The notes under the pieces: model-generated | Database searches by the model: none | The model's input: the letters and a program-made list of their open reading frames with translations, nothing else | What the model was told of the DNA's origin: nothing | Assembly: GCA_052034495.1 (NCBI GenBank) | Contig: JBPOIL010000012.1 | Coordinates: 13,644 to 77,643 of the forward strand | Origin: Patescibacteria group bacterium | GTDB taxonomy: Bacteria > Patescibacteriota > Saccharimonadia > CAILAD01 > JADZBC01 | Length of the DNA: 64,000 nt | Reading direction: 5' to 3' | Program-made: the position numbers and the translations under genes | In this document: positions 1 through 64,000 of the stretch, piece by piece | Position numbering within the stretch: the stretch's first letter is position 1 | Layout of the letters: each line of letters starts with the position of its first letter

Positions 1-1
1 T

Positions 2-2233
2 ACCTTTGGCACCATGGCGGCGCGTAACGCAGTGCGTGATACAGGGCGAGTCTTGGGCATGACGTACGCCGAAGTTGATGCTATCGCCAAGCTCATCCCA
101 GCGCCTGTTCAGGGTAGGCATATCCCACTGGCTAAGTCGATTATTGACGATCAGGATCTGTCGCGCGAATACAATTCCAATCCACGAGCTAAGAACGTGA
201 TCGATGTGGCGATGCAGCTAGAGGGTACGATTCGCAATACTGGTACACATGCTGCCGGTGTAGTAATCGCCCCCGAAGCGCTCGTAGAACGCGTGCCCTT
301 GACCAGGGCGTCTAAGGGCGGTATTGCAACTCAGTATGCCATGGGTCCGGTAGAGGAGCTCGGACTCCTTAAATTCGACTTCTTGGGCTTGTCGAACCTC
401 ACGATCATCAAGAACACCCTTCGTATTATGCGCAGGGTGTACGACGTAGAGATCGATCCCTCCGAGATCCCGCTCGACGATAAAAAAACGTACGAGCTGC
501 TCGCGCATGGGGATACCACCGGGGTATTCCAGTTAGAGTCTTCCGGTATGAAGCGCTACCTGCGCGAGCTCAAGCCCGACCGGTTCGACGACATAATTGC
601 CATGTGTGCATTGTACCGACCAGGTCCGCTCTCTGCGGGGCTGACCGATAGCTTTGTGCGCCGCAAAAACGGGCTCGAAGATGTTACCTACGATCATCCA
701 TCGATGGAGCCGTCGCTCAAGACGACGTATGGCGTGCTCGTCTACCAAGAGCAAGTTATGCAATTCTCTAAAGACGTATGTGGCTTTACGGGTGGCGAGG
801 CCGATACCTTGCGTAAGGCGATTGGTAAGAAGAACATTGAGACGATGACCAAGATGAAGAAGTCGTTCATAGCGGGCGGAGTCTCGCATTCCAAGGTTCC
901 GCAGGATATCATGGAGCGATTCTGGGATCATTTGCTCGGGTTCGCAGATTACTGTTTCAACAAGTCCCACTCGGCCTGTTATGGTTTGATCGCCGTGCAG
1001 ACAGCTTATTTGAAGGCGCACTACCCCGCAGCCTTCATGGCCGCACTTATGACGAGTGACTACGGCAACTTAGACCGGATCGCAATCGAGGTGACGGAGT
1101 GCCGCAAGATGGGCATGGAGCTCTTGCCCCCGGACGTAAATGAGAGCTTCTACGAGTTCGCAGTAGTACCCGGCACTGACAACATTCGGTTTGGCTTGGC
1201 GGCGGTGAAGAACGTAGGTTCTGGTCCGATCGAGGCCATTATTGCCGCGCGCGAAGAGGGCGGCCATTTCAAGTCGGTTGAGGACTTCGCAACGCGAGTT
1301 GAAGCTACCTATGTAAACCGCAAGACCATGGAGAGCCTTATTAAGGCCGGTGCATTTGACAGTATGGGTGACCGTGACACGCTGCTGGCCAACGTTGATA
1401 AAATTACTTCTTACGCAACTCGAGCACAGAAGAACGCCCTGTCTGGCCAGATCGATATATTTGGGTCCATAGGCATGCAGGACGAAATGCCGCCATTACA
1501 GTTTGACGCTCCTTCAACCAAGCCCGACGCCCGTCAACACCTGGTGTGGGAAAAGGAGCTCCTTGGCCTCTACATCTCCTCGCACCCACTCGATGAATAT
1601 GATAATTACCTATACGACCAGACTATGCCGCTCAATAAGCTTGATGCCAGTTTGGAGAACCGCTCGGTTCACATTGGTGGCATTATCACTACCTTCCGCA
1701 AAATCACGACCAAGACAGGATCGAGCATGGCGTTCGTGGGGGTTGAAAGCAAGGACGGGGAAGTAGAGCTGATCGTATTCCCACGCGCCTATGAGCAGTA
1801 TCAGGCAGTCTTGCACGTCGATGCGGTTGTGGAGCTCGAGGGGAAGGTAAGTACGAAAGACAGAGACGGTAAGACGGGCGGTGAGCTGAAGATCCTGATG
1901 GATAAAGTTAAGCCGATAGATATTGAAAAGGCGCGCAAGTGGCTGCCCAAGCCACGAAAAGAGAGCGTCGAGGACGTTGCCCCAATCGCTAGCCACGAAT
2001 TGTTTGTGCATCTGGACGACCTTAAGGACAGTACGCAGCTTATAGCCGTAAAGAAGATACTCGAAGACCACAAAGGTGTTTGCGCAAGCTATTTAGTCCT
2101 CGGTGGAGCGGAAAGGAAGATGATTAAGTTGCCCTACAAGGTTGCCATCAATGACGTCCTGACCAGCCACCTCAATGAGCTGCTCGGTTCGGAGCATATC
2201 GTGGTTAAAGAAAGTGCTGGAGCAATAAAATAA
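2..2233 (+). CDS. dnaE: DNA polymerase III alpha subunit, C-terminal portion; 5' end truncated by the window edge
   Basis: 739-aa ORF open to the window start; Pol III alpha motifs (FDFLGLSNLTII, YGLIAVQTAYLKAHYP) and a C-terminal OB-fold region. Confidence 0.9.
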   Translation, partial: TFGTMAARNAVRDTGRVLGMTYAEVDAIAKLIPAPVQGRHIPLAKSIIDDQDLSREYNSNPRAKNVIDVAMQLEGTIRNTGTHAAGVVIAPEALVERVPLTRASKGGIATQYAMGPVEELGLLKFDFLGLSNLTIIKNTLRIMRRVYDVEIDPSEIPLDDKKTYELLAHGDTTGVFQLESSGMKRYLRELKPDRFDDIIAMCALYRPGPLSAGLTDSFVRRKNGLEDVTYDHPSMEPSLKTTYGVLVYQEQVMQFSKDVCGFTGGEADTLRKAIGKKNIETMTKMKKSFIAGGVSHSKVPQDIMERFWDHLLGFADYCFNKSHSACYGLIAVQTAYLKAHYPAAFMAALMTSDYGNLDRIAIEVTECRKMGMELLPPDVNESFYEFAVVPGTDNIRFGLAAVKNVGSGPIEAIIAAREEGGHFKSVEDFATRVEATYVNRKTMESLIKAGAFDSMGDRDTLLANVDKITSYATRAQKNALSGQIDIFGSIGMQDEMPPLQFDAPSTKPDARQHLVWEKELLGLYISSHPLDEYDNYLYDQTMPLNKLDASLENRSVHIGGIITTFRKITTKTGSSMAFVGVESKDGEVELIVFPRAYEQYQAVLHVDAVVELEGKVSTKDRDGKTGGELKILMDKVKPIDIEKARKWLPKPRKESVEDVAPIASHELFVHLDDLKDSTQLIAVKKILEDHKGVCASYLVLGGAERKMIKLPYKVAINDVLTSHLNELLGSEHIVVKESAGAIK

Positions 2234-2234
2234 C

Positions 2235-2258
2235 AAAACCGCCCGGGTGGGCGGTTTG
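2235..2258 (+). terminator. Rho-independent terminator after dnaE
   Basis: aaaaCCGCCCgggtGGGCGGttt hairpin plus T-run directly after the dnaE stop. Confidence 0.7.
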
Positions 2259-2261
2259 TAG

Positions 2262-2860
2262 ATAATTCCTGTAGGGCGGCGGTGGGGTTGAGCCCACCGC
2301 CGGGACGATGCTTGGGTCCGCGTAAACCCAGGTCGACGTGCCGGTCGACAGAAGCCCTTGCGAGCTCCTCGGGGTACCAGTCTAGTCTCTGCAAAACTGC
2401 AGTGACTATCGTGGCAGCAATCGAGGCCTGGCGGGCCAGCGATTACTCTGCAAATACCGGCGATTTTGCCGGGGTCGAGTTCCATTCGAGGGTCTCAACA
2501 GGTGCCCCTGCAGATTCCAACGAACTTTACCCAGACAGAGCCTGCAGAGCTCCATCTCTAGTGATCGGCGCAGCCATGCTTAACGTCCGTTTATAAATGG
2601 CTGATCACTATGACTTTTTCTTCGGACACCCCGGCTTCCGGGGACTTCTACTTAGCGCGACCTGCGCCTTAATTACCGGTCGCTAGCTTCCTGTAGTAGA
2701 AGGTTGGGCTTTTCGGGATTGGGTGAGAACCCGCGGCTGCCAGCCGCTGGTTTACCCCGCTTCAGCAGGAACTTCAGCGGTGCGGCCGCACCTCCCTAGA
2801 CAAGCTTTTGAGTGAGGGGTATCGACTCCTCCGGTGCATTTCTCAGCTCCGTCGCGACTC
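2262..2860. other. GC-rich, highly structured non-coding island between dnaE and rplS (about 600 nt)
   Basis: No credible ORF in any frame (translations are Arg/Pro/Ser-rich junk). Many perfect hairpins, e.g. GGCGGTGGG-gttgag-CCCACCGCC, GGGTGAGAACCC, GCGGCTG/CAGCCGC and GGTGCGG-cc-GCACC. GC visibly higher than the flanking genes. Confidence 0.3.
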
Positions 2861-2965
2861 ATTCGCATGTCAGAAGCGTATAATATCATAGTATTGATAT
2901 AATGTCAATAGCATTATTGCATATCTATTGCCTAGGTGGCGATAATATGCTAGACTCATAAAGTT

Positions 2966-3589
2966 ATGAACGCTATAGAACTCGTAGAAAAGAAGAATTA
3001 TAAAGCTAAGGTCGCAGACGTACGCCCTGGTGATACCGTTCGCGTACACCAAATGATTCGTGAAGGCAACAAGCAACGCGTTCAGGTATTCGAAGGTGTC
3101 GTGATTCGCCGTAAGAGCATGAACGGCTTGCAGGCCAGCATTACCGTGCGCAAGATTGCATCTGGCGTTGGGGTAGAAAAGACTTGGTTCCTACACTCGC
3201 CAAACGTAGTGAAGATCGAAGTTATGCGACGTGCAAAAGTGCGCCGAGCCTTCCTGGGCTACATGCGTGGACTGCGCGGTAAGTCTGCTCGTATGGCTGA
3301 GCAAGAGTTCGACCGTGCTGCCGCAAACGAAGCTGACGCGCGCACTAATGCTCAGATTGCAGCCGAAGCAGAGGCTGAAGTTGCCGCTGCTGAAACTCCA
3401 GCAGAGAATGCGGGCGAAGACGTAATGCAGCAGGCAGACACCGTTTCGACCGAAGAAGTTGCCAAAGAAGAAGCCAAAGAAGCCAAGCAGGCTGATCCAG
3501 AAAAAGACGTTGCCGCTGCCAGCGACGAATCTGTTGCCGAAAAGGTAGAGGCTGAAGCCGGCGAAGCCAAAGCCGAGCCAAAAGCTTAA
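2966..3589 (+). CDS. rplS: 50S ribosomal protein L19 with a long Ala/Glu-rich C-terminal extension
   Basis: N-terminal ~115 aa match L19 ([28 protein letters not shown]...). Residues ~120-207 are a low-complexity AAEAEAE/KAE tail. Confidence 0.9.
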
Positions 3590-3605
3590 ACTCAGAACTC
3601 TAACT

Positions 3606-3634
3606 AAAAACCGCCCATATGCAGGGCGGTTTTT
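3606..3634 (+). terminator. Rho-independent terminator after rplS
   Basis: aaaaaCCGCCCatatgcaGGGCGGttttt. Confidence 0.75.
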
Positions 3635-3653
3635 AGTTTGCTATACTCCAACC

Positions 3654-4256
3654 ATGATTTGGGCGAGTTATGATTACGAGATTGCTGCGAGGGGGAAAGG
3701 CTTGAGGCTGATCTCTGGGGCTGACGAAGTTGGCCGCGGCTGTTTGGCCGGTCCTCTCGTGGTTGGGATGGTAGTTTTGCCGCAGGGCTGCCAGCTGCAA
3801 TTGGCAGACTCCAAGCTTTTGAGTGCCAAAAAGCGAACGGCGTTAGCAAGTCTTATAGAACGACAAGCTCTCGCTTGGTCCCTCGGTAAAGTAGAACATA
3901 CAGAGATTGATGAGCTGGGTCTAAGTGCTGCTATCAGGCTCGCCTACGAGCGAGCTCTTGATAGCCTTGGCATAAAGCCTGATAGACTCGTAATTGATGG
4001 CCCGCATAGAATAATCGACCATGACTTCGTGGAGCCAATTGTGAAGGCGGATCAAAAGATTGCTTGCGTGGCGGCCGCTTCAATCATTGCGAAAGTCGCT
4101 AGGGATGAGTGGATGCAGCAGCAATCTAAGCTGTACCCAGGTTACGGTTTTGCCACGAACGTAGGCTACGGTAGCCCCCAGCATTTGGCAGCGCTCAAAG
4201 AATACGGTCCTAGCGCCATTCATCGCAAGAGCTTCAAAGTGAAGAGCCATGGCTAA
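3654..4256 (+). CDS. rnhB: ribonuclease HII
   Basis: DEVGRGCLAGPLVV catalytic motif; conserved rplS-rnhB neighbourhood. Confidence 0.9.
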   Translation: MIWASYDYEIAARGKGLRLISGADEVGRGCLAGPLVVGMVVLPQGCQLQLADSKLLSAKKRTALASLIERQALAWSLGKVEHTEIDELGLSAAIRLAYERALDSLGIKPDRLVIDGPHRIIDHDFVEPIVKADQKIACVAAASIIAKVARDEWMQQQSKLYPGYGFATNVGYGSPQHLAALKEYGPSAIHRKSFKVKSHG

Positions 4257-4611
4257 GAATACCACCGCCATCGGGCTGCGGGCGGAGAAGATAGCCGCCG
4301 ACTATATGCGGGCCCAAGGCTACAAGCTCGTTGCCCGCAATGATCGTACCCGTTTTGCGGAGCTTGATTTGATTTTGGCTAATCGTGAGAATATTGTGTT
4401 TGTTGAAGTGAAGTATCGTGTGCACGCTGAATATGGCGGTGGGGCCGGTGCAATTACTGTTGATAAGCTGCGGCGCCTGCGAAACGCAGCAGAAGTTTGG
4501 CTGGCAGAACATCGGGGGTATGATTCCTTACAGCCAAGGGTTGATCTGGTCTCAATTCAAGGCGATCTAGAATCTCCCCAAGTTGAGCACATAGAGAACA
4601 TCACAGATTGA
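4249..4611 (+). CDS. yraN: YraN-family (UPF0102) endonuclease
   Basis: 120 aa, IVFVEVKYR motif; overlaps the rnhB stop, a typical rnhB-yraN pair. Confidence 0.75.
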   Translation: MAKNTTAIGLRAEKIAADYMRAQGYKLVARNDRTRFAELDLILANRENIVFVEVKYRVHAEYGGGAGAITVDKLRRLRNAAEVWLAEHRGYDSLQPRVDLVSIQGDLESPQVEHIENITD

Positions 4612-4625
4612 CAACCTAGCTGTAA

Positions 4626-4635
4626 TTGGGTAGAA
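4626..4635 (+). promoter_or_regulatory. extended -10 promoter (TGgGTAGAAT) of the nusA leader
   Basis: TGn plus TAGAAT about 90 nt upstream of the nusA ATG. Confidence 0.4.
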
Positions 4636-4663
4636 TGGATTTATTCTGATAGTCATTACTACA

Positions 4664-4688
4664 GTCGGCACCTTGGCCGGCTTTTTTT
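4664..4688 (+). terminator. intrinsic terminator/attenuator inside the nusA 5' leader
   Basis: gtCGGCaccttgGCCGgc hairpin followed by seven T residues. It lies between the putative promoter and the nusA RBS (AAAGGAAAC). Confidence 0.45.
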
Positions 4689-4723
4689 GACCACAATTCA
4701 GCTACTAACAGAAAGGAAACATC

Positions 4724-5869
4724 ATGAATACACAGTTTATTTCAGCAATCGAACAGATTTGCGACGAAAAGGGTTTAAGCAAAGAGATTGTCCTCGAAGC
4801 AGTTGAACAGGCATTGGCCGCTGCATACAAAAAAGATTACGGCGATCGCGATCAAGAAGTACGCGTGCAGCTCGATGAGGAGACTGGCGCTCCACGTATC
4901 TTCCTGAGCAAGGAAGTTGTAGAGGAAGTCGAGAATCCGTTCATGCAGATCAGCTTAAGCGATGCCCAGAAGCACAAAAAAGGCGCTAAGCTCGAAGACG
5001 TAATTGAGTACGAAGAGGACAACAAGGACTTTGGTCGAGTTGCCGCTCAGACTGCTAAGCAGGTGATCGTACAGCGTATCCGCGAAGCCGAACGCGAAGT
5101 TGTGTTCGCAGAGTATAGCGACAAAGAGGGCGTGATCTTGAACGCAGTCGTACAGCGCGTGGAAGGCAATAACGTGTTTGTCGACCTCGGTAAGGCCTCG
5201 GGAATTATGTTCCCAGCAGAGCAGATTCGTGGTGAACACTATTACCCTGGACAGCGCTTGAAGGTGTTTATTGTACGTGTTGAACAGACTGCTCGTGGCC
5301 CACAGATTGTGGTTAGCCGCTCGCATCCAGATATGATTCGCCAACTGTTCGAAATGGAAGTACCAGAAATTGAAGCCGGAACCGTAGAGATTGTCGGCAT
5401 CGCTCGTGAAGGCGGAGCAAGAACTAAGATCGCCGTTCGGTCAAACGCTGATGGTGTAGACGCGGTAGGTACGTTTGTAGGTGGACGCGGCGCTCGCGTT
5501 CAGGCTGTAATGGCAGACCTGGGTGAGGAAAAGATCGACATCATTCCTTACAGCGAGAATGTAGAGGAGTTCATTGCATCTGCACTTAGTCCTACAAAGG
5601 TGTTGAGCGTCACGCTCGACGAAGCAGAAAAGAAAGCCGTGGTACGTGTGCCGGAAGACCAGCTGTCCCTCGCTATTGGTCGTCAGGGGCAGAACGTGCG
5701 CTTGGCAGCTAAGCTCACCGGTTGGAACGTTGATATCGACGGCGCCGACGAGTCTGGCGTAGAGGCCACTGCCGAAGCAGCTGCAGACGTGGCCGCTCCA
5801 GAATCTGCTCCAGTTCAGGATGAAGCCGCTTCAGAAGTCTCAGACGCATCCGCAGAACCACAGGCATAA
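4724..5869 (+). CDS. nusA: transcription termination/antitermination factor NusA
   Basis: N-terminal NusA domain, S1 and KH regions, acidic C-terminal tail. Confidence 0.9.
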   Translation: MNTQFISAIEQICDEKGLSKEIVLEAVEQALAAAYKKDYGDRDQEVRVQLDEETGAPRIFLSKEVVEEVENPFMQISLSDAQKHKKGAKLEDVIEYEEDNKDFGRVAAQTAKQVIVQRIREAEREVVFAEYSDKEGVILNAVVQRVEGNNVFVDLGKASGIMFPAEQIRGEHYYPGQRLKVFIVRVEQTARGPQIVVSRSHPDMIRQLFEMEVPEIEAGTVEIVGIAREGGARTKIAVRSNADGVDAVGTFVGGRGARVQAVMADLGEEKIDIIPYSENVEEFIASALSPTKVLSVTLDEAEKKAVVRVPEDQLSLAIGRQGQNVRLAAKLTGWNVDIDGADESGVEATAEAAADVAAPESAPVQDEAASEVSDASAEPQA

Positions 5870-5906
5870 ATTAGCACTGTCAAGCCCTGAGTGCTAATTC
5901 CAGGTT

Positions 5907-5936
5907 AAAACCGTACGTTTTTTGTACGGTTTTTTG
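5907..5936 (+). terminator. Rho-independent terminator after nusA
   Basis: aaaACCGTACGttttttGTACGGTtttttt. Confidence 0.75.
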
Positions 5937-5946
5937 GTTGGTGATA

Positions 5947-5955
5947 TGCTATAAT
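5947..5955 (+). promoter_or_regulatory. extended -10 promoter (TGcTATAAT) upstream of clpC
   Basis: TGn-TATAAT 20 nt upstream of the ATG, with RBS AAGGGAG in between. Confidence 0.5.
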
Positions 5956-5975
5956 GTATATAGTAATAAGGGAGT

Positions 5976-8459
5976 GTGCAGATGTCTCCAGAATTTGATC
6001 GATTTACCGAGAATGCCAAGCGGAGCTTACAGAATGCCGGCGAGCTCGCTATGGGCATGGGCGCTGCCTACGTGGGGACAGAGCATCTTCTGCTTGGGGT
6101 GCTGAAGCAGCAAACGTCGATTGGTTCGAAGATACTTACCGACATGGGGGTCTCGCTTGACCGATTAAACCTAAGTACCGTTCCGAACCTCCAGGCGGGA
6201 GTTGGCGCGTCTACGCCCCAGGCCCTAAGTGCTACGGCTCGTAAAACAATCACCCTGGCTCTTCGCGTAGCTCAGGAGTATGGTCAGCCATACGCTGGTA
6301 CTGAACACCTGCTATTTGCCATCCTAGGTCAAGATAACGCCCGGGCGAACGTATTGCTGCGCGGCATAAAGGTCGACCCTACAGACGTGCGCGGTGAGCT
6401 AGAAAACTATCTGAATGCACAATCATATGCATACGAAGAGCAGGCCACTCGCCAGTCGGGCCGTAAGGGCAAGGGCAGCAAGACACCTACGCTGGATCAC
6501 TTTGGAATAGATCTGACAGCTCGTGCAGCAGCAGCCGAGCTCGATCCTGTGGTTGGGCGTGAAAAGCAGATTGACCGTATGGTTTCGATCCTCAACCGAC
6601 GTAGTAAGAATAATCCAGTCCTGATCGGCGAACCGGGCGTAGGAAAGACGGCGATTGTCGAGGGCTTGGCCCAGCGAATCGTGAATGATGATGTACCAGA
6701 GATGCTGTCCGATAAGCGTATTGTCATGCTTGATATGGCGAGTGTTATTGCCGGGACTAAATATCGAGGCGAGTTTGAGGAGCGACTCAAGAAGCTTATA
6801 GACGAAGCCAAGGCACATGCAGAAGTAATCCTATTTATTGACGAGCTGCATACCGTGGTTGGTGCCGGCTCTGCTGAAGGCGCAATTGATGCTGCTAATA
6901 TCCTTAAACCTGCCTTGGCACGTGGTGAAGTACAAACGATTGGCGCAACTACTCTAGAGGAATACCGTAAGCATATCGAAAAGGATACTGCGCTCGAGCG
7001 CCGCTTCCAGCCAGTTATCGTGCCTGAAACTACGGTCGAGGAAACAATCGATGTGCTAAAAGGCCTCCGCGGCCACTACGAGGAGTTTCATAAGGTCGAA
7101 ATATCGGACGAGGCAATCGAAGACGCATCAAAACTTGCTTCGCGCTACATTGCAGACCGGTTCATGCCAGACAAGGCAATTGATTTGATTGATGAGGCGG
7201 CTTCGCTTGCTCGAATTCGTAAAGGGGGAACTAGTAAACGATTAAAGGATTTGCAGACGAGGCTGTCGAATACGATGGAGCAAATAGATGAGGCGGTTTA
7301 CAACCAAGACTTCGAGTATGCCGCTCGCTTGAAATCCGAAGCAAGCATCCTCGAGCAGAAAATTTCGACCCAGCTGTCCAAGGACGAAAAGCAGGCCAAG
7401 ATAGTAATAAGCTCAGAAGACATTGCGGCAGTAGTGAACCAAATGACAGGGGTTCCTCTATCTAAGTTGATAAAGACAGAGTCTGAGAGCTTGGTGAAGC
7501 TAGAAAAGACACTACAGCGCAGGATTATTGGTCAGAAGGAGGCAGTTACTGCCGTGGCACACGCCATTCGTAGATCGCGCACGGGGATAGCTGACATTAA
7601 TCGACCGATTGGATCATTCATCTTCCTTGGTCCTACCGGTGTGGGAAAGACCGAACTTGCTCGCACCTTGGCCGAAGAGGTGTTTCATGACAAAGATGCG
7701 CTCATTAAAGTTGATATGAGCGAGTTCATGGAGCGACACAACGTGGCGCGGCTCGTTGGTGCACCAGCCGGCTACGTTGGTTATGATGACGGAGGCCAGC
7801 TAACCGAAAAGGTTCGACGTAAGCCATATAGCTTGATTCTGTTCGATGAAATCGAGAAGGCCCACCCTGAAGTTTTCAATATGCTTTTGCAAGTTCTCGA
7901 GGATGGCTTTTTGACTGACGCCAAGGGTCGTAAGGTGGACTTCCGTAATACGATCATCATCATGACATCCAACGTGGGTGCAAAACTCTTACACCAAGAG
8001 GCAGTGCTCGGCTTTGCTACCGACACCTTGGCTGAAGAAAAGAAGCTTGACGCTATGCATGAACGGATGGAAAAGACGATTCATTCGGAGTTGAAAAAGG
8101 CGTTTAGGCCAGAGTTTTTGAACAGGATAGACCACATCGTTATATTCCGAGCGTTATCTAAGATTGATGTTCGTTCGATTGTTGATTTGCAGTTGAACAA
8201 TTTGGCCCAACGACTTTTGGGCAAAGGGGTAGGCATTAAGTTCTCCCGCAATCTGAAGGATTTGCTAATCGACAAGGGTTACGATGTGGAGCAAGGTGCC
8301 CGTCCGCTCAGGCGAGCAATCCAAAGATTAGTAGAGGATAGGCTGGCTCTTGATATGCTTGAAGGCAAGCTGAGCGCAGGGGGTAATATAAAGGTGTCCG
8401 CAAAGGCAGGCCAAGTGCATGTGGAGACGCTTGATCAGCCCCAGCTAGCTTCAAAATGA
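5976..8459 (+). CDS. clpC: ATP-dependent Clp protease ATP-binding subunit ClpC (class III AAA+ chaperone)
   Basis: Double Clp_N repeat; two Walker A motifs ([16 protein letters not shown]); short middle domain; 827 aa. Confidence 0.9.
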
Positions 8460-9052
8460 AGATAGCCGTAGATATTGACGAGGTGTTGGCTCGAGGCTTG
8501 GCGACCTACTTGAACTACTTTAACTCTAGCTATGGGACAAGCTTTATGGAAGAAGACTTCACCCCAAGTAAGGGCTTTTGGGAAGTTCTTGGAGTTGCTC
8601 ATACTGACATTACAGAGGTGGAGCGTCATTATAGGGCGAGCCATCACTCCAAGGATTGGCTGCTGGTTCCTGGAGCACAGGATGCCATCGCCCGCCTTAC
8701 GCAGGACAATGAGCTTGTGATTATCTCTAACCGCCAGTCAGAAGGCCACGAACCGACTCGTGTATGGCTCAAGCGGAACTTTGGCTCGGCTTTTAGCCAG
8801 GTGATATTCACTGAAGCTGAAAGGGTGGGTGACAAAAAGCCTAGTAAGGCGGAGATATGTAAGCGTATTGGCGCCGACGTGCTGATCGAAGACGAAGTAA
8901 AAGAGGTTGCGGCTTGTGTAGACCAGGGCGTGCCGGTGATACTTTTTGACACACGGCTTAATCAGGATATTCAAGGCAAGAATGTTTACAGGGTGTATAG
9001 TTGGAGCGAAGCACTTGAAGTTATGGAATCCTTTGCCCTAAGTAGGAAATAG
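8456..9052 (+). CDS. HAD-superfamily 5'(3')-deoxyribonucleotidase-like protein (NT5C/YorS family)
   Basis: N-terminal IAVDIDEVL (DxDxV HAD motif I), ~198 aa; overlaps the clpC stop (ATGA). Confidence 0.55.
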
Positions 9053-9088
9053 TTTGTTCGTACTATATTCGCATGATATACTTGAGTC

Positions 9089-10432
9089 ATGGCAAAACAA
9101 ACGGCACAGTATGTATGCGAGGCGTGCGGAGCAACCTTCGCCAAGTGGAGCGGCAAGTGTTTAAATTGTGGTGCGTGGGAGACTATTGCCGAAGTTACGA
9201 ACGCGATGCAGGCTCCCGGACAAAAGAGTGTAGCTAGGATAAAAGCCTCTAAGCTTAGCGACGTGAAGGCTGCATCGGTAGAGCGGATTTCGGTAGGGAT
9301 AGGCGAAGTTGACACGGTCCTGGGTGGAGGCTTAGTGCCGGGATCCCTAGTACTTCTAGCTGGCGATCCTGGTATTGGAAAGTCTACATTAGTGTTGCAG
9401 CTGGCGAGTAATGTGGCGAAGTCAAATAGAGTTCTGTATGTGAGCGGCGAAGAATCCCCGTCACAGATTAAGCTGCGCGCAGACCGTTTACGGGAAGTAG
9501 CTACTGAGTTTGATTTTCTTGCCAGTACAGATGCTGATCAAGTTCTGGCACAAGCTGGCAGCGGCGAATATGACCTCATCATTGTTGACTCCATCCAGAC
9601 CATGGTGAGTAATGACGCTACTTCTGCCATAAGTACCGTCGGTCAAATAACAAACATCACAGCTCGGATAATGAACGTTGCCAAGGCAAGTCATACCGCC
9701 TTTGTAATCATTGGGCACGTGACGAAGGAGGGTAATGTTGCCGGCCCGCGTGTACTCGAACACCTCGTAGACGCCGTATTATATCTAGAGGGTGAAAAGT
9801 TTGGGTCCCTGAAAGTGTTGCGCGCGAATAAGAACCGATTTGGATCTACCAACGAAGTGGGGATACTCGAGATGTCTGATGCCGGCCTATCCCCGGTCGA
9901 TAACCCTTCAGCCGCACTACTGGCAGAAAGGCAGCACCTACCTGGCTCAATTGTGTTTGCCGCCATGGAGGGCAGTCGGCCCATTATGGTGGAGGTGCAG
10001 GCACTCGTGTCTCCATCGGTATTCGGATATCCTAAGCGAACGGCTGTCGGTGTTGACATGAACAGGCTTGGATTGTTGGCAGCGGTCATGACTAAACGCG
10101 GAGGCATTAATTTGAGCTCATCTGATATTTATGTTAATATCGTAGGTGGTCTCAAGGTGAATGAGCCAGCAATTGATCTAGCAATTATTTTAGCAATCGC
10201 CTCTGCCCATAAGGGCATAGTAGTGCCATCTGAGTTAACTGCTTTTGGTGAAATTGGATTGAGTGGAGAGCTGAGATCAGTTAGTTTTGCAGAGCGCAGA
10301 CTGGAGGAGGCGAGTCGTCAGGGCTTTAGTAAGGCGCTTGTTTCTCCACAAACAAAAGCCACTAGGCAGTCTACTCAGACGATTAAAGTTAAGACAATTG
10401 CTGAGGCAATTAAGAAGATTAGTAATACATAA
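9089..10432 (+). CDS. radA: DNA repair protein RadA/Sms
   Basis: N-terminal C4 zinc finger (CEACG...CLNCG), Walker A GDPGIGKST, KNRFG motif, C-terminal Lon-like domain. Confidence 0.9.
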   Translation: MAKQTAQYVCEACGATFAKWSGKCLNCGAWETIAEVTNAMQAPGQKSVARIKASKLSDVKAASVERISVGIGEVDTVLGGGLVPGSLVLLAGDPGIGKSTLVLQLASNVAKSNRVLYVSGEESPSQIKLRADRLREVATEFDFLASTDADQVLAQAGSGEYDLIIVDSIQTMVSNDATSAISTVGQITNITARIMNVAKASHTAFVIIGHVTKEGNVAGPRVLEHLVDAVLYLEGEKFGSLKVLRANKNRFGSTNEVGILEMSDAGLSPVDNPSAALLAERQHLPGSIVFAAMEGSRPIMVEVQALVSPSVFGYPKRTAVGVDMNRLGLLAAVMTKRGGINLSSSDIYVNIVGGLKVNEPAIDLAIILAIASAHKGIVVPSELTAFGEIGLSGELRSVSFAERRLEEASRQGFSKALVSPQTKATRQSTQTIKVKTIAEAIKKISNT

Positions 10433-10452
10433 AGGAATCATTCAACACAAAC

Positions 10453-11352
10453 ATGGATACAATTATTCTCGTAGCTCTCGGCTTGACTATATTTTTCGTT
10501 CTAGTTCTCGCCATTATGTTCTATACACAGCAACAGTTTTTAAGCCAGTTTTTGGCTAGAACCAACAAGCCCGCTAAACAGAAGCCAGCCAAACAGAAAG
10601 AGGTGGAAGCAGCAGGTCCACAGGTTCTTGTGGACACATCGGCGATCATTGATGGCCGAATTGCGGACATCATCAAAACCGGCTTCGTACCAGGCAAGCT
10701 TCTCGTTCCACGGTTTGTACTGGCAGAGCTTCAGAACATCGCAGATAGTGATGACGCTATGCGCCGTGGTCGTGGTCGTAGAGGGCTGGAAATGCTCAAC
10801 CTAATGCGCCAGGATCCTAATGTCGAACTCGACATAATCGAAGAAAATCCAGAGGATGTTAAAGAGGTTGACCACAAGCTAGTGTACTTGGCAAAAAAGT
10901 TTAACACGAACATTTTGACCACTGATTACAATTTAAACCGTGTGGCTACTATTGATACCGTGAAGGTACTGAATGTGAATGAGCTAGCTAATGCTATTCG
11001 CCCTGTGGTGCTTCCTGGTGAAGAGCTGACAGTAAAGGTTGTGCAGCCGGGCAAAGAAAAGAACCAAGGCGTAGGCTACTTGGCTGACGGTACAATGATC
11101 GTTGTTGAGAGTGGCGACAAGCTCATGGGTAAAGAGGTTACCACTGAAGTAACTCGTATCTTTCAGACTGTTGCAGGTAAGATGATCTTTGCGACTGAGA
11201 AGAAACCGGGTGCGCAAGGATCCTCTAAGCAAGCTGGAACAAGGCCTCAGAACAGTAATGGCAAGCCTTACCATGCTAGACCACAGCGTTCTAGGCGGCC
11301 TGTCGCACCAAAGCCAAAGGACGGACAGGAAGAGGCTAAAAGCGCAAACTAG
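10453..11352 (+). CDS. yacL: membrane-anchored PIN/TRAM-domain protein (YacL-like)
   Basis: N-terminal TM helix, PIN-like VLVDTSAIIDGRI, C-terminal TRAM-like beta region; radA-yacL neighbourhood as in Firmicutes. Confidence 0.65.
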   Translation: MDTIILVALGLTIFFVLVLAIMFYTQQQFLSQFLARTNKPAKQKPAKQKEVEAAGPQVLVDTSAIIDGRIADIIKTGFVPGKLLVPRFVLAELQNIADSDDAMRRGRGRRGLEMLNLMRQDPNVELDIIEENPEDVKEVDHKLVYLAKKFNTNILTTDYNLNRVATIDTVKVLNVNELANAIRPVVLPGEELTVKVVQPGKEKNQGVGYLADGTMIVVESGDKLMGKEVTTEVTRIFQTVAGKMIFATEKKPGAQGSSKQAGTRPQNSNGKPYHARPQRSRRPVAPKPKDGQEEAKSAN

Positions 11353-11378
11353 TTATGGTGCTTTGGGCGCTGAAAACT

Positions 11379-11410
11379 AAAACCCCTCCAAGCGGAGGGG
11401 TTTTAGTTTT
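11379..11410. terminator. bidirectional Rho-independent terminator shared by yacL (+) and the PBP gene (-)
   Basis: aaaaCCCCTCCaagcGGAGGGGtttt with A-run and T-run on both sides, between convergent genes. Confidence 0.75.
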
Positions 11411-11426
11411 GAGTGTCACTTTGCTG

Positions 11427-14249
11427 CTATTCGTAAGTCTTTGTTGTGCTGCCTCCATAAACTGTGTCGGTAATGACAACTCGGGCTAGGATTCCAGGAG
11501 ACCAGCCTGTCCATTGCCACGGAGCGCTCGTCTTTGCTCCGCCCTGCGCTATGCCGTTATAGTACATAAGCATCGAGTATGAACCACTGCCACTTAGACT
11601 TGAGACGGTACATTTTACGCCCGCACAGCTTAATGATGCGCTCGGTCCTGCGACTGCCGCAACGCTCACTGTATTGCTCAGGCCGTTATACAGCACAGAG
11701 TCAATGACCTTTGCGCTGAACTGGTGCGAGCCTGCGGTTGATGGGGTATGCTCGATATCGTATGACCCGCTTCCGCCAATGTTCTGGCTGGCTATTTCAG
11801 CCCCATCCATATAGTAGATAAGCTTGTTGGCAGGGTATCGACCGCTGACTACATTTGCCGTAACGGTAAAGCTGGTCCCAGTTGCTTTATCGGTGGTAAC
11901 GGAGGCCGTTGGCTTAGCATCACCACATTGATGTACGTCGTCTTTTTGAGTTGGCAAGCTGCCACCGCTCATGCCGAGCGATGCCGCTAGTCCCGATACA
12001 GGGGCTTGCCATCGCGCATAAGATATATCCGTCGATGGGACCTCTGCAGATATGAGGCCAGCGCTCACGGTATCGATAGCTTCTACTGGGGTACATTCTG
12101 TAGCAAGCTTTCCTGAAATGCGATCAACCTTGGCCTCCTGGTCGCCACCTGACTTCGGCACCTGATACCATGAAGGAAAGATGTCGGTTCGGGTCTTCTT
12201 GGTGCCTGGGGTTGGCGCCTTGCCGGTGTTGGCGTCCAGGGTAACATCTTTAATGCCGCTTGGTCGCTTGAATTGCTCTACGGGGTCATCTTTCGTTACG
12301 GCAGCCATGTAGGTTTGCCAGATTGGTGCCGCTACGATGCTTGATGCCTGATTCATGGGGCTGTTGTTGTTGTTTCCTGCCCATACGCCTGTGACAACGC
12401 TTGGTGTGTAGCCCATAGTCCAGGCGTCTTTGAAGTCATTTGTCGTACCGGTCTTAGCAGCAACAGGACGACCAGCCAAGGTAAGTGGGTTGCTACAGGG
12501 GAAGGTGCCAAGACTACAACGTGCACCATTGTCGGAGATGATATTTGATACTAGGTAGGCTACTTGAGGGTCGAGAACCTGTTTACCCTTGTTGTTCTCC
12601 TTCTTGTTGTTTTCTAGGACTTTTCCAGTCTGATCAGTTACTTTGCGGACTACAATTTGCTCGCGATGCCTACCTTCTGATGCAAAGGTCGAATACGCTT
12701 CTACCATCTCAGTTAGCTTTACCTCGCCACTACCTAGTGTAAGAGATAGGCCATAGTCGTTCTTGGCATCCAGAGTCTTGATTCCCATGCTCTCTGCTGT
12801 GTCGAGAGAATTGTCGAGACCAGCCAGGTAGAGCGCCTTGACCGCAGGGATGTTCAGGGATGCACCCAGAGCCTGGCGAACTGATACTACACCGTAGTTG
12901 CGGAGAGTATAGTTGGTTGGCTTGTAGCCGCCCCCAAAGTCCGTAGGTACGTCATACAAGGTCGTGCCGGCGCCATAGTTCTTCTTGAACATCGTTGCAT
13001 ACACGATTGGCTTAAACGAAGATCCAGGCTGCCGTTCTGCAGTAGTAGCGTTGAAGCTACCGAATTCCTGGTCGCCATAGTCATAGCTTCCCACCATTGC
13101 TTGGACTTCGCCTGTCCTTGGATCTGCGGATACAAGCGAGGCGTTCGAGCCATTAGCACGCCGAACTCCTGCCATGCCTTTCGCAACGGCATCTTCGGCA
13201 ATCTTCTGCTTTTCGATATCTAGGGTGGTTACGACTTTGAGCCCGCCTTCGTTTACTCGTTTAATACCATACTCGGCTTCTAGCTGCTCCCTAACGTACT
13301 GCACAAAGTGCGGGGCGGTGATGTTCGCATAAGGCCTATATGGTACAAGCTGGGCCAGAACATCCTCTTTAATGGCTGCTTCTGCCTGTGTTTTTGTTAT
13401 GTACTTCTGTTCTGCCATGTTGTTTAGCACCCGGCGTTGGCGTCGAAGCAGGACGTCCTTATTCGGGCCATATGGGGAGTAGTAGCTAGGCGCCTGTGGC
13501 ATAGCGGCAAGCAGCGCACTTTGGGATAGTGTGAGGTCCTTGGCATCCTTGCCAAAGTAGGTTTTTGCGGCAGCCTGGATGCCATAGGCCGTTGACCCAT
13601 ATGGAATTTCGTTTAGATATAGCTTGAGAATGTCATCTTTCTTGTATAGCTGTTCAATCTCGATAGCCAGGATGAGCTCTTTTATCTTGCGACTTAAGCT
13701 TCGCTCATCAGTAAGCAGGGCGTTTTTGACATACTGCTGTGTGATGGTTGATCCGCCCTGGGTATTTCGCTTGAATACCGTATAGTAAACAGCTCTGAAC
13801 AAGCCCTGAATGCTGAATGCACCATGTTTATAGAAGTCCTTATCTTCAATAGCTACCGTAGCATCTTTGATGCTCTTTGGCATCTCGTTGAATTCAATCA
13901 GACTACGGTTTTTATCTCCATACACTTCCAGTAGTAGGGTCTTTTCGTCACTCGCGTAGATCTTTGTGGTTTGTGCGTTCAGCCGCGCATTGATTTTGTT
14001 CGGACTCGGAAGGTCTTTGGAAAACCACAGGAAGGTCAGCAGGATTAACCCAAGCCCAGCGGCAGCAAGGCCAATGACCGTACGGCGTCCTTTAGGGGTC
14101 TTTACCCAGGCCCATATGTTCTTGGGCTTTAGCTTAGCTAGGCCCTTGGCTTTTGAGGTCTTTCTGCTTCCCGCAGTTGCTTTTATTCTACTGTTCAAGG
14201 GGGAAGAGTCGCGATAGCGAACCTTCCGACCTTTGGATAGTTTTGGCAT
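11427..14249 (-). CDS. class A penicillin-binding protein (bifunctional transglycosylase/transpeptidase) with a basic N-terminal tail and a ~300-aa C-terminal beta-rich extension
   Basis: GT51 motifs (EDKDFYKHGAFS, GGSTITQQ); transpeptidase SxxK (GSSFKP) and KTG (KTGTTND). Start placed at the ATG at 14249 (RBS AGGAAA, -10 TATAAT upstream). The ORF track extends in-frame to GTG 14330. Confidence 0.85.
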   Translation of the reverse strand: MPKLSKGRKVRYRDSSPLNSRIKATAGSRKTSKAKGLAKLKPKNIWAWVKTPKGRRTVIGLAAAGLGLILLTFLWFSKDLPSPNKINARLNAQTTKIYASDEKTLLLEVYGDKNRSLIEFNEMPKSIKDATVAIEDKDFYKHGAFSIQGLFRAVYYTVFKRNTQGGSTITQQYVKNALLTDERSLSRKIKELILAIEIEQLYKKDDILKLYLNEIPYGSTAYGIQAAAKTYFGKDAKDLTLSQSALLAAMPQAPSYYSPYGPNKDVLLRRQRRVLNNMAEQKYITKTQAEAAIKEDVLAQLVPYRPYANITAPHFVQYVREQLEAEYGIKRVNEGGLKVVTTLDIEKQKIAEDAVAKGMAGVRRANGSNASLVSADPRTGEVQAMVGSYDYGDQEFGSFNATTAERQPGSSFKPIVYATMFKKNYGAGTTLYDVPTDFGGGYKPTNYTLRNYGVVSVRQALGASLNIPAVKALYLAGLDNSLDTAESMGIKTLDAKNDYGLSLTLGSGEVKLTEMVEAYSTFASEGRHREQIVVRKVTDQTGKVLENNKKENNKGKQVLDPQVAYLVSNIISDNGARCSLGTFPCSNPLTLAGRPVAAKTGTTNDFKDAWTMGYTPSVVTGVWAGNNNNSPMNQASSIVAAPIWQTYMAAVTKDDPVEQFKRPSGIKDVTLDANTGKAPTPGTKKTRTDIFPSWYQVPKSGGDQEAKVDRISGKLATECTPVEAIDTVSAGLISAEVPSTDISYARWQAPVSGLAASLGMSGGSLPTQKDDVHQCGDAKPTASVTTDKATGTSFTVTANVVSGRYPANKLIYYMDGAEIASQNIGGSGSYDIEHTPSTAGSHQFSAKVIDSVLYNGLSNTVSVAAVAGPSASLSCAGVKCTVSSLSGSGSYSMLMYYNGIAQGGAKTSAPWQWTGWSPGILARVVITDTVYGGSTTKTYE

Positions 14250-14275
14250 GAATTTCCTACGTAATTTACTGGTCT

Positions 14276-14286
14276 TATTATACCAT
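14276..14286 (-). promoter_or_regulatory. extended -10 promoter (TGgTATAAT) for the PBP gene, minus strand
   Basis: Reverse complement of 14276-14286 reads tggTATAAT; ATG at 14249 with AGGAAA RBS downstream. Confidence 0.45.
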
Positions 14287-14341
14287 GCTGGCTGCATTTC
14301 AAGGCTTGTTTTTGTGCTGGCTCGAACCACCTGAGCAGAGG

Positions 14342-14350
14342 TGATATAAT
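14342..14350 (+). promoter_or_regulatory. extended -10 promoter (TGaTATAAT) for tyrS, placed so that the mRNA would be leaderless
   Basis: TATAAT at 14345-14350 overlaps the first ATG (14349). The next in-frame ATG at 14358 lies 7-8 nt downstream of the -10. Confidence 0.4.
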
Positions 14351-15545
14351 GTGTTTTATGAGTAAGAAAGAACAGATAGAAGAGCTTTTGAGCCGAGGGG
14401 TGGAAGATGTTGTTATTCGTCAGGAACTAGAAGAAAAGCTCCTGGGGGATAAGAAGCTTAGAGTTAAGTTTGGCATTGACCCTACTGGCAGCAAGATCCA
14501 TATTGGCCATGCCGTAGTTTACTGGAAGTTAAGGGCTTTCCAAGACCTAGGGCATAAAGTCATCATTCTAATTGGTGATTATACAGCCATGATCGGTGAT
14601 GCTTCGGATAAAGAGTCTGAGAGGCAAACGCTTTCCGTTGACGAGGTAAAGGAGAATATGAAGGCCTACCTGGATCAAATTGGCAAGATTGTCGACTTGG
14701 ATAAGGCAGAGATTCGCTATAACTCCGAATGGCTTAAGAAACTTAGCTTCCTAGATTTACTTGGCCTGGCGGGCGAATTTAAAGTTGCCCAGATGTTGGA
14801 GCGCGACAACTTCCGTAAGCGCTTTGAAAGCAATCAGCCAATCGGGCTGCAGGAGTTTCTTTACCCAATGATGCAGGGGTATGATTCGGTCGCTCTAGAA
14901 GCTGATGTTGAGCTGGGAGGTAGTGAACAGTTGTTCAACATGATGGCGGGTAGGGTCTTGCAGAAACGCTCTGGTCAAATCCCGCAAGCTGTTATGACAT
15001 TCGAACTCTTAACTGGTACAAATGGCAAGAAGATGAGCAAGACTCAGCCCAATTGTGTTTTTATTGAGGATTCGCCTGCGGAGATGTACGGTAAGATCAT
15101 GAGCTTGCCGGACGAGCTGATTGTTCATTACTTCAAGCTTGCTACAGAGGTGCCGCTAGATGTTATTGAGCAGATAGAATTCGACATGACTCAAGGGGCC
15201 AACCCTAGAGACAGTAAGGCGTTCTTGGCGCGCAGCATTGTTACTCGTTACCACAGTCAGAAGAGTGCCGAAGTGGCCGAACAGAGTTGGAATGAACAGT
15301 TCCGTGAAGGCGGAACACCTGAAGATATTGAGGAAGTTGCACTGCAGCCCGACAAGGATCAAGACTTCGTAGCAGTAATATCTGCTATCTTTGAGGTAAG
15401 TAGGTCCGAGGTGCGTCGTCTCATCGAACAGAATGGTGTTAAAATCAACGGCGAATTGGCGACAGCAGACACGTACACTCCTGTGGAGGATGACATTATT
15501 CAAGTCGGTAAGCGTCGGTATAAGCGAATCAAGCTGAAGAAATGA
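14349..15545 (+). CDS. tyrS: tyrosine--tRNA ligase (true start probably ATG 14358)
   Basis: Class I HIGH (KIHIGHAV) and KMSKT motifs; C-terminal S4 domain; ~395 aa. Confidence 0.85.
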   Translation: MCFMSKKEQIEELLSRGVEDVVIRQELEEKLLGDKKLRVKFGIDPTGSKIHIGHAVVYWKLRAFQDLGHKVIILIGDYTAMIGDASDKESERQTLSVDEVKENMKAYLDQIGKIVDLDKAEIRYNSEWLKKLSFLDLLGLAGEFKVAQMLERDNFRKRFESNQPIGLQEFLYPMMQGYDSVALEADVELGGSEQLFNMMAGRVLQKRSGQIPQAVMTFELLTGTNGKKMSKTQPNCVFIEDSPAEMYGKIMSLPDELIVHYFKLATEVPLDVIEQIEFDMTQGANPRDSKAFLARSIVTRYHSQKSAEVAEQSWNEQFREGGTPEDIEEVALQPDKDQDFVAVISAIFEVSRSEVRRLIEQNGVKINGELATADTYTPVEDDIIQVGKRRYKRIKLKK

Positions 15546-17587
15546 GCGCCGAGCGGGTTCGACTAGATACCCCGCTGAGTGAACTTAAGGGGGTGGGGGA
15601 TGTTATTAATCGTGGCCTCGGTAGGCTTGGGCTACAAACAGTTAAGGATCTTTTGGAGTTCTTTCCTAGGCGATGGGACGACTATAGCGTTGTCGACAGC
15701 ATTGCGGCTATACGACCAGGCTTAGTTACCGTAACGGGCACTATAGAGCATCTTGAATCACGCCATTCGTTCCGAAATAGACGGCTAGGGGTAGTGGAGG
15801 CGATAATTACGGATGGAACCGGGACCATCAAGGCGGTCTGGTTTAACCAACCGTTCGTGAAGAGCCAGCTCAATGTGGGTGGTCAATACGTCTTTCGTGG
15901 TAAGTTCGAATTTCGCAGTAATCATCTAAGCCTCCAGAACCCGACCTTTACTACAAAATCTACAGGTTCTGAAGCCCATATAGTTCCGGTGTATAAAGAA
16001 AACAACGCCATTAATTCCAAGCTAATCATTAAGCTTGTAACTCAGATTCTTGGGCTAACTGCTAAACTCGAAGACTTACTACCCGAAGAAGTTCGTGAAC
16101 AACACGGATTAATGTCGTACCAGCAGGCAATTCGTATGCTGCACCGACCCGAATCAGCCGAGCAGCTTGAGGCTGCCAAGGACCGGTTGGCATTCGAGGA
16201 GCTGTTTATGCTCATGGCCTCCGCACTGGCGCTTAAGCACGACATAAAGCTAGACCCAGCACCCCCGATTCCTTTCGAGCTTTCTGCCGTTGAGCAGTTG
16301 CTTACAGGCCTTAAATTTGGTTTGACGAGCAGTCAAAAGAAGTCCGCTTGGGCGGCTTTCCAGGATATGGAGAAGGATAAGCCAATGAACCGCTTGCTCG
16401 AGGGAGATGTAGGTAGTGGCAAGACAATCGTCGCCCTCATGGCTGCTTACATGGCGATTCGTGCGGGTTATCAAGTGGCCCTAATGGTTCCAACTGAGAT
16501 ACTCGCGCGTCAGCACTTGCTTTCAAGTAACAAGCTCTTTGAACCCCTCGGGGTCGAGGTGGACTTGTTGGTTGGTAGTTTGAAAAATCCGGATAAGTTA
16601 GCAGTGAAGCAGCGCATAAGCCAGGGCGAAAGCCAGCTTGTAATAGGCACGCACGCACTCCTGGAAGAAAGCGTGGAATTCGAAAAACTCGGGCTTGTCG
16701 TCATTGACGAGCAGCACCGTTTTGGCGTGAATCAACGCAGATTGCTTAAGGCGCAGTCGGATACTATGCCGCACGTGCTAACCATGACGGCCACGCCGAT
16801 ACCCCGTAGCTTGGCGCTCGTAGTGTATGGAGAGCTGGACGTTAGTATCATCGATGAGCTTCCTCCTGGTAGAAAGCCAGTTAAGACTAGACTTGTACTC
16901 GAAACAGACCGTAGTGCAATGGAGGCACATATCGACGAACTAATTAGTAACGGCCAGCAGGCATTTGTAGTTTGTCCATTGATTACTGAGTCTGATAGTT
17001 TAGGAGTAAAGAGTGTTCAGGCCGAGCACCAAAGGCTCACTAGTGGTGCATTCGCTCATCGTACAATTGAGGTCCTGCATGGCAAACTTAAGGCTGACGA
17101 AAAGCAGCATATTATGACTCAGTTTGCCCAGGGCGAGATTGATATTCTGGTCGCAACGACGGTGATTGAGGTAGGGGTGGATATTCCGAATGCCACAGTT
17201 ATGGTTATAGAGAGCGCTGAACGGTTCGGTTTGGCAGCTCTTCATCAGCTTCGCGGTCGGGTGGGCAGAAGTGGTCAGCAGGCGTATTGCTACTTATTGG
17301 CAGACAGCGATAATCCCAACACCCTGAAGCGGCTGCGGGCCATGGAGCGAACAACCGACGGCTTTAGACTAAGCCAAATTGACTTAGAGATGCGCGGTCC
17401 GGGCGAGATATATGGCGCTCGCCAGCACGGCGTGCTTGATTTGCGCATGGCAAACGTCATGGACACTAAACTGGTCGCACGCGTCCGTTCCGCCGCCGAG
17501 GCTTTCCTGGCAACTGGTGCCATGGTAGAATACCCGCATATGCTTAAGCGACTTAATCAGCTTAAGGCGATAACCACATTGGATTGA
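15542..17587 (+). CDS. recG: ATP-dependent DNA helicase RecG
   Basis: Wedge domain; helicase motifs EGDVGSGKT, DEQHRFGV, MTATPIPRS; 681 aa. Confidence 0.9.
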   Translation: MSAERVRLDTPLSELKGVGDVINRGLGRLGLQTVKDLLEFFPRRWDDYSVVDSIAAIRPGLVTVTGTIEHLESRHSFRNRRLGVVEAIITDGTGTIKAVWFNQPFVKSQLNVGGQYVFRGKFEFRSNHLSLQNPTFTTKSTGSEAHIVPVYKENNAINSKLIIKLVTQILGLTAKLEDLLPEEVREQHGLMSYQQAIRMLHRPESAEQLEAAKDRLAFEELFMLMASALALKHDIKLDPAPPIPFELSAVEQLLTGLKFGLTSSQKKSAWAAFQDMEKDKPMNRLLEGDVGSGKTIVALMAAYMAIRAGYQVALMVPTEILARQHLLSSNKLFEPLGVEVDLLVGSLKNPDKLAVKQRISQGESQLVIGTHALLEESVEFEKLGLVVIDEQHRFGVNQRRLLKAQSDTMPHVLTMTATPIPRSLALVVYGELDVSIIDELPPGRKPVKTRLVLETDRSAMEAHIDELISNGQQAFVVCPLITESDSLGVKSVQAEHQRLTSGAFAHRTIEVLHGKLKADEKQHIMTQFAQGEIDILVATTVIEVGVDIPNATVMVIESAERFGLAALHQLRGRVGRSGQQAYCYLLADSDNPNTLKRLRAMERTTDGFRLSQIDLEMRGPGEIYGARQHGVLDLRMANVMDTKLVARVRSAAEAFLATGAMVEYPHMLKRLNQLKAITTLD

Positions 17588-17597
17588 TCAATACTTT

Positions 17598-18362
17598 ATG
17601 AACTCAGGATTTCTAACATTCGCAGCGAAGGGCAAGGCCTTTCGTTCAGTCGGCACGCATCAGCGCTTTGACCGTGAGGCTTTTCGTTTAGTCTCGCCCT
17701 TCATTAATCACGATAACTTTCCGCGCAGGAAGGACATCCTTTTGTTCGAAGGGGTAGGGGGTCCTGATGGGTTGAAGTTCAAAGGTAACTACGACACAAA
17801 CCATATGTGGGATCCAGTAAACGAGATTGGGTTTTTGCCTACTTGGATCGAGAGTCATTTGGCCAGCATGACGCAGGCTTTGCGCGAAAAGGATATGGTG
17901 GAAGCCAGCTTTCATGCCGGATGGATGGCGCATTATCTGACCGATAGCCTCACGCCCGCCCATCACTTGAGCCACGATCTTATTGCTGCTGAGTACGAGG
18001 AGAAGAGTAAGGCGCGTAAAGGCTGGTTGTACTGGGGCCGCAAGGGACTCATGAGTTCGCACGTTCATTTTGAGGCGGGCATCGCGACGTCCATGGTAAT
18101 GTCGCCAATTCGTGCAGATTTCGATAGGGCGCTATACGAGCGCATTAAAAAGCACGGCCTAGCTCACTGCGTACGGGAGGAATCATATCGTATATCTCAA
18201 CTTGGCCTGTATGATAAGTTTCTGAAAAAGGGCTGGAGCAGCAAGCTTGCTCGCGAAATCAAGCTATCAGTGGTGCCTCGAATTCCGCAGCTAATTGCTG
18301 CCGCCTGGCTGCTCGCCTATGAACAGGCGGATTATTCTCCTAAAGCCCCTAAAGGCAGATAA
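17598..18362 (+). CDS. hypothetical protein, putative zinc-dependent hydrolase of the phospholipase C / S1-P1 nuclease type
   Basis: His/Asp cluster HAGWMAHYLTDSLTPAHH has the H-x3-D-x5-H spacing seen in PLC/P1 nuclease zinc sites. No other recognisable motif. Confidence 0.3.
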   Translation: MNSGFLTFAAKGKAFRSVGTHQRFDREAFRLVSPFINHDNFPRRKDILLFEGVGGPDGLKFKGNYDTNHMWDPVNEIGFLPTWIESHLASMTQALREKDMVEASFHAGWMAHYLTDSLTPAHHLSHDLIAAEYEEKSKARKGWLYWGRKGLMSSHVHFEAGIATSMVMSPIRADFDRALYERIKKHGLAHCVREESYRISQLGLYDKFLKKGWSSKLAREIKLSVVPRIPQLIAAAWLLAYEQADYSPKAPKGR

Positions 18363-18895
18363 TGCTGCAGATAATTTCCGGGGAATATGCACGTAAGACC
18401 CTTGTTCAGCCCCCAAGCTCGCTTACTCGTCCTGTAGGGGAGAAGGTCCGAGGAGCAATATTTAGTAGTCTGGCCGATGAAGTGGTCGGAGCCAAAGTAC
18501 TCGACTTATTCGCTGGTAGCGGCGCATTGGGGCTTGAGGCGTTGAGTCGCGGAGCTGCAAGTGTGGACTTTGTAGAAAAGCACAGCAGGGTGGCGAAGAT
18601 AATTGATGAAAACATTGATAGTCTTGGAATTACAGAAGGAGTGCAGATATTCACTCGTACCGCGGAACAGTTCTTTCGTCATATTGATAGCAGGTACGAC
18701 ATTATCCTAATGGACCCGCCTTACGCAGATTTTACCCAGGGTCTGGTACAGCAGGCAGTAGGTTTGCTACAATACGGTGGCACTTTGGTAGTAAGTACTT
18801 CCAGCAAGAGCAGTGTTGTTGCTCCCGACGGGACCGTAATGGTTCGCCAGAAGGTTTATGGGGATACTATGATTACTGTAATTTTAAAACGGTAA
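18362..18895 (+). CDS. rsmD: 16S rRNA (guanine966-N2)-methyltransferase RsmD
   Basis: DLFAGSGALGLEALSRGA SAM-binding motif and DPPY motif; recG-rsmD neighbourhood. Confidence 0.85.
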   Translation: MLQIISGEYARKTLVQPPSSLTRPVGEKVRGAIFSSLADEVVGAKVLDLFAGSGALGLEALSRGAASVDFVEKHSRVAKIIDENIDSLGITEGVQIFTRTAEQFFRHIDSRYDIILMDPPYADFTQGLVQQAVGLLQYGGTLVVSTSSKSSVVAPDGTVMVRQKVYGDTMITVILKR

Positions 18896-18937
18896 GGTAT
18901 GTAGGCGGAATGGCTGCACAAAGTAGATAGTCAGCAA

Positions 18938-18986
18938 GCGGATGTGGTGGCCGCGTGAAACGTAAGTAGGCGTAGACACGCTAGCC
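18938..18986 (+). pseudogene. partial, degenerate duplicate of the tRNA-Leu 5' half
   Basis: GCGGATGTGGTGG (18938-18950) and AGACACGCTAGCC (18974-18986) are identical to the acceptor/D-stem and D/anticodon-stem segments of the intact tRNA-Leu 90 nt downstream. No anticodon or T arm. Confidence 0.5.
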
Positions 18987-19037
18987 AGGGCCGTCCGGTG
19001 AGACGCTTGGTTGAGAGGTAAGTTTACAATTTAATAT

Positions 19038-19123
19038 GCGGATGTGGTGGAATTGGTAGACACGCTAGCCTTAGGAGCTAGTGAGGTAACACTCGTGAAG
19101 GTTCGAGTCCTTTCATCCGCACC
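19038..19123 (+). tRNA. tRNA-Leu(TAG), type II, CCA encoded
   Basis: Manual fold: acceptor GCGGATG/CATCCGC, D-loop with GG, anticodon stem CTAGC/GCTAG, loop CTTAGGA, long variable arm, T-loop TTCGAGT, discriminator A plus CCA. Confidence 0.85.
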
Positions 19124-19126
19124 AAC

Positions 19127-19159
19127 TAAAAGCGCCCAGTGTCACCTGGGCGCTTTTAG
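19127..19159 (+). terminator. Rho-independent terminator after tRNA-Leu
   Basis: aaaaGCGCCCAGgtgtcaCCTGGGCGCtttt. Confidence 0.75.
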
Positions 19160-19197
19160 TTGGGTAAACTGCCTACGAAATATAGTGTTAAAAAGTA

Positions 19198-19226
19198 TTG
19201 ACATTTTAACGCTTACGTGATATTAT
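19198..19226 (+). promoter_or_regulatory. sigma70-type promoter for the GC-rich small gene
   Basis: Near-consensus TTGACA, 17-nt spacer, TATTAT. Confidence 0.5.
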
Positions 19227-19303
19227 TTATCTAACCTGCGCACAAGGCAAAGGTTACCCCGACAGAGGTTGGGGATGAGTTGAGCCTAGGAGGCCAACCA
19301 GCC

Positions 19304-19636
19304 ATGCAAACCGAAGTGGCAAGAGAAGAGCAGCACCGTCCCCGCCTCGGAAGCAGCTACGACGCTTCCGCGGTCCCCGTGGGGCAGGTGATGCAGGTCA
19401 ACACCCGCAACTCCGCCTACTACTTCGTCTTCACCGATGAGCGGCGCATCAACCGCACCGACATCACCGGGGTCTCCGTGACCACGACGAACAAGGGCAT
19501 CGCGGTGGGTGCGCCCGCCAGCGTGCGGGTCGACCGGGTGATCCGTCGCGGGCAGTCGCTCCGCTTCGGCGCCGGTCGTGGGACCACGACTTCCGACGTC
19601 GTCTCGGTCTACGTGGCGGGTCGCCAGGTCGTCTGA
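19304..19636 (+). CDS. hypothetical small protein (110 aa) encoded in a high-GC island; start taken at ATG 19304 (ORF track begins at TTG 19280)
   Basis: AGGAGG RBS 10 nt upstream of the ATG; own promoter and terminator. GC content visibly far above the genome background; a frame-by-frame GC3 count has not been done. Confidence 0.5.
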   Translation: MQTEVAREEQHRPRLGSSYDASAVPVGQVMQVNTRNSAYYFVFTDERRINRTDITGVSVTTTNKGIAVGAPASVRVDRVIRRGQSLRFGAGRGTTTSDVVSVYVAGRQVV

Positions 19637-19702
19637 CCTGGTCCACCACAACTGCAGTCTTGAATGAGATCCAAGACAACATGCAGAGACCACCTTGATC
19701 TC

Positions 19703-19728
19703 GAGCCCCCACGTTATCGTGGGGGCTC
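19703..19728 (+). terminator. terminator hairpin after the GC-rich small gene
   Basis: GAGCCCCCacgttatcgtGGGGGCTC followed by an AT-rich stretch. Confidence 0.6.
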
Positions 19729-19788
19729 AATTCGTTATATCGCTCTATTACTACCAAATCTGGCTATATTCTGCTAAGATATGAAACT

Positions 19789-21069
19789 ATGATTAAACAC
19801 GAAATTACCTCCACCAAAAACTCTCAAGTTGAGCTAAAAGTTGAACTAACCGCCGACTATCTTGAAGACGTCAAAAAGACAGTTGTGAGTCGCATGAAGT
19901 CAGGCGTAAAAGTAGCCGGTTTTCGACCTGGCAAAGCACCCGATAATATCGTCGAGCGACACCTAGACCAGAGCCAGTTGCAGTCTGAAGTTCTCGAAGC
20001 CGCAGTCGCTCGATCGTATACCGACGCAGTAATTGCTGAAAAGCTCGAGACGATTGCTTCGCCCAAAGTTGAGCTCAAGAAGTTTGTGCCTTACACGGAG
20101 CTGGAGTACACCGCATCAGCTGCTATTATGCCAAAGATCGAGTTCGACCCCGCAAAGCTCAAGGTAAAGCAAGAAGTGGTCAAGGTAGACGCCAAAGAAA
20201 TCGACGAAACTATAGAGGGCTTGCGCAAGCAGATGTCGAGCGAAAAACCGAGCAAAGATCCAGCTAAGGACGGCGACAAGGTCAAGGTCGACTTCGAAGG
20301 TACTCGCGCGGGCAAGCCGGTAGAAGGCGCTGCTGCCCAGAACAGTGAGATTACTCTAGGCGAAGGTCGATTTATCCCGGGGTTTGAAGAAAACATCATC
20401 GGGCTCAAGGAAGGTGATGAGAAGGAATTCGAAGTAACTTTCCCAAAGGATTACCACGCAAAGGACTTAGCCGGTGCCAAGGTGAACTTCAAAGTTAAAC
20501 TAAACGAAGTAAACAGTATTGAACTACCCGTAGTAGATGACGAGTTTGCAAAGGCTATTGGCGACTTTAAGACCGTTACTGAAATGCGTGACGACATAGA
20601 GGCTAAAATTAAGGTCCAAAAGTCTGACCAAGCAGCCCAAGACTATGAACAAAAGGTCATGGCTGAAGTGTTGAAGCAAGTTAAGTTTGAAGTCGCACCA
20701 TTGCTGCTAGACGAACAGAAGCACCGTCTACAACATGAAGTAGAAGAAAACCTCAAACAAAGCGGCCTTGATGTGGACAAATACTTGGCAGTGAGCGGTA
20801 AGGCCAAGGATGAGTTCGAAAAGGAGCTCCATGAAGAGTCTGAAAAGCGTGTTAAGACCGGCTTACTCATTCGTCACGTCGTAGATACAAACAAGCTTGA
20901 AGTTACGAACGACGAGATCGAGACCGAGCTACAAAAGCTCAGGACTCAGTATACCGACAAGCATATGCTCGAAGAGATGACACACGGTCACTTCCGCGAC
21001 GACTTGGCCCAGCATCTGCTCGCTACCAAAGCACGCCAGCTCTTGGTACAATATGCTCTAGGCAAATAG
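19789..21069 (+). CDS. tig: trigger factor
   Basis: N-terminal ribosome-binding domain, central PPIase (FKBP-type), C-terminal arm; 426 aa. Confidence 0.9.
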   Translation: MIKHEITSTKNSQVELKVELTADYLEDVKKTVVSRMKSGVKVAGFRPGKAPDNIVERHLDQSQLQSEVLEAAVARSYTDAVIAEKLETIASPKVELKKFVPYTELEYTASAAIMPKIEFDPAKLKVKQEVVKVDAKEIDETIEGLRKQMSSEKPSKDPAKDGDKVKVDFEGTRAGKPVEGAAAQNSEITLGEGRFIPGFEENIIGLKEGDEKEFEVTFPKDYHAKDLAGAKVNFKVKLNEVNSIELPVVDDEFAKAIGDFKTVTEMRDDIEAKIKVQKSDQAAQDYEQKVMAEVLKQVKFEVAPLLLDEQKHRLQHEVEENLKQSGLDVDKYLAVSGKAKDEFEKELHEESEKRVKTGLLIRHVVDTNKLEVTNDEIETELQKLRTQYTDKHMLEEMTHGHFRDDLAQHLLATKARQLLVQYALGK

Positions 21070-21095
21070 CACTTTAGCTAAGCAAGGAGGTTCGT

Positions 21096-21695
21096 GTGGA
21101 GCGCAATCAAATACTTATTCCAACTGTGATAGAAAAAACTGCCCTAGGGGAGCGAGCTTATGATATCTATTCACGGCTTTTAAAGGATCGCATCATATTC
21201 CTCGGTACTGAAATCGACGATACTGTTGCAAACTTGGTTATAGCCCAGCTCCTATTTCTTCAGAGCGAGGATCCTAAGGAAGAAATTAAGCTTTACATCA
21301 ATTCACCAGGCGGCAGTATATCTGCAGGGTTGGCAATTTATGACACCATGCAGCACATTAGGCCGGATGTATCGACGATCGTTGTCGGGATGGCTGCGAG
21401 CATGGGTGCGTTTTTGGCAGCCTGTGGCGCTAAAGGAAAGCGGTTCGCGCTGCCAAATGCGCGCGTAATGATTCACCAACCATCCGGTGGGTTTAGTGGT
21501 ACGGCGTCTGACATCGAGATAACCGCCAAAGAGATTATCAAGATGCGGCAAAAGCTTAATGAAATCATTGCAGAAAAGACTGGGCAAAAAGTCGACAAGG
21601 TAGCAGGCGATAGCGACAGAGACTACTGGATGGGCGCTGACGAGGCAAAAACCTACGGCGTAGTTGACAGTGTACTAAATAGCTCTGACAAGTAG
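21096..21695 (+). CDS. clpP: ATP-dependent Clp protease proteolytic subunit
   Basis: ClpP family hallmarks ([36 protein letters not shown]); tig-clpP order. Confidence 0.9.
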
Positions 21696-21709
21696 GCGAA
21701 CGAAGCGCC

Positions 21710-22957
21710 ATGGCCTACCGTAGCCTTCTAAAAAACTGGGACTTCGACAAGCTATGGGGCGCGCAATTATTTTCCCAGCTTGCTGCGAACATCCTTAACT
21801 TCGCGCTCATCATCCGGGTATACGAGCTCGCGGCTGGTACCCGCTACGCAAACATAGCTGTCAGCATCTTCATTCTGGCATTTGGCTTCCCTTCAATCTT
21901 CTTCGCCGTGTTTGCCGGCGCATTTATTGACCATCTAGACCGCAAGAAGGTGCTCATCCTCACGAATATTTTGCGTGCCATACTCGTGCTACTCTTTTTC
22001 TTTGTCGAGAAGAACTTGATCCTTGTTTACGGGCTTATATTCGTCATCTCTACTATTACACAATTCTTCGTACCTGCCGAAGGGTCTGCCCTCCCGAACC
22101 TAGTCAAAAAGCGCGATTTGGTGCCGGCAAATTCACTCTTCTTATTCACGATTTATGGCTCCTTCATCGTGGGGTATTCGCTTGCCGGGCCAATCATTGC
22201 TAGCTGGGGGATTGAATCAGTTTACGTGGTTACCTCGGTTTGTTTCCTGATTGCCGCCGTGTTGAGTGCGCTGCTTCCTTCGCTACGAGCAGTGGACAAA
22301 CGAGATGTGCCGCTTGGGGTAATTGCTGCCCAAGTGAATGGGAGTTTGCGTAAAAATCTCAGCAGTATTTATCACAATCGCAAATTGCTCTTCCCAATTT
22401 TGCAGCTCACTATCGCTCAGGGGTTAACGAACATCATAATCGTGTTGGCACCGGCATTGTCACTTTTGCTACTGGGTCGTAGCTTGGCTACTTCTAGCCA
22501 GGTATTCATTTTGCCAGCAGGGATAGGGATGATCGGAGGTGCAATCATCATTGGACAGTTCCTGCGTAAAAAGAACAAAGTTCGCTTAATAGAAATCGGA
22601 TTGCTACTTGCAGCAGGTTCTTTACTCGGACTAGGCCTCATAAAGCAGCTACCTGTTAGCAACATTGCGCTCACGGTGTCTGTCTTGGCATTATGTCTAG
22701 GTTTCTCGAACGCGCTGGTAAGTGTTTCTGCCCAGACGCTCTTGCAGTTGAATAGTACAGAGGAGACCAGGGGAAAGATATTCGGGGCCCTCAATATGAT
22801 GGTAAACATCGCCGCCACCATACCGGTGTTGCTGGCTGGGGTCACAGCAGATCTAGTCTCGCCATTGACGGTTCTTGTGGCGGTAGCAGCCCTGATCGTC
22901 CTGTACCTCATTATGCAGAGACGTAGTCTGAATAAGCTAGTTGTTAAAAGCCCTTGA
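21710..22957 (+). CDS. MFS-type transporter
   Basis: About 12 predicted TM helices, 415 aa, MFS-like loops. Confidence 0.6.
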   Translation: MAYRSLLKNWDFDKLWGAQLFSQLAANILNFALIIRVYELAAGTRYANIAVSIFILAFGFPSIFFAVFAGAFIDHLDRKKVLILTNILRAILVLLFFFVEKNLILVYGLIFVISTITQFFVPAEGSALPNLVKKRDLVPANSLFLFTIYGSFIVGYSLAGPIIASWGIESVYVVTSVCFLIAAVLSALLPSLRAVDKRDVPLGVIAAQVNGSLRKNLSSIYHNRKLLFPILQLTIAQGLTNIIIVLAPALSLLLLGRSLATSSQVFILPAGIGMIGGAIIIGQFLRKKNKVRLIEIGLLLAAGSLLGLGLIKQLPVSNIALTVSVLALCLGFSNALVSVSAQTLLQLNSTEETRGKIFGALNMMVNIAATIPVLLAGVTADLVSPLTVLVAVAALIVLYLIMQRRSLNKLVVKSP

Positions 22958-23161
22958 CAAAGCCGCTCCTACTCCTATACGATTGTATCCAAGAGGATGC
23001 TTAAACGAGAATACCGGAATAGCCATATTGGGCCTGCCGGTTTTTTGTCGGTTTAGAAAAACCTTCTTTATCACGTTTTTATTTACGTAAGTAAAAAGAG
23101 TATCGTGGCACGCCTGATCAGCGTGTTGTTTGGCGCCAAATAACCTAGGAGATAAGCATCA

Positions 23162-26100
23162 ATGCCCCAAAAAGCTGCAGCAAATCGTATTTATCTAAAC
23201 GATAACAAAGAAGTACTACCACTACCCAACCTAATTGATATTCAGACCGAATCGTACAAATGGTTCGTTCGCGAAGGTTTAACAGAGCTTTTTACAGAGG
23301 TTTCTCCTGTCCAGGACTTTACCGGCAAGAAGTTCGACTTGTATTTTAAAGACCATCACTTCGAAGAGCCTAAATTTACTGAAGAACAGGCCAAAGAAAA
23401 GAACCTGTCATTCGAAGCTCCGCTTAGGGCTAACATTGAGCTTGTAATAAAAGAAACTGGCGAAGTCCGCACACAAGAAATCTTCCTAGGTGATTTCCCG
23501 ATCATGACTGAGCGCGGTACATTTATTATCAACGGTGTAGAGCGCGTAGTAGTTTCTCAGCTTGTTCGTAGCCCCGGAGTGTTCTTTACTCGGAGCGACA
23601 CTGGACTCAACGAATTTTTTGGTGCAAAGATCATCCCGAGCCGAGGCGCTTGGCTAGAGATTGAAACAGCCATTAACGGAGTAATGACCGTTAAGATTGA
23701 TCGCAAGCGAAAGCTGCCAGTGACTACACTGTTGCGCGCTTTTGGTTACGGCACCGACAAGGAGCTTAAGGAGCTCTTTGCCCACGTCGATACTGGCGAG
23801 GTTAAGTTTATTGACGAAACTATCGCAAAGGACTCTTCGACTTCAAGCGCTGAAGCATTGATGGAAGTGTATCGACGAATTCGACCTGGCGACTTGGCAA
23901 CGGTAGAGAACTCAAAGAGCCTCATTGATAGTATGTTCTTCGACTTCAAGCGCTATGACTTTTCTAAAGTTGGCCGCTATAAGCTCAACAAGCGCTTAAA
24001 CCTAGATGTTACAAACATTCCTGAAAACCGTGTTCTTCGCAAAGAAGACTTGATTGCGATTATCGCCGAGACAATCCGCATGTCTAACGCAGGCGAAATG
24101 AGCGAGGATATTGATCACCTTGCAAACCGACGACTAAAAATGGTCGGCGAACAAATCCAGCAACGATTCCGATTGGGAATCCTACGTATGGAGCGAATCA
24201 TTAAGGACCGCATGGGCGTAGCAGACATCGAGACCGTTGCCCCAGGGCAGCTAATCAACGTTCGCCCAATCGTGGCTAGCGTTAAAGAGTTCTACGCGTC
24301 TCATCAGCTTTCGCAGTTCATGGAGCAAATTAACCCACTAGCAGAGCTTGTTCACAAGCGGCGACTAAACGCGATGGGCCCAGGCGGCTTAAGCCGTGAG
24401 CGAGCTGGTTTCGAAGTTCGCGATGTACACCGTACTCACTATGGTCGTATTTGCCCAATTGAAACTCCAGAAGGACCAAACATCGGCTTGGTTTCTACAT
24501 TGGCATCGTATGCAAAAGTTAATGAATACGGTTTCATTGAAACTCCTTACCTAAAGGTAGTTAACGAAGTCGAATCTGCAAAATCTGCTGGAGAAATTCT
24601 ACGCGCAAACGTTAAGGATGCAAAAGGAACTGTTATTGCTAAGAAGGGTGAGAAGCTAACCGAAGTTAGCGCTAAGAAGCTAGTTAAGGCAGGTATTGAG
24701 ACCGTGCCGGTTCGCGCGCGGCTAACAGATCAGGTTGTATTCCTGGACGCTGCTGACGAAGAAAAGTGCGTGATTGCCCAGGCGAATACTCCTACTAATG
24801 ACAAGGGATACTTCTTGGCAGAACGACTTTCGGTCCGTGGAATTAACGGTGAGGCTGACGAAGAAGAGGCTGATAAAGTTCAGTATATGGACGTGTCGTC
24901 TAAGCAAACAGTTAGTGTCTCTACAGCTTTGATTCCGTTCTTAGAGCATGACGATCCAAAGCGTGCTTTGATGGGGGCGAACATGCAACGCCAGGCTGTC
25001 GCAGTTGTCCGACCACAGGCCCCAGTAGTGGGTACTGGTATTGAGGCTAAGGCTGCTATGGACTCAGGCCAGGTTATTTTGGCAGAGCAAGACGGTGAAG
25101 TGATCAGTGCTACGGCAGAAGAAGTCACTGTTTCGTACAAGAAGGGTGACAAGAAGACCTACAACCTAACGAACTTTGTTCGTAGTAATGCTGGCGCTGC
25201 TATACACCAACGCGTCGCGGTATTCGCAGGCGACAAGCTCAAAAAGGGCGATGTACTAGCTGACGGTATGAGCACCGTTAATGGTGAATTGGCGCTTGGC
25301 CAGAATGTTCTCGTAGCATTTATGCCATTTGATGGTTATAACTACGAAGACGCCGTGATCATTTCTCAGCGACTTGTCCAGGACGACCGATACACCTCGA
25401 TCCATATTGAAGATCACCAGATTGACGTGCGTGATACCAAGCTAGGCCCAGAGCTCGTTACTCGAGACATTGCAAATGTAAGCGAAGATGCTCTAAAAGA
25501 CCTCGATGAGTACGGTATTGTGCGAATCGGCGCTGAAGTAAGCGCTGGGGACATCTTGGTCGGTAAGATTACTCCGAAGGGAGAGACTGATCTCTCAAGT
25601 GAAGAGCGTTTGCTGAGGGCAATATTTGGCGAAAAGGCTCGTGACGTAAAAGACACCAGTCTGAACATGCCAAATGGCTCTTCTGGTAAGGTAGTAGGCG
25701 TTAAAATCCTCTCCAAAGAGAACGGCGACGACTTGCCGAGCGGCGTACTGCAGCAGATCTACGTATCGGTTGCCGAACTGCGCAAGATTTCTGTGGGTGA
25801 CAAGATGGCTGGACGCCACGGTGATAAGGGTGTGATCTCTCGCATTCTGCCGATTGAGGACATGCCGTATCTCGAAGATGGTACTCCTGTAGACATCATA
25901 TTGAACACGCTCGGTGTTGGTACCCGTATGAACTTGGGTCAGATTTTGGAAACGCACTTGGGCTGGGCTGCAAACGCGCTAGGCTACACAGTGGCAACGC
26001 CAGTGTTTGATGGAGTAACGGTCGAGCAGATTAAAGCAGAGCTTAAGAAGGCCGGCTTACCGGAAGACGGTAAGGCACAGCTCTTCCACGGCTTTAGCGG

Positions 26101-26701
26101 CGAGCCATTCGCACAGAGGACTACAGTTGGTTATAAATACATGCTTAAGCTTCATCACATGGTTGATGACAAGATTCACGCACGTTCAACTGGTCCATAC
26201 GCAATGGTTACTCAGCAGCCACTTGGTGGTAAGGCTCAAATGGGCGGTCAGCGCTTTGGTGAAATGGAAGTATGGGCACTTGAGGCCTATGGCGCTGCTA
26301 ATACCCTGCAGGAAATGCTCACCATTAAGTCGGATGATGTAATTGGCCGATCTAAGGCTTACGAATCGATTATTAAGGATGAGGCCATCAAGGGTTCACG
26401 CATACCAGAGTCATTCAACGTTCTCGTAAAAGAATTGCAGAGCCTCACGCTCGCTGTAGAGCTAGAAAAAGGTCCTGGTCTAGAAATTGATGCCGAGGAA
26501 ATGCTCGCAGACGTAACTGAGGACGAAGCAATTGAGCTAGGTGAGTCAGAGTTGATTATCGGTAGCGAACCAGTTGACGGACAGGCGGTTGTTGATCTGG
26601 ATGGTCCAGACGAAGATAGCTTCGAAGTACTCGCTCAAGTTTCAGAAGAGCTAGGCCCAGACGAGGAAGAATTAAAACAAGTAGAAGGGGAGGAGGTCTA
26701 G
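23162..26701 (+). CDS. rpoB: DNA-directed RNA polymerase subunit beta
   Basis: 1179 aa with conserved rpoB regions throughout. Confidence 0.95.
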   Translation: MPQKAAANRIYLNDNKEVLPLPNLIDIQTESYKWFVREGLTELFTEVSPVQDFTGKKFDLYFKDHHFEEPKFTEEQAKEKNLSFEAPLRANIELVIKETGEVRTQEIFLGDFPIMTERGTFIINGVERVVVSQLVRSPGVFFTRSDTGLNEFFGAKIIPSRGAWLEIETAINGVMTVKIDRKRKLPVTTLLRAFGYGTDKELKELFAHVDTGEVKFIDETIAKDSSTSSAEALMEVYRRIRPGDLATVENSKSLIDSMFFDFKRYDFSKVGRYKLNKRLNLDVTNIPENRVLRKEDLIAIIAETIRMSNAGEMSEDIDHLANRRLKMVGEQIQQRFRLGILRMERIIKDRMGVADIETVAPGQLINVRPIVASVKEFYASHQLSQFMEQINPLAELVHKRRLNAMGPGGLSRERAGFEVRDVHRTHYGRICPIETPEGPNIGLVSTLASYAKVNEYGFIETPYLKVVNEVESAKSAGEILRANVKDAKGTVIAKKGEKLTEVSAKKLVKAGIETVPVRARLTDQVVFLDAADEEKCVIAQANTPTNDKGYFLAERLSVRGINGEADEEEADKVQYMDVSSKQTVSVSTALIPFLEHDDPKRALMGANMQRQAVAVVRPQAPVVGTGIEAKAAMDSGQVILAEQDGEVISATAEEVTVSYKKGDKKTYNLTNFVRSNAGAAIHQRVAVFAGDKLKKGDVLADGMSTVNGELALGQNVLVAFMPFDGYNYEDAVIISQRLVQDDRYTSIHIEDHQIDVRDTKLGPELVTRDIANVSEDALKDLDEYGIVRIGAEVSAGDILVGKITPKGETDLSSEERLLRAIFGEKARDVKDTSLNMPNGSSGKVVGVKILSKENGDDLPSGVLQQIYVSVAELRKISVGDKMAGRHGDKGVISRILPIEDMPYLEDGTPVDIILNTLGVGTRMNLGQILETHLGWAANALGYTVATPVFDGVTVEQIKAELKKAGLPEDGKAQLFHGFSGEPFAQRTTVGYKYMLKLHHMVDDKIHARSTGPYAMVTQQPLGGKAQMGGQRFGEMEVWALEAYGAANTLQEMLTIKSDDVIGRSKAYESIIKDEAIKGSRIPESFNVLVKELQSLTLAVELEKGPGLEIDAEEMLADVTEDEAIELGESELIIGSEPVDGQAVVDLDGPDEDSFEVLAQVSEELGPDEEELKQVEGEEV

Positions 26702-26702
26702 T

Positions 26703-29700
26703 ATGGAGACTAACCACGAACAGCAGGTGATCGATTTTGAAGCAATTAAGCTTTCGCTAGCTTCCCCAGAACAGATTCTTCAATGGTCCCACGGCGAGAT
26801 TACAAAGCCAGAGACAATTAACTATCGTACTCAAAAACCAGAAAAAGATGGCCTTTTCTGCGAAAAGATCTTTGGTCCAACCAAGGATTGGCAGTGTTAC
26901 TGCGGTAAGTACAAAGGTATTCGCTACAAGGGTATTACTTGTGATAAGTGTGGCGTACTCGTAACTCGCAGCATCGTTCGCCGCGAACGACTTGGACACA
27001 TCAGCCTCGCAGTTCCAGCAGCACATATATGGTTCTTGCGTGGTACTCCTTCTACAATCAGCCTCGTTCTCAACATGGGCGTACGTGATTTGGAACGCGT
27101 TGTGTACTTTGCCAACTTCATTGTTAAGTCAGTTGACGAAGATGCTCGCAAGCAAGCACTCTTGGACTTAGACGTTGACTTTAAGTCACGCCGAGCTGAC
27201 ATTCTCAAAAAGCACCAGCCAGAGGAAGGCAAGGAGCTGAGCGAAGAAGCAACCAAGGAACTTGAAGAGCTTGACGCAAACTATACTAATGCTAAGTCTG
27301 AACTCAACGCATTTGCCAAGTATCAGCTACTACCAGAAAGCCGTTACCGAGACTTGAACCTCAAGTACGGCAACGTGTTTACTGCAGGTATTGGTGCCGA
27401 AGCGATCCGTGAATTGCTCGTAGAAATTAACCTACAGGATCTGGCAGACAGACTTCGCGAAGAATCAGAAAGCTCAGTTGGACAGAAAAAGAAGAAAGCA
27501 CTCAAGCGACTCAAATCGATTGAAGGCATGATTCAGGCGGATATTCGCCCAGAGTGGATGGTTACAACCGAGCTGCCAGTTATCCCGCCAGACTTGCGTC
27601 CTATGGTTCAACTCGATGGTGGTCGCTTTGCCGCATCTGATCTGAATGACCTGTATAGGCGTGTGATCAACCGCAACAACCGACTCAAGAAGCTCTTCGC
27701 ATTGGAAGCTCCAGAAGTAATTTGCCGTAACGAAAAGCGTATGCTCCAAGAGGCAGTTGATGCCCTGATTGACAACAATGCTCGTCGTGAACGCGCAGTA
27801 AGTGCTACAGGGAACCGCAAAAAGCTTAAGAGCTTGACCGACCTCCTTAAGGGCAAGCAGGGCCGCTTCCGTCAGAACCTTCTTGGTAAGCGCGTAGACT
27901 ACTCTGGTCGTTCAGTAATCGTTATTGGCCCACACCTTAAGATTGACCAATGTGGTCTGCCTAAGAAGATGGCACTTGAGCTGTTCAAGCCATTCGTGAT
28001 TGGTAAGCTAATCGCACAGGGCTATGCTCACAACGTTAAGTCAGCTGCCCGTATGGTAGAGCGTGCCCGTGATGAGGTTTGGGATACCTTGGACGAAGTG
28101 ATCGCCGACAAGTACGTGCTTCTTAACCGTGCACCGACTCTTCACCGACTTGGAATCCAGGCATTTAAGCCAGTCCTAATCGAAGGTAAGGCTATTCAGC
28201 TTCATCCTATGGTTTGTCCCGCTTTCAACGCTGATTTCGACGGTGACCAGATGGCGGTACACGTGCCGTTAAGCGAAGCCGCTCAGCGCGAAGCTCGCGA
28301 GATTATGATATCGAGCAACAACCTCTTGAAGCCATCAAGCGGCGAGCCGATCGTAAATGCCCAGCAGGACGTTGTACTCGGGTGTTACTTCCTGACCTCT
28401 GTAGAGGAAGGCGCTCGTGGCGAAGGTAAGGTATTCTCCGAACCTAGCGAAGCGATTTATGCCTATCAGGATAAGCACATTGAGCTACGTGCGGCCATAA
28501 AGGTGCGTATAGATGGTACTATCATCGATACAACAGCCGGTCGTCTTCTTTTCAACGAGGCTTTGCCAGAAGGAATTGCGTTCAAGAACGAGGATCAAAA
28601 CAAATCTTCACTCAAGCAAGTTATGGCTGAAGTGTTCGCTACATATGGCAACGAAGAAACTGCTAAACTTGCAGACGCGATTAAGGAGCTTGGATTCCGC
28701 TACGCGACACTATCTGGATTCTCTATTGGAATGGATGATCTCATTACTCCAAAGAATAAGCCTGAATTGATTGCCGAAGGTGACAAGCGAACCGTAGACC
28801 TCCTAAGTCAATACAATCAGGGTTTGATTACCGATCAGGAACGACGCGAGAAGGTAGTAGAAAACTGGAAAGATATCGCTAGCCGTGTAGAAGCAGAAAT
28901 CGAGAAGGAACTTAGCCCAGAGAACTCTACGTTTGCAATTGATATTGCTTCGGGAGCTAAGTCTGGACTCAAGCAGGTTAACCAGATGGCCGGTATGCGT
29001 GGATTGATGCTTTCTCCAGCCGGTAGAATTATCGAGCTGCCAGTAAAGTCCAACTACAAAGAAGGTCTTTCAGTCCTCGAGTACTTCATCTCGACTCACG
29101 GTGCACGTAAGGGTCTGACCGATACGGCTCTTAGAACTGCTGAATCAGGATACCTTACTCGTCGACTGGTTGATGTTGCTCAGGATATCCTGATTACCGA
29201 ACCAGACTGTGGCGACAAAGACGGCTACTTGGTTACTCAAGCAGAAGCTGTTGCCGCTGGTGAGACTTCAGTTGCACCATGGCTTGTTGGTCGTACTTCT
29301 CTGGACAAACTCGTTCATCCAAAGACGAATGATGTCATGGTTAAGAAGGGCCAAATTATTACCGATGATGCCGCACGAGCTATTGTGGACGCAGGCGTTG
29401 AAGGGGTGAAAATTCGATCGATTCTCATGTGTAAGTCTCTTTGGGGAATTTGTCAGAAATGTTACGGCGTAGATCTTGCGAAGGGATCTCCAGTGGAGCT
29501 TGGTGAGGCAGTTGGTATCATGGCTGCTCAGAGTATCGGTGAGCCCGGAACTCAGTTGACTATGAACACGAAGCACCTCGCCGGCGTTGGTACAGACATT
29601 ACCCAGGGTCTCCCGCGCGTAGAAGAAATCTTCGAAGCAAGGAATCCGAAGGGACAGGCTATACTCGCCGATGTCGCTGGTGTAGTAAAGATCGTCAGTG

Positions 29701-30476
29701 ACGATTCCAAACATGCGATTACCATTGCTCCGCCGGACTCAAAGGTGATCGAATACGAACTCGGGGACATGAAAGCCATTGTTAAGTCGGGACAAGTTGT
29801 TGGCCACGGCGACATCATGGCTCAGAGCAAAGATGGTAGCCGTACGGTTAAGTCTAAGGCTGCAGGTACGGTGAAGGTAAGCAAGACTCACATCGCTCTA
29901 ACGCACGACGGTGGTAACACTCGCGAGTACGTCATTCCAGTGAGCTCTGGCTTGCTTGTGAAGCACGGCCAACTCGTAACGGTAGGCGATCGACTGAGCG
30001 AAGGGTCTATTAACCTTCAAGACATGCTTAAGCTGATTGGCGAAGAAGCAGTACAACGCTACGTGGTCGATGAAGTTCAGGCTATCTACTCGTCTCAAGG
30101 TCAGTCAATTGCCTCAAAGCATATCGAGGTGATTATCCGCCAGATGTTCTCGCGTGTACGCATCGAGGATCCAATGGGAACTGACTTCATAGCCGGAGAC
30201 ACCGTTTCAAAGGCAGTATTGGACGAGGAAAACCGCCGTGCAGTTGCCGACGCCAAGAAGCCAGCAACCTATGAGCAGCTACTCATGCCTATGACCAAGG
30301 TATCTACATCTTCAGACAGCTGGCTATCAGCAGCGAGCTTCCAGGAGACAACCAAGGTTCTAATTGGCGCCGCTACTCGAGGCAAGGTAGATAAGCTACG
30401 TGGACTTAAGGAAAACGTGATTATCGGTCGCCTAATTCCTGTAGGTACCGGTTTCCGTGACGAGGAGGAACTTTAA
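26703..30476 (+). CDS. rpoC: DNA-directed RNA polymerase subunit beta'
   Basis: 1257 aa; zinc-binding CxxC motifs and NADFDGD catalytic motif. Confidence 0.95.
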
Positions 30477-30527
30477 GCTGCTTGACCAGATAAGCCTTAT
30501 CTGATAAAGTAACAAAGTTGTAAGACT

Positions 30528-30947
30528 ATGCCGACGATTAACCAACTCATTCGAAAACCACGTTCTAAAGCTCAGCGCAAGAGTAAGTCTCCTGCAATGG
30601 GCCGTAGCTTAAACACGCTCAAGAACAAAGCCACCTCAAACACATCGCCGTTTAAGCGCGGCGTATGTGTGAAGGTATTTACTGCTACACCACGTAAGCC
30701 AAACTCAGCTCTCCGTAAGGTAGCTCGTGTTCGACTGACCAACGGTATGGAAGTAACTGCCTACATAGGTGGGGTTGGGCATAACCTTCAGGAGCATTCA
30801 GTCGTGTTGGTGCGCGGCGGACGCGTAAAGGACCTTGGTGGTGTGCGATACCACATCGTTCGTGGCGCGCTTGATACTGCAGGTGTAGCTGGTCGCAAGC
30901 AAGGCCGCAGTAAGTACGGCGCTAAACTAGAGAAAGCAAAGGCCTAA
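30528..30947 (+). CDS. rpsL: 30S ribosomal protein S12, carrying a ~15-aa internal insertion
   Basis: [11 protein letters not shown] and [17 protein letters not shown] motifs; 139 aa versus ~124 typical. Confidence 0.9.
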
Positions 30948-30950
30948 GAG

Positions 30951-31427
30951 ATGCCAAGGAAAAAGACCAAATCACTGAAGCGCGAATTACCTGCAGACAT
31001 TGTGTATAACAATGTCATGGTTACTCGCATGATTAATAAGGTAATGCGCAGCGGCAAGAAGCGCCTTGCCGAAAGCTTAGTATATGACGCTCTGTCACAA
31101 GCTAGCGAAAAGGCTCAAAAAGATGCACTAGAAGTATTCGAAGGCGCGATTAAGAACGTTTCGCCTCAGGTTCAGGTCAAGAGTAAGCGAATAGGCGGAA
31201 CTAATTATCAGGTTCCTATGGAAGTTAAGGGAGACCGCAAGGTTCACTTGGCAATGACATGGATACTGACGGCGGCTCGAGGTCGTAGTGGAAATTCATT
31301 CGACCGACTGCTTGCTAACGAGCTTGTAGACGCCTATAACAACACTGGTGAAGCAGTTAAGAAGAAGCAAGATACTCACCAGATGGCCGAAGCTAACAAG
31401 GCTTTCGCGCACTTCGCTCGATACTAG
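30951..31427 (+). CDS. rpsG: 30S ribosomal protein S7
   Basis: S7 family sequence, 158 aa. Confidence 0.9.
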   Translation: MPRKKTKSLKRELPADIVYNNVMVTRMINKVMRSGKKRLAESLVYDALSQASEKAQKDALEVFEGAIKNVSPQVQVKSKRIGGTNYQVPMEVKGDRKVHLAMTWILTAARGRSGNSFDRLLANELVDAYNNTGEAVKKKQDTHQMAEANKAFAHFARY

Positions 31428-31448
31428 TTCTCGAAGCAAGAACATACG

Positions 31449-31475
31449 AAAGACCCCTCATAATGAGGGGTCTTT
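31449..31475 (+). terminator. Rho-independent terminator after rpsG
   Basis: aaAGACCCCTCAtaaTGAGGGGTCTtt. Confidence 0.7.
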
Positions 31476-31510
31476 CGTATTGAGACGAGAGTATACTGGA
31501 AGAGTTATGA

Positions 31511-31534
31511 GGCCCTAGCGCATGCGCTAGGGCC
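31511..31534. repeat. perfect 24-nt palindrome GGCCCTAGCGCATGCGCTAGGGCC at the edge of the tdk island
   Basis: Read directly from the sequence; candidate terminator for the minus-strand island transcript, or a protein-binding site. Confidence 0.5.
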
Positions 31535-31557
31535 TCGGGTGAGGGTTGGTCTGAACT

Positions 31558-31776
31558 TCAGTCCGAAGGGTCTTCCGGGGGAAGGCGCTTGTCCCAGGGG
31601 ATCTCGCGAGGGCCACCCTGCAGGATGGTCGGAGCTTCTTCTTCTCCTCCTTCGCTGAGCAGGTGCCTTCCCGGAAGAGGGCTCCCGGTCGGCACAGTGG
31701 GCTCCAGCCCCGTGAATCCGGCCTGGAGGCGCGCACGAAGATCGGCGCCATCTCTCATTGCTTGGTCGTCAGCCAT
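31558..31776 (-). CDS. hypothetical acidic, Pro/Gly-rich small protein (72 aa) downstream of tdk in the high-GC island
   Basis: Same strand as tdk with a 77-nt gap; high GC; weak RBS; could be non-coding. Confidence 0.25.
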   Translation of the reverse strand: MADDQAMRDGADLRARLQAGFTGLEPTVPTGSPLPGRHLLSEGGEEEAPTILQGGPREIPWDKRLPPEDPSD

Positions 31777-31853
31777 CCTATTTGGCCTTGCCTTTCTGTT
31801 CGGTGATCAAGCCTTAGCCATATTAAACGAGCTTCCGCCCGAAGACAAGTGCA

Positions 31854-32399
31854 TTATGCGCGAACAAAGCATGTGCGACAGCGTGCCTCATAGCTATAGG
31901 TACCGTCCTCTGGCAGGATGGACGGAAGCCCTCCTGTGACTACCTCGCCGCCGTTGAGGACTTGGCTAAACCGTGCCTCATAGCTTCTGCACACGTCACA
32001 AACTGCGACAAGGCATTGCACACTTGTCGGCCCAAGTTCCATCAGGGCAACGGTGCCTTCGGTCAGTATGCCGCGATAGTCCATATCGAGCCCGACCGCG
32101 TACACAGTCGTCCCCCTGGATAGCAGTGTATCCAGTGAGCGCAGATCGTCTGGGCTGAACATATGCACTTCGTCTATACCGACTACGTCGTAGTCGGCAA
32201 GCCAGTCGACGTCGATTCCGTCGACCTTTGTCGTCTTGATGCTGGCTCCGGCACGAGAGCTCACTCGGTCTTCCCGGTCGTGCAGGTTGGGCTGCAGGAC
32301 TACCCACTTCAAATCGCTGTGCACGAGTGGCGAGAAGATCTTTATGAGCTCGAGCGATTTACCTGACTTCATGGGTCCCACGGTTAGGTGTAGTGGCAT
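31854..32399 (-). CDS. tdk: thymidine kinase, encoded in a high-GC island on the opposite strand between rpsG and fusA
   Basis: P-loop GPMKSGKS, VVGIDEVHMF, C-terminal zinc-ribbon cysteines (CDVC...CRTC). Start placed at the second ATG (AAGGAG RBS 9 nt upstream); the track ORF extends to 32408. Confidence 0.8.
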   Translation of the reverse strand: MPLHLTVGPMKSGKSLELIKIFSPLVHSDLKWVVLQPNLHDREDRVSSRAGASIKTTKVDGIDVDWLADYDVVGIDEVHMFSPDDLRSLDTLLSRGTTVYAVGLDMDYRGILTEGTVALMELGPTSVQCLVAVCDVCRSYEARFSQVLNGGEVVTGGLPSILPEDGTYSYEARCRTCFVRA

Positions 32400-32533
32400 T
32401 CGTTCCATCTCCTTACGGTTTCTTGACGTGATTATATTCTAGCTTACGAATCTAGCATTCTACCAGCCGTTAGTCGCATGAGGCCTATAGGCTAGGATTT
32501 TCCTTTGACGGCGTTGCATCCTGGGTTTTTACT

Positions 32534-32561
32534 TGATAAAGCGAAGATAATTCACTATAAT
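32534..32561 (+). promoter_or_regulatory. sigma70-type promoter for fusA-tuf
   Basis: TTGATA, 16-nt spacer, TATAAT. Confidence 0.45.
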
Positions 32562-32637
32562 TACCTAGGAATAAAGCACGGATAATGCAACCGGCTTTTT
32601 TGTTTACTAAGCTTACTAAGAAGGAACTTAACTTATC

Positions 32638-34746
<2,109 letters not shown>

Positions 34747-34767
34747 GTCGGTTCAAATTTAGAACAC

Positions 34768-34803
34768 AAAGAGACCTTGTCAGATTGACAAGGTCTCTTT
34801 GTT
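34768..34803 (+). terminator. Rho-independent terminator after fusA
   Basis: AAAGAGACCTTGTCAgatTGACAAGGTCTCTTTgtt. Confidence 0.75.
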
Positions 34804-34959
34804 AGGTTATGATACTGAGCGAGATCGACCAGGTCTTCTAGCAGACAGCCTAGTAGTAGGTAGTAGTCGAACGAGTCGGGAATGTTGAGCCCGACAAAGG
34901 CGATGAAAGCAGACGTGCTGCAGCACATCATCTGTTCTACTGAAAGCATTCACCGTTCC

Positions 34960-35345
34960 GCGCCGCCGCGTGAACTCAACCTCTGGCACGCTTCAGGTAA
35001 GCGCCGAGGTCGATAAAGTGGAGGAACTAGACTGGTTTGCAAAACCACATATCCTGCGAAAGCAGAGGCTCGGAGGCATTCGGGCGGTTCGTATCTTCGG
35101 GGTCAGGAATCTTCTCAAGACCCGTAAGGAACCAGATTGTGGGTGGCGTGCATAATGATTTCTATGCGCGCGCGTCGCACCTCGCGTTAACGCCTCACGA
35201 GCGTTGCGAGGTTTTCGGGAGACGCCGGTTGCCGTCAGGCAGCCACCAAGGTGTGTGGATTCTAGGTACCTCTGCCTGAGGAGGCCCGAGCCTAGGCTCC
35301 ACACACGCTCTGCCCCTGGCTTCCGCCAGGGGCGCTCTGCTTTAA
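34960..35345. other. GC-rich structured non-coding island in the unusually long fusA-tuf spacer
   Basis: No credible ORF. Long imperfect hairpin GGTGTGTGGA...CTAGG...CCTAG...TCCACACAC (about 35254-35308), followed by GCCCCTGGcttccgCCAGGGGC. Confidence 0.3.
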
Positions 35346-35352
35346 AAGTCTT

Positions 35353-35381
35353 TACATTGGAGCAGTTTTTACCTATAATCG
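35353..35381 (+). promoter_or_regulatory. sigma70-type promoter for tuf
   Basis: TTTACA, 17-nt spacer, TATAAT. Confidence 0.5.
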
Positions 35382-35461
35382 AAAAGTCTAAGGCCTAGAC
35401 ATATTTTTATGTGTCTTCGCCAAGCGCTTATAAATTTAACAACGTTCAACAAGGAGAATAT

Positions 35462-36646
35462 ATGGCAGAACAATTCGATCGCAGTAAGCCGCATGTTAAT
35501 GTCGGTACTATGGGGCACGTAGATCACGGTAAGACTACTCTTACTGCTGCAATCACCCACGTATTGGCTAAGAAGCTTCCTAGCGCAGTAAACAAGCCAA
35601 TTAACTACGATGAAATCGACAAGGCTCCAGAAGAGCGCGAGCGTGGAATCACTATCGCAACTTCTCACCAGGAGTACGAAAGCGAAAAGCGACACTATGC
35701 TCACGTCGATATGCCTGGTCACGCTGACTATGTAAAGAACATGATCACTGGTGCTGCTCAGATTGACGGTGCTGTATTGGTGGTATCTGCTGCTGATGGC
35801 CCAATGCCACAGACCCGAGAGCACGTTCTCTTGGCTCGACAGGTTGGTGTTCCATATATCCTTGTCTACATGAACAAGATGGATATGGCCGACCCAGAGC
35901 TTGCTGAGCTTGTTGAGATCGAAATCCGCGAACTCCTAGAAAAGAACGGCTACGACGAGAACGCCCCAATCATTAAGGGTTCTGCCCTTAAGGCACTCGA
36001 AGGCGATGCCGCTGCAGAAGACTCAATCATGGAGCTTGTGAAAGCTATGGACGAAAGTGTTCCAGAGCCAAAGCGCGAAATCGATAAGCCATTCCTAATG
36101 CCAATCGAAGACGTATTCTCAATCAAAGGTCGTGGTACGGTAGCTACCGGACGAATTGAACAGGGAATCGTGAACGTAGGTGAAGAAGTAGAGATCGTTG
36201 GCCTTCACGACACCAAAAAGACTACGGTAACTGGTGTAGAAATGTTCAAGAAGCTCCTCGACGAAGGTCGTGCTGGAGACAACGTTGGCTTACTCCTACG
36301 TGGTATTGAGCGAACTGATATCGAACGCGGTCAGGTTCTGGCTAAGCCAGGTTCAATCACCCCTCACACCGAGTTTGATTCTGAAGTTTACGTTCTTAAG
36401 AAGGAAGAGGGCGGTCGCCACACTCCATTCTTCAAGGGCTACAAGCCACAGTTTTACATCCGCACAACCGACGTTACTGGTGAAGTTACCCTACCAGACG
36501 GCGTAGAAATGGTAATGCCAGGGGATAACATCAAGATGAAGGTTAAGCTCATCGCCCCGATTGCCATGGAAGAAGGACTCCGATTCGCCATCCGCGAAGG
36601 TGGCCGAACCGTAGGTGCTGGTGTTGTAACTAAGATTAACAAGTAA
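35462..36646 (+). CDS. tuf: elongation factor Tu (track ORF starts 17 codons upstream at 35411)
   Basis: [26 protein letters not shown]; AAGGAG RBS 5 nt upstream of ATG 35462; 394 aa. Confidence 0.95.
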
Positions 36647-36670
36647 CCAGGACTATAACGGAACCTTCAC

Positions 36671-36991
36671 ATGCCAGAACAAGCAAACAAACAACGCATC
36701 CGCATTCGCCTCAAGGCGTACGACAGTAAAATTATCGATCAGTCTGCTAAGCAGATCCTTGATACTGCCGTACGTACCGGCGCACAGGTAGTTGGTCCAG
36801 TGCCACTACCTACTGATAAGAACAAGTTTACGGTGCTATCTAGCCCCCACGTGTTCAAAGACGCTCGTGAACAGTTCGAAATGCGTACACACAAACGTTT
36901 AATCGATATTACTGAGCCAACTCCGAAGACGATCGATTCACTTATGAATCTTAACCTTCCAGCTGGTGTAGACATTGAAATTAAGATGTAA
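36671..36991 (+). CDS. rpsJ: 30S ribosomal protein S10
   Basis: [11 protein letters not shown]...; 106 aa. Confidence 0.9.
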
Positions 36992-37009
36992 TTTGCTCGA
37001 TCTAGTGTG

Positions 37010-37046
37010 AATCTAAAAGCCCCTCTTAACGAGGGGCTTTTAGATT
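37010..37046. terminator. bidirectional terminator after rpsJ (perfect 16-bp arms)
   Basis: AATCTAAAAGCCCCTCttaacGAGGGGCTTTTAGATT. Confidence 0.75.
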
Positions 37047-37151
37047 GGCTATGATTTGGCGTGAGCCGTTCTTCAATACACTACGCCTTGTACTTAGTGA
37101 ATTAATATGTTAAAGTATGTATATCATCCGCCCAGACGAGGAGAGTAAGCA

Positions 37152-37457
37152 GTGGAAATCACGATTCACTCATCTCGTCTTAGGCGTGATGTAAGTGGGA
37201 AACTTGACCCGCACGAGGTAGAGGATTATACCCGCCTTGTAAGGACGTTGCTCAATGGCGCACCCAAGCTCAATATCACTCGGGTACGACTTGTCCTTGC
37301 AGAGGATCTGCCTACGGGGCTTGAGTGGCGCATCGAGGTTAAGTCTGCACCCTCTGCGGCAGACACGCGTGTTCACATCATGAAGCGCTTCAAGACACAC
37401 CTGCGCCACCCGAAGGTGGTCGATGGAAGTGACGTCGAAGTGACGTTCCTTTCTTAG
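37152..37457 (+). CDS. hypothetical protein (101 aa, GTG start)
   Basis: GAGGAG RBS 8 nt upstream of GTG; no recognisable motif. Confidence 0.4.
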   Translation: MEITIHSSRLRRDVSGKLDPHEVEDYTRLVRTLLNGAPKLNITRVRLVLAEDLPTGLEWRIEVKSAPSAADTRVHIMKRFKTHLRHPKVVDGSDVEVTFLS

Positions 37458-37485
37458 CAGTAGGCGTGACATCTCTATTCGCAAA

Positions 37486-37520
37486 GCCCGCCCGGGTCAT
37501 CTCGGGCGGGCTCAGTCTTT
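37486..37520. terminator. terminator hairpin
   Basis: GCCCGCCCGGGtcatctCGGGCGGGC plus a T-rich stretch. Confidence 0.65.
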
Positions 37521-37530
37521 ACTCGTATAA

Positions 37531-37563
37531 CCAAAAAGTACCCGAATAATAGGTACTTTTTGG
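37531..37563. terminator. bidirectional terminator (perfect palindrome with A-run and T-run)
   Basis: CCAAAAAGTACCCgaataataGGTACTTTTTGG. Confidence 0.65.
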
Positions 37564-37608
37564 TTAAGACAGAACAAAGGCATCAAGTGTTTAATAGCTT
37601 TGGTCCGC

Positions 37609-37638
37609 CCGCCTGACCCCGATGAAGGGGTCAGGCGG
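37609..37638. terminator. terminator hairpin overlapping the stop of the minus-strand ORF
   Basis: CCGCCTGACCCCgatgaaGGGGTCAGGCGG. Confidence 0.55.
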
Positions 37639-37924
37639 AGAATGCATCTTCAGGTACGAGACCCAATCGTGCAGGGGTGGAGAACGGCGGCTCCCAGTAG
37701 TGGTCATCGAAGCGTTCACGGATTGCAGCGATGACGACTTCTACCTGGTGGTCGGTCATCGCGACCTCTGCCACCTCGTAGGTGAGACCTGCCAGGTGTT
37801 GTACCCGTGCGCCTCTCTGGCCAAGTGAGACCAGCTCTTGCTGTAGGAAGTTGATGACGAGCTGATGATCATCTTCTGGAATCATCACCTGGAACTGCCG
37901 CATGACATCTTGTCGTACGTGCAT
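37631..37924 (-). CDS. hypothetical protein (97 aa; start at the ATG with AGGAGG RBS; track ORF extends to 37993)
   Basis: AGGAGG 9 nt upstream of ATG CAC GTA...; no recognisable motif. Confidence 0.4.
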   Translation of the reverse strand: MHVRQDVMRQFQVMIPEDDHQLVINFLQQELVSLGQRGARVQHLAGLTYEVAEVAMTDHQVEVVIAAIRERFDDHYWEPPFSTPARLGLVPEDAFSA

Positions 37925-38093
37925 TGCACCGAACCTCCTTTCGAAGTTTGTGGCTCGGTGAGCTACAGACTGTATCTGCAATTCACCGGCCACAATCCCT
38001 AAAAGTTTGCAAAGTGCTTAAGGCTATGCCTTAATGTGCACAAATCATACTACAGATAGGTTGACACGTCAATAAGAATGTTGAAAAAAAGAC

Positions 38094-38122
38094 TAGACAA
38101 ACAATGCTAGCTGTGTTACTAT
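38094..38122 (+). promoter_or_regulatory. sigma70-type promoter driving the large structured RNA
   Basis: TAGACA, 17-nt spacer, TACTAT, in an AT-rich stretch. Confidence 0.4.
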
Positions 38123-38128
38123 GTGTAT

Positions 38129-38677
38129 CTAAGTTTGGTTTACGCCAAATTGCACCTTATATTTGGACTTCGGTCCATACAATCAGCTCTTGATACATTG
38201 AGCGTTGATTGTATGGACCTGACACCTTAGGTAAAGTCCATTGAATTGAAATCCGATCCATTTGAGGCTACGGCCACAAGAAAGGGTAGTAGCTTGCACG
38301 GAAGAGCGCACGTTTGCTGGTTCGCCAGTGTGACGTCACCGTTTCTCCTAGCACGCTACAATGCCCTGTAGGGTCGGATGATACCGGAAGCAACGGCCCG
38401 AGGGCCACCGCTTCCTGGTGTCGCCAGAGAATTTACGCCACGCGGCTTGCCGTAGGTATTGTTCTCTGAGCTTCGCGCCTTCTGCTTCGGCAGAAGGTCA
38501 TACGCTGAGGGTCCCGCCCCCTCAGTCGCGCAGGGTGGGTTCCGCCACCTGCCCTTGCGCACGACGCGCCCCGGGATCCGCCGCCTGGGACGCGCAGGTC
38601 GGCGGGGTGGCCTCCGGGCCACCCCGCCGCACCCACCACGAGACCTTGAACTTTGTTCAGGGTCTTCTTTCATTTTT
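38129..38677 (+). ncRNA. candidate large structured ncRNA (~550 nt) of unknown class, promoter to intrinsic terminator; its 3' third is extremely GC-rich
   Basis: No credible ORF. Series of perfect hairpins: GGTCCATACAATCA/TGATTGTATGGACC (38172-38219); CCTTCTGC-UUCG-GCAGAAGG tetraloop (38478-38497); CTGAGGG/CCCTCAG (38505-38525); GGCGGGGTGGCC-tccg-GGCCACCCCGCC. Terminator GAGACC...GGTCTTC plus T-run at 38640-38677. Motifs AAAGTCC (38233) after the first hairpin and GGAAGAGCGCAC (38300) are reminiscent of RNase P RNA, but the spacing does not fit. Confidence 0.4.
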
Positions 38678-38727
38678 GGATTAACTTTCTCTTCGACTCC
38701 CCATAGTTTTTATGCTTAAATAGAGTA

Positions 38728-38991
38728 ATGAAGAATAAGGGCGGCAAAAGGTATTACGAGTCTGACTTCGCTTTTTTGGTAAAGGCGGGCCTTTATCTCA
38801 TCCTCGGACTTACATGGATATCGATTAACGGACATAGAGTGATCCCGATAGGTGTAATCCTGGGCTTTATATTCTCTAAGGTTGATGTGCTAAGGATTGA
38901 TCGCAAGATAGAATATGCTCTACTCGTCGTTGGGGCGCTCTTAGGGCTGGTTTTTACGGGCATTGGCTTAACGATCTCCATTAGTCTATAG
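38728..38991 (+). CDS. small hydrophobic membrane protein (87 aa, two predicted TM helices)
   Basis: Hydrophobic stretches LYLILGLTWISI and VGALLGLVFTGIGLTISI. Confidence 0.4.
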   Translation: MKNKGGKRYYESDFAFLVKAGLYLILGLTWISINGHRVIPIGVILGFIFSKVDVLRIDRKIEYALLVVGALLGLVFTGIGLTISISL

Positions 38992-38993
38992 TC

Positions 38994-39320
38994 ATGGAGT
39001 TTACGCCTACACCCGCATTTTGGGTCAGTTTGCTGCCGGTGCCATTTTTGACCTACCTTAATATTAAAGTCGGCTTCCTTTTACTCGAGCTCCGCAGGCG
39101 CAACCGTGTCAAACGTATAAAATCAAGCAAGCTCTACAACCAGGGGAGGGCACTAGGTATGATATCTGCTTGCTTTGCCTTGTTGCCTGCAATCTTGGAG
39201 TGGCGTATATTCGTTCAGAACCCATGGTGGGCAATATCCTACCTCATAGGTGGTATTTTGGGCGTGCTTGCGCTCAGAATGGTACAAAGGGGCCTCAAGG
39301 CCGAGCTGCGGCGTAAGTAG
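38994..39320 (+). CDS. small hydrophobic membrane protein (108 aa, 3 predicted TM helices), 2 nt after the preceding ORF
   Basis: Hydrophobic segments; basic loop RRRNRVKRIKSSK. Confidence 0.4.
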   Translation: MEFTPTPAFWVSLLPVPFLTYLNIKVGFLLLELRRRNRVKRIKSSKLYNQGRALGMISACFALLPAILEWRIFVQNPWWAISYLIGGILGVLALRMVQRGLKAELRRK

Positions 39321-39344
39321 GCGCTTATCTAGGCTCGAAAACTG

Positions 39345-39374
39345 TTGACACTCCTGTTGGTTATCTGGTACACT
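39345..39374 (+). promoter_or_regulatory. promoter for the rplC-led ribosomal operon, followed by a ~140-nt leader
   Basis: TTGACA, 18-nt spacer, TACACT. The leader contains the hairpin GTCCG...CGGAC and a T-run at ~39483-39490. Confidence 0.4.
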
Positions 39375-39518
39375 AACGCTTGGTCTAAAACATTCCTTTT
39401 CAGGCTTAACGGCTGGGAAGTGATTAGGTCCGCTCGGTACAGGGTAAAGCGCCCGGACGGAAACCCATCAACTTGCCAGGATTTGTTTTTCTAGAATAAT
39501 CACATTAAGGAATCACGC

Positions 39519-40124
39519 GTGAAAGCACTGCTTGCTAAAAAGATAGGTATGACCCAGATTTTTGACGAATCGGGCGTAATGACTCCAGTAACTGTACTGG
39601 AGGCTGGTCCGTGTGTGATTACTCAGCTCAAAAGCGAAGAGCGAGACGGATATAGTGCAGTTCAGATTGGGTTTGGAGAAGCCAAGCACCAAGCCAAGCC
39701 GCAAGCCGGCCACCTCAAGCCAGCCAAAGCCAATAGCCGTTTCCTTACTGAGTATCGCGTAGATGGAGATCAGCCAGAGATGACAATTGGAGATGAACTT
39801 AAAGCCGATGTTTTTGCCGTCGGTGACAGCATAACAGTAAGTGCTGTTTCTAAGGGCAAAGGCTTCGCCGGAACTATCAAGCGTCACAACTTCGCTCGTG
39901 GTCCAATGAGTCACGGTAGCCATAATCACCGTGCTCCTGGTTCAATTGGTGCTGGTTATCCCCAACACGTGTTTAAAGGTCAAAAGATGGCCGGTCAAAT
40001 GGGTAGTAAGGCCGTTACCGTTAAGAACCTCAAGGTAATGGAAGTAGATGTAGAAAATAACTTGCTCGTGGTTCGTGGTGCAGTTCCAGGCCCAAAAAAG
40101 AGCTTAGTAATGGTGAGAGGCTAA
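39519..40124 (+). CDS. rplC: 50S ribosomal protein L3 (GTG start)
   Basis: L3 family sequence; AAGGAA RBS. Confidence 0.9.
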   Translation: MKALLAKKIGMTQIFDESGVMTPVTVLEAGPCVITQLKSEERDGYSAVQIGFGEAKHQAKPQAGHLKPAKANSRFLTEYRVDGDQPEMTIGDELKADVFAVGDSITVSAVSKGKGFAGTIKRHNFARGPMSHGSHNHRAPGSIGAGYPQHVFKGQKMAGQMGSKAVTVKNLKVMEVDVENNLLVVRGAVPGPKKSLVMVRG

Positions 40125-40128
40125 GGAC

Positions 40129-40758
40129 ATGAAGGCGATGACGTACACAGCTGCAGGCAAGAAGGCCACCACTGAAGTTACTTTGGATAAGGCGATATTC
40201 GGGCAAGAAGTGAATGCTGAGCTATTGAGCTTAGCGTATCGCCGCACTCTGGCTAACCGCCGAACTAATAACGCCAAGACCCTTACCCGCGGTCTTGTGC
40301 GTGGTGGCGGTAAGAAGCCATGGCGCCAAAAGGGTACTGGCCGAGCTCGTGTAGGCTCTAGTCGTACTCCGTTATGGCGAACTGGTGGTATCGTTTTTGG
40401 CCCAACTGGTAACGAAAACTACAGCATCACCATGACTAAGAAGATGATTCGCGGTTCAGTTGCCCAGGCTCTAAGCGCCCAGGCCGATCGAATTCGGGTT
40501 ATCGAGTCATTTAAGCCCGCAGAGTCCAAGACTCGCGCAGCAGTTGATTTGCTCGCCAAGCTAGAAGTAGAAGGTAGGGTGTTCATCGTAGTAAACGCCA
40601 TGAGTGAAGCAATTGCTCGATCTGTTGCAAACCTTCCAGGTGTTGAGGCCGTGACCCCGCAGCGCATTACTGCATTCGATGTGCTAAATGCCGACGCAAT
40701 TATTATTGAACAACCTGCTCTGGACAGCATTAAATCTTGGCTAGGAGGCACGAAGTAA
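40129..40758 (+). CDS. rplD: 50S ribosomal protein L4
   Basis: L4 family sequence, 209 aa. Confidence 0.9.
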   Translation: MKAMTYTAAGKKATTEVTLDKAIFGQEVNAELLSLAYRRTLANRRTNNAKTLTRGLVRGGGKKPWRQKGTGRARVGSSRTPLWRTGGIVFGPTGNENYSITMTKKMIRGSVAQALSAQADRIRVIESFKPAESKTRAAVDLLAKLEVEGRVFIVVNAMSEAIARSVANLPGVEAVTPQRITAFDVLNADAIIIEQPALDSIKSWLGGTK

Positions 40759-41126
40759 TGTCGCAGCTAATTCTAAAGCCTATCATTTCTGAAAAGAGCA
40801 TTATGCTTGCCGCAAATCGGGTATACACCTTTGAAGTTCCAATGGCGACTAACAAGATTGAAGTGGCTCGTGCTGTTAAGGCTGCCTTTAACGTTGACGC
40901 AACAGACGTCCGAATCGTTATTACAAAGGGCAAAGTTAAGCGATTTAAGGGCAAGAGTGGTCGTCGCGTTGATGTTAAGAAAGCTATGGTTGCCGTGAAG
41001 GAAGGCCAAAGCATTAAGATCTTCGAAGCGGAAGCCGAGACAAAAGAGGACAAAAAGGCAGTCAAGAAGCAGTCTAAGGACGAGGCTAGGAAGCCTACTA
41101 CTAAGACTGCGAAGGAGGCCAAGTAA
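40758..41126 (+). CDS. rplW: 50S ribosomal protein L23 with a Lys-rich C-terminal tail (start at the TAATG overlap; track ORF starts 40737)
   Basis: [14 protein letters not shown]...; AGGAGG RBS. Confidence 0.85.
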
Positions 41127-41959
41127 TGCCAGTACGAGTTTACAAGCCGAATACCGCTGCTCGCCGGAATATGAGCGTAAGTGACTTCGCAGAGATTACA
41201 AAGAAGTCTCCAGAAAAGTCATTGATCCTCAAGCGCAAGCAGAAGGCTGGCCGTAATAATCAGGGCAAGATTACTACTCGACACCGAGGTGGCGGTGCTA
41301 AGCGTGCGATTCGTATTGTGGACTTCAAGCTCACAGGCGTAGAAGGTGCCAAGGTAGTCGCAATCGAGTACGATCCAGGCAGAAGTGCGCGTATTGCTTT
41401 GCTTCAGCTCAAAGAAGGCGGCAAGGCTTATGTAGTGGCTAACGCCGGTCTCAAAGTCGGTCAAACGGTTACGTCTGGCAAGGATGCAGAAATTAAAGTG
41501 GGTAATCGTTTGCCACTATCTGCTATACCAGTAGGTTCAGTTATTTCTAACATCGAGCTGACTCCAGGTCGTGGCGGGCAAATGGCTCGTTCTGCAGGTG
41601 CTCGTGCCCAGCTAGCTGCTAAAGAGGGTGTATATGTACAGGTCAAATTGCCATCTGGAGAGGTACGACTCGTGCACCAGACCTGTATGGCTACTCTAGG
41701 CGCTATCGGGAATGCCGAGCATCAGAACATCAAGGTTGGTAACGCTGGCCGCAAGCGCCACATGGGCTTCCGACCAACGGTACGTGGTAAGGCTATGAAC
41801 CCGGTTGATCACCCGCACGGTGGTGGTGAAGGTGGTACAGATATTGGTATGCCATTCCAGAAGACGCCATGGGGCAAGCATGCTCTAGGTAAACGTACGC
41901 GACGACGTAAGAAGGGCATTGATATGATTATTCGCCGACGCGGAAAGGGTAATAGGTAG
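41126..41959 (+). CDS. rplB: 50S ribosomal protein L2
   Basis: L2 family sequence, 277 aa. Confidence 0.95.
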
Positions 41960-41965
41960 GTTATT

Positions 41966-42244
41966 ATGAGTAGATCTCTAAAAAAAGGTCCATACGTAGA
42001 CGCTAAGCTTTTGAAGAAAGTTGTTGCTCTTGGCCCGAATGAAAAGACAATAATTAAGACGTGGGCTCGATCTAGTAGCATTTCTCCTGAAATGGTCGGT
42101 AAGACTATCGCGGTCCATAATGGACGACAGCATCTTCCCGTATTCGTTACCGAAAACATGGTAGGGCATAAGCTCGGTGAGTTCTCGCCTACACGCAAGT
42201 TCCGTGGTCACGGTGGTAAATTGGCAAAGGCACAAGGAAAGTAA
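41966..42244 (+). CDS. rpsS: 30S ribosomal protein S19
   Basis: [12 protein letters not shown]... Confidence 0.9.
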
Positions 42245-42245
42245 T

Positions 42246-42644
42246 ATGAAGGTCCAAGCTAAAACTCGCCAATTACCAATTTCTGCTCGTAAGCTACGAC
42301 TTGTAGCGGATATGGTTCGTGGCAAGGATGTTGTTGCAGCTCAGCAGCTTTTGCGAGTTACGCATAAGAAAGCAGCCGACATGGTGTACTCTACCTTGAA
42401 AAGCGCAAGTGCAAACGCGGAAAACAACTACAACCTAAACCCAAAGACTATGCGTATTGACGAGATTCGCGTTGACGAGGGGTCTACCCTTAAGCGTATG
42501 CGACCACGAGCTAAGGGTGCCAGTAGTGCAATTCTACATCGCAGCTCTCATCTTGTGATCACGCTAACTGACGCAAAGCCGACTGTAGACGCAAAGGCTA
42601 AGCCTGCGGTAAAAGCAAAACCAGTAACGAAGGAGGCCAAGTAA
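42246..42644 (+). CDS. rplV: 50S ribosomal protein L22 (start at ATG 42246; track ORF begins 42177 inside rpsS)
   Basis: MKVQAKTRQLPISARKLRLVADMVRGK. Confidence 0.9.
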   Translation: MKVQAKTRQLPISARKLRLVADMVRGKDVVAAQQLLRVTHKKAADMVYSTLKSASANAENNYNLNPKTMRIDEIRVDEGSTLKRMRPRAKGASSAILHRSSHLVITLTDAKPTVDAKAKPAVKAKPVTKEAK

Positions 42645-43261
42645 TGGGTCAAAAAGTAAATCCAACAAGTTTCCGTCTCCAGATCAACAAAGACTGGTCT
42701 AGTAAGTGGTTCGCCACTAAAGATTTTGCAAAAAACCTTTCGGGCGACATCGCGATTCGACGAGTTATTGCGCAGAACCTTACCTTCCGTGCGGGAGTTG
42801 CTGCTGTGGATATCGAGCGCTCAACTGGTGCAGTGACCGTTACTATCCATACCTCTAAGCCAGGTGTAGTGATCGGCCGAAGCGGAACTGGCATTGAAGC
42901 GCTCAAGAAGGCTCTAGCCAAGGCTGCAGGCCCGAACATTAAAGTGAATATTGAAGAGGTCAAGCAGCCAGAGATGCGCGCTCAATTGATTGCAGAGAAC
43001 GTTGCTTCTCAACTAGAGCGACGTATTGCCTTCAGACGCGTAATTAAAATGACAGTAGACAGCGCCGTAAAGGCTGGCGCTCTTGGAGCCAAGGTTCGCG
43101 TAGCCGGGCGCTTAAACGGTGCGGAAATGGCTCGTGCCGAAGTTGCATCGCAGGGAAGCATCCCGCTTCACACCTTGCGGGCAAACATTGATTACGGTAC
43201 TGCTGAAGCAAAAACCACCTACGGCATCATTGGTGTTAAAGTATGGGTTTATAAGAAGTAA
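42644..43261 (+). CDS. rpsC: 30S ribosomal protein S3
   Basis: KH-domain S3 sequence. Confidence 0.9.
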   Translation: MGQKVNPTSFRLQINKDWSSKWFATKDFAKNLSGDIAIRRVIAQNLTFRAGVAAVDIERSTGAVTVTIHTSKPGVVIGRSGTGIEALKKALAKAAGPNIKVNIEEVKQPEMRAQLIAENVASQLERRIAFRRVIKMTVDSAVKAGALGAKVRVAGRLNGAEMARAEVASQGSIPLHTLRANIDYGTAEAKTTYGIIGVKVWVYKK

Positions 43262-43278
43262 GGCCATAGGAAAAGATT

Positions 43279-43710
43279 ATGCTATTACCAAAGAAAACTA
43301 AATTCCGAAAAGCATTCAAGGGCAAGAACGTTGGCCTAGCCACCCGCGGCACCGAAATTAATTTCGGACGTTACGGCCTGCAAGCTATGGGCAATGAGCG
43401 CATTACGTCTCGCCAGATCGAAGCAGCACGTCGAGCGATGACTCGCTACATTAAACGTGGCGGTAAGATTTGGATTCGTATCTTCCCGCATACTCCGGTC
43501 ACTTCTAAGCCGGCAGAAGTCCGCATGGGTAGCGGTAAAGGTGCGTTGAGTCATTATGTAGCAAAGGTTCAGGCTGGCAGGATCATGTTCGAGATGGACG
43601 GGGTAAGCGAAGAAGTTGCCAAAGAGGCAATGCGTCTCGCAGCTATGAAGATGCCAGTAAAAACGAAGTTTATCGTTAAGGCTACGCCAGGAGAAAGTCA
43701 TGAAGGTTAA
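43279..43710 (+). CDS. rplP: 50S ribosomal protein L16
   Basis: [15 protein letters not shown]... Confidence 0.9.
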
Positions 43711-43912
43711 GGAAATGCGAACAAAATCATCCAAGGAACTTGAGACTATGCTTCAGGACCTAAGGACTAAGTTGGCTCAGACGCATGTCGACATGAGAGT
43801 CAAAGAGACCCCAAATGTTAAGCAAATTAAGGCTATTAAGCGAGATATCGCACGCGTCCTAACCCTTCAGCGTGAAGCGCAAGTGAAAGATATGGAGAAG
43901 ACCAATGAGTAG
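43700..43912 (+). CDS. rpmC: 50S ribosomal protein L29
   Basis: 70 aa L29 sequence. Confidence 0.85.
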
Positions 43913-44165
43913 AGTATTAAGCGGCAAGATCGTATCAGACAAGATGGACAAGACGGTTGTGGTAGCAGTAGAGCGCCTCAAAACTCACCCATTGTACAAG
44001 AAGCAGTATAAGACTACTGCTAAGTTCAAGGCGCACGATGAGAACAACGAGTACAAGGTCGGAGACGTAGTTGAGATCACCGAGACTCGCCCATTGAGTA
44101 AAACGAAGAAATTCACCATTACGAAGAAGACAGGCGAAGTAATCGTAAAGGGAGGTAAGGCATGA
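43905..44165 (+). CDS. rpsQ: 30S ribosomal protein S17
   Basis: 86 aa S17 sequence. Confidence 0.9.
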
Positions 44166-44530
44166 TTCAGCCCCAGACCCGACTCAAGATAGCCGACAAC
44201 ACCGGCGCTAAGCAGATCATGTGCATCAAGGTACTTGGTGGATCAAGACGTCGTTATGCTCGCGTTGGCGATATTATTGTTGCTAGCGTAAAGACCGCAA
44301 CTCCTAACGGAACAGTTAAGAAGAAAGAAGTAATTCGAGCGGTCGTGGTACGTACTGCTAAGGAGACATTACGCCAAGACGGATCTTCTATCCGCTTTGA
44401 CGAGAACGCGGCCGTTGTTATTGATAAAGCCGGCTTGCCTCGTGGAACACGAATCTTCGGCCCTGTTACACGTGAATTGCGCGAACGTGGCTACATGAAG
44501 ATTGTGTCGTTAGCACCGGAGGTACTCTAG
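44162..44530 (+). CDS. rplN: 50S ribosomal protein L14
   Basis: [17 protein letters not shown]. Confidence 0.95.
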
Positions 44531-44531
44531 T

Positions 44532-44912
44532 ATGAATACTATGAAACTTAGACTCAAGGATAAGGTAATGGTTATTCGCGGTCGAGACAAGGGTAAGAAG
44601 GGCGAGATTGTTGCCGTTCTTCCTAAGGAAAATAAGGTGGTAGTGGAAGGCATTAATATCGCCAAGAAGCACACCAAGCCAAGCGCAAAGACTCCGCGAG
44701 GAGGCATCGTTGAGCTTGCTAAGCCAATTGATGTTGCGAAGGTGATGGTCCTAGACCCAACTTCTGGAAAGCCAGCTCGCATTGGCTATAGGCTCGATGC
44801 CAAAGGCAATAAGGAGCGAATCTTTAAAGTGTCTAAGTTCCAGAACAAGACGAAGCCAAAGGCGAGCGAAAAGCCAGCCAAGGCTGCTAAGCCAGAAAAG
44901 AATGAGAAGTAA
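44532..44912 (+). CDS. rplX: 50S ribosomal protein L24 with a Lys-rich C-terminal extension
   Basis: KOW motif VMVIRGRDKGKKGEI. Confidence 0.9.
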   Translation: MNTMKLRLKDKVMVIRGRDKGKKGEIVAVLPKENKVVVEGINIAKKHTKPSAKTPRGGIVELAKPIDVAKVMVLDPTSGKPARIGYRLDAKGNKERIFKVSKFQNKTKPKASEKPAKAAKPEKNEK

Positions 44913-44914
44913 TC

Positions 44915-45463
44915 ATGAATAGATTAAAAGACCACTACAAGAATACCCTTGCCAAGGAATTGGCAACATCACTCGGACTCAAGAACCCAAATCAGGTTCC
45001 AAAAATCGAGAAGATTGTTGTGAGCGTTGGTGTAGGCCGAGCGCTTCAAGACAGCAAGCATCTTGAGCAGGCCATGGCTACACTCACGAAAGTTACAGGC
45101 CAGAAGCCAGTAGTTACAAAAGCACGAAAGAGTATTGCTACTTTTAAGCTGCGAGAAGGCAACGAAATTGGTGCGACCGTGACTTTGCGCGGGGAACGCA
45201 TGTACTACTTCCTGGACCAGCTCGTTAGCGTGGTCCTACCTCGTATTCGTGATTTCCACGGCGTAAAAGCGAATGCTTTTGACCCACAGGGCAACTATAG
45301 TATCGGGATTAAAGAGCAAACCGTGTTTCCTCAAATATCCTACGAGGAAGCCCACACCACCCACGGGATGCAAATCAACATAATTACAAGCGGACGAGAC
45401 AAGGAAGCTGCCAAAGCTTTGCTGACAGGCCTTGGTATGCCGTTTGAGAAAGGAGCGAACTAA
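44915..45463 (+). CDS. rplE: 50S ribosomal protein L5
   Basis: 182 aa L5 sequence. Confidence 0.9.
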
Positions 45464-45732
45464 TGGCTAGAAAAGCATTATTGCAGCGCGAGATAAAGCG
45501 TCAGAAATTAGCTGACAAGTATGCCGTTAAGCGCGCCGAATTAAAGGCAATGGGGGATTTAGAAGGATTGGCTAAGTTGCCTCGCAACTCTAACCCTAAT
45601 CGTATGCGTAACCGCTGCGAAGTTACCGGAAGGTCACGTGGTTATATTCGCAAGTTTGGCTTATCACGTATTACGTTCCGTGAGTACGCCTCCAAGGGCC
45701 AAGTCCCTGGTGTAACGAAATCAAGTTGGTAA
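45463..45732 (+). CDS. rpsN: 30S ribosomal protein S14 (long form)
   Basis: 89 aa, ends ...VPGVTKSSW. Confidence 0.85.
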
Positions 45733-45748
45733 AGGAAAGGAGACAAGC

Positions 45749-46144
45749 ATGATTACAACAGATCCAATCGCAGATATGCTTACTCGCATCCGCAATGCAC
45801 GCGGTGCCGGTATGTCGCAGGTCTCTATTCCTTATTCAAGGATTAAGCATCAAATTGCTGATATTCTTGCCAAATCAGGATACGTTTCAGGCGTTAAAGT
45901 TGGGAAGAACGGCGCCTTCCAAGTGCTCGAGCTAGGTATCGACGGAAGCGGCGTAAAACGTCCGTTGCAGAAGCTTATGCGCGTCAGTAAGCCAGGTCGA
46001 CGAGTCTACGCAAAGCGCGATGAAATCCCACACGTTTTAAGTGGCAGGGGTATTGTTATCGTATCAACTTCATCGGGCCTTATGACCGGCCAAGAAGCTC
46101 GGCAAAAAGGCCTTGGTGGCGAATTAATTTGCAAGGTATGGTAG
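45749..46144 (+). CDS. rpsH: 30S ribosomal protein S8
   Basis: MITTDPIADMLTRIRNA. Confidence 0.9.
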   Translation: MITTDPIADMLTRIRNARGAGMSQVSIPYSRIKHQIADILAKSGYVSGVKVGKNGAFQVLELGIDGSGVKRPLQKLMRVSKPGRRVYAKRDEIPHVLSGRGIVIVSTSSGLMTGQEARQKGLGGELICKVW

Positions 46145-46151
46145 GTGTAGT

Positions 46152-46691
46152 ATGAGTAGAATCGGAAAAGTACCAGTTACAATACCCGCAGGAGTTACCT
46201 TAGAAGTTAAGGACGGCATGATTGTCGTGACCGGCTCAAAGGGAAGCCTAAACCAACCCCTCCTCCAGGGCTTTAAAATCGAAGAGCAAGATGGTTTGGT
46301 CGCTGTAGTTCGCGAGGTGGAGAACAGTGACACTCAGAAGCAGTTTGGCCTACTGAGAACCTTGATCGCCAACATGGTAATCGGCGTTTCTACAGGTTTT
46401 GAAAAAACATTAGAAATTAATGGTGTCGGTTATCGTGCGGCAGCTGAAGGTCGCGGCGTAAGCTTGAGCCTTGGGTACTCGCACAAAATCAGCTACCTAC
46501 CCCCAGAGGGCGTAGAGCTCAAGGTTGAAGGCAACAAGATCATCGTTTCAGGCTATGATAAGCAGCTTGTAGGTGAGGCTGCGGCTAAAATCCGCTCGTA
46601 CCGCAAGCCAGAGCCATATAAGGGCAAAGGTATTAAGTACGCAGGCGAGCACATTCGACGTAAGGCTGGTAAGACAGCGGCTAAGGGATAA
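46152..46691 (+). CDS. rplF: 50S ribosomal protein L6
   Basis: 179 aa L6 sequence. Confidence 0.9.
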   Translation: MSRIGKVPVTIPAGVTLEVKDGMIVVTGSKGSLNQPLLQGFKIEEQDGLVAVVREVENSDTQKQFGLLRTLIANMVIGVSTGFEKTLEINGVGYRAAAEGRGVSLSLGYSHKISYLPPEGVELKVEGNKIIVSGYDKQLVGEAAAKIRSYRKPEPYKGKGIKYAGEHIRRKAGKTAAKG

Positions 46692-46695
46692 TATT

Positions 46696-47043
46696 ATGAA
46701 AAGACTCACATCCGACATCCTCAAGAAAAAACGAATCAGGGCCAAGATCCACGGTACCGCTCAGCGACCACGTTTAGCAGTAAGCGTGTCTAATCGTCAG
46801 GTTGTAGCTCAGCTCATTGACGATGATGCTGCTAAGACTTTGGCATACGCCACATCAACTGGTCAAAAAGAGTTGGACGGCAAGACCATGACTGAAAAGG
46901 CCACCTGGGTAGGCACGAAGATCGCAGAACTCGGTGCTGCCAAGAAGGTATCGGCGGTAATCTTTGATCGTGGTATACACATTTATCATGGTAGGGTTGC
47001 TGCATTGGCTGGCGCTGCTCGTGAGAAAGGATTAAAATTCTAG
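46696..47043 (+). CDS. rplR: 50S ribosomal protein L18 (start at ATG 46696; track ORF starts 46573 inside rplF)
   Basis: MKRLTSDILKKKRIRAKIHGTAQRPRLAVS. Confidence 0.9.
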   Translation: MKRLTSDILKKKRIRAKIHGTAQRPRLAVSVSNRQVVAQLIDDDAAKTLAYATSTGQKELDGKTMTEKATWVGTKIAELGAAKKVSAVIFDRGIHIYHGRVAALAGAAREKGLKF

Positions 47044-47045
47044 AT

Positions 47046-47531
47046 ATGGTAGAAGCAGTAAAAGAATTCGAAGAAAAGATCATAGCCCTAGATCGTGTTA
47101 CACGTGTTGTTAAGGGTGGTCGACGTTTCCGCTTTAGAGCGACCGTAGTGGTAGGGAATGGTAAGGACAAAGTTGGCGTTGGCGTAGGCAAGGGTCAGGA
47201 CGTTCAGACAGCTATAGCCAAGGCCGTAAGTAAAGCCAAGAAGGCAATGATTACCGTTGAGCTAAAGGACAACACGATCCCTCACGAAACCCAGGTTACT
47301 TTTGGCGGAGCAACGGTATTTATGAAACCAGCCAGCCCTGGTACAGGCGTGATTGCCGGCGGTGCAGTCCGGTCCGTAGTTGAGGCAGTCGGCATCAAAG
47401 ACCTGCTCACCAAGTCGCTTGGTTCAACGAACAAGATTAATAATGCTTACGCGACACAAGAGGCTCTATCTACTCTAGGTAGTGTAGCGGCGTTTGGCGC
47501 AAAGCCGACGGTAGCCAAGGAGGCTAAATAA
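47046..47531 (+). CDS. rpsE: 30S ribosomal protein S5
   Basis: 161 aa S5 sequence. Confidence 0.9.
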   Translation: MVEAVKEFEEKIIALDRVTRVVKGGRRFRFRATVVVGNGKDKVGVGVGKGQDVQTAIAKAVSKAKKAMITVELKDNTIPHETQVTFGGATVFMKPASPGTGVIAGGAVRSVVEAVGIKDLLTKSLGSTNKINNAYATQEALSTLGSVAAFGAKPTVAKEAK

Positions 47532-48019
47532 TGAAGATTCATGAATTGCCCCTAAAGTCCCACAAGGCCAAGAAGCGCCTAGGGCGCGGTATCGGTTCTG
47601 GCCAGGGAAAGACTGCCGGACGTGGCACAAAGGGTCAGAACTCACGAACTGGCGGCGGTGTACGCGTTGGGTTTGAGGGTGGTCAGACTCAGCTTTCTCA
47701 GCGCTTACCGAAGGTACGCGGATTTAAATCTAAAAACCCGACTAACTATCAGGTTGTGAATGTTGGCGATCTCGCTCGTTACAAAGCAGGGGTTGTTGAC
47801 GGCACCAAGTTGGCTGCTGATGGACTTGTCAAAAAGGCCGATGGCCTTATCAAGCTCCTTTCTGTTGGTGAAGTCACCGTGGCCTACACGGTAGAAGTGA
47901 CTGCTGCGAGCCAAGTTGCTGTCAAAAAGATCGAAAAAGCAGGCGGCAAGGTAGTACTTGGGACCAAGAAGGCTCAAAAGCCAGCAGCAAAAGCACAGGA
48001 TTCAGAAGACGCTAAATAA
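47531..48019 (+). CDS. rplO: 50S ribosomal protein L15 (no L30 gene between S5 and L15)
   Basis: Gly-rich L15 N-terminus RLGRGIGSGQGKTAGRGTKGQ. Confidence 0.9.
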   Translation: MKIHELPLKSHKAKKRLGRGIGSGQGKTAGRGTKGQNSRTGGGVRVGFEGGQTQLSQRLPKVRGFKSKNPTNYQVVNVGDLARYKAGVVDGTKLAADGLVKKADGLIKLLSVGEVTVAYTVEVTAASQVAVKKIEKAGGKVVLGTKKAQKPAAKAQDSEDAK

Positions 48020-48040
48020 TCAAACGGGAGGGTAGGCGAT

Positions 48041-49357
48041 ATGAATAGTACAGTGCTACGACAAATGTATCGAAACAAAGAGCTGCGCAAGCGGCTCGGC
48101 GTCGTCGCGCTCGTACTATTTGTATACGCCTGCATCTCGAATGTGCCGGTTCCGGTACCGGACACCGTAAAGCTCCAGAGTTTCTTGCTTCGACTCTTTC
48201 AGTCGAATCCGCTCTTAGGTTTCGCTAATTTGTTCTCAGGTGGCGCCATGACGAACTTTTCGATCATCCTCATGGGTCTTGGGCCCTACATTAACGCCTC
48301 TATCATTATGCAGCTATTGACTCAGGTAGTACCTAAACTTGAGGCTCTGAGTAAAGAAGGTGAATCAGGCCGCAATAAGATCAACTACTATACAAGGCTC
48401 CTGACAGTTCCTTTGGCACTCATTCAGTCAGTTGCAATGATATTCTTCGTACAAACTACTTCAAAGCAGATATCGGGCGTTGATCTGATCGGCAAGCCTT
48501 CGCCATTCCAGTGGGCACTTATGGTCGCCACGATAACCGCGGGGAGTATGCTTCTGATGTGGCTCGGCGAGATTATCACTGACAGAGGTATCGGCAATGG
48601 TATATCAATACTGATTGTTGCGGGTATCGTGGCTTCCTTGCCCTCTACAATCTCTCAGCAGGCAGCTTTATTGCAGGCCGACCCTTCGAAGATTGTAAGT
48701 ATTGTAGCTATAGTCGTTATGTTCTTGCTTACGATCGTTGGTGTGGTGTACATCAACGAAGGTCAGCGCAATATACCTGTTTCGTACGCCAGGCGTACAA
48801 GTGCAAACGCAGCTTATGGCTCGGTAGATACTCATCTTCCGCTTAAGGTAATTATTGCCGGCGTGGTGCCAATCATATTCTCTTTAGCTTTCTTGCAGGT
48901 GCCTGCATTTATTGGGCAGATATTCAGTAATGCAAAAACCGACTGGGTGGCTAGCTTCGCTCAGACACTCTCTAAGGTATTTGCTCCAACCAGTTGGGTA
49001 TATGCTGCAACCTACTTTGTCCTCGTAGTCGCCTTTACCTATTTCTACACCTCGATTATATTTAAACCGACTGACATTGCCGAGAATCTACAGAAGCAGG
49101 GCGGGTTTATACCTGGTATACGGCCAGGTAAGGAAACCGCAACCTATCTCAAGAGAGTGGTGAACCGAATTACCCTCTTCGGCGCTCTGGCGCTCGGTAC
49201 ACTGGCTATCCTACCGTTTATACTCGAGGCAGTATTGAAAACGTCAGCCTCGCTCGCGATCGGTGGTACGAGCCTATTGATTATCGTTGCAGTGGCGATT
49301 GAGACTATGCGCCAAATCGAAGCCAAGGCGCTGACGGCGACGTATGATCAGTATTAA
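48041..49357 (+). CDS. secY: preprotein translocase subunit SecY
   Basis: 10-TM SecY sequence, 438 aa. Confidence 0.95.
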   Translation: MNSTVLRQMYRNKELRKRLGVVALVLFVYACISNVPVPVPDTVKLQSFLLRLFQSNPLLGFANLFSGGAMTNFSIILMGLGPYINASIIMQLLTQVVPKLEALSKEGESGRNKINYYTRLLTVPLALIQSVAMIFFVQTTSKQISGVDLIGKPSPFQWALMVATITAGSMLLMWLGEIITDRGIGNGISILIVAGIVASLPSTISQQAALLQADPSKIVSIVAIVVMFLLTIVGVVYINEGQRNIPVSYARRTSANAAYGSVDTHLPLKVIIAGVVPIIFSLAFLQVPAFIGQIFSNAKTDWVASFAQTLSKVFAPTSWVYAATYFVLVVAFTYFYTSIIFKPTDIAENLQKQGGFIPGIRPGKETATYLKRVVNRITLFGALALGTLAILPFILEAVLKTSASLAIGGTSLLIIVAVAIETMRQIEAKALTATYDQY

Positions 49358-49379
49358 TCAACTTTAACCTGGAAAACCC

Positions 49380-49408
49380 TTTACAATGACACACGGAACC
49401 TATATAAT
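49380..49408 (+). promoter_or_regulatory. internal sigma70-type promoter upstream of infA
   Basis: TTTACA, 17-nt spacer, TATAAT. Confidence 0.45.
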
Positions 49409-49430
49409 AACAACTTGTAGCGCGTAATCT

Positions 49431-49652
49431 ATGGCAAATACAAAGGAAGTAATTGAAATTGACGGGACCGTGCTCGAGTCTCTACCGAATGCCATGTTTA
49501 AGGTAGAACTAGAGAACGGCCATACCATCTTAGCCCACATATCAGGCAAGATGCGCATGCACTATATCAAAATTCTTCCAGGCGACAAGGTTACCGTTGA
49601 AATGACCCCATACGATCTTAGTAAGGGGCGAATAACATATCGCCATAAGTAA
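49431..49652 (+). CDS. infA: translation initiation factor IF-1
   Basis: 73 aa S1-like IF-1 sequence; adk and map are not present between secY and infA. Confidence 0.9.
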
Positions 49653-49670
49653 CGCAGTAAGGGTAATTGT

Positions 49671-49784
49671 ATGAAAGTTCGAGCCGGAGTTAAGAAAATG
49701 TGTTCCAAGTGCAAAGTCGTAGTACGCAAGCGCGTAGTGCGGGTTATTTGTGAAAATCCTAAACATAAGCAGAGGCAAGGCTAG
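49671..49784 (+). CDS. rpmJ: 50S ribosomal protein L36 (37 aa; below the ORF-track length cutoff)
   Basis: [37 protein letters not shown]; stop abuts the rpsM ATG. Confidence 0.8.
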
Positions 49785-50171
49785 ATGGCACGTATTGCAG
49801 GTACGAACGTTCCAAATGAAAAACGAGCAGAAGTAGGCTTGACCTACATATTTGGCGTTGGTCTTACAACGAGCCAAAAGATGCTTGCCGAACTTAAGAT
49901 CGACCCAAGCACTAGAATTAAAGATATCTCCGAATCAGATCTCGTAAAGATTCGTGAATACATTGATAAGAACCTGCAAGTTGAGGCAGATCTTTCACGC
50001 CAAGTAAGCCTAAACATCAAGCGACTCAAAGAGATTAAGTCGTACCGTGGAGTGCGCCATGGAGCAAACTTGCCAGTACGTGGCCAGCGCACCAAGACTA
50101 ACGCCCGAACCAAGCGTGGTCGCCGCGTAACAGTGGGTAGCGGACGTAAAAAAGCAGCAGCAAAGACATAG
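49785..50171 (+). CDS. rpsM: 30S ribosomal protein S13
   Basis: MARIAGTNVP... Confidence 0.9.
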   Translation: MARIAGTNVPNEKRAEVGLTYIFGVGLTTSQKMLAELKIDPSTRIKDISESDLVKIREYIDKNLQVEADLSRQVSLNIKRLKEIKSYRGVRHGANLPVRGQRTKTNARTKRGRRVTVGSGRKKAAAKT

Positions 50172-50189
50172 GATAAACGGAATATAATA

Positions 50190-50582
50190 ATGGCAAAAGC
50201 AGCAACCAAACCAAAACGACGAAAGATTAAGCGCAGCCTACCTAAGGGCCAGGTGCACATTAAGTCTACGTTTAATAACACGATTATCTCTGTAACGGAC
50301 GATAAGGGTAATGTAGTGAGCTGGGGAACAGCCGGTCTTGCCGGTTTCAAGGGCTCACGCAAGAGTACTCCTTATGCTGCTCAGCTGGCATCAGAAAAGG
50401 CCATCAATACAGCTAAAGACTTTGGTCTAGCTAAGGTCGATGTATTCGTAAAAGGAATTGGTAGTGGTCGCGAGTCTGCTATCCGCGCACTTCAGGCTTC
50501 AGGCGTAGCTATTGCCAGCATCACCGACGTCACGGGCGTTCCGCATAATGGCTGCAGGCCAAGAAAGGCAAGAAGGGTCTAG
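50190..50582 (+). CDS. rpsK: 30S ribosomal protein S11
   Basis: 130 aa S11 sequence. Confidence 0.9.
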
Positions 50583-50584
50583 AT

Positions 50585-51196
50585 ATGGCAAGAAATATTG
50601 GACCAATCGCTAAATTGTCACGTCGAGAGGGCGTAGAGCTTCATCCGAAGGCTGCAAAGGCTCTTGCTCGTCGTAACTACATCCCTGGCCAGCACGGTCA
50701 GTCAAGGCGTTCTAAGCCTAGTGATTACTCTGTTCAGCTGCGTGAAAAACAAAAAGTTAAGCGCATGTACGGAATCCTTGAAAAGCAGTTCCGCATTTAC
50801 GTTGCTCGAGCAGAACGCATGGATGGCGTTACAGGTGAAAACCTATTAGCTCTTTTAGAGCGAAGGCTCGACAACGTTTGTTACCGGCTTGGATTTGCTC
50901 CATCAAGGCAAGCTGCTCGTCAGATGGTGGCACATGCTCATATCACCCTGAACGGCAAGAAGGTGGACATTCCATCTATCACCGTCAAGCCTGGCGATGA
51001 GATAGCGGTTCGGGCTTCAAGCCTAAAGAAACCATTATTCGTAGCCCTAGATGGCAACCTGGCTGAAGCTAGCTCGGTAAGCTGGCTAAGCTTGAACGCC
51101 AAGAAGCTGTCAGCTAAGGTCACAAGCCTGCCGCTGCGAAGTGAGTTGGATCAGGATATTCAAGAGCAGTTAATCATTGAGTTCTACTCAAGGTAA
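50585..51196 (+). CDS. rpsD: 30S ribosomal protein S4
   Basis: 203 aa S4 sequence. Confidence 0.9.
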   Translation: MARNIGPIAKLSRREGVELHPKAAKALARRNYIPGQHGQSRRSKPSDYSVQLREKQKVKRMYGILEKQFRIYVARAERMDGVTGENLLALLERRLDNVCYRLGFAPSRQAARQMVAHAHITLNGKKVDIPSITVKPGDEIAVRASSLKKPLFVALDGNLAEASSVSWLSLNAKKLSAKVTSLPLRSELDQDIQEQLIIEFYSR

Positions 51197-51216
51197 TTAA
51201 AGTAAGGAGTTATACG

Positions 51217-52155
51217 GTGCTAATCGACATCAATCTACCAGAACTAAAAGAAATTTCAACAGAAGGGAACATGGCTACCTTTACGATCGAGCCATTGCAC
51301 CCAGGCTACGGTATGACCCTAGGTAATTCTATGCGAAGAGTTTTGCTTTCTTCGTTGGCCGGAGCTGCCGTTACCGCTGTAAAGATTGACGGCGTCAGTC
51401 ACGAGTTTTCAGCCCTAAAGGGTGTTAGCGAGGACATGATCGAGGTTATCCTGAACCTCAAGCAACTGCGATTACGCTATGCCGGTGACGAGCCAGTGCA
51501 CTTAACGCTAAGCAAAACGGGCTCAGGCCCAGTTACCGCTGGAGACATCAAGACTGATAGCGAAGTCGAGGTGGTAAATAAGAGCCTCGTTATCGCCCAC
51601 CTAGACGGCGCGAAGGCAAAGATTGAAATGGAAATCAGAGTCGAACAGGGACGCGGTTATGTGCCAGTAGAGAACCGCCCAGGCGAGAAGCTTCCTGTAG
51701 GGATGATTGCTGTTGACGCCCTATATACTCCTATCAAGCGCGTAAGGTATAGCGTTGAGAATACTCGTGTTGGACAGATGACCGATCTAGACAAACTCGT
51801 ACTAGAAGTCGAGACTGACGGCACCATTACTCCTAAGGATGCGGTCACTCAGGCAGCAGAGATTCTTGTAGGTCACTTCCAGGTGATTGCTGGTCACAAC
51901 GTAGTAAGCGTTGGTGCAGACGGAATCGTTACTGCTGATGCTCGCGAACAGGCGAATCTAGCAACAGTACTGATTGATGAAGTAAACTTCAGCCCACGTA
52001 CTACGAACGCCTTACTTAACAACGACATTAAGACAATCAAGGATCTAAGCGAATTGACCGACGCTGAACTCAAAGAGCTCAAAGGTTTTGGCCAGAAAGC
52101 TTATGAAGAAGTTGTCGCTAAGCTCGATGAGCTTGGAATTAAACAGGAAGATTAA
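51217..52155 (+). CDS. rpoA: DNA-directed RNA polymerase subunit alpha
   Basis: N-terminal domain plus C-terminal domain with helix-hairpin-helix; 312 aa. Confidence 0.9.
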   Translation: MLIDINLPELKEISTEGNMATFTIEPLHPGYGMTLGNSMRRVLLSSLAGAAVTAVKIDGVSHEFSALKGVSEDMIEVILNLKQLRLRYAGDEPVHLTLSKTGSGPVTAGDIKTDSEVEVVNKSLVIAHLDGAKAKIEMEIRVEQGRGYVPVENRPGEKLPVGMIAVDALYTPIKRVRYSVENTRVGQMTDLDKLVLEVETDGTITPKDAVTQAAEILVGHFQVIAGHNVVSVGADGIVTADAREQANLATVLIDEVNFSPRTTNALLNNDIKTIKDLSELTDAELKELKGFGQKAYEEVVAKLDELGIKQED

Positions 52156-52167
52156 AGGAGAGATTCA

Positions 52168-52614
52168 ATGCATCGCCACGCATATAACCAGCGCAAATTG
52201 TCCCTAGCAGCCGGCCCACGTCGTGCGCTTGTGCGTGGTTTGATTGACTCACTTATCTTGTATGAGCGAATTGAAACCACCGAAGCTAAGGCAAAGACAA
52301 TCGCACCTAAGTTCGAACAGCTCGTTACGAAAGCAAAAAAGGGAGACCTCCACAATTATCGACAGATTATGAGTGTAACTTTGTCTCCAGTTGCTGCGCA
52401 GAAATTGCGTTATGAACTGGCCGACAAATTTCAGAGCCGCCAAGGTGGCTACACCCGCATTATTAAGACCGGTGCCCGACGTGGCGACGGTGCTTCGATG
52501 GCGGTAGTAGAGCTCGTGCTCGACGAGCCAAAGTCACCGGCCGCTACTAAGAAGCAAGAATCTGCAGAAGAAGTTAAAAAACCAGTGGCTGAAAAGTCAG
52601 GAGCAAAGAAATGA
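52168..52614 (+). CDS. rplQ: 50S ribosomal protein L17
   Basis: MHRHAYNQRKLS... Confidence 0.9.
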   Translation: MHRHAYNQRKLSLAAGPRRALVRGLIDSLILYERIETTEAKAKTIAPKFEQLVTKAKKGDLHNYRQIMSVTLSPVAAQKLRYELADKFQSRQGGYTRIIKTGARRGDGASMAVVELVLDEPKSPAATKKQESAEEVKKPVAEKSGAKK

Positions 52615-53045
52615 AGACATTTAGCTTAAAACCTCAGGACGCAAAACAGGGCTGGGTAGAGATTGACGCAGCCGGAAAGACTCTTGGCAGACTATCTACT
52701 GAAGTCGCAACTCGATTGATGGGAAAGAACAAGCCAGAGTATACCGCGCACGTTGTTTGTGGCGACAAGGTTATCGTTACCAACTGTGTTCAAATCAAAG
52801 TAACCGGCAACAAGCTAACGGATAAAATGTATTACTCACATAGTGGCTATCCTGGCGGAATTAAGGAGATTGCCCTCAAGGATCTTCTAATAAAAGACCC
52901 TACACTCGTCATACGCCACTCTGTTAAGGGTATGCTACCGAAGAACAAGCTAGCTGCAGATATGCTAAAGAACTTGAAGCTGTATGCAGGCTCTGAACAT
53001 GGCCACGCGGCGCAGGCAGGATCAATAACTAAGGTGGAAGTATAA
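52611..53045 (+). CDS. rplM: 50S ribosomal protein L13
   Basis: 144 aa L13 sequence. Confidence 0.9.
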   Translation: MKTFSLKPQDAKQGWVEIDAAGKTLGRLSTEVATRLMGKNKPEYTAHVVCGDKVIVTNCVQIKVTGNKLTDKMYYSHSGYPGGIKEIALKDLLIKDPTLVIRHSVKGMLPKNKLAADMLKNLKLYAGSEHGHAAQAGSITKVEV

Positions 53046-53046
53046 T

Positions 53047-53463
53047 ATGGCAACTGAAACAACAACCAAGAAGCAAGCACACTATTATCCTGGTGTTGGC
53101 CGACGTAAGGCTGCCGTGGCAACAGCACGACTTGAAGCTGGTAAGGGTAAGATCACCGTTAATGGTAAATCACTCGAAGAATACGCAAACAACGCCACAT
53201 TGGCAGCGATTATCACTCAACCACTCGAGTTAGTTGGTAAGCAGAAAGAATCAGATGTGAACGTGCGCGTAAGCGGCGGCGGTAAGACCGGACAGGTCGA
53301 GGCAATCCGTTTGGCAATTGCACGCGCACTGAACAGTATGAGTGATGACTTTCACGTTTCTCTACGCAAGGCAGGATTCTTGACACGAGATGCCCGCAAG
53401 AAAGAGCGCAAAAAGTACGGACTCAAGAAGGCTCGTAAGGCGCCGCAGTTTAGTAAGCGTTAA
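53047..53463 (+). CDS. rpsI: 30S ribosomal protein S9
   Basis: 138 aa; ends ...APQFSKR. Confidence 0.9.
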   Translation: MATETTTKKQAHYYPGVGRRKAAVATARLEAGKGKITVNGKSLEEYANNATLAAIITQPLELVGKQKESDVNVRVSGGGKTGQVEAIRLAIARALNSMSDDFHVSLRKAGFLTRDARKKERKKYGLKKARKAPQFSKR

Positions 53464-53614
53464 GCACTACGGGGCATATCTCCATGCACAATACGAGGCT
53501 TTATGGCCTCGTATTGTGTTAAGGGTAAGCAGCTGGAAGAGTGGTGTCGGGGTGCAACGGAATGTATACTTAAACGTAAGTTGAACAAATTAGCCAAAGG
53601 GGAGAATAGCTAGA

Positions 53615-54523
53615 GTGACGATAATTGACGAAAGCATGGTAGGACAGCGCCTTGATAGTACCTTGGCCCAAAGTCATGTGGACTATTCCAGACAAGATTG
53701 GCATAATTACATCTCGCTAGGTCTCGTCACTATCAACGGAAGGGCCGTGAAGCCAGCGTACAGAGTCCAGTTAGGGGATGAGCTGTCCGTAGTGGAGGTA
53801 GAAGGTCATGTGGCAAAAAACGCCGTAGAGCAGCCTCCTGCGGCATATCGCGGACCAGATATACCGGTCGTGTACGAGGATGGCAACATCATCGTTATTA
53901 GTAAACCGGCGGGCGTCGTTGCGCATGGAGGTGACGGTGTGCCATATGAAGATTCTGTCGCAGCTTGCTTTGCGGACAGGATCGAGCAAGATGGCTCACA
54001 GAGGGCCGGTATTGTTCATAGACTTGATAAGGATACGTCGGGCGTCATGGTATTGGCTCGTACTCTGGCTGCCAGTGAAGATCTTAAGGACCAGTTTAAA
54101 TCACGAAGCGTAGATAAGTCTTATACGGCTCTCGTTTGGGGCTGCATGCAGCAGTCAACCGCTAGGGTCGAGCTGCCGCTTGCAAGACATCATTCAATTC
54201 CTACTCAGATGTCCGTATCCCCCGATGGCAAGATGGCCGTTACCGAATATAGTGTAGAGAAGGAGTATAGAGATTACTCACTGCTAGACATACGGCTCCT
54301 GACGGGAAGGATGCATCAGATTCGTGTCCACATGAATTATTTAGGCAACCCTGTCGTCGGGGATGCTACTTATGGCCGTCGGCCTGTACCTGAGGGCCTA
54401 TCTAGGCAGTTTTTGCACGCGCGACGTATAAGCTTTAAGGTTCCCGGCGGGGCACTAGAAAGTTTTGAGGCGCCGCTTCCAGCCGACCTAAAGGCCTTCC
54501 TGGAGGGGCTTGAACGTGCTTGA
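53615..54523 (+). CDS. rluD: RluA-family 23S rRNA pseudouridine synthase (RluD-like)
   Basis: N-terminal S4 domain; catalytic HRLDKDTSG motif. Confidence 0.8.
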   Translation: MTIIDESMVGQRLDSTLAQSHVDYSRQDWHNYISLGLVTINGRAVKPAYRVQLGDELSVVEVEGHVAKNAVEQPPAAYRGPDIPVVYEDGNIIVISKPAGVVAHGGDGVPYEDSVAACFADRIEQDGSQRAGIVHRLDKDTSGVMVLARTLAASEDLKDQFKSRSVDKSYTALVWGCMQQSTARVELPLARHHSIPTQMSVSPDGKMAVTEYSVEKEYRDYSLLDIRLLTGRMHQIRVHMNYLGNPVVGDATYGRRPVPEGLSRQFLHARRISFKVPGGALESFEAPLPADLKAFLEGLERA

Positions 54524-55292
54524 GTACATTGCACATCCATCTACGAGGTCACAGCTAGAGGCCATTGCCCTCAATCCAAGTCATGCCTACGTTTTTAGTG
54601 GACCAAAGTATGTATATAAGCAGCGCGCGGCAGAGGAAATCGCTTTAAGCTTAGCCGGTGCCAAGAGCATTGATGACCCTAATATTGTTGTTGTCTCAGC
54701 CGACGAGGATGGGGGGAGGCTAAAAATATCGCATATTAAGGCTGCGCTCGACCAGCTGGTTCGGACTGCTTATCGCGAAACAGCCCACCGAGTGGTGCTT
54801 GTAGCTGCTGCCGAAGCAATGACCCCAGATGCGTCCAACGCGCTTCTAAAGAATTTAGAAGAACCTCGTGACGGAGTTGTATTTATACTCGTTACAAACG
54901 CAGCTCATGCCTTACTGCCGACAATCCGATCGCGAACTCAACAGATCAATTTCTACGCTGGTAGCTTGGACCAAGGAGGTTTACCACCACGCTTGAGTGA
55001 AGAGCTTAAGAGCTCTCCCGAACTTGCCGAACGCCATGCTGGGGCTCGCACTATGGCGGATGACTTTATAAAGGGCGACATTAGTAGCCGCTTCTTGATT
55101 GCTAAACAAACTCACGAGATCGGCCTTTCTGTGGATCTACTTGGATATATTGCTGATGCATTAAGGGCCGAGGGCATTACTTCTGCCACAGAGGCTTCAC
55201 TGGAAGCTGTCATCCGAGCTGAGGACAATCTAGCGCGCAATGTGAGTGACAGGCTTTGTATTGAGTATCTGGGGATGGAGATGGCCTTATGA
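54510..55292 (+). CDS. holB: DNA polymerase III delta' subunit
   Basis: LLKNLEEP and RSRTQ motifs; degenerate Walker A. Confidence 0.65.
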   Translation: MNVLEYIAHPSTRSQLEAIALNPSHAYVFSGPKYVYKQRAAEEIALSLAGAKSIDDPNIVVVSADEDGGRLKISHIKAALDQLVRTAYRETAHRVVLVAAAEAMTPDASNALLKNLEEPRDGVVFILVTNAAHALLPTIRSRTQQINFYAGSLDQGGLPPRLSEELKSSPELAERHAGARTMADDFIKGDISSRFLIAKQTHEIGLSVDLLGYIADALRAEGITSATEASLEAVIRAEDNLARNVSDRLCIEYLGMEMAL

Positions 55293-55969
55293 TTGCCGAG
55301 CTCGCACTAGTTATCATGGCGACGGTATTTTGTTGGACTATTATTCGCCGGGGTGACTCACTTACGAATTCATCCATTACGGGCTTCATGACAGGGAAGC
55401 CAATGAGTCATGATGAGCGAGTCGCGAGGTTGATTAACTTGGCGGACCGCTATTATAGCGAACATAAATACATACCCGCCGAGAGGGCGTATCTGCGAAT
55501 TTTACGCTTAGATCACCGTAATACACACGCCTATAACAGGCTCGGCTTTATTTACACACAGCTCAACAATGCCCCGGACGCATTGGAATGCTTCAAGATC
55601 GTAGCAGACCAAAAGCCAAGTGCGGCCCACTATCACAACTACGCCATGGCACTGTTCAAGAACCGCGAGTTCAGGCAAGCTGCAGATGTTTTAATCAAAG
55701 CAAATGGAATAGAAAAGACGCAAACTAGACTCATAAGCTTAGCGCGTATTTATCGTATCCTTGGCGAATACGATAAGCAGGCGGCTACTTTGGAAGAGGC
55801 TTTGGAGCTGCAGGGCGGAGATAGTATCGAGATCCTGCACTTACTTGCGGAGACGCACTTGCACAACAAAGACCTCGTTGCTGCAAAGGCTGTATTTAAG
55901 AGGATTCTAAAGCTTGAGCCTGACAACATGAGGGCTAGGCAGGTGTTAAGCCAACCCGCCCAATCTTGA
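55289..55969 (+). CDS. membrane-anchored tetratricopeptide-repeat protein
   Basis: N-terminal TM helix; TPR-like repeats (AYNRLGFIYTQLNNAPDALECF...). Confidence 0.55.
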   Translation: MIAELALVIMATVFCWTIIRRGDSLTNSSITGFMTGKPMSHDERVARLINLADRYYSEHKYIPAERAYLRILRLDHRNTHAYNRLGFIYTQLNNAPDALECFKIVADQKPSAAHYHNYAMALFKNREFRQAADVLIKANGIEKTQTRLISLARIYRILGEYDKQAATLEEALELQGGDSIEILHLLAETHLHNKDLVAAKAVFKRILKLEPDNMRARQVLSQPAQS

Positions 55970-56036
55970 ACGCTAAGCATAAAAATGCTAAACTGAAGCC
56001 TGCATTTAGGCTTAACTTGTTTCGTGAGTTCTTTAT

Positions 56037-56110
56037 GCCCCTATAGCTCAATGGTAGAGCAGCGGTTTTGTAAACCGTCGATGCGGGTTCGATTCCCTCT
56101 AGGGGCTCCA
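56037..56110 (+). tRNA. tRNA-Thr(TGT), CCA encoded
   Basis: Manual fold: acceptor GCCCCTA/TAGGGGC, anticodon loop TTTGTAA, T-loop TTCGATT. Confidence 0.8.
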
Positions 56111-56121
56111 GTTAGTAACTC

Positions 56122-56207
56122 GCAGGGGTACCGAAGTGGCCAACCGGGGCAGACTGTAAATCTGCTGACATTCGTCTTCGGGGGTTCGAATCCCTCCCCC
56201 TGCACCA
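56122..56207 (+). tRNA. tRNA-Tyr(GTA), type II, CCA encoded
   Basis: Acceptor GCAGGGG/CCCCTGC, anticodon loop CTGTAAA, long variable arm, T-loop TTCGAAT. Confidence 0.85.
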
Positions 56208-56227
56208 TGTATTATCTAAGCCCGTTT

Positions 56228-56302
<75 letters not shown>

Positions 56303-56309
56303 TGCAATT

Positions 56310-56510
56310 ATGAAGAAAAAAGAACTTACATTATCTAAAGACAAAAAAGCCCTCGGCGTAGCGGGCGGAATTGCTGAATACTTTGATACCGATCCTGCTT
56401 GGGTTCGAATTATCGCGCTTATTTTTATTGTCGCAACTGGCTTGGTGCCTGGTTTGATTGTGTACTTTATTATTGGTAAGGCCATAATCCCCGAGGGAAA
56501 AAAGAAGTGA
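56310..56510 (+). CDS. PspC-domain membrane protein
   Basis: [25 protein letters not shown] (PspC domain) plus a TM helix; 66 aa. Confidence 0.7.
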
Positions 56511-56668
56511 CCGAGCGTAAGCAGCGAATCATGGTGGCGCTTGAATGCAGTACTTGTGGCAGCAAGAATTATCGTACGAGTAAGAACCGCGCTAAAGCTG
56601 AGCGCCTGGAGCTCAAGAAGTTTTGCCGCAAGTGTAATAAGCTGACCCTTCACAAAGAGTCTCGCTAG
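56507..56668 (+). CDS. rpmG: 50S ribosomal protein L33 (53 aa, GTG start overlapping the pspC stop; not in the ORF track)
   Basis: [53 protein letters not shown]; C4 zinc ribbon. Confidence 0.75.
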
Positions 56669-56715
56669 GTATAAAAGCACCTAGTTTTCTGCTAAAATAG
56701 GCGAGTTACAAATAA

Positions 56716-56792
56716 AGGGGTGTAGCTCAGATGGCTAGAGCGTCGGTCTCCAAAACCGAAGGCCGCGGGTTCGATTCCTGCCACCCCTGCCA
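56716..56792 (+). tRNA. tRNA-Trp(CCA) with A1-U72, CCA encoded
   Basis: Acceptor AGGGGTG/CACCCCT, anticodon loop CTCCAAA, T-loop TTCGATT. Confidence 0.8.
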
Positions 56793-56813
56793 AGCAATCA
56801 TACGCTACCATAT

Positions 56814-56833
56814 AAAGCCCCGAGAGGGGTTTT
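56814..56833 (+). terminator. Rho-independent terminator after tRNA-Trp
   Basis: aaaGCCCCgagaGGGGtttt. Confidence 0.65.
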
Positions 56834-56864
56834 ATGCTATCATATGTCATATATAGGAGGGTGT

Positions 56865-57836
56865 ATGACAGGGACAGGAGAATTGGGTCAAGATAAAAAG
56901 AGGTTTGTGCCATCGTTAGACCCAGGGATATTAGAGACGGACTCAAATGAGGGTAACGAAGGCAAGGCTGAAAAGCTAGGTCATAAGCCGGTAACTACAA
57001 TTGATGTACGCCGTCATAGCGACTACGATGGTGGATTTCCAGATGCAGGTTGGGGTAAGCCTACGGAAGAGGAACAACAAAAACTTGGGCACTTAACCGA
57101 GCAAGGCATCGAGAATGCTACTCGCGTAGCCAGAGAGATAGTCGGCAGGAGGCTTGATGAGTCTGGAGATGATGTTGACTTTTTAGTTATAGCAAGCCCT
57201 ACCCACTGGCTTGGAGACGAGCAGCTTGGGCAAAGGGCCATCGAGACAGGAAAGATATACTCAGACGAGATCAAGCGTCAACTTGAAGAAAGAGGCTTGT
57301 CGAGTGACCACTTGATCAATACCACTCAGCCTAAAGCCTTAGAGCACGAGGTCGGCGACGTAAGGGTCGGCAGGAAGATGGTTGAAGCACAGATTTTTGA
57401 TGACCCCGCGGCACTAGACGTAATTGATGAACTCCGTGCTAAATATGGGGGTCAAGGTACGGAGTTTTGGGATGCATGGTATGCCGGCGATGATAGTGAA
57501 GCCCTTGATTCTGTAGGAGCCGAGAGCTCTACTGATGCTGCGGACCGAGCAGACAAAATGATAGAAGCCATTGTTCGCTACGGTAAGATTTATAACACGA
57601 AGACGGGCAGGAGCCTAGCAGTAATAGTCCTAACTCACCATGAAATTTTACAGCCCTATGCGCTACACAAGCTTGGGGTTTCTCAGCAAGAGTTCGTACC
57701 CGGTAAAAACGATGGGTTTGAGATAAGAGTCGAGGATGAAAGGGCAGTTGTATCAATTGCTGGCCACGAGATTGAGCGGACATCAAGACGCGAGAGAAGG
57801 TCTGGTGAGAGCCCGGACGTTGCCGAAGTAGATTAG
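56865..57836 (+). CDS. histidine-phosphatase-superfamily protein (putative; start at ATG 56865 with AGGAGG RBS; track ORF starts 56844)
   Basis: N-terminal RRHSDY (RHG-like) and C-terminal LTHHE segments resemble the PGM-branch His phosphatase catalytic core. Confidence 0.4.
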   Translation: MTGTGELGQDKKRFVPSLDPGILETDSNEGNEGKAEKLGHKPVTTIDVRRHSDYDGGFPDAGWGKPTEEEQQKLGHLTEQGIENATRVAREIVGRRLDESGDDVDFLVIASPTHWLGDEQLGQRAIETGKIYSDEIKRQLEERGLSSDHLINTTQPKALEHEVGDVRVGRKMVEAQIFDDPAALDVIDELRAKYGGQGTEFWDAWYAGDDSEALDSVGAESSTDAADRADKMIEAIVRYGKIYNTKTGRSLAVIVLTHHEILQPYALHKLGVSQQEFVPGKNDGFEIRVEDERAVVSIAGHEIERTSRRERRSGESPDVAEVD

Positions 57837-57849
57837 GTAATCCATCTAT

Positions 57850-59379
57850 ATGACCCCCACTAAGAAATTCAAGCAACTAGTGTTTATTAAAGCGATGGAG
57901 ATAAATGGGATATCTCCACTACCGCACTATTTCGAGGAGATCTATACGAACCGGACAGGTATAAGAAAGCTTGGCTTACGTGGTGATGAGAATTACTTAT
58001 TCCATAGTGTGAATGGGCTTGGGGCTGGCTACTACGAGCGGCATGAGATGGAGTTATCTGCTCAATCCGTCTATAAGTTTTTTCAGACAAAGCAGCACCG
58101 TGTCGACTTCTTTAAGAAGATAGAGAGGCTTCTGCAGGATCTCCATGTTTTTAGCGAGATGCTAGATGAGGAAGACCTCTCAGCGCTAAGCGACAAGCAG
58201 ATAGCTCAATATTTTCTTGAGGCTAACCGTATGCATGGTAGGGCTTTTTCCCTGTACATCGTTAGCCAACCATATAGGATGGCCATTTTCGAGAAGAATC
58301 TTAGGTATGAATTGGGGAAGAGGGTTGCTGCAAGTCGCATAGACTCGTATTTGGCTGAGCTTGCGACTTCAGAGAAGCCTACGAAGGTCACTGCTGAAGA
58401 GCTTGATTGGCTTCGCTTCCTGATAAAATACAAAACTAAGTACGGCAATAGCTTAAGTCTTTCCGGTCTTCGAGAGAGCAAGCCTGATATGTACAGTGAC
58501 TTAGTTAGCCATTTCGAGAAGTATAGGACTCTCACGCTTGGCGATGGTAATTGGACATATGATATAAAACATTACCTGAACAACTTGAAGAACGATTACC
58601 CAAAAGACCTAAAGGACCTTAAGAAGAGCCTAAATGAAAGGTCCGGCTATCCTGGCTTTGTAAAAGCTCGTCGCAATTTGCTTATAAGTGAGCTTTATCT
58701 GACTCAGGAAACCGTCGATGACCTCGCTTTTTTGGCGGACATAGGCCATACTCGCCTCGTCATGAGGATTGATGGCTGGTTGCCATTTGTATCTACGATT
58801 ATTAAGTTAGACATCGAGCTTTCTAAAAGACTAGATGTGGGGGATGTACTTAACTATATGACCGAAGAAGAGCTGGTAGCCCTGGCCGAGAATGGAGATA
58901 TGGTGCCCGAGAGAGAACTGCTCGCGCGGAAAAAAACTGGGGAGTTCCTCATCCTGAATGACCATGGCTCGTACAGAATTTTTTATGGCGCAGAGGCAAA
59001 TAAGAAGTTTAAATCTCTAGTACCCGAGGTCGATCATGCAGCTATCACGGAGCTCAAAGGCTCAACCGCTGTAATGGGTAAAATTACAGGGAAGGCATGT
59101 GTATACCGATGGGATGATAACTTAGAGAAGAAGCTCGAAGTCATTAAGAAAAACCCAATCCTAATTACTGGTCAGACGCGACCCTCCATGATGCCTATCA
59201 TCCGTCTTGCGAAGGGGATCGCCACCGATGAGGGTGGTGTTACTTCTCACGCCGCCATAGTGTCACGGGAGCTTGGCATACCGGCAGTCATTGGTACGGT
59301 CCACGCTACTAAGGTTTTCAAGGACGGAGACCTAGTGGAGATTGATGCGGACAACGGAGTAGTGAGGAAACTGTCATGA
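57850..59379 (+). CDS. PEP-utilizing-enzyme mobile-domain protein: ~400-aa unknown N-terminal domain plus C-terminal phosphohistidine swivel domain (like the RPH/PEP-synthase-like C-terminal two-thirds)
   Basis: C-terminus GQTRPSMMPIIRLAKGIATDEGGVTSHAAIVSRELGIPAVIG is the conserved PEP-utilizers His-swivel motif. Confidence 0.65.
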   Translation: MTPTKKFKQLVFIKAMEINGISPLPHYFEEIYTNRTGIRKLGLRGDENYLFHSVNGLGAGYYERHEMELSAQSVYKFFQTKQHRVDFFKKIERLLQDLHVFSEMLDEEDLSALSDKQIAQYFLEANRMHGRAFSLYIVSQPYRMAIFEKNLRYELGKRVAASRIDSYLAELATSEKPTKVTAEELDWLRFLIKYKTKYGNSLSLSGLRESKPDMYSDLVSHFEKYRTLTLGDGNWTYDIKHYLNNLKNDYPKDLKDLKKSLNERSGYPGFVKARRNLLISELYLTQETVDDLAFLADIGHTRLVMRIDGWLPFVSTIIKLDIELSKRLDVGDVLNYMTEEELVALAENGDMVPERELLARKKTGEFLILNDHGSYRIFYGAEANKKFKSLVPEVDHAAITELKGSTAVMGKITGKACVYRWDDNLEKKLEVIKKNPILITGQTRPSMMPIIRLAKGIATDEGGVTSHAAIVSRELGIPAVIGTVHATKVFKDGDLVEIDADNGVVRKLS

Positions 59380-60212
59380 AATACATATCCCCATTTAGTA
59401 GGATTTCAAAGAAGGATTCCATGGTATATGGGGGGAAGGTTGCTTCTCTCGGTGAAATGTATTCAGCTGGCATCCCGGTACCAAACGGGTTTGGGGTGTC
59501 AATTGAAGCTCATAGAGAATTGGGGGGCAAGCCCTTTACAGATGAGTTTAGGCAGGACCTCCAGAGCGCGCTTAACGAGCTGGGGCATGACCGTGTTGCA
59601 GTTCGTTCATCCGCTGTCGCAGAGGATGCAGCGGATGCTTCATGGGCTGGCCAGCTGGAGACGTATTTGAACGTCGATGCAGATGGCCTTGAAGATGCTA
59701 TCAGGAAGTGCTGGAAATCTGTCGATGCAAGTCATGTTAAGGCATATGCAAAAGGTAAGAAGCTAGGTAAAGACAGTCTGCTGGTTGGCGTCGTAGTTCA
59801 AGGCATGGTGGACAGCGAGGCTTCTGGCGTTATGTTTACCGTCAACCCCGTTACTCACAGTAAGGGTGAACTCATGATTGAGGGCGCTTATGGGCTCGGA
59901 GAGACCGTAGTCCAGGGTATCGTAACTCCCGATAATTGGCTCGTTGATCGTAAGGACCATACTGTGTCGCATTTCGGTATACAGGTTAAGGAGAAGATGA
60001 TGATTTTTCAGAATGGCAAGAATGTCACGTTAGCAGTCCCTGATGCAATAGCCGATAGGGCTGTCTTGATGGAAGAGCAGGTACTTGAGCTGGCAGCGTT
60101 AGGTATTAAGATAGAGGATCATTATGGGGCTCCGCAAGATATCGAGTGGGCTCGCTCTAAGGGTGCTTTCTATATAGTACAGGCACGTCCGATCACAACT
60201 CTTGATTCTTAG
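59376..60212 (+). CDS. pyruvate-phosphate-dikinase N-terminal-type (PPDK_N) ATP-grasp nucleotide-binding domain protein
   Basis: GGKVASLGEM...GIPVPNGF, VRSSAVAEDAADASWAGQ, DIEWA and QARPIT motifs of the PPDK_N/RPH ATP-binding domain. Overlaps the upstream gene by 4 nt (ATGA). Confidence 0.65.
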   Translation: MKYISPFSRISKKDSMVYGGKVASLGEMYSAGIPVPNGFGVSIEAHRELGGKPFTDEFRQDLQSALNELGHDRVAVRSSAVAEDAADASWAGQLETYLNVDADGLEDAIRKCWKSVDASHVKAYAKGKKLGKDSLLVGVVVQGMVDSEASGVMFTVNPVTHSKGELMIEGAYGLGETVVQGIVTPDNWLVDRKDHTVSHFGIQVKEKMMIFQNGKNVTLAVPDAIADRAVLMEEQVLELAALGIKIEDHYGAPQDIEWARSKGAFYIVQARPITTLDS

Positions 60213-60316
60213 CTTCATTCAATAACAGTGTAGGGCATGGCATGGCACGGAGGCCCTATACAGGCCGACAATTGTTCATGCTTATGCTACAATTGATAGG
60301 TAAAATGACTTAATTT

Positions 60317-61168
60317 ATGCGCGTAATTGCAAAGATTATTATTATCCTAACATCCCTGGCTCTTGTGTGCTTGGTTGGTGCGCACGTAATCACCAGTAGC
60401 GTTACGAACGAGGACTTGCTAAGCAAGCAGTTTGAGTCAGCAGGGGTGTACAGCCTGGGGGCAGAGTCCTTGCAGGAATCATTCCAGGAAAGCCTTAAGG
60501 CGGCTAACGTTTCTGACCCTGTTGTAGGCGAGATACTCGCAAAGAGTGTGACTGCAGAGGCAGTGGCGAGTGCTGCCAAACCTGTAATCGGTGAATTTAC
60601 CGACTGGATAGTCGCCAAGGGCGGGGAGGAGCTAAAACTAGCCTTGGATTTGACGAGTATTAAAAGCCAGATAGTACGGGAATCAAAACTCCGGGGAAGT
60701 ATCGAGACGAGCTTTGTGGTGACACGCGAAGTACCTGATAGTTTGAGTTTACTAGAGACGTCTAAAGCCGGCTCAAATTACGAAGGGCTACAGCAGGCGT
60801 ACCAGCGAGCCAATGCATTAGTTCTACCTTTGCTCGTAGGCGTGTTGGCAGGGATGGGTCTGCTCGTGCTGTTGGCGTTGCGCTTGCCCCACAAGCGCTT
60901 GGCCTGGCCAGGGTGGGTGTTGATTGCTGCCGCAGTTGTGGGCATCGTTCTGGTATATGCCACCCCCACACTCCTCGCCGCAACGATACTGAAAGAAGGA
61001 GCGGTGAACGCGGAGATTAATCGGATTAGCTTAGGACTGATCCGGGCGACACTGGATGCTTCACGGCTGTATTGGTATGTTCTTGCAGCTGCAGGAGCTG
61101 GCTTATTTGCGCTATCAATACCGCTGCAGCATCGCTACAATAAGCGACAGAAGAAAGGGCGGCACTAA
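60317..61168 (+). CDS. hypothetical membrane protein (N-terminal TM, extracellular region, C-terminal TM bundle)
   Basis: Hydrophobicity pattern only; stop overlaps the downstream kinase start (TAATG). Confidence 0.45.
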   Translation: MRVIAKIIIILTSLALVCLVGAHVITSSVTNEDLLSKQFESAGVYSLGAESLQESFQESLKAANVSDPVVGEILAKSVTAEAVASAAKPVIGEFTDWIVAKGGEELKLALDLTSIKSQIVRESKLRGSIETSFVVTREVPDSLSLLETSKAGSNYEGLQQAYQRANALVLPLLVGVLAGMGLLVLLALRLPHKRLAWPGWVLIAAAVVGIVLVYATPTLLAATILKEGAVNAEINRISLGLIRATLDASRLYWYVLAAAGAGLFALSIPLQHRYNKRQKKGRH

Positions 61169-62769
61169 TGTCTTTTGATAGCTCCCAATACCTAAGAAAA
61201 CTATACGACGGAACCTCGAGTAGGCTACGCTGGCAGATTATTGCATTGGTTGCAGCAACGTATTTGTTTGTTGGGAAAAACATTGGAGCTGTTACTGCAA
61301 TACTAATCGTCGCATCGGCCTATAACGCTTTTACATATACCGCGTGGGCGGCGCGGCACGACGTCATAGGGACTAAATGGTTCGATATCACCACCAACTT
61401 CACCCTGATTGCCTTACTCGTTCTATGTACGGGAGGTCTTGCAAGCCCGTATGGGCCGCTTGTGCTCGTTATTATCCTGGTTGCTAGCTATTGGTATGGT
61501 TATACGGGCCTGGGCTATGTCATGGCTCTATTGCTCGCTTATTGGGCTCTTATGCTCTTTCAGAACCCTATCTACGACTTATCACATGCAATCTTTGGTG
61601 TGTTCTCGATTATCTTAGGGGATTATACTGTTCGATTGGGCAAACTTACTCGTAGCGAGCAGGAGAGGATCGATCGTGACACCAACGCGTTAATGCAGCA
61701 GCGCAAGAGGCTCTTTAGTCTCGTAAACGGCCTCTCGCAGGCAATCTTTGTTGTCGACAAGGATGGAAAGATCATTGTGTATAACGGTGCGGCCTTGGAG
61801 CTTCTAGACACTCACTACGAGATTGAACGCCTACCTGCGGTAGAGGTCGTACACTTATGTGATGAGGCTGGCTCGCAGGTTTTCCCAATTCAGCATTCTC
61901 TTTCTTCTGGAGAAATGTTCGCGAGCAGCGACTTGAAGCTAAAGGTTAACGAGACCACAACGCTCGATGTGTATACAAGCATTACCCCTATGGTTGAGGA
62001 GGGCGAAAGAGTTGGCGCGCTATTACTCCTAAGGGATATTAGTGAGCAAAAAACGCTCGATAGCCAGAAGGATGAGTTTATTTCTATCATATCTCATGAG
62101 TTACGAACTCCAGTAGCGATCGTGGAAGCCGACTTGTCTACGCTCATGTTGCCTAAGTTCGCCCAACTACCGGAGCATGCCAGCAAACTCCTTAATAATG
62201 CCTATCAGAACCTTACTTTCTTAGCGAGTTTATTAAAGGATCTATCAAATCTGGCTAGTTCCGAGCGCAGTCTGCTCGAAACAGAGTTGGCTCCATTGGA
62301 CCCTGTATCGTTTTGCCACGCGATGATCGACGGCATCCGGCCAAAAGCAGAGGAGCAGGGCTTGAAGCTCAAGTTTACTCATTCCACTGGACTCAAGAAG
62401 GTCACCACAAGCCCCCAGCGCGTAGAGGAAATACTAATGAACTTCATGACGAATGCCTTGAAATACAGCAGCCGCAAGAACTCCATCGTAGAGCTTCGTA
62501 TATCTCCATCCAAGATGTATCAGGGGGGTGTCTGCTTTAGCGTAAGCGACTCTGGCATAGGTATGAAGAAGAAGGATCAGGCCCAACTATTCACTAAGTT
62601 CTTCCGCTCCGAGAACCCTCAGGCACAGGCGGTCAAGGGAACCGGCATGGGGCTGTATATATCTAAAAAGCAGGCTGATAAGATCGGCGCAACAATCAGT
62701 TTGGAAAGTACATTCGGAAAGGGTAGTGTCTTTTCACTAGACGTCCCCCGTGACGTCAAGAAGGCTTAG
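61168..62769 (+). CDS. sensor histidine kinase (multi-TM N-terminus, PAS-like, HisKA, HATPase_c)
   Basis: H-box ISHELRTPVAIVEADLSTL; G-boxes GTGMGLYISKK and GKGSVFSLDVP. Confidence 0.8.
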   Translation: MSFDSSQYLRKLYDGTSSRLRWQIIALVAATYLFVGKNIGAVTAILIVASAYNAFTYTAWAARHDVIGTKWFDITTNFTLIALLVLCTGGLASPYGPLVLVIILVASYWYGYTGLGYVMALLLAYWALMLFQNPIYDLSHAIFGVFSIILGDYTVRLGKLTRSEQERIDRDTNALMQQRKRLFSLVNGLSQAIFVVDKDGKIIVYNGAALELLDTHYEIERLPAVEVVHLCDEAGSQVFPIQHSLSSGEMFASSDLKLKVNETTTLDVYTSITPMVEEGERVGALLLLRDISEQKTLDSQKDEFISIISHELRTPVAIVEADLSTLMLPKFAQLPEHASKLLNNAYQNLTFLASLLKDLSNLASSERSLLETELAPLDPVSFCHAMIDGIRPKAEEQGLKLKFTHSTGLKKVTTSPQRVEEILMNFMTNALKYSSRKNSIVELRISPSKMYQGGVCFSVSDSGIGMKKKDQAQLFTKFFRSENPQAQAVKGTGMGLYISKKQADKIGATISLESTFGKGSVFSLDVPRDVKKA

Positions 62770-63944
62770 CGTAGTTCGGTACGCTTCTGCCAACGTGGGC
62801 GGAATAATTCATAGCTAAGCATTGAGAATGCTAGCGCCGTTAGGCTGATGAGGCTTGTTGCGGGGTAGAACAGTGCCCCCAAGAAGCCTTGTTTGCTGGT
62901 GGAGGATATCATGATCCTCGGAGCTAAGCCCGCGCAGTACGCTGCCGCCCAGAGCGTGATTGACTGAGGACTATAGATTGCCGAAGCAAGAAGTCCGACC
63001 CCTGGAGTTACAAAAAGGAAAGCCCCAAGTGTGATAGCGCTGACGGTCAGAGGCATGTTGAATTGTAGGGCGGGATAGTAACGCTGGACATTGTCATGGG
63101 TAATGGTTTCAAAAGTAGCATGGTTTTGAGACGTTGCGACGTCACCCGCTAGGTAGAAGCTGGTTTTAAGCCCTGCTAGGCTGGCTTGACGCGCTAGCTC
63201 CATTTCGGCGATTGGGCTCTTGCGAGAGGACTTGAAGCCTCCAATTTTGTGTAGGGCTGATCGATTCATCCCAATCAGGCCGCTGTAGGCCAAGTTGATG
63301 CTCGGGTGTTTCTTTTCAACCCATCCCGCCGGATAGCAACCTAGGAGCAAGAAGTGGTTTTGGTTGAGAACAAGTTTTTGTGCTAGGGTTTTGTTCTGGT
63401 CTGCAGGCAAGAGCGAGACGAGTTGTAGGCTTTGCTTCTCCATTAGGCTAACGATTGTCGCGAGGGCATTGGGCATTAGGATGGTATCAGCAGACAGCAG
63501 AACTACTACCTCGCCTTCGGCATGGGTTAGTAGCTGTTCGGCAGCCCAAGCACTGGCTTCCCAACCCGACTCTGGCTCACTAATGTCGAGTATCCTTAGT
63601 CTTTCGTCCTGAAAACCTTGCGCTAGTTTGAGCGTGTTGTCATCAGAACCTAGGTCGGTAAACAGTACCTCTATGTCAGGATAGCTTTGTCCAAGGACGG
63701 CAAGTAGGGTCGAGTTAATGTTTGAACCCTGGTTGAGGGCATGTATTAATACACTAACCTTAGGTGGCTCGCTTATGACAGAGTTTGTTTTTGGTCTTCG
63801 TAGGGAGAGGGCGTTGTAGGTGCCGAGTAGTAGTTGAAGCAGCCCAAGCCCAATGAGGCTGTAGGCAATAATGTTGAAGCGCGCTGTACCCAGATTGAAT
63901 GGATCCGCGGTGAAAAGAATGATTTGAGTTAGCCAGAAGCCCAC
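62766..63944 (-). CDS. family-2 glycosyltransferase with C-terminal membrane domain
   Basis: VSVLIHALNQG and SDDNT (DxD-type) GT-A motifs; C-terminal TM helices. Confidence 0.6.
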   Translation of the reverse strand: MGFWLTQIILFTADPFNLGTARFNIIAYSLIGLGLLQLLLGTYNALSLRRPKTNSVISEPPKVSVLIHALNQGSNINSTLLAVLGQSYPDIEVLFTDLGSDDNTLKLAQGFQDERLRILDISEPESGWEASAWAAEQLLTHAEGEVVVLLSADTILMPNALATIVSLMEKQSLQLVSLLPADQNKTLAQKLVLNQNHFLLLGCYPAGWVEKKHPSINLAYSGLIGMNRSALHKIGGFKSSRKSPIAEMELARQASLAGLKTSFYLAGDVATSQNHATFETITHDNVQRYYPALQFNMPLTVSAITLGAFLFVTPGVGLLASAIYSPQSITLWAAAYCAGLAPRIMISSTSKQGFLGALFYPATSLISLTALAFSMLSYELFRPRWQKRTELR

Positions 63945-64000
63945 GAGCCAATTAAGCCAGAGGAAGTTTTTCCAGCCCCTGCGGTATACATGTGCTTTGG

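Follow-up and report, generated by a model that had tools for sequence, protein, structure and literature searches.

A probable minus-strand gene for a large structured non-coding RNA in the dnaE-rplS spacer of a Saccharibacteria genome

The window analyzed here is a stretch of 64,000 nt, which its flanking genes assigned to the Saccharibacteria (Saccharimonadia). Between the stop codon of dnaE (2233) and the ATG of rplS (2966) lies a spacer of 732 nt that probably harbors an independent minus-strand gene encoding a structured non-coding RNA (ncRNA). Transcription would start at a sigma-70 promoter close to the consensus, with an extended −10 box and placed back-to-back with the rplS promoter, and would run toward dnaE to halt at a strong intrinsic terminator by the dnaE stop codon. 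The resulting RNA of ~645 nt is predicted to fold into ~25 helices linked by short, strictly conserved single strands. Of three origins suggested in the original prediction (a decayed foreign gene remnant, an unrecognised ncRNA or a cis element for rplS), the ncRNA is favored: helices covary, the sequence is under purifying selection, and the minus strand provides it with its own promoter and terminator. Those two signals were found together with compensatory changes among four sequences and with no conserved reading frame.

Composition and folding of the spacer

The region 2262-2860 had been described as non-coding, richer in GC than its surroundings and full of perfect inverted repeats, and this description was borne out. 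No credible ORF was present in the dnaE-rplS spacer. The GC content of 2262-2860 was 58.1%, compared with a mean of 49.5% for the window and 53% for the flanking genes dnaE and rplS, which corresponds to the 99.6th percentile of all 599-nt windows of the stretch (sd 2.7%). Perfect inverted repeats were located at 2277-2286/2293-2302 and 2728-2739/2741-2752, and the quoted repeats GGGTGAGAACCC (2721-2732) and GGTGCGGCCGCACC (inside 2776-2790) were also recovered. Folding energies of the spacer had z-scores of −6.7 and −6.9 on the two strands (0 of 20 dinucleotide shuffles were as good), with a fold ~40 kcal/mol better than that of the shuffles on either strand. Given the GC percentile, the presence of the repeats and folding energies far below those of shuffled sequences, the observation is real and a chance effect is excluded. 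The feature itself extends over ~2228-2908, slightly wider than first noted, because the promoter (2908..2880) and the terminator (2257..2236) sit outside 2262-2860.

Transcription signals and the neighboring genes

The region had been thought to lack evident transcription signals of its own; a promoter and a terminator were found when the minus strand was read (Table 1). The promoter, TTGACA-17-TGaTATTAT, matched the sigma-70 consensus at 11 of 12 positions plus the TG in a consensus scan, and its 17-nt spacer varied in the homologues while both boxes were invariant. A transcript start at ~2871-2874 was inferred from the position of the −10 box, and the 3′ end was placed in the U-tract past the terminator. 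Read on the plus strand, the terminator hairpin is followed only by a poor T-run (TTTGT), so that it appears mainly to serve the minus-strand RNA. The relatives keep the terminator hairpin (helix 26) with another stem sequence (CUACCA/UGGUAG) and a U-run.

The predicted RNA is convergent with dnaE, where it ends at the stop codon, and divergent from rplS. The −35 boxes of the RNA gene and of rplS are only 19 bp apart. All relatives conserve the rplS promoter, whose −10 box stands 9 nt ahead of the ATG. As this promoter lies downstream of the element, the element stands outside the rplS transcript; it is not located between the rplS promoter and start codon on the rplS strand, as a 5′ leader or cis-regulator would be. 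Relatives devoid of the element keep the same promoter, and the suggested cis element for rplS thus gained no support. We also noted that rplS itself (window 2928-2968) appears to be leaderless, with the −10 box of its promoter 9 nt before the ATG and no Shine-Dalgarno (SD) sequence.

A broader cis-acting arrangement, in which an antisense unit insulates or tunes its neighbors and the RNA product itself is unimportant, is improbable. The terminator would then serve dnaE, and the divergent promoter would compete with the rplS promoter or activate it via supercoiling. The 19-bp distance between the −35 boxes and the terminator abutting the dnaE stop codon are consistent with this reading, as is the antisense orientation common to all cassette families found in the relatives (see below). 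Yet insulation needs no RNA of 650 nt with covarying helices, invariant junctions and purifying selection. Moreover, the relatives without the element retain not only the rplS promoter but also the gene order, and the predicted transcript does not reach into rplS and shares no more than a few nt with dnaE.

Homologues, conservation and covariation

For comparison, the loci of ~17 related lineages were collected via their L19 proteins. Besides the window species, the element occupied the same dnaE-rplS site in three lineages, namely (i) L002 (the same as L067); (ii) L068 (the same as L070 and L071), from which the element of L069 differs by 1 nt; and (iii) L073. The closest relatives were empty at this site. 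The resulting family, termed A, comprises four distinct sequences, three of them substantially different, all from one genus. In all seven contigs of the window species (7/7), the element was 100% identical over the portion that each contig covers.

The four-fold synonymous sites in dnaE, rplS, rnhB and nusA were saturated, with only 29-43% identity between the window and L002. The element displayed ~79% column identity in the same comparison, which indicates that its nucleotide sequence is under purifying selection. The longest block identical between the two copies measured 45 nt, and about a dozen shorter strands were invariant.

RNAalifold predicted 180 pairs in 26 helices for the four sequences. 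In the plain MAFFT alignment, 91.5% of the pair cells held standard pairs, compared with 37-47% when the partners were slid by 1-3 columns. Compensatory double changes were found for 38 of the 180 pairs, compared with 3-9 after sliding and 17.6 ± 3.2 after shuffling (none of 500 shuffles reached 38); these counts were made on the same four-sequence alignment that gave the predicted structure, which limits the statistics. The most strongly conserved helices never vary and hence give no covariation. Overall, promoter, terminator and some 25 helices are retained in the homologues. When read on the minus strand, the alignment contained 75 G-U cells and 18 A-C cells, and this excess of G-U over A-C, together with the promoter and the terminator, fixes the minus strand as the putative functional strand.

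Anatomy of the predicted RNA

The predicted RNA starts with a 5′ leader of ~70-95 nt, in which the invariant UGCGAAUGAG is accompanied by two or three hairpins. An invariant junction, ACUCAAAAGCUUGUCUAGGGAGGU, connects this leader to a long three-part helix (helices 6-8). The 45-nt block overlaps this helix; its 30-nt core (2776-2805) is invariant in all four members, and the block includes the 14-nt palindrome GGUGCGGCCGCACC as well as an SD-like GGGAGGUG. Since the reading frame of the block differs between the window and L002, its conservation is not due to coding. The palindrome lies within the invariant outer stems of the long helix, whose internal loop GAAGU/GGUAA appears to resemble a loop-E/sarcin-ricin motif.

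According to the model, a long-range helix (helix 5) may close the body of the RNA. Every one of its pairs is invariant, so that it lacks support from covariation. After the long helix, ~12 hairpins with covarying stems follow, several of which are capped by GNRA or UUCG tetraloops. They are separated by the invariant single strands AUCCCGA, AAAAAGUC, GAACUCGACCCC, AUUUGCAG and CCGCCCUACAG; the conserved AAAAAGUC (2612-2619) precedes helix 12. Helix 25 is lengthened by an insertion in the relatives.

Table 1 Features of the putative RNA gene, its neighborhood and related units (window positions unless a locus is named)
Feature	Position	Strand	Basis or remark
−35 hexamer TTGACA of the RNA gene promoter	2903..2908	−	invariant in 4/4 family members
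Extended −10 box, TGaTATTAT	2880..2888	−	invariant in homologues
Predicted transcript, ~645 nt	2228..2874	−	promoter and terminator positions, alignment, covariation, G-U vs A-C count
Intrinsic terminator, 9-bp G+C-rich stem (2257-2236) followed by UGUUAUUUUA	2227..2257	−	consensus scan
rplS promoter TTGCCT-17-TAGACT (context, outside the element)	2928..2956	+	consensus and conservation only
Invariant 5′ leader motif UGCGAAUGAG	2858..2867	−	alignment
Block CACUCAAAAGCUUGUCUAGGGAGGUGCGGCCGCACCGCUGAAGUU, 45 nt identical between window and L002	2770..2814	−	alignment
Long three-part helix (helices 6-8)	2733..2789	−	outer stems invariant, tip covaries
Predicted long-range closing helix, 5′ strand GCUUGUCUAGGG	2794..2805	−	RNAalifold; pairs with 2268-2276
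Predicted closing helix, 3′ strand CCCUACAGC	2268..2276	−	overlaps invariant CCGCCCUACAG (2269-2279)
Long hairpin, helix 10	2645..2702	−	3/8 pairs changed on both sides
Long hairpin, helix 12	2557..2612	−	6/10 pairs changed on both sides
Invariant junction strand GAACUCGACCCC	2471..2482	−	alignment
Hairpin, helices 20-21	2376..2415	−	base invariant, tip covaries; helix 21, 4/9 pairs double-changed
Hairpin, helix 22, with invariant GCAA (GNRA) tetraloop	2350..2369	−	stem covaries
Two neighboring hairpins, helices 23 and 24	2313..2349	−	helix 23 loop CGGCAC conserved
G+C-rich hairpin GGCGGUGGG/CCCACCGCC, helix 25	2277..2302	−	5/16 pairs double-changed
ORF-less antisense units, rplS-rnhB	L002:4640-5348, L004:4645-5267, L056:2600-3198, L064:3040-3822, six more	−	
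Further ORF-less antisense units, rplS-rnhB	L001:1650-2185, L001:1171-1615	−	

Distribution and origin of the cassette

In the other relatives, dnaE and rplS were separated by just 50-90 nt or by a different insert. In a distance matrix of dnaE, the window grouped with L064 (90-91% nt identity) and next with L006; L002, L068 and L073 formed a separate clade, with dnaE ~75% identical to that of the window. Both L064 and L006 are devoid of the element and have a homologous 80-nt spacer in common, and the flanks in the window resemble L064 right up to the junctions of the element. Because its two closest relatives share this empty spacer, the element is most likely an accessory cassette that was gained horizontally and recombined into the dnaE-rplS spacer. 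The simplest history would be a gain in the lineage of the window with replacement of ~45 nt of the spacer; two identical precise losses would be a less likely alternative.

Sequence divergence was also observed further along the locus. Between L048:3689-4643, from the same species, and window 3654-4611, RNase HII was only 85.5% and YraN 79% identical at the protein level; elsewhere the two contigs are identical in the RNA element, in L19 and over the part of NusA that was aligned, and DnaE is 99.9% identical. This rnhB/yraN stretch resembles a tract acquired by recombination with a diverged relative; since it is diverged amid identical sequence, recombination with diverged relatives appears to occur at the locus. 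The dnaE-rplS junction is variable elsewhere as well: a minus-strand murB was found at L055:1527-2417, an ORF of 416 aa at L010:2669-3916 and different genes at L007:1731-4000.

The patchy distribution and the inferred horizontal gain would also be expected of a mobile element, of which the RNA might be a non-coding part or relic, e.g. an ORF-less group II-like intron, another ribozyme, or a guide or template RNA whose protein partner has been lost or separated from it. The size fits that of ORF-less group II introns, copies of the L002 type carry GUGCG near the 5′ end, and the predicted fold is a ring of hairpins with a long-range closing helix. We nevertheless regard such an origin as quite unlikely. 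Rfam 15 gave no match at E ≤ 10 to group I or II introns, ribozymes, omega-RNA/HEARO or retrons, the window copy has AUGCG instead of GUGCG, and a domain-V-like hairpin was not recognised by eye. The element is intergenic, outside any host gene, with its own promoter and terminator, and no gene for a reverse transcriptase, transposase or nuclease lies next to it. Terminal repeats were absent, no target duplication was seen in comparison with the empty sites, and only a single copy exists within the 64 kb; a transposon or MITE was discarded on these grounds.

Searches of collections of mobile DNA gave no homologue. The blastn 'distant' searches of phage and plasmid collections returned no match. 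Exact patterns of three conserved blocks were run against viral contigs; two gave no match and the third gave a chance match inside a phage coding region (L074). Likewise, an exact-pattern scan of metagenomes with CTCAAAAGNNNNNNCTAGGGAGGTG yielded a single chance match (L046) with no similarity. In a search for targets of the RNA, the longest complementarity of the invariant blocks to the rest of the window was 10 nt, which is at chance level, and no target emerged.

Coding potential

A protein-coding origin found no support. Substitutions were spread evenly over the three codon positions (82/78/81), showing no periodicity, and 26 of 30 indels had lengths not divisible by 3. Stop-free stretches were longest at non-homologous places in different members, and no ORF was conserved across the family members in any of the six frames. 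The longest frames had no Pfam family at E ≤ 0.1 (the lone match, to UBA_8, had a chance-level E = 0.24), and for the longest frame no homologue was found among 5.8 billion proteins.

Two further explanations bear on these results. The first, a small-protein mRNA whose untranslated regions are long and structured, is very improbable. Elsewhere in the window (19198-19728), a small ORF is under a strong promoter and terminator of this kind, and the RNA contains the SD-like GGGAGGUG. Yet no start codon follows this motif at a usable distance, and across the 45-nt block the first AUG- or GUG-initiated frame differs between the window and L002; the missing periodicity and the lack of a conserved ORF in six frames argue against it, too. 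The second, a decayed foreign protein-coding gene, would account for a GC content above that of the surroundings and for the absence from the nearest relatives, but deserves hardly any credence: besides the even codon positions, frame-breaking indels and lack of Pfam or protein matches, a neutral remnant would not remain alignable where synonymous sites are saturated, nor would its helices be preserved by compensatory changes and its promoter and terminator stay intact and conserved.

Searches for known RNA families

No known RNA family was matched. Rfam 15 was searched with the spacer at E ≤ 1 and at E ≤ 10 (661 nt, lax filters), with the whole window at the gathering score and with eight relatives' loci at E ≤ 0.1; only terminator look-alikes, namely the rnk leader and RNAI, were reported. 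ARAGORN detected no tRNA or tmRNA in the region. These results led us to reject several candidates: (i) tmRNA, for which both ARAGORN in the region and Rfam were negative; (ii) SRP RNA and 6S RNA, without a covariance-model match in Rfam 15; (iii) group I introns, without an Rfam match and with no gene interrupted; (iv) group II introns, without an Rfam match and with AUGCG in the window as opposed to the 5′ GUGYG, the element being intergenic with its own promoter and terminator; and (v) ROOL, GOLLD, OLE, raiA and HEARO, none of whose models matched at E ≤ 10.

RNase P RNA was rejected as well, since no model (bacterial A and B, archaeal) matched at the gathering score or at E ≤ 10. Like RNase P RNA, the element is G+C-rich with many helices, and its GGUGCGG...GCACC hairpin is vaguely reminiscent of the P12 region; this weak resemblance, pointed out in the original prediction, gained no support from the covariance models. 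An A-rich strand with AAAAAGUC is vaguely like GAGGAAAGUCC of P4, but compared with RNase P these look-alike motifs come in the opposite order. In addition, the element is absent from the dnaE-rplS locus in L064, L006 and ~12 other relatives; if the RNA were essential and tied to one locus, the closest relatives would have kept it.

Comparison with known large RNAs

Large (>500 nt) structured ncRNAs are rare in bacteria, comprising OLE, GOLLD, ROOL and a handful more. Each of those known is biochemically unusual, as exemplified by the recently solved RNA-only cages. OLE RNA acts in trans as a ribonucleoprotein, and its loci contain the partner genes oleA, oleB and oleC. OLE (~610 nt, from extremophiles of the Firmicutes) and the element are similar in length, and both are long, highly structured and strongly conserved. 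In contrast to OLE, the element is adjacent to dnaE and rplS and not to any oleA/oleB/oleC-like gene, its lineage is a different one and its distribution is much narrower.

Saccharibacteria are ultra-small epibionts with streamlined genomes. In such a genome, 700 nt of non-coding DNA would be costly, which implies a function worth paying for.

ROOL RNA averages 581 nt (Weinberg et al. 2017, PMC5737381), and ROOL and GOLLD, which rank among the large 'ornate' bacterial ncRNAs, belong to the same size class as the element. They, too, stand alone as genes and form numerous hairpins and multistem junctions (predicted in the case of the element), with a sporadic accessory distribution and signs of horizontal movement (PMC5737381; cryo-EM, PMC12286853). 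ROOL and GOLLD occur in Firmicutes and in rumen or lake samples, whereas the element occurs in Saccharibacteria. Unlike them, it has no adjacent tRNA, no recognisable prophage and no match in the phage and viral collections searched. Because no covariance model of ROOL, GOLLD or OLE matched, the predicted RNA is not assigned to any of these families but to a new, previously undescribed one. In the searchable literature, no account of large ncRNAs from Saccharibacteria or Patescibacteria was found; Weinberg et al. 2017 (PMC5737381) list only a small lysM-TM7 motif.

By analogy to OLE, ROOL and GOLLD, the RNA may function in trans, a suggestion that we advance tentatively. It would be strongly transcribed and would act as an abundant folded particle, composed of RNA and protein or of RNA only, and not as a regulator of its neighbors. 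Its conserved junctions, the invariant long helix and the palindrome GGUGCGGCCGCACC could provide surfaces for binding, tertiary contacts or self-association.

Further RNA cassettes in the same operon

The rplS-rnhB spacers of relatives contained ORF-less inserts of 450-1700 nt, each made up of one to three units. These units, of 450-750 nt each, come from the same genus, are present or absent between close relatives and follow one design: a near-consensus minus-strand promoter (TTGACA-17-TGnTAnnAT) beside the downstream gene and a minus-strand terminator at the end of the upstream gene. They sort into three more sequence families, B (10 sequences), C and D. Compensatory changes were detected for 42 of 82 predicted pairs in family B and for 11 pairs in family D, which is strongly conserved. 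None of the three had an Rfam match in the relatives' loci.

Except for the terminators, families B, C and D displayed no sequence or profile similarity to the window element. The nhmmer profiles and a covariance model of R1, the most conserved 5′ domain of the window element, matched only the four members of family A. The string GCUUGnCUAGGGA is common to the window element and some members of family B; being partly inside a covarying stem of the latter, it is probably shared by chance. Within its 64 kb, the window contains family A only, and both the window and L006 are without B, C or D at rplS-rnhB. A terminator hairpin in the rplS-rnhB spacer of the window (3600-3642) resembles the terminator of family B (nhmmer E = 2.6 × 10−5) and may be a remnant of, or a landing site for, a B cassette. 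Furthermore, L001:3208-3915 and L003:5201-5897 represent a homologous gap of ~700 nt between yraN and nusA with no consistent ORF, where the window has 113 nt.

The occurrence in one operon of several unrelated cassettes of the same design, which differ between close relatives, suggests an accessory 'RNA gene pool' that has gone unrecognised. Such a pool would comprise four or more unrelated families of cassettes that encode RNA only, each with a strong antisense promoter, an ornate RNA of 450-750 nt and a terminator; they would be gained, lost and swapped by recombination as interchangeable large functional RNAs, a reading that we consider rather doubtful. If true, the intergenic sites of the core dnaE-rplS-rnhB-yraN-nusA operon would serve as swap sites in a Saccharibacteria genus with genomes of ~1 Mb, and the pool might supply self-assembling RNA particles or RNA-based factors for defence or host interaction. 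The cassettes are compact targets for structure determination and for genetics in transformable Saccharibacteria. The immediate impact is limited, as family A is narrow and known from one genus so far.

Other observations in the window

A cassette at window 19198-19728 has a TTGACA-17-TGaTATTAT promoter driving an orphan ORF of 110 aa (19304-19636). With 67% GC, this ORF is the most G+C-rich spot noted in the window. It has an SD sequence and is followed by a terminator hairpin of 11 bp. No Pfam family was found for it, and only two homologues exist among the 5.8 billion proteins. Beside this cassette, at 18938-19124, a partial tRNA-Leu-like copy lies just upstream of tRNA-Leu(TAG) (19038-19124), and the two have GCGGATGTGGTGG and GTAGACACGCTAGCC in common. 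The copy may represent a scar left by integration, or else a tRNA gene that is degraded or interrupted.

Follow-up and report, generated by a model that had tools for sequence, protein, structure and literature searches.

In lambdoid phages, autonomous modules of promoter, ORF and terminator, known as morons, are reportedly inserted between conserved genes. Genes for tRNA and tmRNA are reportedly the targets of genomic islands and integrative elements that carry tyrosine integrases. In naturally transformable bacteria, flexible genomic islets or replacement hot spots between core genes are exchanged by homologous recombination, and fast-evolving accessory genes in hot spots usually have roles in conflict or host interaction. 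At the level of expression, leader hairpins are known to control translation in RNA thermometers, in the autoregulatory operators of ribosomal protein genes, and in the leaders of type I toxins such as SymE.

The locus discussed here is part of a window, the whole stretch of 64,000 nucleotides that was analysed. All relatives of its tig gene are found in Saccharibacteria MAGs, and the window thus represents a Saccharibacteria (TM7) genome. The locus appears to have three parts: a functional gene for tRNA-Leu(TAG), which has a terminator of its own; a cassette in the spacer between this tRNA gene and tig, with a near-consensus sigma-70 promoter, a structured leader, an ORF, a structured 3' UTR and a terminator; and a 49-nt tRNA-Leu 5'-half relic, separate from the cassette and likely the leftover of an event of the integrase or mobile-element type. 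We favor, with a probability of about 60%, the reading that the cassette is an autonomous unit that has been horizontally exchanged in a tRNA-Leu/tig hot spot, and that it is separate from the functional tRNA and from an unrelated relic upstream.

Anatomy of the locus and its product

Both ARAGORN and Rfam recover the tRNA-Leu(TAG) gene that an earlier note, made by reading the sequence, had recognized, although its end lies one base beyond the position 19123 given there (Table 1). The gene is 99-100% identical across the relatives L003 to L007, and its terminator, which overlaps the CCA end, is kept in L003 to L006 and in L088. Other than tRNA, no known RNA family was found by the Rfam search of the locus. 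By Pfam, the neighbours of the cassette are rsmD, a 254-aa protein with a weak PLC-like match, and tig. The gene order around the rsmD-like left flank is the same in L091, and the tig leader (about 19758-19788) is common to the window and to L003, where the site is empty. In an independent assembly (contig L001), fragment, tRNA, cassette and tig are arranged as in the window, with 2 SNPs, and this arrangement is therefore not an assembly chimera.

Table 1. Features of the tRNA-Leu/tig region, in window coordinates
Feature	Position	Strand	Basis and remarks
rsmD-like methyltransferase, conserved left flank	18362..18895	+	Pfam PF03602, E 1e-41
Candidate tRNA-Leu 5'-half relic, 49 nt	18938..18986	+	exact tRNA blocks; same element in L006, L040
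tRNA-Leu(TAG), intact, type-II	19038..19124	+	ARAGORN; Rfam RF00005, 60.2 bits, E 4e-12
tRNA terminator	19122..19170	+	perfect 18-nt arms 19122-19139/19146-19163; T-run within and 3' of 3' arm
Cassette insert, boundaries approximate	19164..19757	+	alignment with L003, which has ~17 nt instead
Cassette promoter TTGACA, 17 nt, (TG)TATTAT	19198..19226	+	consensus scan, 11/12 matches plus TG extension
Predicted 5' leader, three hairpins	19233..19303	+	19233-19255, 19257-19274, 19276-19300; fold z = -2.7
SD AGGAGG	19288-19293	+	half-buried by third leader hairpin
110-aa ORF	19304..19636	+	stop codon included; uncharacterised all-beta protein family (predicted)
3'-UTR long imperfect hairpin	19639..19692	+	whole 3' UTR z = -4.5; ~88% identical to L002
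Cassette terminator	19703..19738	+	11-bp GC-rich stem 19703-19728, T-rich tail
tig (trigger factor), conserved right flank of hot spot	19789..21069	+	Pfam Trigger_N/FKBP_C/Trigger_C

The insert starts directly after the tRNA terminator, about 40 nt past the 3' end of tRNA-Leu. Consensus scans find all the signals that had been proposed, namely the promoter, the SD, the 110-aa ORF and a terminator of its own, and by these signals the cassette of about 600 bp is an autonomous, monocistronic unit of promoter, leader, ORF and terminator. The same architecture is present in L004, L006, L083, L088/L089 and L094-L099, the members with a readable upstream region, each of which is preceded by a comparable TTGACA-17-TAnnAT promoter. 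In addition to the three leader hairpins, a fourth is predicted to take in the AUG. Analogous hairpins with the SD in the loop and the AUG in the stem are found in other members (99% of cells paired, 8 sequences), with weak covariation support, as 184 of 500 shuffles do as well. We infer that the leader partly sequesters the SD and the start codon, and thereby gates translation. In the comparison between the window and L002, the leader (about 91% identical) and the 3' UTR are more conserved than the coding sequence (80%), and similarity stops at the cassette terminator. A 3' UTR segment, 19642-19656, is complementary to the tRNA 5' end at 13 of 15 positions; the match is within the noise of inverted repeats and weaker in L002.

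The homologs that the earlier note had left to database searches do exist. BLASTP aligns the window and L004 ORFs with an E-value of 8e-15, a profile search identified 9 family proteins among 5.8 billion, and an exhaustive HMMER search (E<=1e-3) identified 88 clusters among 1.84 billion representatives, nearly all of them 95-140 aa long. The family is conserved at 21-30% identity with an undisrupted frame, and the dN/dS ratios (0.54 for the window and L002, 0.17-0.44 for other pairs) indicate purifying selection. On this evidence the ORF is a genuine protein-coding gene of a rare, uncharacterised family. The AF2 model (pLDDT 92.1) has eight strands and is all-beta, with no significant fold match in the PDB. 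The product is predicted to be small and cytoplasmic, all-beta in fold, and disordered at the N-terminus. Searches of the family against Pfam, NCBIfam, PHROGs, PADLOC and PDB sequences gave nothing meaningful; a match to ribose-5-phosphate isomerase, with an E-value of 5e-4 along 46 residues, was dismissed as spurious. The relatives in databases are without exception unnamed proteins from metagenomes or Saccharibacteria, and none were found in IMG/VR, INPHARED or PLSDB; an origin from a phage, a plasmid or actinobacteria was rejected on these grounds. The family has so far been seen only in Saccharibacteria-type genomes, a restriction that rests on the members from assigned MAGs, most members being on short unassigned contigs. 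Neither the window nor any of the 80 other tig loci contains a second copy of the family.

Composition and probable exchange of the cassette

The GC content of the ORF is 0.67, with values of 0.64, 0.51 and 0.86 for the first, second and third codon positions, whereas GC3 across 67 crude genes of the window has a mean of 0.512 (sd 0.056, max 0.648). GC3, which the earlier note had singled out as a check, is thus elevated, by 6-8 sd relative to host genes (z +7.8 in the window). The corresponding z values are +17 in L004 and +15.5 in L083 (cassette 0.77, host 0.33), and the cassette is near-native in L101 (host GC3 0.71) and L099. High GC3 extends across family copies that are just 25-65% identical in protein. 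The UTRs of the cassette, unlike the coding sequence, are not GC-rich. Translational selection was rejected as the source of the GC-richness, as ribosomal-protein and EF-Tu genes in the window have a GC3 of 0.41-0.53, and so was RNA structure in the coding sequence (z = -0.57). Judged by its codon positions, the ORF is compositionally foreign to its host. Other GC-rich cassettes and islands are present in the same genomes.

The spacer between tRNA-Leu and tig has five states in seven related genomes. It is empty in L003, the closest available relative, where the gap is 89 bp. In the window, the gap is 664 bp and holds a cassette of type 1, and in L004, L006 and L088 it is 651-659 bp and holds a cassette of type 2. 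L005 has an unrelated 218-aa ORF in a gap of 970 bp, and L007 an unrelated 114-aa ORF in a gap of 539 bp. The GC-rich ORF in L005, an orphan as well, has no relation to the L004 and L006 ORFs, yet shares a 3' UTR and terminator "chassis" with them. By these comparisons, the spacer is a hot spot of this clade, in which one cassette takes the place of another, unrelated one. Units of the family, with promoter, leader, ORF and terminator, have at least six kinds of genomic neighbourhood; besides the site at tRNA-Leu, these include one at tmRNA and one between rnc and rpsP. In L083 to L087 they lie beside the tmRNA 3' end, at a distance of about 60-140 nt in L083. Further contexts are found in L097, L098, L099 and L101, and the members in L097-L101 have no tRNA nearby. 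A metagenome scan for the type-2 leader gave no match.

The composition of the cassette, its contexts and its synonymous divergence all speak for horizontal exchange between Saccharibacteria. The earlier note had proposed a horizontally acquired gene and had linked the acquisition to the tRNA fragment. Acquisition is the best reading in view of the cassette's own signals, the foreign GC3, the empty site in L003, the other cassettes at the site, and the other contexts, while the link to the fragment does not hold. The Tig proteins of the window and L004 are 85% identical, and the cassette proteins just 33%. Synonymous sites of tig are saturated among all compared genomes (pS 0.74-0.86), and cassette pS is 0.28-0.60, which has to be read against a synonymous plateau of only about 0.6 at a GC3 of about 0.85, so that several cassette pairs may be saturated and codon constraint could mimic recent transfer. 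The copy in the window most likely came from another Saccharibacteria lineage of higher G+C content. It would probably have entered by DNA uptake and homologous recombination in the tRNA and tig flanks, or by illegitimate recombination; site-specific integration of the cassette is unlikely. A search for the donor found no lineage, and none outside Saccharibacteria. At the bounds of the insert there is no target duplication, inverted repeat or att site.

An alternative is vertical descent of a resident gene, which would have been old and fast-evolving, would have occupied the spacer before the lineages split, and would have been lost in L003 and replaced in L005 and L007. Most relatives do hold some cassette here, type 2 is found in both Tig sub-clades, and the composition in L099 and L101 is close to native. 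The compared hosts are all anciently diverged (tig dS saturated), and the empty site in L003 could equally represent a loss; the tail of the cassette terminator resembles that of the tRNA terminator, so that L003 could be a deletion. Amelioration should have erased the high GC3 of such divergent copies unless it was maintained, either by selection, on mRNA stability or codon choice for instance, or, at a hot spot of recombination, by GC-biased gene conversion. However, the coding sequence is not unusually structured, and the ordinary composition of the UTRs argues against local GC-biased gene conversion. Vertical descent also has to accommodate types 1 and 2 in hosts with such similar Tig proteins, a type-2 unit beside tmRNA in a genome with a host GC3 of 0.33, and pS values for several cassette pairs (0.28-0.55) that are below those of the hosts (at least 0.74). 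We consider it unlikely. It is hardly credible that the GC-rich stretch is not protein-coding at all, as a spurious ORF or an RNA gene, or that it is a chimera of assembly or binning. GC-rich DNA opens ORFs on both strands, as illustrated by an antisense 135-aa ORF in the window and L002, and many family members sit on very short contigs. Nevertheless, of the six frames the sense frame gives the smallest dN/dS, and the antisense ORF was rejected as a true gene because its dN/dS is 1.48. The undisrupted frame of the family and the confident AF2 model also speak for a protein, and the same junctions are found in independent assemblies (L001; L004/L091/L092/L093; L088-L090). Horizontal exchange of an autonomous cassette remains our preferred reading.

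The tRNA-Leu fragment upstream

The two exact tRNA blocks described in the earlier note are present, except that the second measures 15 nt instead of 13. The first block, GCGGATGTGGTGG at 18938-18950, is identical to 19038-19050 and contains the 5' strands of the acceptor and the D-stem. The second, GTAGACACGCTAGCC at 18972-18986, is identical to 19056-19070 and contains the 3' part of the D-loop, the 3' strand of the D-stem and the 5' strand of the anticodon stem. The blocks, equivalent to tRNA positions 1-13 and about 19-33, are separated by a 21-nt insert, CCGCGTGAAACGTAAGTAGGC (18951-18971), which stands where the D-loop of the tRNA has AATTG. In the 64-kb window, the expected numbers of chance matches are 0.06 and 0.00 for the first and second block. 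The fragment ends abruptly at the anticodon loop. Beyond it, 51 nt resemble the tRNA 3' half no more than shuffled sequences do (p ~0.38), and a decayed full-length tRNA pseudogene was rejected for this reason. The cloverleaf is incomplete, and neither ARAGORN nor Rfam (E<=1) calls a tRNA in 18938-19037. The fragment is a tRNA-Leu 5' half of the GCGTGAAACGTAA type.

L006 has this fragment too, insert included, with 34 nt identical to the window. L040, in which Tig is just 37% identical, carries the design twice in tandem, with CTGCGTGAAACGTAAATATGA as the insert. The fragment was not found in L003, L004, L005, L007 or L088-L091, and motif scans detected no copies in viral or JGI metagenome contigs. 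In oral Saccharibacteria, a Phage_integrase ORF adjoins a 43-nt tRNA-Leu(TAG) 5' relic, and the suggestion that the tRNA serves as an integration target thus applies to tRNA-Leu(TAG) in these organisms. In view of such integrase-linked relics, the fragment in the window is probably likewise a relic, and may be the scar, of a separate integrase or mobile-element type event at tRNA-Leu, and not of the insertion of the cassette.

The earlier note had taken the partial tRNA copy for the scar of site-specific integration of the cassette into tRNA-Leu. This model can call on a cassette that abuts a tRNA gene (the tmRNA gene in L083), on the partial tRNA copy nearby, and on the tyrosine-integrase remnant beside the relic in oral Saccharibacteria. 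Nonetheless it is very unlikely, since the fragment lies upstream and the cassette downstream of the intact tRNA, and the fragment therefore does not bound the insert. Moreover, no repeat flanks 19164-19757, no integrase-like sequence was detected in the window or in L001-L007 (tblastn, with the Saccharibacteria Phage_integrase ORF of L050 as the single query), and some members of the family have no tRNA close by. Among the relatives, the cassette occurs without the fragment in L004, L005, L007 and L088-L091, both occur in L006, and neither occurs in L003. As far as their positions and distribution tell, fragment and cassette are independent of each other. The relic reading has a difficulty of its own, in that 34 identical nucleotides, including an insert that is not tRNA-derived, in lineages with saturated synonymous sites in tig are unexpected for a neutral relic. 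The fragment could instead be a functional tRNA-like element, such as part of the pre-tRNA-Leu leader, a tRNA-mimicking sRNA or a conserved mobile-element end; the sRNA would mimic the tRNA 5' half and could pair with the 3' half. This would fit the tandem recurrence of the design in L040, and by eye there is no convincing promoter between fragment and tRNA, which makes co-transcription possible. It is at odds with the absence of the fragment from the eight relatives listed above, with the lack of significant structure in the region (z = -0.95) and of an Rfam match, and with the motif scans that returned no copies in viral or JGI metagenome contigs. A function for the fragment is possible but doubtful, and we retain the relic of a separate event as the preferred interpretation.

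Implications and comparison with known systems

The genomes of Saccharibacteria, which are obligate epibionts, are very small, and the few accessory genes that they exchange are therefore prime candidates for host interaction or defence. By analogy with other hot-spot genes, the product of the cassette might act in conflict or in host interaction, which is a tentative guess. A more speculative view is that the units are Saccharibacteria-specific mobile "expression modules", with coding parts that are kept G+C-rich whatever the host and a new small beta fold, and that the fragment is a functional RNA that mimics tRNA, or serves as an arm site for an undescribed family of integrative elements. 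This is improbable, and would imply a previously unrecognised force that keeps the coding parts G+C-rich. Such a force could come from a product or transcript that works in or against a high-G+C actinobacterial host, or from an unsampled high-G+C donor pool. If the persistent coding G+C reflects selection and not history, it would be a new constraint on the genes of epibionts that live on high-G+C hosts. The locus yields a confidently modelled small protein family with a conserved, putative translational leader, and it is a clear case in which a tRNA fragment is wrongly taken for the scar of an adjacent island. For genetics in transformable Saccharibacteria, the tRNA-Leu/tig hot spot could offer a place for neutral insertions.

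The cassette was compared with several known systems. It differs from type I toxin-antitoxin systems, where the toxin is hydrophobic, shorter than 60 aa and accompanied by an antisense RNA that overlaps it: the 110-aa product is predicted to be soluble and all-beta, with no hydrophobic segment, and the sole antisense promoter-like site (19250-19222) is weak (9/12) and faces away from the ORF. With leader-hairpin control, the family shares an SD in or next to a hairpin loop and an AUG in or beside a stem, but no ligand, temperature or antisense partner was identified for the cassette leader. Like an integron gene cassette, it is a single-ORF mobile unit with a structured 3' end; unlike it, it has a strong promoter of its own, intI, attI and a cassette array are absent, and inspection of 19637-19745 by eye found no attC cores (RYYYAAC/GTTRRRY).

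Resemblance to tRNA-targeted islands lies in the position next to tRNA-Leu (tmRNA in L083), in a nearby partial tRNA copy that breaks off at the anticodon loop, and in the combination of integrase and relic at tRNA-Leu(TAG) in oral Saccharibacteria. Here, however, an integrase is absent, the insert is just about 600 bp long, direct repeats (attL/attR) are missing from its ends, and relic and cassette assort independently. Moreover, the relic corresponds to a 5' half and precedes the gene, whereas that of an island is a 3' piece at the far end.

As in phage morons, a single ORF has its own promoter and factor-independent terminator (according to consensus scans only), the base composition is unlike that of the flanking genes (GC3 of 0.86 and about 0.51, respectively), and the unit is dispensable, variable, and placed between genes that are adjacent in L003. 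The cassette differs from them in lying outside a phage or prophage between housekeeping flanks, with no PHROG match and no copy in IMG/VR or INPHARED, in recurring at chromosomal intergenic sites of Saccharibacteria, and in its conserved structured leader. With flexible islets, the locus shares the conserved flanks, tRNA-Leu and tig, and the alternative, non-homologous contents, including the empty state. What sets it apart from them is that each allele is one complete transcription unit, and that unrelated ORFs (L005 compared with L004 and L006) share a 3' UTR and terminator chassis.

The cassette and its protein family

The window segment (49.5% G+C) belongs to a Saccharibacteria (TM7) genome, and the best 80 relatives of its trigger factor all come from Saccharibacteria or Patescibacteria MAGs. 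All sequence features listed in the earlier note (tRNA, two upstream blocks, promoter, SD, ORF, terminators) were found, and an independent assembly (L001) has the identical fragment-tRNA-cassette-tig arrangement, with two SNPs. The cassette gene is probably expressed, as the note had proposed.

Features of the window and states of the tRNA-Leu-to-tig spacer
Feature	Position or gap	Detail
Upstream tRNA-segment copies	18938-18950 (13 nt), 18972-18986 (15 nt)	exact, in tRNA order
tRNA-Leu(TAG)	19038-19124	ARAGORN; Rfam 60.2 bits
Cassette promoter	19198-19226	TTGACA, 17 nt, TATTAT, TG extension
SD AGGAGG		10 nt ahead of ATG
Cassette ORF	19304-19636	GC1/2/3 = 0.64/0.51/0.86
Terminators		one 3' of tRNA, one 3' of ORF
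Insert relative to L003	about 19164-19757	tRNA terminator and tig leader common to both
G+C-rich island (+)	38094-38670	promoter-like TAGACA-17-TACTAT with TG (38094-38122); terminator 38640-38666
G+C-rich island (-)	31500-31800	72-aa ORF (31558-31776, MADDQAMRDGADLRARLQ...), then hairpin AGGCCCTAGCGCATGCGCTAGGGCCT (31511-31536)
Spacer, L003	89 bp	empty
Spacer, window	664 bp	type-1 cassette
Spacer, L004, L006, L088	651-659 bp (L004, L006)	type-2 cassette
Spacer, L005	970 bp	unrelated GC-rich 218-aa ORF; 3' UTR/terminator as in type 2
Spacer, L007	539 bp	unrelated 114-aa Cys-containing ORF, normal G+C

The ORF is genuinely coding, and its protein family is uncharacterised. Among 5.8 billion proteins, a word-seeded search returned just a twin at 99% and a single relative at 74%. 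In the relatives L004 and L006, the ORFs at this site are distantly homologous (BLASTP E 8e-15, 31% identity), a subsequent profile search collected nine proteins, and homologs are also found by exhaustive HMMER search of 1.84 billion cluster representatives, with 88 clusters at E<=1e-3, including 25 at E<=1e-10. Nearly all clusters consist of single-domain, unnamed and rare proteins of 95-140 aa. Between the window and L002, the sense-frame dN/dS of 0.54 is the lowest among the six frames, and the antisense open frame was rejected as a gene (dN/dS 1.48); other family pairs have values of 0.17-0.44. AlphaFold2 predicts eight beta strands behind 12-17 disordered N-terminal residues, with pLDDT rising from 81 with nine sequences to 92 with 56. 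The model is confident and has no fold match. Phage, plasmid and viral collections hold no relatives, and neither the nine profile-search proteins nor the 88 HMMER clusters include a named actinobacterial homolog. The window carries a single family copy, and no second copy was found there or in other tig loci. Elsewhere, the family occupies unrelated sites: in L083-L087 it converges on the 3' end of the tmRNA gene, in L097 it neighbours a PIF1-like helicase, in L099 (a Saccharibacteria MAG) it is flanked by rnc and rpsP, and in L101 by der and a pseudouridine synthase; there are further such contexts.

Conservation extends to the untranslated parts. Window and L002 are about 91% identical in the leader, about 88% in the 3' UTR and 80% in the CDS (pS 0.28), and the similarity ends directly past the terminator. 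The window leader is predicted to form three hairpins (z = -2.7), of which the third half-buries the SD, with the AUG placed in a fourth; the 3' UTR would fold into a long hairpin and the terminator (z = -4.5). The members compared for their flanks (L004, L006, L083, L088/L089, L094-L099) share a plan of TTGACA-17-TAnnAT promoter, hairpin-ended leader, GC-rich hairpin after the stop codon and final terminator. The leader-end hairpin follows the pattern AUUGGn-(SD)-nCCAAUG, which puts the SD in its loop and the AUG in its stem. In L098 and the majority of type-2 members, the post-stop hairpin is capped by a UUCG tetraloop. In eight type-2 leaders, all substitutions keep the pairing, and two hairpins have 99% of cells paired, versus at most 56% with slid partners; variation is too low for statistical support of covariation, as 184 of 500 shuffles do equally well. 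In view of this conservation, it is reasonable to infer that the leader may gate translation of the ORF.

Replacement in the tRNA-Leu/tig spacer and origin of the cassette

The spacer exists in five states (see table) across seven genomes whose Tig proteins are 74-91% identical. Window and L004 share 85% identity in Tig, yet only 33% in the cassette protein; the history of the cassette disagrees with that of its host. In L005 (5031-6000), the 218-aa ORF, likewise an orphan with only 3 database relatives, stands where the type-2 promoter, leader and ORF are absent. The 3' 'chassis' that it has in common with type 2 suggests modular recombination. In L007 (5462-6000), the 114-aa ORF begins directly 3' of the tRNA. 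In the more distant L008-L017, whose Tig is about 47% identical, tRNA-Leu and tig lie 1-3.4 kb apart. Between them are ORFs of 434 aa and 158 aa, which by eye we take to be murA and greA-like, and ORF-poor stretches, 0.5-0.9 kb long, in which G+C is raised. Odd ARAGORN calls near tRNA-Phe(gaa) in these loci (tRNA-??? with 2-nt anticodons, tRNA-Asp(atc), tRNA-Gly(acc)) may reflect tRNA-like elements or a structured RNA of another kind.

The elevated GC3 of the ORF stands out against 67 crude window genes (mean 0.512, sd 0.056, maximum 0.648). High-expression codon bias is not the source, because ribosomal-protein, EF-Tu and EF-G genes reach only 0.41-0.53. The CDS shows no unusual degree of RNA structure (z = -0.57). 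The GC3 excess of the cassette over its host is 7.8 sd for the window, 17 sd for L004 and, against a host GC3 of only 0.33, 15.5 sd for L083; values are near those of the host in L099 (0.48 vs 0.39) and L101 (0.78 vs 0.71). The high GC3 persists over deep family divergence. Synonymous sites in tig are saturated among the compared genomes (pS 0.74-0.86), even between the window and its 'closest' relatives with 90% identical Tig (pS 0.80), so that presence and absence in L003-L007 and L088 span deep divergences and do not date the insertion. Cassette pS is 0.28-0.60; since a GC3 near 0.85 caps the plateau at about 0.6, only values of 0.28-0.45 clearly mean younger common ancestry. The simplest reading is that whole cassettes are exchanged horizontally among Saccharibacteria, with lineages of higher G+C as the source. 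The interpretation in the earlier note is thus partly supported: horizontal acquisition of the gene holds as the best reading, but the proposed role of the tRNA fragment does not (see below).

Two further G+C-rich islands were observed in the window. The plus-strand island has a predicted transcript of roughly 543 nt that is ORF-free, with 65-68% G+C in its 3' two-thirds and an MFE of -277 versus -196 +/- 6.6 kcal/mol for shuffled sequences (z = -12.35). Rfam gave no match, even with the threshold relaxed to E<=10; judged by eye, GGUAAAGUCC and GGAAGAGCGCAC in it may resemble conserved regions of RNase P RNA. The transcript is a candidate for a large structured RNA, whether a divergent rnpB or a new kind. 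The minus-strand island (G+C 0.61-0.63), between the rpsG terminator and tdk, has no promoter-like site and no Pfam, PHROG or PADLOC match.

The tRNA-Leu 5'-half fragment

The fragment covers positions 1-13 and roughly 19-33 of the tRNA; five D-loop bases are swapped for a 21-nt insert. It stops at the anticodon loop, and the 51 nt beyond it show no resemblance to the 3' half of the tRNA. By chance, 0.06 matches to the 13-nt block and 0.00 to the 15-nt block are expected in the window. The fragment region has no significant RNA structure (z = -0.95). The earlier note had taken the fragment for a scar of cassette insertion; this part of its proposal fails, as the fragment lies upstream of the intact tRNA and therefore cannot bound a downstream insert. 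Among the relatives L003-L007 and L088-L091, only the cassette carrier L006 has the fragment, in two tandem copies of which the older is decayed, each preceded by the native upstream flank as seen in L007; it is absent from L003, L004, L005, L007 and L088-L091.

Between window and L006, 34 nt of the fragment, insert included, are identical despite saturated synonymous sites. The same design occurs twice in tandem in L040, from a distant Saccharibacteria lineage (Tig only 37% identical), as tRNA-Leu-like 5' halves GCGGATGTGGTGG-CTGCGTGAAACGTAAATATGA-GTAGACACGTCTACC with CTGCGTGAAACGTAAATATGA as the insert (L040:1-180, minus strand, at the contig end). These copies are spaced 114 nt apart, both are preceded by CCATGAATGACACTAAACTTCG, and the 5-kb contig has no tRNA calls. 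Such conservation would argue either for recent spread on mobile sequence or for function. The idea of an integration relic has some support, because at four loci of oral Saccharibacteria a Phage_integrase-domain ORF (Pfam E 8e-29) adjoins a 43-nt tRNA-Leu(TAG) 5' fragment; this integrase-like sequence is confined to these loci and was not found in the window. The oral loci (L050:298-1833; also L053, L079, L080) comprise an intact tRNA-Leu(TAG), a 123-aa ORF, a 193-aa Phage_integrase catalytic-domain ORF and the fragment in inverted orientation, and sister genomes (L078 and others) have an intact tRNA-Leu at the fragment's position. The L050-type locus thus resembles an integrative element, now degenerate, that interrupted a tRNA-Leu gene and brought in a second one. 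The start of the cassette 3' UTR, TCCACCACAACTGCA (19642-19656), is complementary at 13/15 positions to the tRNA-Leu 5' end (19037-19051) and the fragment. This is probably coincidence, because the complementarity is weaker in L002 and within the range of other chance inverted repeats.

Comparison with known systems

The product of the cassette does not fit a type I toxin. TRNA-targeted islands are defined by an integrase and att repeats, which are missing from the cassette. It has its own promoter and, by eye, no attC, nor intI or an array, and is therefore not an integron cassette. In architecture, it is like a phage 'moron', although it does not lie within a phage, and also like the flexible islets of replacement hot spots. 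The cassette is an autonomous accessory-gene unit that occupies a hot spot beside a tRNA and codes for an uncharacterised family. Its interest lies in the small protein family, which is new, in the conserved leader, in the persistence of the G+C anomaly and in the puzzling conservation of the tRNA-half element.

Follow-up and report, generated by a model that had tools for sequence, protein, structure and literature searches.

In the translation supercluster of bacteria, small insertions can be expected to be neutral nowhere but in the space that separates an operon's end from the promoter of the following operon, and the insertions described by Brandis, Cao and Hughes (2019; PMC6735719) are non-mobile metabolic genes in such positions. 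In the fusA leader, attenuators composed of a hairpin and a T-run, located between rpsG and fusA and downstream of a promoter specific to fusA, have been predicted by Naville and Gautheret (2010; PMC2965389). The stretch of 64,000 nucleotides analyzed here (the window; contig JBPOIL010000012.1) contains a locus that resembles both systems. A gene for a TK1-type thymidine kinase (tdk) and a second, much smaller gene are encoded on the minus strand between rpsG and fusA, and these likewise non-mobile genes would occupy the space between the end of one transcription unit and the promoter of the next; unlike the gaps in the described insertions, this one lies inside the str operon, which is a single operon in most bacteria. 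The preliminary description had considered that the genome might belong to Saccharibacteria, and it does: the S7 protein of the window is 92-97% identical to those of Saccharibacteria metagenome-assembled genomes. We consider it probable that the two genes constitute a long-resident accessory islet of one Saccharibacteria genus, comprised of the TK1-type kinase and a clade-specific small acidic protein.

The genes flanking the islet are rpsG (30951-31427, plus strand; Pfam Ribosomal_S7 on orthologues) and fusA, encoding EF-G (32638-34746, plus strand; Pfam GTP_EFTU and EFG domains on orthologues). A stem-loop at 31444-31480, with perfect 18-nt arms (17 pairs by scan) and T-rich flanks on both strands, is predicted to be a bidirectional intrinsic terminator that ends rpsL-rpsG and would shield these genes from the tdk unit that converges on them. 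The relatives that lack tdk (L010, L011, and L012) and all tdk-bearing relatives have an equivalent hairpin after rpsG. On the other side, a promoter matching 11 of 12 consensus positions (TTGATA-17-TATAAT; 32533-32561, plus strand) is predicted for fusA. The preliminary description had recorded this promoter correctly but assumed that fusA had acquired it; tdk-less L010, L011, and L012 share the -10 box and the sequence around it, and the predicted promoter is, from this comparison, older than the insert. The promoter is followed by a leader hairpin (AAAGCaCGG...CCGGCTTT; 32573-32605, plus strand) and a T-run, an attenuator-like element that is conserved genus-wide; among family-level relatives, the hairpin-plus-T-run layout is kept and the stem sequences are different. 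Its layout and its position downstream of a fusA-specific promoter are those of the attenuators predicted by Naville and Gautheret (2010), although it bears no sequence relation to their streptococcal and Pelagibacter elements and has no Rfam match. The spacer between rpsG and fusA measures 140-4164 bp in 23 of 23 Saccharibacteria loci, as compared with a median of 9 bp at 51 loci from other phyla. Given these long spacers and the presence of the terminator, promoter, and leader in tdk-less relatives, it is likely that the str operon was already split in this lineage. A canonical str operon, in which rpsG and fusA are adjacent with neither a terminator nor a promoter between them, thus does not appear to exist here, and the islet would occupy a pre-existing terminator-to-promoter gap, into which DNA could be inserted without disturbing either transcription unit.

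By comparison with tdk-less L010 and L012, the insert extends over approximately 1.05 kb (31481-32532), from the end of the rpsG terminator at 31480 to the start of the fusA -35 box at 32533. Its cargo is tdk and a 72-aa acidic open reading frame, both on the minus strand, followed by a palindrome. All of the parts named in the preliminary description were recovered: an intact tdk with its P-loop and zinc-binding cysteines lies on the minus strand between rpsG and fusA, the upstream AAGGAG and TATAAT elements are present, and the acidic mini-ORF is found. The palindrome is real, perfect, and unique in the window, but is 28 nt long (31509-31536) rather than 24 nt (31511-31534). The GC content, which had been estimated by eye as well above 60%, does not reach that level overall; nevertheless, the region is atypical, since 31501-32450 has a GC content of 57.2% against 49.5% for the window and is its top 950-bp stretch (z = 3.45), and values above 60% are confined to 31500-31799 (62.7%). 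The anomaly is confirmed at third codon positions, with a GC3 of 64.3% for tdk and 64.4% for the small ORF against 50.5 ± 6.1% for the 58 other genes; the GC3 of dnaE (63.9%) is near that of tdk. No integrase or transposase gene, flanking direct repeat, or adjacent tRNA was found at the site by ORF, repeat, and tRNA scans, and a search for target-site duplications or terminal repeats gave only short, chance-like two-copy matches. No Rfam family matched the insert at the gathering threshold, and permissive E-values produced only chance-level matches, all far under gathering scores.

The tdk gene (31854-32399, minus strand) encodes a protein of 181 aa. The mechanical ORF reaches 32408; however, the ATG at 32399 (MPLHL...) is the likelier start, lying 9 nt past AAGGAG, and all homologues begin at MPLHL. 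The product aligns with positions 3-176 of the 176-position Pfam profile PF00265 (TK; E = 4e-21; 76.1 bits, cut-off 20.6) and matches solved thymidine kinases in the PDB (E = 1e-18). With TK1-type kinases of known structure (8y7w_A, 3e2i_A, and 2ja1_A) it has in common a full-length match, the motifs GxxxxGKS (P-loop), DE(V/A)(H/Q)xF, and LDxDYRG, and the two CxxC pairs of the zinc ribbon/lasso domain. In an alignment of 17 sequences, the P-loop G8-P-M-K-S-G-K14-S15 and D76-E77-V-H79-M-F81 (DEVHMF), both of which align to 8y7w, are invariant, as are the zinc-binding residues C134, C137, C174, and C177 (181-aa numbering). The protein differs from the known TK1-type kinases in being a divergent branch, with at most approximately 52% identity outside its own genus-level clade. 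The best NCBIfam thymidine-kinase equivalog (NF003296) scores 92.1 bits, under its cut-off of 183, which places the protein in the TK1 family but outside all curated equivalog subgroups. Upstream of the gene (32409-32441, minus strand) lie the ribosome-binding site AAGGAG (32409-32414) and the -10-like elements TATAAT (32431-32436) and TAGAAT (32436-32441), and the sequence CTAGAATAnAnTCAsG is kept upstream of tdk in L001, L003, and L005. The gene would thus be transcribed from its own conserved -10 element and translated via AAGGAG. As a member of this family, the kinase probably phosphorylates thymidine or deoxyuridine to the monophosphate, and may provide a salvage route to dTMP for a bacterium with a reduced genome. 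In the literature searched, no paper connecting Saccharibacteria with thymidine kinase was found.

The small acidic protein is encoded downstream of tdk (31558-31776, minus strand), and counterparts of 57-74 aa occur at the same position in L001, L003, L005, L008, and L089, with conservation of F21, E25, P35, and a C-terminal PP..D. Between the window and L089, differences at the three codon positions number 9, 8, and 31, respectively, 26 codon changes are synonymous and 13 are non-synonymous, and the indels are 6 and 9 nt long; these substitutions show that the ORF is a genuine gene and that purifying selection acts on it. An alignment of the family searched against 5.8 billion proteins retrieved three clusters only, all from this clade. 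AlphaFold models a helix at residues 2-22 and the remainder at low confidence (pLDDT 68, pTM 0.27), and the protein is predicted to start with a helix and to continue as a disordered tail with LPPEDPSD at its end. A promoter-like element (TTGTCT-17-TAATAT; 31820-31848, minus strand; a consensus-level prediction) begins 5 nt past the tdk stop codon; L003 and L008 have TTGnnn-17-TAnnAT at the same place, and the form in L005 is weaker and less regular. The small gene may therefore be transcribed from its own element immediately after the end of tdk. Directly after the small ORF, the palindrome at 31509-31536 (minus strand), the 14-nt arms of which are 100% complementary, can form a 12-bp GC-rich hairpin that is predicted to be the terminator-like end of the minus-strand unit, with a weak U-tract. 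Hairpins at the same place in five lineages (12-16 bp, -24 to -31 kcal/mol, z of -5 to -8) differ in stem sequence, and the minus-strand unit would stop at this structure. The protein family, previously undescribed and tied to tdk, is a new, if modest, lead.

The distribution of the module among relatives bears directly on its age. That the segment had been inserted was rightly proposed: the site is empty in the close congeners L010 (159 bp) and L012 (185 bp), from which it follows that the segment is an insertion; L011 carries different cargo at the site, and more distant relatives lack tdk there. The further proposal that the gene had been acquired recently by this genome from a high-GC actinobacterial host could draw on its atypical GC and GC3, its opposite orientation, and its absence from some close relatives. 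On the contrary, L001, L003/L009, L005/L013, L008, and L089 all carry tdk and the small ORF at this site, with the orientation unchanged. In all, six or more species-level lineages have the module; their TK identities range from 93 down to 60% (values of 84, 79, 71, and 60% among them), and their flanking core genes are 77-86% identical at the DNA level. L004 was rejected as a separate variant, because it is a short contig whose arrangement is that of L003. The GC3 of tdk is raised in these relatives as well: it amounts to 54-67% across all lineages, against 44-49% for their own rpoC, fusA, and rpsG. The raised GC3 is a stable trait of the module in every lineage and no mark of recent arrival. 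In a tree of RpoC, tdk-bearing lineages are found on each of the two basal branches of the genus, and the three lineages without tdk group together in a single subclade, which also argues that acquisition was not recent. A donor that still resembles the gene is likewise missing: a search of 5.8 billion proteins yielded no TK from outside the clade with an identity above approximately 52% (best 51-52%), and a scan of metagenome contigs yielded 35 loci with none above 50%, and hence neither new clade members nor a donor. With no mobility genes, direct repeats, or tRNA at the site either, a recent transfer from the host is extremely improbable.

The history of the islet within the genus is less straightforward, because the species tree consists of two flanking genes, RpoC and FusA, that are mutually discordant: RpoC pairs the window with L003 (94%), and FusA pairs it with L010/L011 (97-98%). 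Ancestral presence followed by one loss is consequently what parsimony suggests rather than something demonstrated; the FusA tree is equally compatible with two losses or with a gain and a later transfer from one congener to another. Most likely, the ancestor shared by the whole genus already carried the islet, which was then lost in the L010/L011/L012 branch. The module is also mosaic. L089 possesses a small ORF of the window type (approximately 80% aa identity) yet the most divergent TK (60%), and L003 possesses a TK close to that of the window (84%) yet an unalignable small ORF. Later in the history of the genus, homologous recombination through the highly conserved flanks has most likely shuffled the islet between congeners. 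Between lineages, the TK genes are 60-80% identical at the DNA level; this divergence equals or exceeds that of the flanks, which speaks against recent exchange of the kinase itself.

The ultimate origin of the kinase is a separate question, on which the several lines of evidence diverge. In one scenario, an ancient transfer, the ancestor of the genus received the gene from a high-GC donor, for example an actinobacterium, and amelioration has been only partial; what is left of the donor signal would then be the GC3 excess and an amino-acid composition of intermediate type. The TKs closest to the clade from outside (50-52% identity) are indeed encoded on contigs of 67-73% GC and by named Actinobacteria (Nocardioides, Dactylosporangium, Micromonospora, and Oryzihumus), a group confirmed by cluster look-ups. 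Raw identity to these high-GC actinobacterial TKs (50-52%) slightly exceeds that to the low-GC TKs of the CPR type (43-46%), although compositional convergence could explain this difference. The GARP and FYMINK fractions of the clade are intermediate between those of the CPR-type and actinobacterial proteins, the N-terminal SPLxHS(D/N) motif is like the actinobacterial SPLRHSN, and partial amelioration after transfer from a donor of very high GC3 would leave the same GC3 excess of +7 to +19 points. In neighbor-joining bootstraps, however, the clade is placed beside the Actinobacteria in 35% of replicates, against 53% beside a group of 180-aa TKs of low to mid GC, only one member of which carries a name (Ca. 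Saccharibacteria), and 10% elsewhere; the profile HMM scores of the three groups are roughly the same. In the sampled Actinobacteria, the TKs have the states DH(R/L)G, PDDG, and (H/Y)RRAVC as well as longer termini, all of which are missing from the clade; the clade shares DYRG, GLPS(I/V)xPEDG, and its length with CPR-type TKs. Polarized substitutions in tdk are balanced (16 GC-to-AT and 13 AT-to-GC) and do not indicate that amelioration is continuing, although these counts are too small for exclusion. These comparisons suggest that tdk resembles the short CPR/Saccharibacteria type slightly more than the actinobacterial type; the actinobacterial donor advanced in the preliminary description is not borne out by the identities, bootstraps, HMM scores, or diagnostic residues, and we regard the ancient transfer as rather unlikely.

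Thymidine kinases are common phage cargo, and the cargo at this site varies between lineages, as might be expected if the module derived from a phage or another mobile element integrated at the junction. Nevertheless, the best phage TK matches in a tblastn search of 50,697 phage records are only 26-36% identical, no integrase, transposase, or terminal repeat exists in or beside the insert, and the cargo in relatives is metabolic or regulatory, which together render such an origin very improbable. In those relatives, the rpsG-fusA gap holds other small cassettes, several of which have nucleotide-metabolism matches, and a gene that joins a winged-helix-like region to a Nudix domain (wHTH-Nudix) is divergent from nucleotide-metabolism genes. 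In L008 and L089, the intergenic region that they share contains a perfect palindrome (TTGACTCAA-N6-TTGAGTCAA); both the wHTH-Nudix gene and its palindrome are absent from the window. We take the NrtR-type Nudix-related transcriptional regulators to be the analogue of this gene, in view of the combination of a Nudix domain with a winged-helix-like region and the divergent arrangement around a perfect palindrome. The order of the domains appears to be reversed relative to the NrtR type, with the HTH-like region N-terminal, and the Nudix match is weak in some copies; a regulatory role is putative. It is tempting to speculate that the Saccharibacteria gap is a dedicated swap site for small nucleotide-salvage cassettes, passed between lineages by homologous recombination via the near-invariant translation genes on either side, with the small acidic protein, the gene of which always follows tdk, acting as a partner or regulator of the kinase and the GC3 excess resulting from GC-biased repair at a recombination hotspot. 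The candidate cargo would be tdk, an NT5C-type deoxyribonucleotidase, a P-loop kinase-like gene, and a MazG-like gene, often together with the divergently transcribed wHTH-Nudix candidate regulator. We consider this proposal unlikely as a whole; if it were true, the GC3 excess would not stem from foreign origin. The cassettes also hint that nucleotide-metabolism genes have landed in this gap repeatedly, which is a modest lead.

As a probable long-resident islet of one genus, the tdk module is an ordinary accessory islet that leaves current understanding unchallenged. It does provide a caution: a GC-rich gene on the opposite strand of a supposedly universal operon mimics a fresh transfer, and in the present case is a stable, genus-wide feature. 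Saccharibacteria obtain nucleotides from other cells, and the content and turnover of their salvage genes therefore bear on how these episymbionts feed.

Two plus-strand genes, rpsG (30951-31427) and fusA (32638-34746), flank a 1,210-bp interval that carries a thymidine kinase gene, tdk, on the minus strand, as had been proposed in the preliminary description. The ORF as called (31854-32408) matches Pfam PF00265 end to end (E=4e-21), solved thymidine kinases match its product at E about 1e-18, and the P-loop, DEVHMF, LDMDYRG and the four zinc-ribbon cysteines are invariant in an alignment of 17 thymidine kinase (TK) sequences. The product scores under the NCBIfam equivalog cut-offs (92 vs 183 bits) and is therefore a divergent TK1-type enzyme. 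Because all TK homologues begin with MPLHL, and the spacing of AAGGAG fits the ATG of this motif (at 32399, 9 nt after AAGGAG; the first ATG of the ORF directly adjoins it), the gene most likely spans 31854-32399 and encodes 181 aa. The enzyme would yield dTMP through salvage. An NT5C-type 5'(3')-deoxyribonucleotidase (198 aa, 8456-9052) is also encoded in the genome, and its gene overlaps a preceding Clp ATPase gene (827 aa) by 4 bp within 5976-9052; in some relatives, a Clp-like gene (locus L003) or NT5C-like genes (L020 and L027) lie at the rpsG-fusA junction instead.

Downstream of tdk, on the same strand, are a promoter-like TTGTCT-17-TAATAT element (31848-31820), an acidic ORF of 72 aa (31776-31558) and a perfect palindrome that occurs once in the window; the palindrome had been noted before, and its length is 28 nt (31509-31536) rather than 24. 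Every tdk-bearing lineage contains an ORF of 57-74 aa directly after tdk, with a TTGnnn-17-TAnnAT-like element in front of it and a GC-rich hairpin of 12-16 bp behind it; the stem sequence of this hairpin varies, but pairing is retained (-24 to -31 kcal/mol, z -5 to -8). The encoded proteins have F21, E25, P35 and a C-terminal PP(x)D in common. Between the window and the relative L089, the ORF differs at 9/8/31 sites by codon position, with 26 synonymous vs 13 non-synonymous codon changes and indels of 6 and 9 nt. The small ORF is a real gene under selection. Matches to its profile among 5.8 billion proteins are confined to this clade, and AlphaFold predicts a single N-terminal helix with a low-confidence tail; the small protein that accompanies tdk is previously undescribed. 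The two genes would form independent minus-strand transcripts, which may end at the 31509-31536 palindrome and at the hairpin of the rpsG terminator (31444-31480), whose T-rich flanks on both strands would make it bidirectional.

The S7 protein of the window is 92-97% identical to those of MAGs titled Candidatus Saccharibacteria or Saccharimonadia, which bears out the suspected assignment. The five closest TKs (93, 84, 79, 71 and 60% identity) are all encoded between rpsG and fusA in the same site and orientation as in the window. One lineage, L001, belongs to the same species (96.8% DNA identity over 11.6 kb); the others show 76-81% DNA identity in the aligned flanking genes (rpoC-rpsG and fusA) and 80-86% in short end segments of fusA and rpsG. 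When the junction was compared among relatives, tdk was absent from the site in three equally close congeners, of which L010 and L012 have spacers of 159 and 185 bp and L011 carries other genes over 1.8 kb. Together with alignment to L012 and L010, which places the limits at ~31481-32532, from the rpsG terminator to the fusA -35 box, this pattern indicates that the tdk segment is an insertion, as previously described. The insertion had also been regarded as recent, but it is not: both basal branches of the genus in an RpoC tree are occupied by lineages with tdk, and the three lineages without it group in one subclade, a distribution most simply explained if tdk was ancestral in the genus and was then lost once.

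A high-GC, actinobacterial donor had been suspected. The islet is indeed atypical, at 57.2% GC over 31501-32450 against 49.5% for the window, and is the top 950-bp stretch (z=3.45); however, "well above 60%" was too high an estimate, since GC exceeds 60% only in 300 bp around the small ORF. GC3 is 64.3% in tdk and 64.4% in the small ORF, vs 50.5 +/- 6.1% in 58 other genes. The composition anomaly is thus real but moderate. A partial dnaE gene (14-2233) has a GC3 of 63.9%, level with tdk, and therefore GC3 alone is no marker of foreign genes in this genome. The excess is a property of the module in all lineages (54-67% in tdk and 64-77% in the small ORF), where rpoC, fusA and rpsG have a GC3 of 44-49%; other cargo at the site matches its host (49% in the L003 Clp-like gene and 43% in the L008 Nudix gene). 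Polarised substitutions in tdk are balanced, although the counts are small (16 GC-to-AT vs 13 AT-to-GC).

Outside the clade, a protein search and a metagenome scan found no TK above about 52% identity. The slightly best-scoring outside TKs are from Actinobacteria (Nocardioides, Dactylosporangium, Micromonospora and Oryzihumus; two contigs have 67% and 72% GC), and one N-terminal motif of the clade resembles the actinobacterial form. A second outside group comprises TKs of about 180 aa on contigs of 33-46% GC, one member of which is named Ca. Saccharibacteria. Neighbour-joining bootstraps place the clade next to the 180-aa group in 53%, next to Actinobacteria in 35% and elsewhere in 10%, and profile HMMs of the three TK groups score the clade about equally. 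The signatures DYRG and GLPS(I/V)xPEDG, the lack of RRAVC and the short termini are as in CPR-type TKs, unlike the sampled Actinobacteria. An actinobacterial donor is possible but is not borne out by these comparisons.

A sharper GC island than that of tdk is located at 19280-19640 (63-72% GC), ~155 bp downstream of tRNA-Leu(tag) (19038-19124). Both strands carry long ORFs; one, of 118 aa (probably 110 aa), has a GC3 of 83% and only two homologues (99% and 74% identity) among 5.8 billion proteins, and Pfam and Rfam searches of the island gave no match. If any DNA in the window is recently foreign, this island is a better candidate than the tdk islet.

The fusA promoter (TTGATA-17-TATAAT, 32533-32561, plus strand) is followed by a leader hairpin and T-run (32573-32605). 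The tdk-less L010, L011 and L012 retain both the -10 region and the leader hairpin with T-run of fusA, together with the terminator hairpin of rpsG. The leader hairpin with its T-run also occurs upstream of fusA in L014, L017, L020, L021, L024, L026 and L027, a layout that persists at the family level in Saccharibacteria with differing stem sequences. The rpsG-fusA spacer measures 140-4164 bp in 23 Saccharibacteria loci (from L009-L035), several with 1-4 kb of cargo, and has a median of 9 bp in 51 loci of other phyla (from L030-L088). The split of the str operon thus appears to be lineage-wide in Saccharibacteria, and the fusA promoter, which had been thought newly acquired, is not insert-driven. 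The comparison argues that the insert entered a terminator-to-promoter gap that already existed. The leader looks like a transcription attenuator, although Rfam gave no match; comparable attenuators have been predicted in streptococci (PMC2965389). Transcription of fusA would start at its own promoter and pass through this leader. Elsewhere, a stretch of about 1.5 kb (37458-38993) between an rpsJ-proximal ORF and the next ribosomal-protein genes contains only short hypothetical ORFs.

The nearest relative of the window is L003 by RpoC (94% identity), but L010/L011 by FusA (97-98%), a disagreement that suggests an old recombination breakpoint at the gap or close to it. Mosaicism is also seen within the islet: in L089, a small ORF of the window type (about 80% amino acid identity) accompanies the most divergent TK (60%), and in L003, a similar TK (84%) accompanies a small ORF that is unalignable at the DNA level. 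Since TK DNA identity between lineages is 60-80%, a divergence at least that of the flanks, the kinase itself was not exchanged in recent times. Between the window and L001, about 2.7 kb (34700-37400) is without differences, tdk and its upstream region diverge by 8-12%, and divergence elsewhere is about 3.8%; this mosaic indicates that the strains recombined recently. The 715-bp fusA-tuf spacer (34747-35461, 52-58% GC), in which no convincing ORF or Rfam match was found, shows 100% identity to its L001 counterpart, and conservation in other congeners is only partial.

The junction has received other genes as well. A wHTH-Nudix gene (copies 40-49% identical) is present there in L008, L089, L011, L014 and L020, in all five divergent from a leftward cassette, which comprises tdk and the small ORF in L008 and L089, a weak MazG/PRA-PH-like ORF and a 178-aa ORF in L011, an NT5C-like HAD phosphatase and a P-loop protein in L020, and an unannotated 192-aa ORF without a Pfam match in L014. 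L027 contains an NT5C-like gene alone. Between tdk and the wHTH-Nudix gene is a perfect palindrome, TTGACTCAA-N6-TTGAGTCAA (L008 3849-3872 and L089 995-1018), likely an operator; neither this palindrome nor the wHTH-Nudix gene is present in the window. In the translation supercluster, extra DNA is expected to be neutral only in terminator-to-promoter gaps (PMC6735719). The tdk islet is a small accessory insertion of a known kind in such an inter-operon gap, and the cargo, several annotations of which are weak, is suggestive of a nucleotide-salvage "slot" between rpsG and fusA.

Follow-up and report, generated by a model that had tools for sequence, protein, structure and literature searches.

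Why does a small, compact genome apparently keep about 0.5 kb of non-coding DNA in the gap separating two genes that rank among its most important? The question arises in the str operon of a Saccharibacteria genome, which we analyzed within a 64,000-nucleotide stretch of DNA (hereafter the window; all coordinates refer to it, and + denotes its forward strand). The fusA open reading frame (ORF) occupies positions 32638-34746 and tuf runs from an ATG at 35462 to 36646, so the spacer between them is 715 nt long (34747-35461). A first-pass annotation had flagged this spacer as unusually long, at ~660 nt, and comparison bears this out: in other bacteria, 41 loci at which tuf directly follows fusA have gaps of 24-204 nt, save for three Patescibacteria outliers. 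The same annotation called a structured element in it GC-rich; the unit described below does reach ~57% G+C, but the enrichment is only moderate, with 200-nt windows across the unit at 0.525-0.595 and the whole window at 0.495.

The spacer carries a series of transcription signals, all on the + strand. fusA is followed by an intrinsic terminator (34766-34802), a perfect 17-bp inverted repeat (34766-34782 and 34786-34802) with a 3-nt loop, then TTTGTT. A near-consensus promoter (34785-34813; 11/12 matches) combines a -35 box TTGACA at 34785-34790, a 17-nt spacer and a -10 box TATGAT at 34808-34813, and its -35 box is embedded in the fusA terminator, spanning the loop and 3' arm. At the far end, a 10-bp GC-rich stem with a UUCC loop and the tail CUCUGCUUU makes up a second intrinsic terminator (35311-35344), beyond which the tuf promoter and tuf 5' UTR (35351-35461) form the downstream boundary. 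Hairpins and a tuf promoter had been reported in this part of the spacer from the first reading, and their positions proved correct: the hairpin GCCCCTGGC/GCCAGGGGC, with arms at 35312-35320 / 35325-35333, is predicted to be terminator-like on the + strand, and the near-consensus tuf promoter reads TTTACA-17-TATAAT at 35351-35379, with 11/12 matches. The other near-consensus promoter, at 34785-34813, had been overlooked. We infer transcription and the transcript ends from these signals, placing the start 6-8 nt past the -10 box and the end at the U-rich tail after the terminator. This delimits a predicted non-coding RNA of ~520 nt on the + strand (34820-35344), a prediction that also draws on the retention of the unit in relatives, covariation, the lack of a conserved ORF and the lack of an Rfam match.

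The same arrangement occurs in relatives. Our sample comprises eight distinct Saccharibacteria sequences from one narrow lineage (the window and L084, L085, L087, L089, L096, L098 and L101), with spacers of 693-753 nt. All eight share one order: near the fusA stop a promoter TTGAC(A)-17/18-TAnnnT, then a unit spanning 482-557 nt, then a GC-rich + strand hairpin and finally the tuf promoter. Within the first of these, TTGAC is invariant, with the TAnnnT box 17-18 nt on; at the position of the RNA terminator, every sequence has a GC-rich hairpin of 8-14 bp, compensatory at 7/8 positions, with a U tail on the + strand only; and the tuf promoter is kept in 8/8 genomes, its -35 box, -10 box and UTR start providing the spacer's longest invariant runs in a seven-sequence alignment. 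A promoter upstream and a terminator downstream on the same strand, as expected of non-coding RNA genes in general, are thus present in 8/8 as sequence signals. Of the seven relatives, at least five (L087, L089, L096, L098 and L101) have an equivalent of the fusA terminator, of other sequence. In L085, only 14 nt without a hairpin separate the fusA stop from the -35 box, so there the RNA may also arise by read-through from fusA.

Primary sequence is nearly gone among these genomes. Third codon positions of fusA are 42-54% identical between distinct genomes (44-48% against the window), spacer alignments are 47-74% identical (63% for window/L084 and 58% for window/L087 at the nucleotide level), and no 6-mer is common to 7/8 sequences. 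The most divergent members, L096 and L098, lack helices P6 and P7 and are matched by neither of the covariance models described below; their putative homology rests on synteny, the signals and partial architecture. At the fusA-tuf site, the unit is absent from those sister lineages whose spacer measures 123-133 nt. Scanning a metagenome collection with the conserved tuf promoter as an exact pattern yielded no further members, and with a degenerate pattern it yielded four unrelated loci only; using EF-Tu to scan a genome collection brought up only Saccharibacteria that are more distant, all without the unit.

We then considered coding potential. The first reading had seen no credible ORF here, and none emerged: the longest are 103 aa (-) and 80 aa (+), neither conserved in relatives, and gene callers made zero calls in the spacer on any related contig reaching tuf. 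The unit might still consist of one or more small protein-coding genes that the callers overlooked, as ORFs of 44-103 aa are present on both strands and short ORF similarity is seen in two closer pairs, window/L084 and window/L087. Across the eight sequences, however, no ORF keeps its position, frame or strand, and the lack of a conserved ORF is also what is generally expected of a non-coding RNA gene. The pairwise ORF matches are confined to the closer relatives, where nucleotide similarity is their simplest reading, the indels are not multiples of three, and substitutions keep base pairing, not codons. Overlooked small proteins are therefore highly improbable.

Do the eight sequences instead share an RNA structure? 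Plain MAFFT applied to all eight misaligned the helices, and we therefore relied on tests of four alignable sequences, on single-sequence folds combined with a structure-annotated MAFFT text alignment, and on a curated helix table. In a sequence-only MAFFT alignment of the four, 40/85 pairs showed compensatory changes and 89.4% of cells were paired, versus 37-44% with slid partners, and 0/500 shuffles matched any observed measure. Shuffling the columns gave -24.3 +/- 4.2 kcal/mol, against a consensus folding energy of -76.1 kcal/mol for the alignment itself (z = -12.4). When each of the eight sequences was folded independently, the helix order was the same. The curated table, which is built from each sequence's own predicted fold and is thus 100% paired by construction and biased towards the model, had compensatory changes at 34/40 pair positions versus 7-17 in slid controls. 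Structure backed by compensatory changes beyond controls, another general mark of non-coding RNA genes, is thus present. A test of architecture sharing found 38 column pairs in at least four sequences versus 0-8 in independent shuffles, with relatedness uncontrolled, and for that reason we give it little weight.

Covariance models built from four sequences were used as a further check. The model of the central domain (R2) matched L085 at 28.3 bits (E 3e-5) and L089 at 13.5 bits (E 0.12); both matches fall at the expected site and are the two best in 76 kb, both strands searched. A later R2 alignment, contaminated by three reverse-strand hairpin matches, was left out of the counting. The model of the 5' domain (R1) did not find the other four members, and the interior of that domain is diverged. 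As to strand, predicted folding energy lies below shuffles on both (z -4.3 on + and -4.7 on -), so that single-sequence energy cannot decide between them and the comparative data do: G-U pairs occupy 43 cells and A-C pairs 9. These counts, with which the direction of the promoter and terminator agrees, favor the + strand as that of the putative RNA.

The prediction, at nucleotide resolution, covers gene boundaries, strand, ~13 helices and one tertiary contact, and for the window sequence the consensus fold is just 2.1 kcal/mol above the unconstrained minimum. The predicted transcript begins with P0 (34821-34837), a terminal hairpin GAGAUC / GGUCUU found in predicted folds, which has differing sequences in L084, L085, L089 and L101 and is absent from L087, L096 and L098. 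The 5' domain (34841-35040) is closed by a long-range helix, P1, that pairs 34841-34853 with 35027-35040. P1 has 13 pairs, of which 8 are compensatory, and 92% of its cells are paired in the four-sequence alignment; it also appears in the independent minimum-energy folds of all seven relatives, and encloses some 185 nt. The last hairpin of this domain, P4 (34985-35005), presents the loop and flanks UUCAGGUA (34992-34999), the 5' partner in a proposed loop-loop contact.

The central domain is a predicted four-way junction (35045-35142), in which P5 (35045-35049 / 35138-35142) encloses P6 (35054-35065, with a GAAA loop), P7 (35068-35085) and P8 (35086-35133, with its GACCCGUAAGGAACC side); the same junction recurs in the single-sequence folds of six sequences. 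Compensatory positions in the curated table number 2/5 for P5, 4/4 for P6, 7/7 for P7, 3/4 for outer P8 and 2/4 for inner P8. Next comes P9 (35147-35170), a hairpin CGUGCAUA / UAUGCGCG with the 8-nt loop AUGAUUUC, which is found in 8/8 sequences, is compensatory at 7/7 positions in the curated table and is 100% paired in the four-sequence alignment. P10 (35179-35186 / 35205-35212, with an apical stem 35190-35193 / 35201-35204) and P11 (35227-35233 / 35238-35244) complete a stretch from 35179 to 35244. A P10-like hairpin, matched by likeness and not position by position, is present in seven sequences and ambiguous in L085, and a P11-like hairpin is confined to the window, L084, L085 and L089. 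P12 (35251-35306) is a long three-segment hairpin with compensatory changes at 5/5 positions of its basal stem and 4/4 of its apical stem in the curated table; its apical loop and closing pair UGCCUGAG (35273-35280) would be the 3' partner of the loop-loop contact. This is the long imperfect hairpin of the first-pass annotation, confirmed with arms at 35251-35266 / 35291-35306 that are 88% complementary. The hairpins noticed in that first reading, P12 and the terminator, represent merely the 3' end of the RNA.

The P12 apical loop GCCUGA probably pairs with the 5'-domain hairpin loop UCAGGU. The CAGG and CCUG cores are invariant in six sequences, and the flanking pairs covary: one is U-A in three sequences and C-G in two, and on the other side U-G, U-A or C-G is found. 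The two remaining sequences have UUGGGG and CCCCAA instead. Such a contact would clamp the two ends of the RNA together.

These comparisons bear on whether the unit is functional at all. The first reading had suggested either what is left of an inserted cassette or a small RNA. Of these, RNA appears right in kind, but at ~520 nt and with three domains it would not be small, and the idea of a remnant or decay finds no support: eight genomes near synonymous saturation retain the unit together with its promoter, terminator and fold, and neither a pseudogene nor an ORF signal is present. A non-functional relic, left by an inserted cassette or a decayed gene and with incidental hairpins, would suit the variability of the fusA-tuf and rpsG-fusA junctions in Saccharibacteria, with unrelated insertions elsewhere, as well as spacers that are so dissimilar in alignment (only 47-74% identity). 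It would not explain why length, promoter, terminator and helix order persist over such divergence, or why compensatory changes far exceed those in slid and shuffled controls. DNA similarity to the junction contents of other lineages was likewise absent, as was any conserved ORF, and blastn and nhmmer comparisons of the spacer with 80 fusA-tuf loci and the rest of the window gave no pseudogene or insertion match. Saccharibacteria genomes are, moreover, small and compact (678 kb in one example), and would not ordinarily be expected to retain 0.5 kb of junk. We give a decayed remnant almost no credence. Preservation of the fold through wholesale sequence turnover argues instead for strong selection on an undescribed RNA function.

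The position of the unit raises a different possibility, that it is a very long cis-acting leader or attenuator of tuf, tuning EF-Tu to a ligand, protein or ribosome signal. Transcripts begun at the upstream promoter would then extend into tuf whenever the terminator failed to form. The unit always lies upstream of tuf in the same orientation, and ~17 nt separate its terminator from the tuf -35 box downstream. In none of the eight sequences does the terminator have a perfect U tail, so partial read-through into tuf is plausible. A riboswitch, however, would have no promoter between it and its gene, and here the conserved TTTACA-17-TATAAT intervenes between terminator and tuf; with a conserved promoter of its own, tuf does not need an upstream one. 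At ~520 nt and three domains, the unit is also several times the size of known leaders and riboswitches. Inspection of the window sequence by eye revealed no conserved antiterminator that would compete for the terminator's 5' arm, and no conserved nucleotides resembling a ligand pocket are seen. A role as a tuf leader is thus unlikely, and a separate RNA gene accounts better for these features.

We also asked whether the RNA belongs to a known family. All 4227 covariance models of Rfam 15 were searched, including RNase P, tmRNA, SRP, 6S, OLE, GOLLD, ROOL, HEARO, raiA, riboswitches and ribosomal-protein leaders. At E <= 1, window positions 34000-36000 gave only mir-553, on the fusA terminator, and SAM-II, and the loci of the seven relatives gave no spacer match; at E <= 10, the 561-nt unit alone gave four chance hairpin matches, none close to threshold. 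The SAM-II match (35012-35070) scored 20.7 bits against a gathering score of 44 and, being absent from relatives, was dismissed as chance. The first-pass annotation had named a known RNA or an annotated gene in the relatives as the finding that would overturn it; the spacer is indeed common to them, and nothing known matches it. A protein sponge of the CsrB/RsmZ type was also considered and rejected: the sequences contain 5-11 GGA per ~520 nt, about the composition expectation, and GGA is absent from the enriched trimers. In the literature, we found no described Saccharibacteria or Patescibacteria structured RNA at the fusA-tuf site.

Might the unit nevertheless be a highly divergent version of a known housekeeping or large RNA (RNase P, tmRNA, SRP, 6S, OLE, ROOL, GOLLD, HEARO or others) that Rfam misses? 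Its size is within the range of RNase P RNA and tmRNA, and Patescibacteria contribute little to the alignments that seed RNA-family models. Against this, no Rfam family appears at E <= 1 on any of the eight loci, and ARAGORN found five tRNAs in the window, none in the spacer, and no tmRNA. Signature motifs of RNase P, tmRNA and SRP each occur in at most 2/8 sequences and none is conserved: the RNase P P4 motifs GAAAGUC (CR-I) and ACAGAA (CR-V) are found in 0/8, their relaxed forms each in L101 only, and the tmRNA T-arm and 5' GGGG motifs are not conserved, with one chance match in L089. The 5' and 3' ends of the predicted RNA, which form the local hairpin P0 and the terminator hairpin, are unpaired with each other, unlike those of RNase P RNA and tmRNA, and the sister lineages with short spacers have no such unit at the site. 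We therefore regard a divergent known RNA as very unlikely, and an RNA of no known family as the better account.

How, then, does this candidate compare with described RNAs? It resembles OLE, GOLLD, ROOL, HEARO and raiA in being several hundred nucleotides long, multi-domain and backed by covariation, with GNRA-capped arms and a probable long-range tertiary contact, and in having an apparent promoter and terminator of its own and a narrow taxonomic range, so far eight Saccharibacteria genomes only. It differs in that none of the Rfam models for these five classes matches it. Those classes carry many invariant nucleotides and typically lie in genomic contexts other than the str operon, whereas the new RNA has almost no conserved primary sequence and is fixed inside that operon. 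Like them, it was found as a long, G+C-enriched intergenic region, the kind that GC-IGR pipelines exploit (PMC11109978). OLE, ROOL and GOLLD have recently been shown to form RNA-only multimeric assemblies (PMC12286853). Multimeric assembly is thus one possible mode for an RNA conserved in shape.

Other comparisons are more partial. 6S RNA likewise conserves structure far above sequence, and it is similar in being a stand-alone RNA with a strong promoter and a plausible shape-dependent action in trans. It is, however, a single long hairpin of ~180-200 nt whose central bubble mimics an open promoter; the RNA described here is predicted to fold its ~520 nt into three domains, with a four-way junction and a loop-loop contact, and no Rfam 6S model matches it. 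RNase P RNA and tmRNA are of comparable size, with complex folds, long-range helices and pseudoknots, and both are linked to translation. Unlike in RNase P RNA, P1 encloses only the first ~200 nt and not the whole molecule, and both differ from the new RNA in the signature-motif, ARAGORN and Rfam searches, which were negative here, and in its absence from the site in sister lineages. The cis-regulatory leaders of ribosomal-protein and translation-factor operons share its setting, in the str/S10 cluster just upstream of a translation-factor gene, and its terminator hairpin end, but the new RNA is several times longer, has its own promoter and is followed by a second conserved promoter before tuf, and no mimic of a protein-binding site was identified in it. 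The near-absence of conserved nucleotides is also unusual for ribozymes and riboswitches.

Collectively, these data make it quite likely that the segment encodes, as a gene of its own, a large and highly structured non-coding RNA (~520 nt) on the + strand in one Saccharibacteria lineage, and our best reading is that it represents a new lineage-restricted class of large non-coding RNA outside the known families. In the model we propose, RNA polymerase would start at the near-consensus sigma-70-type promoter whose -35 box lies within the fusA terminator, and would stop at the GC-rich intrinsic terminator, shortly before the separate promoter of tuf. The transcript would fold into a 5'-terminal hairpin, a 5' domain closed by a 13-bp helix, a four-way junction with a GNRA-capped arm, further hairpins and the three-segment 3' hairpin. 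As the helices and the contact are conserved with almost no primary sequence, we infer an action in trans that depends on the overall shape of the RNA and not on a conserved core for catalysis or ligand binding; the RNA would serve as a scaffold, assemble with itself or form the RNA part of a ribonucleoprotein. That it always lies between the two elongation-factor genes suggests that its expression is coupled to the translation apparatus. We lean, if only a little, toward the fuller picture of an undescribed class of ~0.5-kb tertiary-structured RNA in a translation-factor operon of ultra-small episymbiotic Saccharibacteria, conserved in shape but not in sequence, apparently locked by a covarying contact, maybe acting as a scaffold, self-assembling RNA or ribonucleoprotein component, and maybe one of at least two such units in the gene cluster (a second candidate lies at 38094-38680).

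Bacterial RNAs with complex folds longer than ~400 nt are rare. Those that are understood have turned out to be ribozymes, ribonucleoprotein cores or, as recently shown, self-assembling RNA cages (PMC12286853). Every new class has thus been a lead into new RNA biochemistry. Here, eight natural sequence variants are at hand for probing, structure determination or pull-downs, which makes the case directly testable.

Finally, the first-pass annotation had viewed the str operon as a hotspot of insertion or decay, and the variability of its junctions in Saccharibacteria supports this as context. Elsewhere in Saccharibacteria, the junction between fusA and tuf measures 123-133 nt (L003, L078 and L094), holds unrelated genes (L001, L090 and L092) or is broken (L004); the small ORFs in the junctions that hold unrelated genes had no convincing Pfam match, and their contents are unrelated to the unit described here. 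At the rpsG-fusA junction, tdk is present in only some relatives. The putative RNA gene also points to a str operon that, judging from its sequence signals, is interrupted in this lineage by apparently independent transcription units and is not merely decaying.

The source genome of the window belongs to Saccharibacteria (TM7, Patescibacteria) and has ~49.5% G+C; the nearest EF-Tu loci in a one-genome-per-species GTDB set are Saccharibacteria MAGs at 80 to 83% identity. Its genes run in the order rpoC, rpsL, rpsG, a minus-strand tdk island, fusA (32638-34746), the spacer, tuf (35462-36646) and rpsJ. At 715 nt, the spacer exceeds the fusA-tuf gap of 24 to 204 nt seen in 41 loci of other bacteria with fusA directly upstream of tuf, three Patescibacteria outliers excepted. 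Everything that the first-pass annotation had listed in this spacer was found in the window sequence where it had been placed. Missed there was a near-consensus promoter (TTGACA-17-TATGAT, 34785-34813), whose -35 box falls within the fusA terminator hairpin, in its loop and 3' arm; terminator and promoter together span 34766-34813. The spacer is laid out as a terminator, this promoter, ~520 nt without a credible ORF (the unit; plus strand, predicted span ~34820-35344), a second terminator, a second promoter and tuf.

We asked how widely the unit is retained. Three contigs with identical EF-Tu carry a spacer 100% identical to that of the window and are hence uninformative. EF-G homologues formed a graded series, and their contigs yielded seven more distinct spacers, from loci that we call L084, L085 (identical to L086 and L097), L087 (identical to L088), L089, L096, L098 (identical to L100) and L101. 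EF-G in these relatives is 92 to 98% identical to that of the window, while fusA third codon positions are only 42 to 54% identical among the distinct genomes (44 to 48% against the window), so that synonymous sites are near saturation. Spacer length is nonetheless 693 to 753 nt in all eight. At 83 to 85% EF-G identity the unit is absent: the junction is 126 nt in L094/L095, 1072 nt with two small ORFs in L090/L091 (L090 6194-7265), and 1753 nt with three ORFs in L092/L093 (L092 6128-7880), none of these ORFs having a convincing Pfam match. Among the GTDB relatives, the junction measures 123 nt in L003, 133 nt in L078 and 1605 nt in L001 (2397-4000), where a 402-aa minus-strand ORF looks by eye like a PLP-dependent enzyme; in L004, tuf follows unrelated genes and fusA does not precede it. 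No DNA similarity to the window spacer was detected in the junctions of L001, L003, L004, L078 or L090-L095. The fusA-tuf junction therefore varies across Saccharibacteria, in line with the proposal that the str operon is a hotspot of insertion or decay, but this unit is fixed within one lineage. Scans of metagenome and genome collections found no further members, and the family sample is eight sequences from one narrow lineage. Within that lineage the rpsG-fusA junction (window 31428-32637) also varies, holding tdk and a small ORF in the window, L087 and L101, a NUDIX protein and other genes in L084, and merely 159 to 344 nt in L085, L089, L096 and L098.

Predicted transcription signals accompany the unit in every genome. 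Close after the fusA stop, all eight sequences have a promoter with TTGAC(A), a spacing of 17 to 18 nt, and TATGAT, TATTGT, TATTAT or TAATAT; it overlaps the fusA terminator in the window, L087 and L101, and the stem sequence of that terminator differs between genomes. L085 lacks the fusA terminator, and the unit there may therefore also be reached by read-through from fusA. The unit is 482 to 557 nt long in all eight and ends, on the plus strand, in a GC-rich hairpin of 8 to 14 bp with a U-rich tail. Beyond this terminator come CTTTACA-17-TATAAT and a tuf 5' UTR whose start is strongly conserved. We consider it unlikely that the unit is a giant tuf leader or attenuator, a reading weakened by the size of the unit and by the conserved promoter that separates it from tuf. 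In a seven-sequence alignment of the spacer, the longest invariant stretches fall in the tuf promoter and first ~35 nt of the 5' UTR (35351-35461; CGAAAAGTCTAAGGCCTAGACAT..., with a small hairpin GUCUA-AGGCC-UAGAC). This, and the retention of that promoter in all eight genomes despite near-saturated synonymous sites, suggests a constrained tuf leader element, separate from the large RNA.

We found no coding signal in the unit. Its ORFs vary in strand, position and frame across the eight sequences, and gene calling placed no gene in the spacer on any related contig reaching tuf. ORFs cross-match only between closer relatives, which is most simply read as the nucleotide similarity of those relatives; that the spacer encodes small proteins seems to us highly improbable. 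Known RNA families were sought in Rfam 15, a check that the first-pass annotation had called for, and none was found: at E <= 1 there was nothing relevant on the window or the seven relatives' loci, and at E <= 10 the unit alone gave only chance hairpin matches. ARAGORN found no tmRNA, signature motifs of RNase P, tmRNA and SRP RNA each occurred in at most two of the eight sequences, and no 6-mer is common to even seven of them. A CsrB-type sponge was rejected, GGA motifs not being enriched. We regard a divergent member of a known RNA family as very unlikely. Literature searches did not find a description of such an RNA; in a Nanosynbacter genome announcement, PGAP annotated only two ncRNAs in 678 kb (PMC8830319).

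Covariation points to a structured RNA. Sequence alone suffices (MAFFT) to align the window, L084, L087 and L101 (group A), and RNAalifold predicted 85 pairs in 14 helices on this alignment, with compensatory double changes at 40 pairs compared with 6 to 14 when the 3' partners were slid by 1 to 3 columns. Standard pairs filled 89.4% of cells versus 37 to 44% after sliding, and no observed measure was reached in any of 500 within-column shuffles. Derivation of the structure from the same alignment inflates the paired fraction, and we therefore added a column shuffle that keeps gap pattern and conservation class; the consensus energy was -76.1 kcal/mol compared with -24.3 +/- 4.2 for these shuffles (z = -12.4; best shuffle -34.8). 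G-U cells outnumber A-C cells 43 to 9, indicating that the plus strand is the one that folds, in agreement with the orientation of promoter and terminator. Alongside this pattern, a neutral remnant, such as the decayed cassette that had been offered as one origin of the spacer, is scarcely credible.

Plain alignment fails for all eight sequences, so each was folded singly, domain by domain, and the order of elements proved the same. A 5'-terminal hairpin (P0, five of eight) is followed by P1, a long-range helix of 10 to 14 bp that closes a domain of ~145 to 185 nt. P1 is in the minimum-energy fold of seven sequences; in the window it can form, the whole consensus fold costing 2.1 kcal/mol. A short A-rich linker leads to P5, which closes a four-way junction. 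Its other arms are P6, whose loop is GAAA in three sequences, P7 (7 to 8 bp, tetraloop) and P8, made of two stacked segments and a purine-rich internal loop (GACCCGUAAGGAACC in the window). P9 (a hairpin of 7 to 10 bp), P10, a P11-like hairpin (four sequences), the long three-segment hairpin P12, with motif CCUGCCUGAAGG on its apical stem-loop, and the terminator complete the fold. P6 and P7 are missing from L096 and L098 (group C), which keep P1, P5, P8, P9, P10, P12 and the terminator. At equivalent places the genomes have helices of unrelated sequence; the P12 basal stem, for example, starts GUGUG, CGGCC, GCUCA, GGCGA or CCACC. In a curated table of P5, P6, P7, both parts of P8, P9, and basal and apical P12 (40 pair positions, 274 cells), 34 positions show compensatory changes, compared with 7 to 17 and 31 to 43% pairing for slid partners; the table, 100% paired by construction, serves as illustration and not as an independent test, and the most divergent members are aligned by hand. 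A covariance model of the central domain built from group A only (R2; 141 positions, 29 pairs) was searched with filters off against 76 kb from eight other loci. Its top two matches fell exactly at the expected site in L085 (28.3 bits, E 3e-5) and L089 (13.5 bits, E 0.12), with none in lineages lacking the long spacer. The 5'-domain model (R1) recovered just its own four sequences, indicating remodelling of the domain interior.

Only two motifs survive in six of the eight sequences, and they are mutually complementary: YCAGGN lies in the loop of the final 5'-domain hairpin and NCCUGR in the P12 apical loop. Contiguous pairs number eight in the window and L084, six in L087, L085 and L089, and five in L101. 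The flanks covary, one being U-A in the window, L084 and L087 versus C-G in L085 and L089 and the other U-G, U-A or C-G; mismatched cells total two. In L096 and L098 the P12 loop is CCCCAA and the 5' domain has UUGGGG in a different hairpin, a weaker case. A kissing interaction tying the 5' and 3' domains is thus probable from six sequences.

With its anatomy, retention, covariation and absence of coding or known-family signal established, we think it probable that the unit is an independently transcribed, trans-acting large ncRNA conserved in shape. Transcription would start at the upstream promoter and terminate before tuf, the tertiary clamp would join the two domains, and the RNA would act through its global architecture, serving as a scaffold or ribonucleoprotein component or assembling with itself. 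That the unit lies between the EF-G and EF-Tu genes suggests that its expression may be coupled to the translation apparatus. The closest counterparts of such an RNA in mode of action would be OLE, ROOL and GOLLD, themselves enigmatic large ncRNAs of bacteria, and it resembles 6S RNA in conserving shape over sequence. Every membership test that could be run was negative for these four, as for RNase P RNA, tmRNA, SRP RNA, CsrB-type RNAs and riboswitch-type leaders, and we therefore file the unit as a new family.

The region between rpsJ and rplC contains a further candidate for a large structured RNA (38094-38680, plus strand). It is G+C-rich (up to 60 to 68%) and ~520 nt long, with many GC-rich hairpins, a promoter-like site (TAGACA-17-TACTAT with TG, 38094-38122, plus strand) and a terminator (38640-38676). 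A two-sequence alignment with L087 9000-9640 predicts 108 pairs, 28 with compensatory changes, and Rfam gave no match even at E <= 10. Its GAAAGGGUAG...GGAAGAGCGCAC is loosely reminiscent of the CR-II/CR-III region of RNase P RNA, but RNase P models gave no match. Given these signals, compensatory changes and lack of an Rfam match, this lineage may carry at least two large structured RNAs in its ribosomal-protein cluster.

An ~87-nt segment (37552-37638) is 82 to 88% identical in L084, L087, L089 and L098, far above the neutral level. It contains hairpins at AAAAAGTACC...GGTACTTTTT and at CCGCCTGACCCC...GGGGTCAGGCGG, and could combine a bidirectional terminator with the 3' end of a minus-strand ORF (37631-37993). 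Just after tRNA-Leu, a 65% G+C island (19199-19720) in this 49.5% G+C genome carries a promoter-like TTGACA, a GGAGG ribosome-binding site, a terminator-like hairpin (CCCCCACG...CGTGGGGG) and a 110-aa plus-strand ORF (19304-19636) without a Pfam match, and resembles a small gene of foreign origin rather than an RNA. Three plus-strand ORFs between rpsJ and rplC (37152-37457, 38728-38991 and 38994-39320; 101, 87 and 108 aa) have no Pfam match and are conserved as protein, two of them showing 52% identity in L085, 83% in L087 and 61% in L094; they probably encode genuine small proteins, inserted into the S10 cluster.
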